From IMG/VR virus record IMGVR_UViG_2778261689_000003: a stretch of DNA of 8,891 nucleotides. One strand, 5' to 3'. A model generated the notes under the pieces. That model did not search any database. It was not told where the DNA came from and worked only from the letters and a program-made list of their open reading frames with translations. Source of the stretch: a virus (Duplodnaviria > Heunggongvirae > Uroviricota > Caudoviricetes). Below, one piece after another: positions 1 to 8,891 of this stretch. Position 1 is the first letter of the stretch. Each line of letters starts with the position of its first letter. Both the position numbers and the translations under genes were made by a program.

Positions 1-342
1 CTAATCGTGGGGGCAGGTCAGGAGTGCTATGTATATAATGCTATTTCTTAATTCAACAAACTTAATATTCTCAGCAATTAGATTTGAAAATGCACTCTCA
101 ATCATAATAGATAAATCAAAGCGACTTGCAGGAATGAGCCTTAAAAACTGCCATGGCTTTAAATAATCCACTAGTGATCTTGCTGGGTGTGTTACATTCA
201 AGTCAGTATCTATATTAAAGTGTTCAGGCATTTCAATAATATTTTTTTCTAGGACCCCCCTAATTACTTGAGTGCTTACCAATCCATTCAAATGAACATG
301 TAATTCTCCTTTATCCATCATTCGAGCTTCGTAAAGATCCAT
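1..342 (-). CDS. Adenosine/AMP-deaminase-fold (amidohydrolase superfamily) protein, N-terminal segment only (about 113 aa); possible truncated gene or pseudogene
   Basis: The supplied ORF 1..390 (-) contains the metal-binding signature ELHVHLNG near its N-terminus and ends in KFVELRNS, which matches the first ~110 residues of adenosine deaminase family proteins (E. coli Add has HRHLDG ... YVELRFSP). The in-frame stop TAG is the reverse complement of window positions 1-3, so the product is far shorter than the ~330 aa family. I prefer the start at the ATG complementary to 340-342 (SD-like AAGGT 7 nt upstream on the - strand) over the ORF-track start at 390, whose first 16 codons are Lys-rich AT-rich sequence. 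The locus is visibly AT-rich. Confidence 0.45.
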   Translation of the reverse strand: MDLYEARMMDKGELHVHLNGLVSTQVIRGVLEKNIIEMPEHFNIDTDLNVTHPARSLVDYLKPWQFLRLIPASRFDLSIMIESAFSNLIAENIKFVELRNSIIYIALLTCPHD

Positions 343-391
343 TTTAATTACCTTATATATCCAAACTCTTAATTTTCTCTTTTTTACCATA

Positions 392-401
392 GGATTAATC
401 C
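392..401. promoter_or_regulatory. Perfect 10-bp palindrome GGATTAATCC in the divergent intergenic region; candidate operator
   Basis: Read directly: GGATTAATCC is its own reverse complement. It lies between the deaminase-fold ORF and the TetR-like gene. The half-site GGATTAA recurs at 521-527. Confidence 0.25.
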
Positions 402-529
402 AAAATAAAGACCTTGTTGACTAAACCCTCATGTACAAAATGCACACTTACTCAAAAGGATCTGGAGGCAATCTCGACCTCCATGATTTAGTTCCTAGGG
501 ATAAGCAGAAATCTAGCACTGGATTAAAA

Positions 530-558
530 TTTAAAAATAATAATCAATAGGTTATAAT
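530..558 (+). promoter_or_regulatory. Candidate sigma70 promoter for the TetR-like gene (-35 TTTAAA at 530-535, 17-bp spacer, -10 TATAAT at 553-558)
   Basis: Perfect -10 hexamer TATAAT at 553-558; the -35 matches TTGACA at 4 of 6 positions with a 17-bp spacer. Sequence pattern only, no expression evidence. Confidence 0.25.
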
Positions 559-643
559 GGTTTTTATTCGCATCCATGGGATCTGCTGCTGCCCGCATGA
601 TGTTGGATGCGACGGCGCTGGCACGACCTCACCCGGTGAAACG

Positions 644-1090
644 ATGAAACGCGAAAGGGTTGTTCTTCGGGAAGGTGCAGTTGGACTTTCAATCGATGAC
701 GTTGCAAAAGAGGCTGGCGTCAGTAAGGCAACGGTAATGTACGATCATAAGTCAAAGCAAGATTTGCTCAGCGATCTCATCAGTCGCCTTATGCCAGTAG
801 AGGAGGAACGTGTTCAGCAAGCGATAGCGGAAAGTAATAATACCCCACATCCCGCACTCTATGGGCGAATTATTTCAGCCAGTAATGCTCTCAGTCATAC
901 TGAGAGAGCAGTAGTGCTGGCGGTCAGCGAATCGTTAACTAACGATACGAATATCAGGGACACCATGCGTTCCTGCACAAACAAAGATTTGGATGAGATA
1001 AAAAGAGGACCAAAACCAGACGTTGCCGTCCTGGTATATTTGGCGTTATCTGGTATCTACTGCCAAGAATTTTTTGATTTTTACAAATGA
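644..1090 (+). CDS. TetR-family-like HTH transcriptional regulator (short, about 148 aa)
   Basis: The segment LSIDDVAKEAGVSKATVMYDHKSKQDLLSDL matches the TetR N-terminal HTH signature (compare TetR [30 protein letters not shown]). Start chosen at ATG 644 (MKRERV), because the ORF-track start at 557 encodes an atypical Cys-rich leader (ICCCPHDVGCDG) and overlaps the candidate promoter. Helix 1 looks shortened and the C-terminal domain is small, so the protein may be degenerate. Stop TGA at 1088-1090. Confidence 0.55.
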   Translation: MKRERVVLREGAVGLSIDDVAKEAGVSKATVMYDHKSKQDLLSDLISRLMPVEEERVQQAIAESNNTPHPALYGRIISASNALSHTERAVVLAVSESLTNDTNIRDTMRSCTNKDLDEIKRGPKPDVAVLVYLALSGIYCQEFFDFYK

Positions 1091-1363
1091 TCTCCTGGCG
1101 AGCGAGATAAAATTATCGAAGGCATTCGCTGTTTGTATGAATCATACCCTTACAAGTCTGAATAAATAATGTCTCCGGGAATGACATTTCATGTGCGACT
1201 AATTCGCGATATTCCTATACGTAAAGGTCCGCTTTTGGCACAAAGTGGACAACCACGCTAGCTCTACCCTGTGCCACAAAATGTCAATTTGCATCTGAAC
1301 TAATGCACTTTAATCTCGTCACTTCAATAAATACCGAACATCCCCCTGATAAAACGACAATAT

Positions 1364-1741
1364 TCACTGCATAACTTCACTCTTCAGGCACTCGCGACAG
1401 ATTATGTTCAGACGCCTGTCGTAACGGCGTATTTCTCCGTCTGGTAATGACCAGATAAGGTCAGGATCAACCACAACCGGTTTCTTCACCTTTGTCCTTG
1501 ATAGTTTTTTGCGGGCGTTTTGCCAGTCTTTACGCGCCTGCTCAGACGGGAATAATCCGTAGCCTGAATTGTAAACATCACCACTGGCGACTAGTTCTCT
1601 GGCGAGAGTGCTTATGTAATACCTTGATGCACCGGTTTTAGCCTCCAGAGCCCGTAACGTCTCGCGACCGCTCAGAGGTACAAGTTCAACAACCTGTCCT
1701 TTAATTTTTTCTCGCTCTTCTGGTGTAAATACTTTTGCCAT
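1364..1741 (-). CDS. Hypothetical protein (125 aa) with an HTH-like segment; last gene of the leftward operon
   Basis: ORF-track frame 1364..1756 (-). Position 1754-1756 is a TTG codon, not ATG; the first ATG is complementary to 1739-1741 and is preceded by GGAGG at 5-nt spacing. The segment RETLRALEAKTGASRYYISTLAREL looks like an HTH. It starts 16 nt after the upstream gene's stop (1757-1759). No family recognised. Confidence 0.6.
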   Translation of the reverse strand: MAKVFTPEEREKIKGQVVELVPLSGRETLRALEAKTGASRYYISTLARELVASGDVYNSGYGLFPSEQARKDWQNARKKLSRTKVKKPVVVDPDLIWSLPDGEIRRYDRRLNIICRECLKSEVMQ

Positions 1742-1756
1742 AGGTGCCTCCGGCAA

Positions 1757-2518
1757 TCACTTTTCCGATGCAACATGGCGGGAAGAATCAGTAATCTGTC
1801 GTACAATATCCCTGTGCTTGTTCAACTCACGCAGCGCGGCGCAGACACGCTCCCACTTCTGGACATGATTTTTCGCCCGACGCAGTTCGCGGTTTGCCAT
1901 ATGCAGTGATGGTAAAACCAGGTCATCCGCTCGCGTTTCAGTAAACGATGGCAGCGACTGCACAATGTCCGCCACAGTTTCTGTTTTAATATCTTCCTGT
2001 GTTGCAGCCTCCTGTACTGGTAACGCAACACCTGCGGTCTGAGGAAAGGCCTTACCATCAGTTTCCGCTACCGATGCTGCTTTCGGCTCTGCTGGTAAAT
2101 TATCGCCCGGTATGCAGTAACGAAATTTACCGCCCTGATTTACGCGAATCAGACGACCTTTGCTGATTGCCATTGCCAGCGTTGAAGCCACTTTGCGTGA
2201 TGTGGTACCAAACAATGTAGCCAGCTCATCAGCCGTTTGTGGTCCTCGTTGTTCAATCGTCGCGGTTAAATCGCACTCTGAGATTTTCGCTACTGTTGCT
2301 GTGGTGATTTCTTCCGGCAGTTCTGCCTGCGCTGGCTGTTCCTGCTGAACATTGTTATCAGCCACACGCCAGGTGTACGCGCTTTTATCAACAAAACCAG
2401 CCTTTTTCAGTTCCCATAGTTCGTTCAGCACTTCTTCACGACTGATATCAAGTCGCGCAGCAAGTTCTATGGATGTGGCTTCTCCCATTGCTTTCAGTGC
2501 GTCAAAAACAGTCTCCAT
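1757..2518 (-). CDS. Hypothetical protein with two tandem winged-helix-like domains and a C-terminal helical region (253 aa from preferred start)
   Basis: ORF-track frame 1757..2569 (-). Preferred start is the ATG complementary to 2516-2518 ([13 protein letters not shown]), with GGGAGA 8 nt upstream and no overlap with the DnaC-like gene; the alternative ATG at 2569 would overlap that gene by 29 nt. Two wHTH-like segments are visible ([40 protein letters not shown] and [29 protein letters not shown]). Function unknown. Confidence 0.6.
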
Positions 2519-2540
2519 TAAATTTTTCTCCCGGTAAAAA

Positions 2541-3287
2541 TTACTTCGCAATTCCTGGCTGGACGACATTCGGACGCCAGCTCTCCCAGTTAAAATTCAC
2601 CCATCGCCCGCCGTTCATGGTCATGCGATCCATAATCCGCTCGCCGAGCAATGTTTTCATGGCCTCATAGTTCAGGTTTGTCAGCATCCCCACGCTGCGC
2701 ATCGACGCTGTCCGGCGATCAACAATCTGGTGCAGTACCACCTGCTCGTTTTTCGTCTCGCGCTGAATGCCAATTTCATCAAGAACCAGCAGATCCACTT
2801 CGCACAGTTCCCGCAAAAATTTTTCGCCTGACTGCCCATCGTCATAGCTGGCGTGCAGGGCACTCATAACATCAGCCACGGTAACCACAATCACTGTCTG
2901 ACCGTCTTTCAGCAGGCGATTCCCGATAGCTGCCGCTAAGTGGTTCTTCCCGGTACCAGGTTTTCCGCTGAACGCAAAATTTGTACACCCGATCATCAGT
3001 TCATCAGCGATGGATTTCGCCTGACTCAACGCGTATCGCTGCCCTTCGTTCTGCACCTGGTAATTCGAAAACGAGCATTTGCGGTGCAATGGCTGGATGC
3101 CAGAGCGATTCAGAATTTTTTCCACCCGCAACTGACGATTCTGACGGTTGATCTCCTCACAACGTTTCTGGCCTTCGGAAAGTTGCCACTCGCGCCACTC
3201 CGCTACCGTCTTGAATGGCGCGGTTACATGTGACGGGGCCAGTCTGCGGATACGTTCAAGAACATCGCCTGTCGCAATATTTTTCAT
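2541..3287 (-). CDS. DnaC-like AAA+ helicase loader (phage replication protein, Rac YdaV-like), 248 aa
   Basis: Walker [18 protein letters not shown] and Walker [10 protein letters not shown] are present. The whole length is collinear with E. coli DnaC as I recall it (N-terminal PFKT, NRSGI.PLH, SF.NY, MLTN.N.EEM..LLGER.MDRM). ATG complementary to 3285-3287; stop complementary to 2541-2543. Confidence 0.9.
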
Positions 3288-3293
3288 GGTCAG

Positions 3294-4082
3294 TTACCCC
3301 CTGAAGCCTGGCGGGATCGCACTATCCGGTAACGAGACGGTGTTAACCTGTCGGAGTAACGTCTCAGGTCGAACACCTTTCGGCGCGAACAAGCCCTGGT
3401 ATTCATTGGCGATGCTGTGTCGAATCACCTGCTCAGGTGAAAAACCCTGCTGGCGGAATTTTTCCAGCTCCCGTATCGCCCCGTTAGCGCCCTGCTCCGT
3501 TCGAATCGGTTTTCGCAATGCCTGGCGAAATTCAACCCACTCACGCCAAAGCGAGACAGAAATCCAGTTCGGCAAAGTAATATCCAGAGGGTCAAACTTT
3601 TTGACACCTCGATTCCCCCGGGGGGGATTTAGGGGGGGATCTGTTTTTAGATCTTTATCTGTATCTTTATTAGTTGCCTTTGTGTTGACATCATGTTCAA
3701 ACACCACTTCAACATCTGTTTGAACACCTGTTAAATTTCTCTCTTGTTTTGTTTGAACATCTGCTTCCTTTCTGCTTCTTCTGGCCTGAACAGATGCTTT
3801 TCCTGCGGCTGATTTTTTGGTTAATTTTTCCCTGACTGATGCCAGATCTTCCTCAATCCGAAGATGCACCCATTCCTCGCCGTTATCGCAAAAAAACTCC
3901 TGCAAGGATGGTTCAACATCAGCCCATCGCTCGTTAGTCAGACGGGCAATTTTTGCCAGCCTGTTTTTAGGTATTGGCTTTCCTGTTTGCCAGTAATTGA
4001 ACATCAGCAACAAATACGCACCATGCTCCTCTGCTGACAAATGCATGGTGTCAGCCAGGTAATCAGCTATGTACAGTTGCAT
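3294..4082 (-). CDS. DUF1376-type (Rac YdaU-like) putative phage replication initiator/organiser, 262 aa
   Basis: N-terminus [34 protein letters not shown] fits my recollection of the DUF1376 N-terminal domain. A charged low-complexity linker precedes a C-terminal W-rich domain ([19 protein letters not shown]...). It sits immediately upstream of the DnaC-like gene with a 6-nt gap, the position held by ydaU in K-12 Rac. ATG complementary to 4080-4082, with AGGA 9 nt upstream. Confidence 0.75.
3693..3796. repeat. Iteron-like cluster of related 9-13 bp motifs (GTTTGAACA[C/T]CTG and relatives) in direct and inverted orientation, inside the YdaU-like coding region
   Basis: Read directly: ATGTTCAAACA 3693-3703 (inverted), TTCAACATCTG 3708-3718, GTTTGAACACCTG 3718-3730, GTTTGAACATCTG 3751-3763, TGAACAGATG 3787-3796 (inverted). 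An AT-rich segment with ATCTTTAT x2 (3651-3670) and C/G homopolymer tracts (3615-3638) follow on the gene's downstream side. Confidence 0.4.
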
Positions 4083-6105
4083 GTATGGTAATCCTGGTAA
4101 TTCAAACCTGGGACTGATAACTGCTTTTTTCGAAGCATACCTGAACGCTGACTACACCGATCGAGGACTGCTGACAAAAGAGTGGATGAAGGGTTATCGT
4201 GTTTCACACATCACTCGCACGGCTTCCGGTGCTAATGCTGGCGGCGGAAACCTCACCGATCGCGGCGAAGGTTTCGTACACGATCTGACGTCACTGGCGC
4301 GCGACGTAGCCACTGGCGTACTGGCCCGTTCAATGGATCTGGACATCTATAACCTTCATCCGGCACACGCTAAACGCATTGAGGAAATTATCGCTGAAAA
4401 TAAACCGCCCTTTTCTGTTTTCCGCGACAAATTCATCACCATGCCTGGCGGGCTGGATTATTCCCGCGCCATCGTGGTTGCGTCCGTAAAAGAAGCACCA
4501 ATTGGGATCGAGGTCATCCCCGCGCACGTCACTGAATATCTGAACAAAGTACTGACTGAAACCGATCATGCCAACCCTGATCCGGAAATCGTGGATATTG
4601 CCTGCGGTCGCTCCTCTGCCCCGATGCCGCAGCGAGTAACAGAAGAAGGAAAACAGGATGATGAAGAAAAACCGCAACCATCTGGAACAACGGCAGTTGA
4701 ACAGGGAGAGGCTGAAACAATGGAACCGGACGCAACTGAACATCATCAGGACACGCAGCCGCTGGATGCTCAGTCACAGGTAAATTCTGTTGATGCGAAA
4801 TATCAGGAACTGCGGGCAGAACTCCATGAAGCCCGGAAAAACATTCCATCAAAAAATCCTGTCGATGACGATAAATTGCTTGCTGCATCACGTGGTGAAT
4901 TTGTTGACGGAATTAGCGACCCGAACGATCCGAAATGGGTAAAGGGGATCCAGACTCGCGATTGTGTGTACCAGAACCAGCCAGAAACGGAAAAAACCAG
5001 CCCAGATATGAATCAACCTGAGCCAGTAGTGCAACAGGAACCGGAAATAGCCTGCAATGCCTGCGGCCAGACTGGCGGGGATAACTGCCCTGACTGTGGT
5101 GCGGTGATGGGCGACGCAACATACCAGGAAACATTCGATGAAGAGAGTCAGGTTGAAGCTAAGGAAAATGATCCGGAGGAAATGGAAGGCGCTGAACATC
5201 CGCACAATGAGAATGCTGGCAGCGATCCGCATCGCGATTGCAGTGATGAAACTGGCGAAGTCGCAGATCCCGTAATCGTAGAAGACATAGAGCCAGGTAT
5301 TTATTACGGAATTTCGAATGAGAATTACCACGCGGGTCCCGGTATCAGTAAGTCTCAGCTCGATGACATTGCTGATACTCCGGCACTATATTTGTGGCGT
5401 AAAAATGCCCCCGTGGACACCACAAAGACAAAAACGCTCGATTTAGGAACTGCTTTCCACTGCCGGGTACTTGAACCGGAAGAATTCAGTAACCGCTTTA
5501 TCGTAGCACCTGAATTTAACCGCCGTACAAACGCCGGAAAAGAAGAAGAGAAAGCGTTTCTGATGGAATGCGCAAGCACAGGAAAAACGGTTATCACTGC
5601 GGAAGAAGGCCGGAAAATTGAACTCATGTATCAAAGCGTTATGGCTTTGCCGCTGGGGCAATGGCTTGTTAAAAGCGCCGGACACGCTGAATCATCAATT
5701 TACTGGGAAGATCCTGAAACAGGAATTTTGTGTCGGTGCCGTCCGGACAAAATTATCCCTGAATTTCACTGGATCATGGACGTGAAAACTACGGCGGATA
5801 TTCAACGATTCAAAACCGCTTATTACGACTACCGCTATCACGTTCAGGATGCATTCTACAGTGACGGTTATGAAGCACAGTTTGGAGTGCAGCCAACTTT
5901 CGTTTTTCTGGTTGCCAGCACAACTATTGAATGCGGACGTTATCCGGTTGAAATTTTCATGATGGGCGAAGAAGCAAAACTGGCAGGTCAACAGGAATAT
6001 CACCGCAATCTGCGAACCCTGTCTGACTGCCTGAATACCGATGAATGGCCAGCTATTAAGACATTATCACTGCCCCGCTGGGCTAAGGAATATGCAAATG
6101 ACTAA
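4069..6105 (+). CDS. recE: Exodeoxyribonuclease VIII (RecE), 5'-truncated form (678 aa ORF) retaining the C-terminal nuclease domain
   Basis: The translation matches E. coli Rac RecE as I remember it, from ...[17 protein letters not shown] through the acidic linker, a CxxC-x7-CxxC zinc ribbon ([16 protein letters not shown], nt 5053-5097) and the C-terminal end ...[12 protein letters not shown]. Full-length K-12 RecE is 866 aa, so roughly the first 190 residues are absent (approximate, from memory). The frame is closed upstream by TAA at 4060-4062; the first ATGs are 4069 and 4081, neither with a convincing SD. Stop TAA at 6103-6105 overlaps the recT start. Confidence 0.85.
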
Positions 6106-6907
6106 GCAACCACCAATCGCAAAAGCCGATCTGCAAAAAACTCAGGGAAACCGTGCACCAGCAGCAGTTAAAAATAGCGACGTGATTAGTTTTATTAACC
6201 AGCCATCAATGAAAGAGCAACTGGCAGCAGCTCTTCCACGCCATATGACGGCTGAACGTATGATCCGTATCGCCACCACAGAAATTCGTAAAGTTCCGGC
6301 GTTAGGAAACTGTGACACTATGAGTTTTGTCAGTGCGATCGTACAGTGTTCACAGCTCGGACTTGAGCCAGGTAGCGCCCTCGGTCATGCATATTTACTG
6401 CCTTTTGGTAATAAAAACGAAAAGAGCGGTAAAAAGAACGTTCAGCTAATCATTGGCTATCGCGGCATGATTGATCTGGCTCGCCGTTCTGGTCAAATCG
6501 CCAGCCTGTCAGCCCGTGTTGTCCGTGAAGGTGACGAGTTTAGCTTCGAATTTGGCCTTGATGAAAAGTTAATACACCGCCCGGGAGAAAACGAAGATGC
6601 CCCGGTTACCCACGTCTATGCTGTCGCAAGACTGAAAGACGGAGGTACTCAGTTTGAAGTTATGACGCGCAAACAGATTGAGCTGGTGCGCAGCCTGAGT
6701 AAAGCTGGTAATAACGGGCCGTGGGTAACTCACTGGGAAGAAATGGCAAAGAAAACGGCTATTCGTCGCCTGTTCAAATATTTGCCCGTATCAATTGAGA
6801 TCCAGCGTGCAGTATCAATGGATGAAAAGGAACCACTGACAATCGATCCTGCAGATTCCTCTGTATTAACCGGGGAATACAGTGTAATCGATAATTCAGA
6901 GGAATAA
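6098..6907 (+). CDS. recT: RecT single-strand annealing protein, 269 aa
   Basis: The translation from [28 protein letters not shown]... to ...VIDNSEE matches E. coli Rac RecT. Start is the ATG at 6098 inside the overlap ATGACTAA with the recE stop, not the ORF-track start at 6041, which lies within recE. Stop TAA at 6905-6907. Confidence 0.95.
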
Positions 6908-6914
6908 TTCAGCC

Positions 6915-6950
6915 TGGCGGTGTAATGCACCGCCAACTTGAAATATTTTT
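6915..6950 (+). terminator. GC-rich stem-loop (8-bp stem TGGCGGTG/CACCGCCA, 5-nt loop) followed 9 nt later by T6; possible weak terminator or attenuator between recT and ralR
   Basis: Read directly: the stem is 6915-6922 paired with 6928-6935, and the T-run is 6945-6950. The T-tract is not immediately adjacent to the stem, so this is not a canonical intrinsic terminator. Confidence 0.25.
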
Positions 6951-6963
6951 TATGAGAAAAATT

Positions 6964-7158
6964 ATGAGATATGACAATGTTAAACCATGTCCATTTTGTG
7001 GTTGTCCATCAGTAACGGTGAAAGCCATTTCAGGATATTACCGAGCGAAGTGTAACGGATGCGAATCCCGAACCGGTTATGGTGGAAGTGAAAAAGAAGC
7101 ACTCGAAAGATGGAATAAACGAACCACTGGAAATAATAATGGAGGTGTTCATGTATAA
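6964..7158 (+). CDS. ralR: RalR / Lar-family restriction-alleviation zinc-ribbon protein (type I toxin in Rac), 64 aa
   Basis: The translation MRYDNVKPCPFCGCPSVTVKAISGYYRAKCNGCESRTGYGGSEKEALERWNKRTTGNNNGGVHV, with CxxCGC ... CxxC cysteines, matches K-12 RalR as I recall it. The start is taken at ATG 6964; the ORF-track frame extends upstream to 6925 without support. Confidence 0.85.
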   Translation: MRYDNVKPCPFCGCPSVTVKAISGYYRAKCNGCESRTGYGGSEKEALERWNKRTTGNNNGGVHV

Positions 7159-7360
7159 AATTACCGCCACTATTGAAAAGGAAGGTGGCACTCCTACTAA
7201 CTGGACAAGATATTCAAAATCTAAACTAACGAAATCAGAATGCGAAAAAATGCTCTCAGGTAAAAAAGAAGCAGGCGTTTCCAGAGAGCAGAAAGTAAAA
7301 CTGATAAATTTTAATTGCGAGAAACTTCAGTCCTCGAGAATTGCATTGTATTCAAATTAA
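7151..7360 (+). CDS. ydaC: YdaC-like small Rac prophage protein, 69 aa
   Basis: ATG 7151 is preceded by GGAGG (7141-7145) at 5-nt spacing and overlaps the ralR 3' end by 8 nt. The product MYKITATIEKEGGTPTNWTRYSK... matches my recollection of Rac YdaC. Stop TAA at 7358-7360. Confidence 0.8.
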   Translation: MYKITATIEKEGGTPTNWTRYSKSKLTKSECEKMLSGKKEAGVSREQKVKLINFNCEKLQSSRIALYSN

Positions 7361-7371
7361 AACTTCATAGC

Positions 7372-7387
7372 TGATTATTAATAATCA
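7372..7387. promoter_or_regulatory. Perfect 16-bp AT-rich palindrome TGATTATTAATAATCA upstream of the xis-like gene; candidate operator or protein-binding site
   Basis: Read directly: the sequence is its own reverse complement. It sits in the 78-bp ydaC-xis intergenic region, 52 bp upstream of the xis ATG. Confidence 0.3.
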
Positions 7388-7438
7388 ACATCGGGCGTCA
7401 ATTTCAGTCTAACATTGGCGCCTGCCAGAGGTGATGCG

Positions 7439-7654
7439 ATGGCACAAGTAATCTTTAATGAAGAGTGGATGGTTGAATACGGCCTGATGCTTCGCACTGG
7501 TCTGGGGGCCAGACAAATTGAAGCATACCGCCAGAACTGTTGGGTGGAGGGCTTCCACTTCAAACGAGTATCTCCTTTAGGTAAGCCAGACAGCAAACGA
7601 GGGATTATCTGGTACAACTATCCAAAGATAAATCAGTTTATCAAAGACTCATGA
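7439..7654 (+). CDS. xisR: Excisionase-like protein (Rac YdaQ/XisR-like), 71 aa
   Basis: ATG 7439 is preceded by GAGGTG at 5-nt spacing; the ORF-track start at 7415 is a TTG. The product [44 protein letters not shown]... matches Rac YdaQ as I recall it. Stop TGA at 7652-7654 is 1 nt before the integrase ATG. Confidence 0.8.
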
Positions 7655-7655
7655 T

Positions 7656-8891
7656 ATGTCTAAATTACCAACAGGTGTCGAGATTAGAGGTAGATACATT
7701 CGCATCTGGTTCATGTTTCGAGGAAAACGATGTCGGGAAACATTAAAAGGCTGGGAGATTACAAACAGTAATATTAAAAAGGCCGGAAATTTAAGAGCGC
7801 TGATAGTTCATGAAATAAACTCCGGTGAATTTGAGTATTTAAGACGTTTTCCCCAGTCCAGCACTGGGGCAAAAATGGTGACAACGAGAGTCATAAAAAC
7901 GTTCGGAGAGCTTTGTGATATCTGGACAAAAATTAAAGAGACAGAGTTAACAACAAACACAATGAAGAAAACGAAATCACAATTAAAAACACTCAGAATA
8001 ATAATTTGTGAAAGTACCCCGATATCACATATTCGTTATAGCGATATCTTAAACTACCGGAATGAACTGCTGCATGGAGAAACGCTTTACCTGGATAATC
8101 CAAGATCCAACAAAAAAGGAAGAACCGTGCGCACAGTTGATAACTATATCGCCCTGCTCTGTTCGCTGTTGCGTTTTGCGTATCAGTCGGGATTTATATC
8201 AACCAAACCATTTGAAGGAGTAAAAAAATTACAGCGAAACAGAATAAAGCCTGATCCGTTATCTAAAACAGAATTCAATGCATTAATGGAAAGTGAAAAA
8301 GGACAGAGCCAGAACTTGTGGAAATTTGCCGTTTACTCAGGACTTCGTCACGGGGAACTGGCAGCTCTGGCGTGGGAGGATGTGGATCTCGAAAAGGGAA
8401 TAGTGAATGTCAGAAGAAACCTGACGATACTTGATATGTTCGGTCCCCCAAAAACAAATGCCGGGATCCGAACAGTAACACTACTGCAGCCTGCTCTTGA
8501 AGCACTGAAGGAGCAATACAAACTGACCGGGCATCATCGCAAAAGCGAAATCACCTTTTATCATCGGGAGTACGGCAGAACCGAAAAGCAAAAACTGCAT
8601 TTTGTTTTCATGCCCAGGGTGTGTAACGGAAAACAAAAACCTTATTACTCGGTAAGCAGTTTGGGGGCAAGGTGGAATGCAGCAGTAAAACGTGCTGGTA
8701 TTCGCCGCCGTAATCCGTACCATACGCGGCATACTTTTGCCTGCTGGCTGTTGACGGCAGGAGCGAACCCGGCATTTATAGCCAGCCAAATGGGGCATGA
8801 AACTGCGCAGATGGTGTATGAAATTTACGGTATGTGGATTGATGACATGAACGACGAACAGATAGCCATGTTGAATGCGCGGTTATCGTAG
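7656..8891 (+). CDS. intR: Tyrosine-type site-specific integrase (Rac IntR-like), 411 aa
   Basis: N-terminus MSKLPTGVEIRGRYIRIWFMFRGKRCRETLKGW and the C-terminal catalytic region (RHGELAALAWEDVD, H-x-x-R in NPYHTRHTFACWLL, and QMGHETAQMVYEIYG carrying the nucleophilic Tyr context) are present. It is preceded by a xis-like gene, and its stop TAG is the final 3 bases of the window. Confidence 0.95.
   Translation: MSKLPTGVEIRGRYIRIWFMFRGKRCRETLKGWEITNSNIKKAGNLRALIVHEINSGEFEYLRRFPQSSTGAKMVTTRVIKTFGELCDIWTKIKETELTTNTMKKTKSQLKTLRIIICESTPISHIRYSDILNYRNELLHGETLYLDNPRSNKKGRTVRTVDNYIALLCSLLRFAYQSGFISTKPFEGVKKLQRNRIKPDPLSKTEFNALMESEKGQSQNLWKFAVYSGLRHGELAALAWEDVDLEKGIVNVRRNLTILDMFGPPKTNAGIRTVTLLQPALEALKEQYKLTGHHRKSEITFYHREYGRTEKQKLHFVFMPRVCNGKQKPYYSVSSLGARWNAAVKRAGIRRRNPYHTRHTFACWLLTAGANPAFIASQMGHETAQMVYEIYGMWIDDMNDEQIAMLNARLS

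Follow-up and report, generated by a model that had tools for sequence, protein, structure and literature searches.

The left end of the window (the whole 8,891-nucleotide stretch of viral DNA analyzed here) raises the question of whether an AT-rich, divergent pair of genes, one encoding part of an adenosine deaminase (ADA) fold and the other a TetR-like regulator, is a working regulated module or the remains of one. A sequence-only reading had proposed a regulated accessory module and had also allowed for a decaying remnant; the features that it listed are all present where it had placed them. Our analysis favors the remnant. With a probability of roughly 90%, the left end is an IS-truncated, decayed remainder of a cassette for the anti-phage system Kongming, in which tetR is a decayed passenger.

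The window corresponds to the integrase-to-replication arm of the Escherichia coli Rac prophage. Positions 20–8891 are 99.9–100% identical to the Rac prophages of the best-matching complete E. coli genomes among the matches listed, and bases 1–19 had no match in any E. coli genome in the same comparison. The source contig (NLGT01000004.1, assembly GCA_002226295.1) ends 56 bp past the window, inside an IS. The AT-richness ascribed to the leftmost part is borne out by a GC content of 0.334 at positions 20–342 and 0.318 at positions 343–584, compared with 0.465 in the tetR region and 0.472 in the remaining window. The proposal of a moron-like accessory cassette was likewise correct, the cassette being the Kongming locus of a Rac-type prophage; it spans roughly 3.5 kb and comprises komC-komB-komA and the divergent tetR. 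The right end of this mobile komCBA-tetR cassette lies at positions 1166–1250, where homology to Providencia and metagenome DNA stops (∼1247–1250). A search of Rfam placed no RNA family within positions 1–1400.

Kongming consists of the adenosine deaminase KomA, the HAM1-like protein KomB, and the SIR2 protein KomC. KomA deaminates dAMP or dADP, and the joint action of a deoxynucleotide kinase of the phage and the NDK of the host turns the KomA product into dITP. The dITP is bound by KomB, which is catalytically dead, and the KomB–KomC filament turns on the SIR2 NADase, leading to NAD+ depletion and abortion of the infection. The intact operon protects against phages that encode deoxynucleotide kinases (10.1101/2024.12.20.629578; PMC13454610). 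His15 and His17 of KomA (the HxH motif) are essential for defense, and the three-gene operon, cloned alone with its native promoter, gave defense; a regulator is never mentioned (10.1101/2024.12.20.629578).

The suspected connection of the deaminase-like ORF to anti-phage defense proved to be real, as the fragment is komA of Kongming. Positions 20–342 on the minus strand hold codons 1–108 at the 5′ end of komA, with DNA that is 100% identical to, and runs into, full komA in two intact loci (L001 and L002). The same DNA runs into full komA-komB-komC in 81 complete E. coli genomes, so that related genomes carry the full-length gene and do not all share the truncated fragment. In L001 and L002, the genes that come after komA (326 amino acids) are Ham1p_like (184 amino acids) and SIR2_2 (264 amino acids). 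The operon of PF00962, PF01725, and PF13289 is thus complete in these two loci, whereas the window has komA codons 1–108 only. KomB of the intact allele aligns over 184/184 residues with the “KomB” chain of PDB code 8zsg (E = 1.5e-123), and KomC over 264/264 residues with the “KomC” chain of PDB code 8zsf (E = 2.5e-177). In KomB of L001, His65 stands in place of the catalytic aspartate and N9, K12, and E15, which are binding residues, are kept, and KomC carries His146; both proteins are encoded outside the window. Residues H15/H17 of KomA, N9/K12/E15/H65 of KomB, and H146 of KomC in the L001 allele are exactly those named in the Kongming paper.

Intact KomA is a protein of 326 amino acids (981-bp gene) with an HAGE motif at residue 202 and an SDNP motif at residue 282. 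The first 108 residues of the fragment are identical to intact KomA and retain the metal-binding His15/His17 (HVH, numbered from the methionine encoded at position 342, Met-342), but HAGE and SDNP are absent from the window product, which ends at residue 108 followed by five foreign residues. The assignment of the ORF to the N-terminal part of an ADA fold stands: the Pfam family A_deaminase matches the fragment over profile positions 2–94 of 330 (E = 1.9e-5; 24.3 bits, which falls short of the gathering score of 27), and the full-length allele matches the same family with E = 1.8e-46.

The longest ORF comprises 129 amino acids (positions 1–390, minus strand), carries the GELHVHLNG and VELRNS motifs, and has its stop at bases 1–3. 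Judged by sequence features, Met-342, which gives a product of 113 amino acids, is the likelier start than the ATG at 388–390. Met-342 is the RefSeq start, has a Shine-Dalgarno-like TAAGGT 8 nt upstream, and gives the published His15/His17 numbering. Because no Shine-Dalgarno-like site precedes the ATG at 388–390, the 16 residues ahead of Met-342 are unlikely to be translated. In the source assembly, the gene call corresponds to the 113-amino acid product, and an exact look-up of the 129-amino acid product returned no record.

The neighboring tetR is damaged as well. Positions 644–1090 had been taken for a TetR-like regulator; the ORF gives a partial TetR_N match of 30.8 bits (cut-off 24), but the gene is neither intact nor conserved. 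The original N-terminal frame is orphaned at positions 576–647 (plus strand), where it reads MGSAAARMMLDATALARPHPVKR and then stops; this is the N terminus of the intact 192-amino acid allele (P0002, L041). Alignment of the DNA with the intact allele reveals an 8-bp insertion at positions 637–652 (plus strand), an imperfect tandem copy (TGAAACGA TGAAACGC) that frameshifts the N terminus and creates the ATG at 644. A BLAST comparison of L041 with L001 shows the same 8-base length difference. The residual ORF (positions 644–1090, plus strand; 148 amino acids) keeps the helix-turn-helix (HTH) but has lost the start of helix 1 and, at the C terminus, 24 residues. TetR_N matches only over profile positions 11–45 of 47, helix 1 being cut by the frameshift, and TetR_C_28 reaches 22.3 bits, under its cut-off of 26.4, over positions 15–76 of 96. 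In intact alleles, TetR_C_28 extends over positions 14–90 or 14–92 and lies above the cut-off. At the 3′ side, the ORF is closed by a nonsense TGA at positions 1088–1090 (plus strand), where the intact allele has TGG (Trp) and Providencia TGC (Cys). The in-frame 3′ end of the gene is orphaned at positions 1091–1165 (plus strand) and reads SPGERDKIIEGIRCLYESYPYKSE before its stop, matching the C termini of P0002–P0004.

The tetR of the cassette resembles repressors of the TetR/AcrR family (for example, TetR-tetA and AcrR-acrAB) in its N-terminal HTH with a partial TetR_N match, its TetR_C_28-type C terminus, and its divergent orientation. In contrast to these repressors, the copy in the window is mutationally truncated at both ends and lacks a demonstrable operator, and tetR is not needed for defense in the published Kongming construct. 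Most likely, the 148-amino acid product regulates nothing any more.

This leads to the question of whether an ancestral, intact TetR of 192 amino acids, of the type found in L041, genuinely repressed komABC, and whether it then decayed in E. coli and Providencia because constitutive expression was favored or through drift once the system was no longer of value. In three mobile-element contexts, the gene falls within the limits of the cassette, tetR and komCBA traveling together in elements of E. coli, Providencia, and Klebsiella, and it was hit independently in E. coli (the 8-bp insertion and the TGA) and in Providencia, where a 203-bp replacement sits at the same spot as the E. coli insertion. 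However, the cassette including tetR shows 96–98% nucleotide identity across the three contexts, so that the co-occurrence represents one recent event and not a repeated association. A step in GC content from 0.32 to 0.47 just upstream of tetR and the overall difference between 0.35 and 0.47 suggest a chance juxtaposition. Even the “intact” L041 allele differs from P0009–P0011 by 10 inserted residues in helix 1, proline among them, with its TetR_N match beginning only at position 11, and the operator motif of the native type (see below) is absent from the cassette. Taken together, ancestral repression of komABC is unlikely. The more specific proposal that the 192-amino acid TetR of L041, a metagenome contig and the one case of an intact allele next to komA, is a dedicated komABC repressor, and hence marks a transcriptionally gated variant of Kongming, appears less likely still.

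By comparison of loci, tetR instead appears to be a passenger of a lineage of near-identical cassettes and not a component of Kongming. No TetR neighbor was present at the diverged Kongming loci in Serratia, Vibrio, and Pseudomonas, and intact TetR relatives (∼50–55% identity) adjoin unrelated genes, not Kongming. The divergent layout itself is real and the cassette is shared in three contexts, but the diverged Kongming loci, which lack TetR, argue against a regulated pairing of TetR and enzyme.

Regulation had also been proposed for the window itself, namely that a working TetR binds the perfect palindrome GGATTAATCC (positions 392–401) and a GGATTAA half-site (positions 521–527) and controls the divergent deaminase as an inducible module. 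The intergenic region from komA to the ancestral tetR start (positions 343–575) is AT-rich (about 32% GC), is 96–98% conserved in L041 and L039, and presumably contains the native komA promoter. A simple σ70 consensus scan of 343–575 gave no match on the minus strand. A σ70-like match facing tetR (TTTAAA-17 nt-TATAAT; positions 530–558, plus strand) is a consensus match only, with two found versus 1.2 expected. This promoter-like sequence would suit a working TetR, as would the divergent layout, the TetR_N HTH above the Pfam cut-off, the joint travel of tetR with komCBA, and the intact 192-amino acid allele beside komA.

The palindrome, however, is at chance level (0.40 expected in dinucleotide shuffles, P = 0.32) and is disrupted in L041 and L039, the two cassette copies nearest to that of the window, reading GGAATAATCC in L041 and GGTAATAATCT in Providencia within a region that is ∼97% identical overall. 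GGATTAA occurs three times in the window versus 1.2 expected, which is within the range of the shuffles (23 of 200 reach three). A motif common to the upstream regions of two intact TetR relatives, ATACGATCGTTCG, is absent from the window; as a putative native operator, it rests on these two independent relatives only. Both genes are broken in the window, diverged Kongming loci have no TetR neighbor, and the three genes alone defend when cloned (10.1101/2024.12.20.629578). A working TetR acting on these sites is therefore very improbable, and on sequence grounds the short palindromes find no support as operators in the evidence found.

The same region contains a GC-rich hairpin (TGGAGG-9 nt-CCTCCA; positions 463–483, minus strand), for which the prediction tool counted 7 pairs and a 7-nt loop. 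On the komA strand, its score was that of a terminator-like element followed by a weak T tail (one found versus 0.4 expected). Among the short repeats, this stem alone is mildly unusual, with a P of about 0.03 in a test picked after the stem had been seen; any 6-bp stem is expected 1.2 times per shuffle. The sequence of both arms is the same in each of the three cassette copies.

Truncation of komA had been tentatively attributed to decay, and the rest of the deaminase was to be sought in another frame, following a frameshift or fusion. Decay is confirmed, but the cause is an ISSen4 insertion. Positions 1–20 carry the terminal inverted repeat of ISSen4 (IS3 family), TGACCTGCCCCCACGATTAG on the minus strand, which supplies the codons for TCPHD and a TAG stop. 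The truncated product of 113 amino acids thus consists of 108 KomA residues and five residues from the IS end. The ISSen4 repeat, TGACCTGCCCCC..., runs on into element sequence. Base 20 is compatible with both komA and the IS terminus, and at bases 1–19 uninterrupted alleles carry a different sequence. Because bases 1–19/20 are the IS end, the stop at positions 1–3 does not come from the deaminase gene. The 19-mer of the window start occurs at 28 genome loci, many of them near contig ends, and the element that carries it is annotated as ISSen4 (RefSeq name; 1228-bp match). ISSen4 sits in komA codon 108/109. As in other ISSen4 insertions that inactivate accessory genes, the exact ISSen4 terminus abuts the interrupted gene, and the insertion shows nothing out of the ordinary.

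Between the junction and the end of the contig, which belongs to a draft assembly, there are 76 bp, and one might consider that the contig end was misjoined to IS reads and that komA is really intact. The last 76 bases of the source contig are 76/76 identical to the ISSen4 copy in L005. Against an assembly artefact, komA sequence gives way to IS sequence precisely at the terminus of the element (TG...), as expected of a true insertion, and a contig ending within a repeat is typical of short-read assemblies. Furthermore, both contigs examined carry the same 113-amino acid product, the source contig is listed in two samples, and closed genomes often show IS hits in the cassette. A misjoined contig end is accordingly highly improbable. 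No IS/komA junction was found among the viral contigs searched.

The ISSen4 insertion leaves a 113-amino acid peptide that keeps His15/His17 without the rest of the barrel. Judging by what is known of the two families and by mutants published for other residues, we infer that the fragment cannot be a functional KomA enzyme and that the 148-amino acid TetR has lost its function as well. Because published KomA active-site mutants abolish defense, Kongming should be off in the source strain. The locus shares with described Kongming the komA gene itself, the operon order (komA-komB-komC), the AT-rich composition, and the prophage location, but here one third of komA is left, five IS-encoded residues are fused to it, and komB and komC lie outside the window.

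Another identity of the deaminase, whether RdrB of RADAR, Cad1 of the CRISPR-associated ADA defense, or a housekeeping adenosine deaminase, has next to no probability and was rejected. The full-length protein does match PADLOC CARF_ADA over the deaminase domain (E = 2.9e-36) and also housekeeping ADA structures, but its 326 amino acids form a deaminase barrel only, without a CARF domain, and the intact alleles show neither an RdrB model hit nor an RdrA/ATPase neighbor. The gene comes first in an operon, and the two products encoded after it align from end to end with the solved KomB and KomC chains. The score of the fragment against the NCBIfam adenosine deaminase equivalog is far below the cut-off. 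The 2023 release of PADLOC predates Kongming and gives domain-level hits only; it returned CARF_ADA and ThsA SIR2 domain hits and none for KomB, and it neither named a system nor backed RADAR. The sequence-only reading had not equated the ORF with RdrB; the relevant system is Kongming, and an RdrA/RdrB signature is missing. RdrB and Cad1 resemble KomA as ADA-fold anti-phage enzymes that make inosine nucleotides. They differ in being much larger effectors, which convert ATP/dATP to ITP/dITP and are paired with RdrA or CARF, whereas KomA is a stand-alone signal generator of 326 amino acids that acts on dAMP/dADP.

Kongming is already known, and the copy in the window is an ordinary remnant that is expected to be inactive. 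For annotation, this means that the calls of a 113-amino acid “adenosine deaminase / amidohydrolase family protein” and of a 148- or 177-amino acid “TetR/AcrR regulator” denote gene remnants and are not to be taken for a functional defense system or regulator. The tetR passenger is unmentioned in the Kongming preprint (10.1101/2024.12.20.629578) and would gain minor interest should the intact allele turn out to be a regulator. If the TetR of L041 does gate komABC, the repeated decay of tetR and the frequent IS hits in komABC would record that the cost of the system was under selection in E. coli. In other strains, the same cassette carries independent lesions by IS1, IS2, and IS3 and a probable frameshift, strain HL15 shows an IS-mediated deletion, and the IS1, IS2, and IS3 hits represent the same process as the ISSen4 insertion described here. 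The Kongming system of the Rac prophage has thus been knocked out repeatedly by IS elements, which fits a rapid gain and loss of abortive-infection systems.

The window represents one arm of a Rac-type prophage, as judged from its ORF listing and from comparison with complete E. coli genomes. Besides intR (7656–8891), this arm comprises xisR, rcbA, ralR, recT, a 5′-truncated recE, ydaU, ydaV, a DUF1627 gene, and a DUF977 gene, with the komA/tetR region at the far left. The best-matching genomes listed are 99.9–100% identical to window positions 20–8891, and bases 1–19 have no match in any of the matching E. coli genomes compared. The type I toxin–antitoxin pair of Rac is intact, with RalR at 6964–7158 (+ strand) and the antitoxin sRNA RalA at 7157–7335 (− strand; Rfam RF02694, full length, 225 bits). 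At 4069–4082, a deletion fuses ydaU (3294–4082, − strand) to the truncated recE-like ORF (4069–6105, + strand). The sequences lost (ydaT, ydaS, racR, ydaF, sieB, kilR, ydaE, racC, and the recE N terminus) are all found in L001, the corresponding locus of E. coli BR1220. The same deletion is common to several complete genomes (EC-07, L9, HL15, and others), in which recE is a RefSeq pseudogene.

The − strand ORF at 1–390 contains the motifs GELHVHLNG and VELRNS and aligns with positions 2–94 of the 330-position Pfam profile A_deaminase (E = 1.9e-5, slightly below the gathering score). In BR1220 and EC-07 (L002), the same DNA extends leftward into a 326-amino acid adenosine deaminase, followed in the operon by a 184-amino acid Ham1p_like protein and a 264-amino acid SIR2_2 protein. 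The sequence-only reading, whose sequence features were all confirmed at their positions, had thus correctly assigned an adenosine deaminase fold to this short ORF. Through a literature search, we identified the trio as KomA, KomB, and KomC of the anti-phage system Kongming, the characterized operon of which was cloned from E. coli NCTC13216 (10.1101/2024.12.20.629578). KomB of BR1220 matches the PDB KomB chains (8zsg) over 184/184 residues (E = 1.5e-123), and KomC matches PDB KomC (8zsf) over 264/264 residues (E = 2.5e-177), the H146N mutant chain scoring slightly lower. Counted from the Met at window position 342, His-15 and His-17 of KomA are present at their published numbers; likewise, Asn-9, Lys-12 as well as Glu-15 of KomB, its Asp-to-His substitution at position 65, and His-146 of KomC all lie at the numbers mutated in the Kongming paper. 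Met-342 is also the RefSeq start and has a Shine–Dalgarno-like site (TAAGGT) 8 nt upstream; no such site precedes the upstream ATG at 388–390. The operon partners, the PDB matches, and the residue numbering therefore identify the ORF as komA and make Kongming the proper comparator among adenosine deaminase defenses. The earlier comparison with RADAR does not hold, and a RADAR/Cad1 identity was rejected: PADLOC gives a domain-level CARF_ADA match only, and neither an RdrA nor a CARF partner is present. The proposed moron-like accessory module tied to defense is retained, as komA of Kongming in a Rac prophage.

Whereas BR1220 and EC-07 carry an intact KomA–KomB–KomC operon, the window holds only the 5′ remnant of komA. 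At the junction, the intact allele reads gaaatgttatta followed by aggagtgct, and the window reads ctaatcgtgggggcaggtc followed by aggagtgct. The reverse complement of window positions 1–20, TGACCTGCCCCCACGATTAG, was found at 28 loci in the genome collection, most of them enterobacterial and many near contig ends, and is the end of a 1.2-kb element annotated in RefSeq as “IS3-like element ISSen4.” An exact match to the 113-amino acid product was found in assembly GCA_002226295.1, contig NLGT01000004.1, which stops 56 bp past window base 1 and whose final 76 bases show no difference from the ISSen4 copy of locus L005. The ISSen4 end and these 76 identical bases therefore place ISSen4 in codon 108/109 of komA, in line with the “decaying remnant” proposed before. 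Residues 1–108 of the product are authentic KomA, and the IS supplies the last five (TCPHD) along with the TAG stop. Neither the HAGE motif (residue 202) nor the SDNP motif (residue 282) is left in the fragment.

In the published mechanism, KomA removes the amino group from dAMP or dADP, dITP synthesis is finished by a phage deoxynucleotide monophosphate kinase together with host NDK, and dITP is bound by KomB, which is HAM1-like and catalytically dead. Binding remodels the KomB–KomC filament and switches on the SIR2 NADase, so that the infected cell is killed or arrested via NAD+ depletion (10.1101/2024.12.20.629578; PMC13454610). Because KomA active-site mutants abolish defense (10.1101/2024.12.20.629578), we infer that Kongming is probably inactive in the source strain. 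Independent lesions have struck this cassette several times, the ISSen4 insertion being one of them. The komCBA–tetR cassette is hit by IS1 with a ∼6-kb deletion in HL15 and SF10, by IS1B in strain 300081, and by IS2 in A134_1EC and 2024CK-00475; L003 (7156–8323) is an example of such an IS-hit cassette. IS3 lies within tetR of A134_1EC, and a probable 1-bp frameshift splits komA in FDN-24.

The neighboring ORF (644–1090) matches TetR_N above the cut-off; its product has 148 amino acids, compared with 178–192 in homologues, and alignment with these reveals two lesions. An 8-bp insertion (TGAAACGA TGAAACGC; 637–652, + strand) shifts the frame relative to the intact allele of metagenome contig L041. 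The ATG at 644 is a product of this insertion, and the original N terminus (MGSAAARMMLDATALARPHPVKR) now forms a separate + strand frame from the ATG at 576 to 645–647. A TGA nonsense codon (1088–1090, + strand) stands where L041 has TGG and Providencia has TGC, and the 24 codons past it are still in frame, reading SPGERDKIIEGIRCLYESYPYKSE. As a consequence of the lesions, the TetR_C_28 match falls below the cut-off (positions 15–76 of 96), compared with positions 14–90, above the cut-off, in intact alleles. Across tetR, each of the 81 E. coli genomes with the gene shares no less than 99% identity with the window. In Providencia rettgeri (L039, 6849–7051), tetR is interrupted by a 203-bp replacement segment of unrelated sequence, which encodes an Ogr/Delta zinc-finger fragment on the other strand; the break falls exactly where E. 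coli has its 8-bp insertion.

The sequence-only reading had cast tetR as a divergent regulator of the deaminase ORF, acting at palindromes between the two. tetR and komCBA do occur together in 81 of 5,426 complete E. coli genomes, but these are one clonal cassette (at least 99% identity) reaching from ∼280 bp past komC to window position ∼1247. The cassette recurs with 96–98% nucleotide identity in an integrase island of P. rettgeri and in L041, and a Klebsiella CbtA/CbeA island (L053) has the same tetR–komABC order with a 98% identical KomA. With so little divergence among them, these copies cannot be treated as independent associations. No TetR neighbor was found at the diverged Kongming loci of Serratia, Vibrio, and Pseudomonas (KomA identity 57–69%). 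Intact TetR relatives (∼50–55% identity) adjoin unrelated genes, and GC content rises from 0.32 to 0.47 directly upstream of tetR. The three kom genes with their native promoter sufficed for defense, and the Kongming paper mentions no regulator (10.1101/2024.12.20.629578).

The diverged operons have recurring upstream neighbors, each group its own: a LEM-3-like GIY-YIG protein in Serratia (L043, 3099–3869), a 506-amino acid protein with a cytidine/dCMP-deaminase domain (MafB19-deam) in Vibrio (L047, 2119–3639), and type I restriction HsdR with a YgjP-like protein in Pseudomonas (L049, 1–3874). A Klebsiella pneumoniae island (L052, 2188–7674) carries komA (98% identical) and komB, with no SIR2 gene called downstream of komB and no gene called in the 2.8 kb upstream, the expected place of tetR; it may be another decayed Kongming copy. 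In intact Rac prophages, the Kongming cassette is separated from the DUF1367/DUF1364/DUF1133 late-region genes by a DUF1971 (TehB-like) gene (L001, 5897–6235), which may be another moron.

The intergenic region likewise argues against the operator model. In shuffles of its 242 bp, 0.40 perfect 10-bp palindromes (P = 0.32) and 1.2 6-bp stems are expected; GGATTAA occurs three times in the window (1.2 expected), a count reached by 23/200 shuffles. The palindrome GGATTAATCC is altered to GGAATAATCC in L041 and to GGTAATAATCT in Providencia, in a region otherwise about 97% identical. GC content is 0.33 at 20–342, 0.32 in the intergenic region, 0.465 in the tetR region, and 0.47 in the rest of the window. 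The sole unusual repeat is the GC-rich stem at 463–483 (P about 0.03, in a test picked after seeing the stem). This hairpin lies on the komA strand (−), ∼120 nt upstream of komA, has the same stem arms in all three cassette copies, and was scored as a terminator-like element whose T tail is weak; it could shield komA from read-through or form part of a leader. Two intact TetR relatives on unrelated contigs (L037, 2130–2150; L040, 2380–2425) share the motif ATACGATCGTTCG ∼50 bp before their start codons, and this motif is a putative operator of that TetR subfamily. Its core palindrome is ACGATCGT, and L040 has a second, inverted copy. The palindromic form with up to three mismatches occurs nowhere in the window, and the cassette loci lack the core.

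Our conclusion is that this cassette lineage carries tetR as a passenger, by now reduced to a pseudogene-like remnant, and that the TetR-operator model does not hold; a role in regulation, though possible for the ancestral gene, is unsupported. The locus, at a draft contig end, is an ISSen4-truncated copy of a known, characterized defense system together with a decayed regulator gene.

Follow-up and report, generated by a model that had tools for sequence, protein, structure and literature searches.

The window, that is, the whole stretch of 8,891 nucleotides analysed here, comes from a virus of the class Caudoviricetes (IMG/VR record IMGVR_UViG_2778261689_000003) and contains two divergent genes that overlap head to head. 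From the annotations of intact relatives and of strain EC-07, which carries an identical locus, it belongs to a Rac-type prophage, with the arm intR-xisR-rcbA-ralR-recT-recE beside ttcA. The racR/ydaS-ydaT immunity module, which normally separates the recE arm from the ydaU-ydaV arm, was absent. The following features were located (L002 is the intact Rac reference).

2541–3287, minus strand: ydaV, coding for a DnaC/IstB-like ATPase, downstream of ydaU′ in the former rightward early operon
3294–4082, minus strand: ydaU′ (262 aa), a 5′-truncated, replication-initiator-like gene with a DUF1376 domain
4033–4055, no strand: inverted repeat GCTGACA/TGTCAGC, native ydaU coding sequence
4058–4063, no strand: first copy of GGTAAT, native ydaU sequence
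4069–6105, plus strand: ′recE open reading frame (678 aa), MYSCMYG followed in frame by RecE 196–866
4083–4088, minus strand: leftover ydaU codons 22–23, upstream of Met24 and with no in-frame start (comparison with L002 7064–7073; list of open reading frames)
4089–4092, no strand: deletion junction, a 4-bp microhomology TAAT of which one copy is kept
4096–4101, no strand: third copy of GGTAAT, lying in native recE, 4 bp rightward of the junction (L002 11456–11461)
5317–6102, plus strand: complete C-terminal PD-(D/E)XK nuclease domain of RecE (exonuclease VIII), from Pfam and PDB matches
6098–6907, plus strand: recT, intact and identical to K-12 RecT (WP_000166319.1; Pfam RecT, E=9.7e-56)

On the plus strand, the RecE frame is closed by an in-frame TAA at 4060–4062, just upstream of ATG 4069 and ATG 4081, as an earlier sequence-only reading of the window had described. 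The 14-bp overlap of the divergent genes given in that reading is correct for the start at 4069 and is reduced to 2 bp with the start at 4081 chosen by PGAP, in whose annotation recE is a pseudogene ("incomplete; missing N-terminus"). The product begins with seven new residues (MYSCMYG), which the antisense strand of ydaU supplies, and continues as a RecE that differs from those of K-12 and MS15047 by N231Y and E723K. The full-length 866-aa RecE with its native N-terminus and start is not present, residues 1–195 being gone. The claim that the C-terminal nuclease domain and recT had been kept was borne out, both being complete: DUF3799 matched ′recE residues 427–662 (E=2.6e-28), and the whole chain of the crystal structure 3h4r ("Exodeoxyribonuclease 8"; positions 4–265) was covered by residues 417–678 (E=5.6e-180). 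If expressed, this fragment of RecE should have nuclease activity. The frame of ′recE has stayed open with only two amino-acid changes, which would fit a recent event but also a degree of purifying selection. The tetranucleotide AGGT at 4056–4059, 9 nt before ATG 4069, resembles a Shine-Dalgarno sequence and, like the open frame, counts against the reading as a silent deletion scar.

On the minus strand, the 262-aa YdaU-like frame and its ATG complementary to 4080–4082 were found as described, and residues 1–81 matched DUF1376 (profile positions 3–86 of 86, E=1.7e-24). This ATG had been taken for the start of the gene, which did not hold: in intact Rac, whose YdaU has 285 aa, the codon is the internal Met24, and therefore ydaU is 5′-truncated as well. 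The native start lies 69 nt further upstream, in the deleted segment with ydaS-ydaT, and the promoter of the ydaU operon was presumably deleted too; ydaV would then have lost its promoter. The TAAT at 4089–4092, beyond the leftover codons, could have come from either parent.

Base-by-base reading and breakpoint mapping against near-identical intact Rac prophages beside ttcA revealed that 4,379 bp are absent from the window at 4089–4092. Homology to intact Rac ends at 4092 for the left arm and begins at 4089 for the right arm, so that the extra DNA of the relatives lies exactly between these two positions, and the proposal that the whole Rac immunity region is missing by deletion was supported. 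The alignment to K-12 Rac and other Rac-like prophages, which the same reading had put forward for locating the breakpoint, mapped it to the TAAT, and RecE homology stops at 4089 rather than continuing upstream of 4060. The TAAT occurs twice in the intact reference (L002 7070–7073 and 11449–11452) and once in the window. The junction thus has the features of a microhomology deletion, namely flanks collinear with the intact relative and a short direct repeat that bounds the lost DNA on both sides and survives as a single copy; the two parents and the 4-bp overlap account for every junction base, with no filler DNA. Base assignment left no IS bases at the junction, unlike in allele L014, and the junction is unrelated to the Rac attachment core AAGAAAGAACAATACAACCTGAACAA, as obtained by comparing both prophage ends in K-12. 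A longer repeat, GGTAAT, situated 9 bp from the junction, was not used by the deletion, which counts somewhat against this origin.

The lost segment comprises some 20 codons at the start of ydaU, the genes ydaT, ydaS, racR, ydaG, ydaF, sieB, kilR, ydaE and racC, and codons 1–195 of recE. The intact relative is annotated, from ydaU to recT, in the order ydaT, ydaS, racR, a phage protein (= ydaG), ydaF, sieB, kilR, ydaE, racC and the 866-aa recE, and K-12 MG1655 has the same order with identical proteins; the gene list given in the sequence-only reading agreed with the annotations of MS15047 and MG1655. K-12 Rac resembles the window in its site next to ttcA, in gene order (intR-xisR-rcbA-ralR-recT-recE-racC-ydaE-kilR-sieB-ydaF-ydaG-racR-ydaS-ydaT-ydaU-ydaV) and in identical RecT, IntR and XisR proteins, and the two parental sequences at the junction are 100% and 99.9% identical in K-12. 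One difference from K-12 Rac is the missing 4,379-bp stretch that begins at ydaU codon ~21 and runs to recE codon 195.

The window matched nine genomes in a single piece with 100% identity, whereas MS15047, NCTC9041 and others matched with 99.9% identity in two pieces spanning 13,250 bp vs. 8,872 bp; only 5 substitutions over 8.8 kb separate the window from MS15047. With a 300-bp probe across the junction, the exact junction was found contiguous in only nine of 5,426 complete E. coli genomes; in intact relatives, RecE does not begin at this position. In about 2,000 genomes the best hit to the probe was one half only, and in K-12 and other intact relatives the two halves are 4.4 kb apart. The nine assemblies sharing the junction derive from different hosts and countries, and the junction is identical in all of them. 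That the window shows how another Rac-like phage is natively built, YdaU standing next to a short RecE, or that it was wrongly assembled, has a probability close to nil: no supporting evidence was found, RecE homology sets in suddenly at codon 196, in the middle of the gene, that of ydaU stops near codon 21, relatives of 99.9% identity are intact, and the junction is common to nine independent assemblies. Deleted and intact alleles were surveyed with a padded two-anchor query, intact immunity regions varying in length from 3.7 to 4.4 kb. The argument that RecE-C/RecT had been selected for, as these are retained in all alleles, was rejected as ascertainment bias because the survey anchors required those sequences.

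The sequence motifs around the overlap had been suggested to mark the junction or cryptic promoters. The positions given for the inverted repeat and the three GGTAAT copies were correct, but the repeat and copies 1 and 3 are native sequence and not products of the junction; the repeat is identical in intact Rac (L002 7014–7036) and in K-12, where window 3941–4092 finds a 100% match. Only copy 2 (4087–4092) contains the junction microhomology TAAT. The candidate promoter composed of CTGACA, an 18-nt spacer and GGTAAT failed a consensus scan. In a crude scan of 3700–4500, no promoter-like site was detected upstream of either truncated gene, and the single hit, at 4171–4200, falls within ′recE and does not exceed what shuffled sequences yield. 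Upstream of ′recE the scan detected no sigma-70-like site, weak, non-consensus or read-through transcription being beyond its reach. It had been stated that the RecE-C/RecT pair could work if transcribed: the nuclease domain and recT are intact, but the sequence gave no evidence of a promoter. A further idea, that the junction was favoured because it creates a TAA stop, a promoter or a ribosome-binding site, finds no support in the frames and hexamers.

The deletion, its exact ends, its content and its rarity are established by these comparisons, and the head-to-head overlap is very probably the scar of a single 4,379-bp deletion in a Rac-type prophage at ttcA, which would have silenced and detoxified the prophage. 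The 5′ end of ydaU was joined to recE codon 196 at TAAT by an event that probably belongs to the class of RecA-independent, microhomology-mediated illegitimate recombination. It removed the immunity and early-control module, with the repressor gene racR, ydaS/ydaT (toxic if derepressed), kilR and sieB, and presumably both divergent early promoters with it. What was left are two 5′-truncated, presumably promoterless genes head to head, and from the consensus scan ydaU′-ydaV and ′recE-recT are most likely silent or weakly transcribed. The event appears to have happened once and then to have been inherited in a small lineage. The racR gene is essential, as it represses ydaS/ydaT (PMC5700373), and ydaS was never found without racR in 154 genomes (Krishnamurthi et al. 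2017, PMC5700373); Rac toxin genes (ydaS, kilR, ralR) have been lost in most strains (PMC5700373). Because racR can only go together with ydaS/ydaT, the net effect would be a prophage both locked and detoxified, which is also its likely selective rationale. The window allele, with racR, ydaS, ydaT and kilR lost together, fits the pattern of Krishnamurthi et al. 2017, in which only gene presence and absence were recorded, whereas exact breakpoints, microhomology and multiple independent alleles are given here. Loss of the immunity region is ordinary prophage decay, and recE is already marked as a pseudogene in public annotation.

At least nine further independent IS-free deletions were found at the Rac immunity locus, ten with the window allele. 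Six of the ten (window, CH4799, FDN-24, CP61_Sichuan, PE164 and VG48B2) have a GTAA junction, against about 2–3% expected per junction (1.9–2.6% in simulation on real sequence), and in a seventh, WL164, the left break also follows GGTA. Breakpoints were re-used as well. The first GGTAAT (window 4058–4063) is the identical left breakpoint of two independent alleles (FDN-24/FDN-9 and PE164/E105/F2_81), CP61 and VG48B2 share the same GGTAAC in recE (reference positions 8233/8235), and the right end of AF56 and the left end of GPEC206-621 are at most 2 bp apart. A simple origin from random microhomology is strained by the six GTAA junctions and the common breakpoints, and a deletion directed by sequence, in which a nuclease, topoisomerase, recombinase or transposase acting on pseudo-sites prefers (G)GTA|A in Rac at hot spots, is an unlikely alternative. 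Against it, the motif was noticed post hoc and gives p ~0.01 once shared endpoints are counted once and 256 tetramers are corrected for, and the junctions of SCZE5, AF56 and GPEC206-621 are unrelated. The wider proposal that loss of the Rac immunity region may be recurrent and sequence-directed, some activity breaking and rejoining DNA at (G)GTA|A sites, is unlikely.

No candidate enzyme fitted. Action of IntR/XisR on secondary attachment sites was rejected, the Rac core bearing no resemblance to GGTAA. The left breakpoint of the intact parent, GGTAATGCGGCCA, matches the IS1 right inverted repeat at 11 of 13 positions and is among the two best such matches in 8 kb; the match was nevertheless put down to coincidence and not to IS1 transposase acting on pseudo-ends, since cleavage at the terminus would not leave the GGTAAT that is kept here, and nothing similar is found at the other breakpoints. 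The DNA gyrase cleavage motif determined by Topo-Seq is long and degenerate (PMC6379681). Similarity to Xer/cer arms, Pin-type crossover sites, the consensus sequences of RuvC and topoisomerase IB, the TTAC target of IS200/IS605 and the BREX site GGTAAG were considered informally, and none appeared to fit both the position and all the breakpoints. The same applied to Dcm/Vsr sites; CCWGG adjoins three breakpoints.

In K-12, laboratory sbcA mutations in Rac switch on recE and recT and suppress recB recC, and papers of the Clark laboratory reportedly describe some sbcA alleles as deletions or gene fusions. C-terminal RecE fragments are sufficient with RecT in Red/ET recombineering. The window resembles the laboratory sbcA mutants in that the recE-silencing region is lost and the RecE C-terminus and recT are retained; the repressor and the region upstream of recE (racR through racC) have been removed, as expected of an sbcA-type change. 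Since sbcA has been described as activating recET (PMC9504249), the window might represent a natural activation of this kind, in which a cryptic promoter in the ydaU antisense drives MYSCMYG-RecE(196–866) and recT to give a constitutive, working RecET. The open frame, its in-frame ATGs with the AGGT upstream, and the intact nuclease domain and recT agree with this. It is nonetheless quite improbable: no promoter-like site was found upstream by the consensus scan, the candidate −10 hexamer GGTAAT lacks the essential A at position 2, and the candidate hexamers belong to native ydaU and are found in K-12 too, whose recE is silent. The PGAP pseudogene call and the restriction of the allele to nine of 5,426 genomes argue in the same direction. 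Moreover, sbcA alleles were selected for expression, whereas the consensus scan points to a window recE without a fused promoter or expressed upstream frame. Compared with recombineering RecE (Fu et al. 2012, cited in PMC11610992), the window protein is longer (196–866), has seven foreign N-terminal residues, carries N231Y and E723K and has no engineered promoter; its residues 417–678 correspond to the C-terminal nuclease domain of structure 3H4R.

That the window allele arose by an adjacent deletion at an IS element which was later lost is very improbable. In strain 300081 an IS1 exactly replaces the immunity region, between ydaU′ and racC′, which speaks for such a route, but the junction bases of the window are all parental, with no IS remnant, and two or three rare steps would be needed. 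At least one other record, B19695, also has an IS1 in the region.

By itself, a single deletion of this type matters little, being another case in which one step cost a cryptic prophage its repressor along with its toxins and kil genes. Because racR, ydaS/T and kilR are gone, Rac cannot be derepressed in the nine carrier strains, among them L9, EC-07 and LD27-1. For recombination work in these strains it matters that RecT remains intact and that the RecE nuclease fragment may be active. The GTAA junctions and re-used breakpoints are the only part that may lead to something new; should a larger survey bear the pattern out, a specific hot-spot mechanism that disarms the Rac prophage would be indicated. 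The window and K-12 also differ to the left of ydaV, where the window has DUF1627, DUF977, a TetR-family gene and an amidohydrolase/NTP pyrophosphatase/SIR2 cluster, and K-12 has the rzoD/trkG region.

The entire window is E. coli DNA, a Rac-type prophage adjoining ttcA. One-piece matches with 100% identity were obtained in nine complete genomes. In the next-ranking genomes, among them MS15047 and NCTC9041, the 99.9% match was split in two and extended over 13,250 bp as compared with 8,872 bp. The annotated gene order in EC-07 is ydaV, ydaU (262 aa), recE, recT, ralR, rcbA, xisR, intR and ttcA, with recE annotated as a pseudogene ("incomplete; missing N-terminus"). In the intact relative MS15047 the order is ydaV, ydaU (285 aa), ydaT, ydaS, racR, a small phage protein gene (ydaG), ydaF, sieB, kilR, ydaE, racC, recE (866 aa), recT and onward. 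The Rac gene content of K-12 given in the sequence-only reading was accurate, since K-12 MG1655 shows the MS15047 order with identical YdaU, YdaT, YdaS, RacR, RecE and RecT proteins.

The parental sites were read in MS15047 and then mapped computationally. Homology to intact Rac extended through 4092 on the left side and from 4089 on the right, each end of the missing 4,379-bp segment bearing one copy of the four common bases, TAAT. The proposed mapping against K-12 and other Rac prophages was run and gave the same limits in MS15047 and K-12 (K-12 identity 100% across window 3941-4092, and 99.9% to the right, starting at 4089). Two 5'-truncated genes are thus placed head to head:

3294-4082, - strand, 262-aa ORF (ydaU'), start codon complementary to 4080-4082
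4069-6105, + strand, 678-aa ORF ('recE)

All the coordinates quoted in the sequence-only reading were correct when read from the sequence. An in-frame TAA (4060-4062) directly precedes ATG 4069 and ATG 4081, the two ORFs overlap by 14 bp (2 bp with the PGAP start at 4081), and the inverted repeat (4033-4039 and 4049-4055) and three GGTAAT copies lie where they had been placed. The ATG at 4080-4082, correctly located, is not the gene's own start but internal Met24, because ydaU is also truncated: the deletion removed its original start codon and roughly 20 codons at the 5' end. Likewise, of the motifs suggested to mark the junction only the second GGTAAT does so, its last four bases being the microhomology; the inverted repeat and the first copy are ordinary ydaU coding sequence, unchanged in intact Rac, and the third is ordinary recE sequence. 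The candidate promoter (CTGACA, 18 nt, GGTAAT) belongs to the native ydaU gene, and it failed a consensus scan. In that scan (3700-4500) no promoter-like site was found upstream of ydaU' or recE', the single match lying within recE' and scoring no better than shuffles. With these three corrections (ydaU truncation, native motifs, no promoter evidence), the deletion interpretation was supported overall.

In the truncated YdaU the Pfam domain DUF1376 is nearly whole (profile positions 3-86 of 86). Codons 1-195 of recE were deleted, and the 678-aa product consists of MYSCMYG, encoded by the ydaU antisense strand, followed by RecE 196-866, with two substitutions relative to K-12/MS15047 RecE, N231Y and E723K. 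The RecE C-terminal nuclease domain is complete (Pfam DUF3799, residues 427-662; PDB 3h4r matching remnant residues 417-678, E=5.6e-180), and recT is intact (Pfam). Both substitutions are non-synonymous: N231Y (window 4195) is an A to T change converting another native GGTAAT to GGTTAT, and E723K (window 5671) lies inside the nuclease domain. The recT start is ATG 6041 in the ORF list (288 aa) versus 6098-6907 in RefSeq (269 aa), both overlapping the recE end (6105).

Of 5,426 complete genomes, 9 contained a 300-bp junction probe as one uninterrupted match, always at 100% identity; 2,081 genomes matched the probe, in most of them with one half only as best match, and its halves lay 4.4 kb apart in intact relatives including K-12. 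The nine carriers, which originate from humans, poultry, duck, pork and fish meat of several countries, had identical flanks. Alignment to MS15047 shows 5 substitutions along 8.8 kb of the window. Judged from these sequences, the junction is consistent with one deletion that arose fairly recently and was passed down in one lineage.

The element is a Rac prophage without its immunity module. The lost segment carries racR, which encodes the repressor, together with ydaS-ydaT, the divergent operon under RacR repression. racR is essential, derepressed ydaS/ydaT being lethal; ydaS was never found without racR in 154 genomes, and most strains lack the Rac toxin genes (PMC5700373). As racR, ydaS, ydaT and kilR were deleted together, the deletion would be viable and the liability gone. 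Both arms lost their early control region as well, where the promoters are presumably located, and ydaU'-ydaV and 'recE-recT are left without known promoters. Accordingly, the gene overlap is read as a scar and not as a regulatory arrangement.

No sign of transcription of the RecE fragment was found in the sequence; if transcribed, it is probably an active nuclease. Truncated RecE reportedly functions with RecT, a result attributed to Fu et al. 2012. That work is cited in PMC11610992. In addition, recET is activated by sbcA mutations (PMC9504249). Laboratory sbcA rearrangements are alike in what is removed, whereas activation of recE in the window is conjecture; the deletion agrees with the natural erosion already documented for Rac. 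That recE is a remnant was already marked by PGAP, and what is new is the precise mapping of this prophage-decay deletion.

Other deletion alleles were surveyed with two anchors (ydaV; recE C-terminus plus recT 5' end) split by random padding, listing complete genomes with anchors within 5.4 kb (29 of the 2,248 having either anchor). VG48B2 comes from an earlier survey and is absent from these 29 records, and four survey records (Combat13F7, B19695, NJS001 and STEC799) are omitted from the table.

Table. Deletion alleles; junctions in MS15047 reference coordinates.
This window (9 genomes): ydaU' to 'recE; 4017-4021 to 8397; microhomology TAAT
CH4799 (1): ydaT' to 'recE; 4237 to 8131
FDN-24 / FDN-9 (2): ydaU' to 'recE; 3991 to 9032
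PE164 / E105 / F2_81 (3): ydaU' to 'recE; 3991 to 9250
CP61_Sichuan (1): ydaU' to 'recE; 3404 to 8233
VG48B2 (1): ydaU' to 'recE; about 3368 to 8235
WL164 (1): ydaV' to upstream of kilR, recE intact; 2812 to about 6891
SCZE5 and three others (4): ydaU' to 'recE; 3453 to 9413; 2 extra bases (CC)
AF56 (1): ydaV' to upstream of ydaG; 2532 to 5716; microhomology CCA
GPEC206-621 / LR881940 (2): own repressor kept, ydaG to recE codon ~409 lost; 5718 to 9041; microhomology CA
300081 (1): IS1 in place of immunity region; junction not applicable

Complete E. coli genomes thus contain at least ten independent IS-free deletions and one IS1 replacement that eliminate the Rac immunity/kil region wholly or in part, at a locus spanning window 2541-6105. 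Retention of the recE C-terminus and recT in all alleles is uninformative on selection, because the anchors required both.

The deletion itself is of low interest, and the sole lead worth following is a recurrent junction pattern. GTAA lies across the join in six of ten IS-free junctions (atGGTAATcc, caGGGTAACgg, caGGTAACcg, ccCGTAACgc, caGGTAAGgg and gtGTAAACgc), and GGTA likewise precedes the left break of WL164, a seventh allele; 1.9-2.6% per junction was expected from random breakpoints simulated on real sequence. The excess gave p ~0.01 with shared-endpoint alleles counted once and 256 tetramers allowed for (far smaller uncorrected), for a motif picked post hoc. Some breakpoints recur: the left end of FDN-24 is exactly that of PE164, at the 4058-4063 GGTAAT of the window, CP61 and VG48B2 break at one and the same GGTAAC of recE, and the AF56 right end and GPEC206-621 left end are at most 2 bp apart. 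The microhomologies are short (1-4 bp). Among the candidates considered no mechanism was found: several consensus sequences did not fit, nor did IntR secondary sites or IS1 pseudo-ends, the cleavage geometry being wrong for the transposase, and the degenerate gyrase motif offered no clear fit. The pattern leaves the verdict on the window's deletion unchanged.

In the intact parent the left breakpoint lies in GGTAATGCGGCCA (intact Rac locus L002, 7068-7080; first 6 bases corresponding to window 4087-4092), which agrees at 11 of 13 positions with the IS1 right terminal inverted repeat (GGTGATGCTGCCA) and is among the two best matches in 8 kb. This likeness is probably a coincidence.

Left of the replication genes (window 1-1090; locus L001, 3998-7071) the cargo is unlike that of K-12:

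about 644-1090, + strand, TetR-family regulator
after the TetR-family gene, - strand, amidohydrolase/adenosine-deaminase-like gene, non-canonical purine NTP pyrophosphatase and SIR2-family protein

This cluster may be a cassette for defence or nucleotide depletion. In this position IteA/IteS (locus L006) or a DUF262 gene (locus L003) is found in other Rac variants. Intact immunity regions between the same flanks fall into at least three lengths, about 3.68, 4.19-4.25 and 4.38 kb (e.g., E. coli W and SE11), which indicates alternative immunity cassettes in otherwise near-identical prophages. The Rac attachment repeat in the ttcA 5' end (K-12 locus L010, 26389-26431 versus 3329-3371) is an imperfect 43-bp repeat with a 26-bp identical core, AAGAAAGAACAATACAACCTGAACAA; TTTGCCCC occurs several times nearby and may represent arm-type integrase sites.

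Follow-up and report, generated by a model that had tools for sequence, protein, structure and literature searches.

A candidate replication origin, most likely oriJ, embedded in the initiator gene ydaU of the Rac prophage

The box array and adjoining AT-rich stretch within the linker-coding part of ydaU (3637–3791), together with an auxiliary box patch at approximately 3886–3941, are in our judgement quite likely to act in cis as the origin from which the Rac prophage replicates, located inside the gene for its own initiator, and most likely correspond to oriJ. The window, which is the whole 8,891 nt stretch of DNA analysed (IMG/VR virus record IMGVR_UViG_2778261689_000003), is a Rac-type cryptic prophage of Escherichia coli in which the Rac gene order is present. 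Positions 3294–4092 are 100 % identical to ydaU of strain K-12, cis elements included, and ydaU was matched in 1505 of 5426 complete E. coli genomes; homologues of ydaU are present in prophages of many phyla. The preliminary description of this DNA had proposed a candidate origin embedded within a YdaU-like gene, and the computational analysis set out below supports that proposal.

Table 1. Coordinates of features in and around ydaU (positions in the window)
Feature	Position	Strand	Remarks
ydaV, DnaC-like helicase loader	2541–3287	-	Directly downstream of ydaU
ydaU', replication initiator (DUF1376 N-terminal domain, linker, O-like C-terminal domain)	3294–4082	-	5'-truncated; homology to K-12 ydaU extends to 4092
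C-terminal domain coding region	3294–3636	-	Proposed loader recruitment; kin to C-terminal parts of lambdoid 'replication protein O'-like initiators
C5, G7 and G7 homopolymer tracts	3615–3638	.	Encode DPPLNPPRG; start of C-terminal module
AT-rich stretch (AATAAAGATACAGATAAAGATCTAAAAACAGATC, sense strand), candidate DNA-unwinding element	3637–3680	.	GATC sites at 3638–3641 and 3650–3653
Module joint	3640–3657	.	Separates the unit of N-terminal domain, boxes and AT-rich stretch from that of C-terminal domain and helicase loader
GTT(C/G)AA-core box array, candidate iterons	3684–3791	.	Repeats, synonymous resampling, frozen codons in family
Strong boxes	3751–3758, 3718–3725, 3706–3713, 3695–3702 (inverted)
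Weak boxes	3784–3791, 3684–3689
DUF1376 N-terminal domain coding region	3840–4082	-	Proposed origin recognition; predicted winged helix
Auxiliary box patch within N-terminal domain coding region	3886–3941	.	Exact GTTCAAC at 3911–3917
Deletion junction, TAAT microhomology	4089–4092	.	Base-by-base comparison with MG1655

The repeats and the AT-rich stretch in Rac ydaU

YdaU matches the DUF1376/YdaU family of Pfam (PF07120) with a score of 86.4 bits (gathering cut-off 30.1; E = 1.7e-24) over aa 1–81 of the ORF, and its PHROG matches are phrog_6451 'primosomal protein' and phrog_678 'replication initiation O-like' (E = 1.7e-22). The segment spanning aa 150–262 gave tblastn matches to PrpO of SPN3UB, O of mEpX1 and O of a Klebsiella phage. 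The repeat cluster lies between the DUF1376 domain and the O-like C-terminal part, that is, between an N- and a C-terminal domain as had been described. The DnaC-like loader named as the partner of YdaU is recognizable from profiles, with YdaV matching IstB_IS21 and Bac_DnaA in Pfam, PRK12377 (504 bits) and DnaC (308 bits) in NCBIfam, and phrog_50. Among the genes of this element searched with Pfam, PHROG and NCBIfam profiles, ydaU and ydaV are the only ones of replication type.

About five motif copies in direct and inverted orientation had been reported in the linker, and four strong and two weak boxes are found (Table 1). Read from GTT on the sense strand, they start at nt 310, 343, 376, 388, 399 and 412 of the true gene, giving start-to-start spacings of 33, 33, 12, 11 and 13 bp. 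The sequence TGTTTGAACA is present in exactly three copies in the window, at 3694–3703 (minus strand), 3717–3726 and 3750–3759 (both plus strand), TGTTTGAACAYCTG in two exact copies, at 3717 and 3750, and GAACAYCTG was observed twice against 0.10 expected. The 150 nt windows over 3611–3840 have the top repeated-7-mer score of the 8.9 kb window (17; mean 2.3, sd 2.5), and none of 200 mononucleotide shuffles of the window contained three copies of one 10-mer within 100 nt.

The preliminary description had itself raised the alternative that the DNA repeats are a mere by-product of a repetitive charged linker (VQT, DVE, KDTDKD) and have no function at the DNA level. The Rac repeats are indeed in frame, with a 33 bp spacing equal to 11 codons, and they encode DVQT, GVQT and DVEV. 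However, when codons were resampled synonymously for the same peptide, three copies of a 10-mer arose in none of 5000 trials and the observed 8-mer excess (10; resampled mean 0.69) was also reached in none of 5000, and the inverted copy encodes another peptide (VFEH). In homologues the boxes are read in three frames (RST, DVE, TLN), their 11 bp spacing is not a multiple of three, and codons are frozen while amino acids diverge. With the boxes in different frames and orientations, encoding of the linker is a highly improbable reason for the repeats.

The AT-rich segment follows the repeats as reported, with ATCTTTAT present twice (3651–3658 and 3663–3670), and no 40-mer of the replication module (1364–4092) is less stable than 3637–3676, which adjoins the boxes on their downstream side. 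This stretch is the Rac counterpart of a (GATACA)n run in homologues, and in homologues from outside the enterobacteria the GATACA runs lack GATC. Two further elements that had been listed as parts of the origin are present in Rac but are not family-wide. The first is the palindrome GATCT-6 nt-AGATC at 3638–3653. The second is the set of C/G homopolymer tracts, which belong to the C-terminal module: the tract stretch is common to Rac and MN652886, which have different N-terminal domains, and is absent from S19-651 and from distant homologues.

The auxiliary patch is the third member of repeat family D1, and it may be a second initiator-binding cluster approximately 170–200 bp upstream of the main array. 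In the family, the density of GTTSAAC at gene nt 150–230 is 6.4 per kb, and synonymous constraint at the patch is raised (0.65 vs 0.45, P = 7e-5). The variant MN652886 has two boxes of its own type at the same offset.

Constraint on the linker DNA and exchange of modules among homologues

Close relatives of Rac (80 viral contigs, 93–100 % identity) have evenly spread variable sites and are too similar for a test of synonymous constraint, and a full-length protein search returned near-identical E. coli entries only. Codon use was compared in 33 diverse homologues as the probability that two sequences with a common amino acid also agree in its codon. By this measure the linker scores 0.94 and the N-terminal domain 0.45 (P = 3e-10), whereas amino acid identity is 0.36 in the linker, which is the least conserved part of the protein, and 0.63 in the N-terminal domain. 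Synonymous choice among homologues, which the preliminary description had fixed in advance as the comparison that could overturn an origin, hardly varies in the linker but is free in the domain beside it, and the constraint on the linker is at the level of the DNA.

The motif GTTSAAC, from which the short Rac box (8–10 bp; GTTCAAAC) differs, is found in the family at 8.5 per kb in the linker compared with 0.17 per kb in the flanks, an enrichment of approximately 50-fold. Copies are read in three frames and lie in both orientations, spaced 11 (seven times), 22 (five times) or 33 bp (twice) apart, and the lag autocorrelation of 5-mers peaks at 11, 22 and 33 bp. Downstream of the boxes the hexamer run is invariably (GATACA)n, with Thr encoded by ACA in 67 of 67 codons and Asp by GAT in 71 of 71, and this codon choice holds also in genomes of at least 55 % G+C, even those of 65 %. 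Across diverse DUF1376 loci, 55 of 80 have the repeat maximum of the approximately 3.5 kb locus at +300 to +500 nt from the start of the gene. Acidobacterial relatives have, at the corresponding place in the gene, another box (AGCAWTGCT) and another hexamer run, (TCAGAA)n.

Frozen codons are in principle explicable by frequent horizontal exchange of the segment rather than by selection. Microsatellite runs are homogenised within a locus by slippage.

That the constraint instead acts on RNA, as a structured element or an antisense RNA in the ydaU mRNA, is scarcely credible. Though the inverted boxes form a hairpin and folding is slightly more stable than for shuffled sequences (z = -1.96 sense, -1.49 antisense), these z-scores are weak, and the region contains no Rfam match and no promoter-like site. 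The number, spacing and orientation of the boxes vary in 11 bp steps, which fits faces of duplex DNA and not a conserved RNA fold.

The type of box co-varies with the N-terminal domain of the encoded protein in MN652886, S19-651 and the acidobacterial relatives, which are few independent cases rather than a statistical sample. In MN652886, another N-terminal domain and boxes of another type (GCGTTAC, five copies at gene nt 322–410 and two at 160–180) precede the C-terminal domain and YdaV loader of Rac. S19-651 shares the N-terminal domain, boxes and AT-rich stretch with Rac, but its C-terminal domain is another one and its loader is lambda-P-like. The joint between the two modules is seen in the three-way alignment of Rac, S19-651 and MN652886 and also in natural recombinants, for which partial matches stop at query position 362–365. 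In strain 08_3323, an IS3 is inserted at the module joint.

Of the ten loci scanned, eight have a gene for a loader (DnaC-like or P-like) or for a DnaB helicase downstream of the DUF1376 gene, and in the remaining two the downstream gene has no Pfam match. Because a Pseudomonas homologue has a Rac-like C-terminal part, yet a P-like gene downstream of it, the pairing of C-terminal domain and loader is drawn from E. coli variants only. The N-terminal domain gave a confident winged-helix model, for which the nearest low-rmsd matches are winged-helix domains of initiators. A comparison of the DUF1376 profile with the sequences of solved structures found nothing significant.

The boxes could also be a DNA site of some other function, such as an operator through which the replication operon regulates itself, a site for partition or packaging, or a conserved 'linker' that promotes exchange of phage modules. 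Natural recombination joints do lie at the edge of the region, arrays of short palindromic boxes are known also from operators and centromere-like sites, and frozen synonymous sites indicate constraint or recent sharing without specifying a function. Recent sharing, however, would have kept the amino acids alike as well, and no part of the protein is less conserved than the linker. The arrangement is also the canonical one for an origin, with boxes and then the least stable duplex lying in the gene of an initiator, immediately before the gene of a helicase loader, and the type of box tracks the N-terminal domain of the encoded protein. Hence, a site of another kind appears unlikely.

A broader reading of the embedded origin, which we consider possible though somewhat short of probable, is that DUF1376 serves a large class of phage and prophage initiators, found across phyla, as the winged helix that recognises the origin. 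The origins of this class would always lie in the linker of the initiator gene and would consist of short palindromic boxes phased at 11 bp and an in-frame hexanucleotide microsatellite, the latter serving as the unwinding element and also encoding a flexible TD, SE or SQ linker. Gammaproteobacteria would carry (GATACA)n as the microsatellite, and Acidobacteriota and others (TCAGAA)n, (TCACAA)n or (TCACCT)n. If this dual use of a coding microsatellite is true, gain or loss of repeat units would change the origin and the protein at once. No description of such a dual-use coding microsatellite or of a DUF1376 origin class was found in the literature. Apart from this broader reading, the candidate origin in ydaU already offers a testable function, origin binding, for DUF1376/YdaU, and for annotation phased boxes with a hexamer run in the linker are a simple predictor of origins in phage replication modules of the DUF1376 type.

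Relation to oriJ and proposed mode of initiation

An origin of Rac, oriJ, has been known genetically since the 1970s and was reportedly defined by Diaz in 1979 and Potrykus in 2000. Because Rac already has a genetically known origin, the ydaU repeats are probably the sequence-level identity of oriJ rather than a new origin. Rac is said to possess an active origin, oriJ (PMC3945230), oriJ plasmids exist, and Potrykus 2000 is cited in PMC11014345. No nucleotide-level definition of oriJ was found in papers other than those that first defined it, and the K-12 reference annotation (NC_000913.3) has no entry for oriJ. The segment 3637–3791, which corresponds to K-12 coordinates 1421.4–1421.6 kb, provides a nucleotide-level candidate for a feature absent from that annotation.

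The only coordinates found are those of PCR primers described as 'framing oriJ' (PMC3945230), which map to 2876–3030 in the window, within ydaV and approximately 700 bp from the ydaU repeats. They raise the question of whether oriJ lies elsewhere in Rac, for example in ydaV at the primer site or in an intergenic region deleted here, with the ydaU repeats being secondary or vestigial. However, the 155 bp primer stretch contains no repeats and no AT-rich segment (repeat score 0–2 vs 17), a nearby amplicon suffices for PCR of copy number, and the family-wide constraint on DNA sits in the ydaU linker. We therefore regard a location of oriJ outside ydaU as very unlikely.

The proposed steps of initiation at the ydaU origin, namely binding, unwinding and firing, are drawn by analogy with lambda O and P and from the anatomy of the locus. 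The winged-helix DUF1376 domain of YdaU would bind the helically phased GTT(C/G)AA-core boxes, and the resulting nucleoprotein complex would destabilise the adjoining AT-rich, GATC-containing stretch. The O-like C-terminal domain would then recruit the DnaC-like loader YdaV and host DnaB. Transcription of the ydaS-ydaT-ydaU-ydaV operon, normally repressed by RacR, would both supply the initiator and traverse the origin.

Relative to K-12, the window carries a 4,379 bp deletion that removed racR, ydaS, ydaT, the promoter and the first three ydaU codons (MAA), and fused the remaining ydaU to the interior of recE. Because the promoter of ydaU, its regulators and its first codons are deleted, the origin in the window is probably a silent relic, inactive in cis, and it could fire only with YdaU and YdaV supplied in trans by a related phage. 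Silent origins such as the one in the window may be open to amplification in trans by a superinfecting relative. It is speculation that, where loss of the RacR repressor is harmful, firing of the origin in situ is an extra contributor beside the reported toxicity of YdaS and YdaT.

Comparison with known origins

The unwinding regions of E. coli oriC and P1 oriR consist of AT-rich 13-mers or heptamers with GATC, and the Rac stretch has two GATC sites. The 13-mer at 3638–3650 (GATCTGTTTTTAG) agrees with the oriC consensus at 11 of 13 positions, though such matches number four against 5.1 expected. A reading of the stretch as an oriC-like array of 13-mers was dropped, 13-mer matches being not above chance. 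DnaA boxes, IHF sites and oriC-type 13-mers (GATCTnTTnTTTT) are not enriched above chance at the locus, and the features of a DnaA-dependent, oriC-like origin were thus not found there.

Gram-positive plasmids with replicons of the RepA_N family, such as pAD1 and pSK41/pTZ2162, have their origin inside the repA coding sequence. RepA_N initiators and YdaU are alike in having repeats in the middle of the gene and may be alike in their N-terminal domain, a winged helix that in YdaU is predicted. No relation between them was found at the sequence level (DUF1376 being the only Pfam match of YdaU), and any likeness of fold is at the level of generic winged helices. Unlike RepA_N, YdaU comes from phages or prophages and is paired with a dedicated helicase loader.

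A close comparison is with lambda, where ori lies in the inter-domain linker of gene O. YdaU does not belong to the lambda O protein family: Pfam detects DUF1376 (PF07120) only, whereas lambda O itself matches Phage_rep_O (PF04492). Of YdaU, only the C-terminal part is matched by an O-like PHROG. A search for direct homology to lambda O found none (BLASTP E = 0.78). The Rac boxes are 8–10 bp long with 11 bp phasing, whereas lambda has four iterons of 18–19 bp, and the Rac loader is DnaC-like where that of lambda is P. Also unlike lambda, Rac has an AT-rich part that is a GATACA-type hexamer run with GATC sites, and an extra patch of boxes in the N-terminal domain coding region.

The lambda-like layout put forward in the preliminary description is nevertheless borne out by near-coincident offsets within the gene and by the modular swaps. 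The lambda iterons occupy gene nt 349–433 and the Rac boxes 310–417, and the repeats plus AT-rich stretch extend over 349–475 in lambda and 310–464 in Rac (AT-rich part 421–464). In both, the repeats precede the AT-rich stretch in the direction of transcription, the helicase-loader gene directly follows the initiator gene, and cro/cII-like genes and a repressor lie upstream. Both are also built of two exchangeable modules, the N-terminal domain with the repeats and the C-terminal domain with the loader. Position in the linker, a box array, an AT-rich stretch downstream of it and co-variation of the boxes with the N-terminal domain are all found in Rac, with binding by the initiator predicted, and on this architecture the Rac ydaU origin is most likely an embedded origin of the lambda kind.

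The prophage and its deletion

The window, 8,891 nt long, is a cryptic Escherichia coli prophage of the Rac type. Genes for DUF1627 and DUF977 proteins are on the far side of ydaV, while recE', recT, the RalR/RalA locus and intR are on the opposite side of ydaU from ydaV. The deletion found by base-by-base comparison with MG1655 removed racC, kilR, sieB, racR, ydaS, ydaT, the operon promoter and codons 1–3 of ydaU, and what is left of ydaU now meets the inner part of recE head to head. The whole early regulatory region, from racC to ydaT, is gone. The identical deleted allele is present, unchanged, in several complete E. coli genomes.

Features of the window (nt, window coordinates)
Feature	Position	Strand	Remarks
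Left end of window	1–1100 and 1364–2569		low G+C (0.30–0.45)
End of identity with K-12	near 2068
ydaV	2541–3287		DnaC-like helicase loader, next after ydaU
YdaU-like ORF	3294–4082	minus	100 % identical to ydaU of K-12 MG1655
C5, G7 and G7 runs	3615–3638		within coding sequence (DPPLNPPRG)
AT-rich stretch	3637–3680		candidate unwinding element
Least stable 40-mer of the replication module	3637–3676
GTT(C/G)AA-core boxes	3684–3791		candidate iterons
Auxiliary patch of boxes	3886–3941		in N-terminal domain coding region
recE' ORF made by the deletion	4069–6105 region		678 aa; C-terminal PDDEXK nuclease part only
Deletion junction	4089–4092		TAAT microhomology; 4,379 bp missing relative to MG1655
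Hairpin, then T-run	6903–6950		directly past the recT stop
RalA antitoxin sRNA match	7157–7335	minus	Rfam RF02694, 225 bits

The left end of the window includes an adenosine-deaminase-like fragment and a TetR-like regulator, both foreign to K-12 Rac. In place of the truncated ydaW of K-12, the element has a DUF977 gene and a ydaW-like DUF1627 gene that is intact. The RalA match is full-length and adjoins a ralR-like ORF, and together they are the known Rac type I toxin-antitoxin pair. The GC-rich hairpin (GCCTGGCGGTG...CACCGCCAAC) looks like an intrinsic terminator, and the area around it has the second-highest repeat score of the window. The K-12 YdaU as annotated (285 aa) begins 17 codons upstream of MAALPY (9807–9858 in the K-12 stretch, L001) and, because MAALPY is the N-terminus common to homologues of many genera, this start was probably annotated too far upstream. 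Positions in gene nt are counted from the true gene start.

The repeat cluster in ydaU

All of the elements that led the preliminary description to propose a replication origin embedded in ydaU were found where it had placed them. The window contains exactly three copies of TGTTTGAACA, which lie within 3694–3759 and include one inverted copy, and the cluster includes two copies of ATCTTTAT, a GATCT-N6-AGATC palindrome and the C5, G7 and G7 tracts. Boxes starting with GTT on the sense strand begin at gene nt 310, 343, 376, 388, 399 and 412, giving spacings of 33, 33, 12, 11 and 13 bp. The repeated-7-mer score of the cluster (17) is the highest in the whole window (mean 2.3, sd 2.5), and a 10-mer in three copies within 100 nt was obtained in none of 200 shuffles. 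The repeat cluster exceeds chance. Tracts such as the C5 and G7 runs are slippage-prone, and the shortfall of 1 nt in one E. coli match (H14, 788 nt versus 789 nt) may represent a frameshift there.

The preliminary description had allowed that the repeats merely encode a repetitive charged linker between the N- and C-terminal domains of the protein. When the peptide was kept and codons were redrawn at the frequencies seen in the Rac genes of the window, neither three copies of a 10-mer nor the observed 8-mer excess (10; resampling mean 0.69) was reached in any of 5000 trials, and the inverted copy codes for another peptide than the other copies. With the 11 bp phasing and frozen linker codons of the homologues also against it, a mere by-product of the peptide is very unlikely.

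Linker DNA in DUF1376 homologues

Relatives at 93–100 % identity were uninformative for a synonymous-site test. Scanning bacteria at one genome per species gave 80 diverse DUF1376 loci, and the repeat maximum of the ~3.5 kb locus fell 300–500 nt past the gene start in 55 of them. In a codon-aligned comparison of 33 homologues, the probability that the same codon is used where the amino acid is shared was 0.94 in the linker (P = 3e-10), 0.45 in the N-terminal domain and 0.29 downstream of the linker, with amino acid identities of 0.36 in the linker and 0.63 in the N-terminal domain. For example, Ser is TCA in 28/28 sequences, Val is GTT in 30/30 and Leu is the rare CTA in 15/17. Synonymous sites, which the preliminary description had proposed as a check, thus do not vary freely in the linker. 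A structured RNA as the source of this constraint is scarcely credible, as fold z-scores were weak and no Rfam match was found for it.

Two-part linker DNA was found in Enterobacterales, Pseudomonas, Azotobacter (65 % G+C), Frateuria and several metagenome-assembled genomes. The first part holds two to five boxes of the CGTT(C/G)AACG type, which occur in either orientation and are read in more than one frame, one and the same box being translated as RST, DVE, TLN or PFEQ; the second, after the boxes, is (GATACA)n or AATAAAGATACAGATAAAGATCTAAAAGA. Exact GTTSAAC reaches 8.5 copies per kb in the linker, with 6.4 per kb across a patch at gene nt 150–230; elsewhere in the gene it drops to 0.41 per kb, and in the flanks to 0.17 per kb. 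Adjacent GTTSAAC boxes are 11 (seven cases), 22 (five), 33 (two) or 34 bp apart, lag autocorrelation maxima are at 11, 22 and 33 bp, and the phasing in the homologues is helical, not codon. In the Thr-Asp runs, Thr is ACA in 67/67 codons and Asp is GAT in 71/71, compared with 18 % and 46 %, respectively, outside the runs in the same genes, and this pattern extends to genomes with at least 55 % G+C. Though slippage can homogenise a hexamer run at a single locus, it does not explain one hexamer across 18 loci of diverse taxa.

Distant DUF1376 genes (Acidobacteriaceae and other metagenome-assembled genomes; loci L139–L165) have three to nine palindromic AGCAWTGCT boxes in both orientations at gene nt ~330–470 and then a hexamer run, (TCAGAA)n, (TCACAA)n, (TCACAT)n or (TCACCT)n, at the place in the gene where the GTTSAAC relatives have theirs. 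These genes use the same layout in another 'dialect'. Loci L111, L112, L114, L116 and L118, from some Pseudomonas, Kosakonia and Phytobacter, share the DUF1376 N-terminal domain and have another downstream part (...GYVYF...IGYSKNPWARLSELR...), no box and hexamer linker, and repeat maxima in other places; theirs is a separate architecture within the family.

Initiator modules, oriJ and comparison with lambda

An AlphaFold2 model of the N-terminal domain, based on a 106-sequence alignment, was confident (pLDDT 93.7) and consists of four helices, a beta hairpin and a long helix. Its Foldseek matches in the PDB are weak (E at least 0.025) and all are winged-helix DNA-binding domains; at the level of fold, this agrees with a domain that recognises the origin by binding DNA. 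The C-terminal part of YdaU (aa 150–262; phrog_678) has relatives among the C-terminal parts of the 'replication protein O'-like initiators of lambdoid phages, and no similarity of YdaU to lambda O itself was found. The Rac-like element MN652886 has an unrelated N-terminal domain belonging to no Pfam family, GCGTTAC boxes (five copies at gene nt 322–410 and two at 160–180), then (GAGGAA)n, and the C-terminal domain and YdaV loader as in Rac. E. coli S19-651 shares with Rac the N-terminal domain, the boxes and the AT-rich stretch (95 % identical), which are joined there to another C-terminal half, followed by a lambda-P-like loader. Both module joints are at window ~3640–3657, where partial matches in E. 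coli genomes also end. In E. coli 08_3323, an IS3-family element (748–1961 in L168, the stretch from that genome) lies in ydaU exactly within the AT-rich stretch, at window-equivalent ~3658, so that the C-terminal half is cut off from the N-terminal domain and the boxes. The DnaC-like partner ascribed to ydaU was confirmed as ydaV and, among ten further loci, the gene directly downstream of the DUF1376 gene encodes a DnaC/IstB-like loader, a P-like loader or a DnaB helicase in eight and has no Pfam match in two.

An active origin of Rac, oriJ, has been reported (PMC3945230; Potrykus 2000, as cited in PMC11014345), and the origin is known genetically. No oriJ coordinates were found in the searchable literature, and the K-12 reference record includes no oriJ feature. 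The primer pair called 'oriJ' in PMC3945230 yields a 155 bp product from a featureless part of ydaV, ~700 bp off; this amplicon is adequate for copy-number PCR and does not define the origin. By comparison with lambda, the ydaU linker region has the anatomy of a lambda-type origin, with phased candidate initiator-binding boxes and then an easily unwound stretch. Because of this anatomy, the reported activity and the featureless primer site, we consider it likely that window 3637–3791, perhaps with the auxiliary patch, is oriJ at the sequence level. A position elsewhere in Rac is distinctly improbable, given that the published primer site has no origin-like features. An operator, partition site or recombination linker is unlikely, as it would fit the layout of boxes, unwinding stretch and loader less well and would leave unexplained why conservation of the protein is lowest in its linker. 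In the origin reading, by analogy, the initiator would bind the boxes, the AT-rich stretch would unwind and the helicase would be loaded. The candidate origin is intact in sequence, but because ydaU in the window lacks its promoter and start, it is probably silent as long as no YdaU/YdaV is provided in trans.

That an origin can lie within the gene for its initiator is textbook knowledge for lambdoid phages and RepA_N plasmids. Less expected is the family-wide pattern, in which DUF1376, a candidate origin-binding winged helix, is combined with boxes phased at 11 bp and an in-frame hexamer microsatellite that seems to be both linker peptide and unwinding element; no description of this pattern was found in the searchable literature. 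The lambda-like layout proposed in the preliminary description holds, as the Rac cluster lies in the initiator-gene linker at almost the same offset as the annotated iterons of lambda (gene nt 349–433) and, as in lambda-type origins, directly upstream of the helicase loader.
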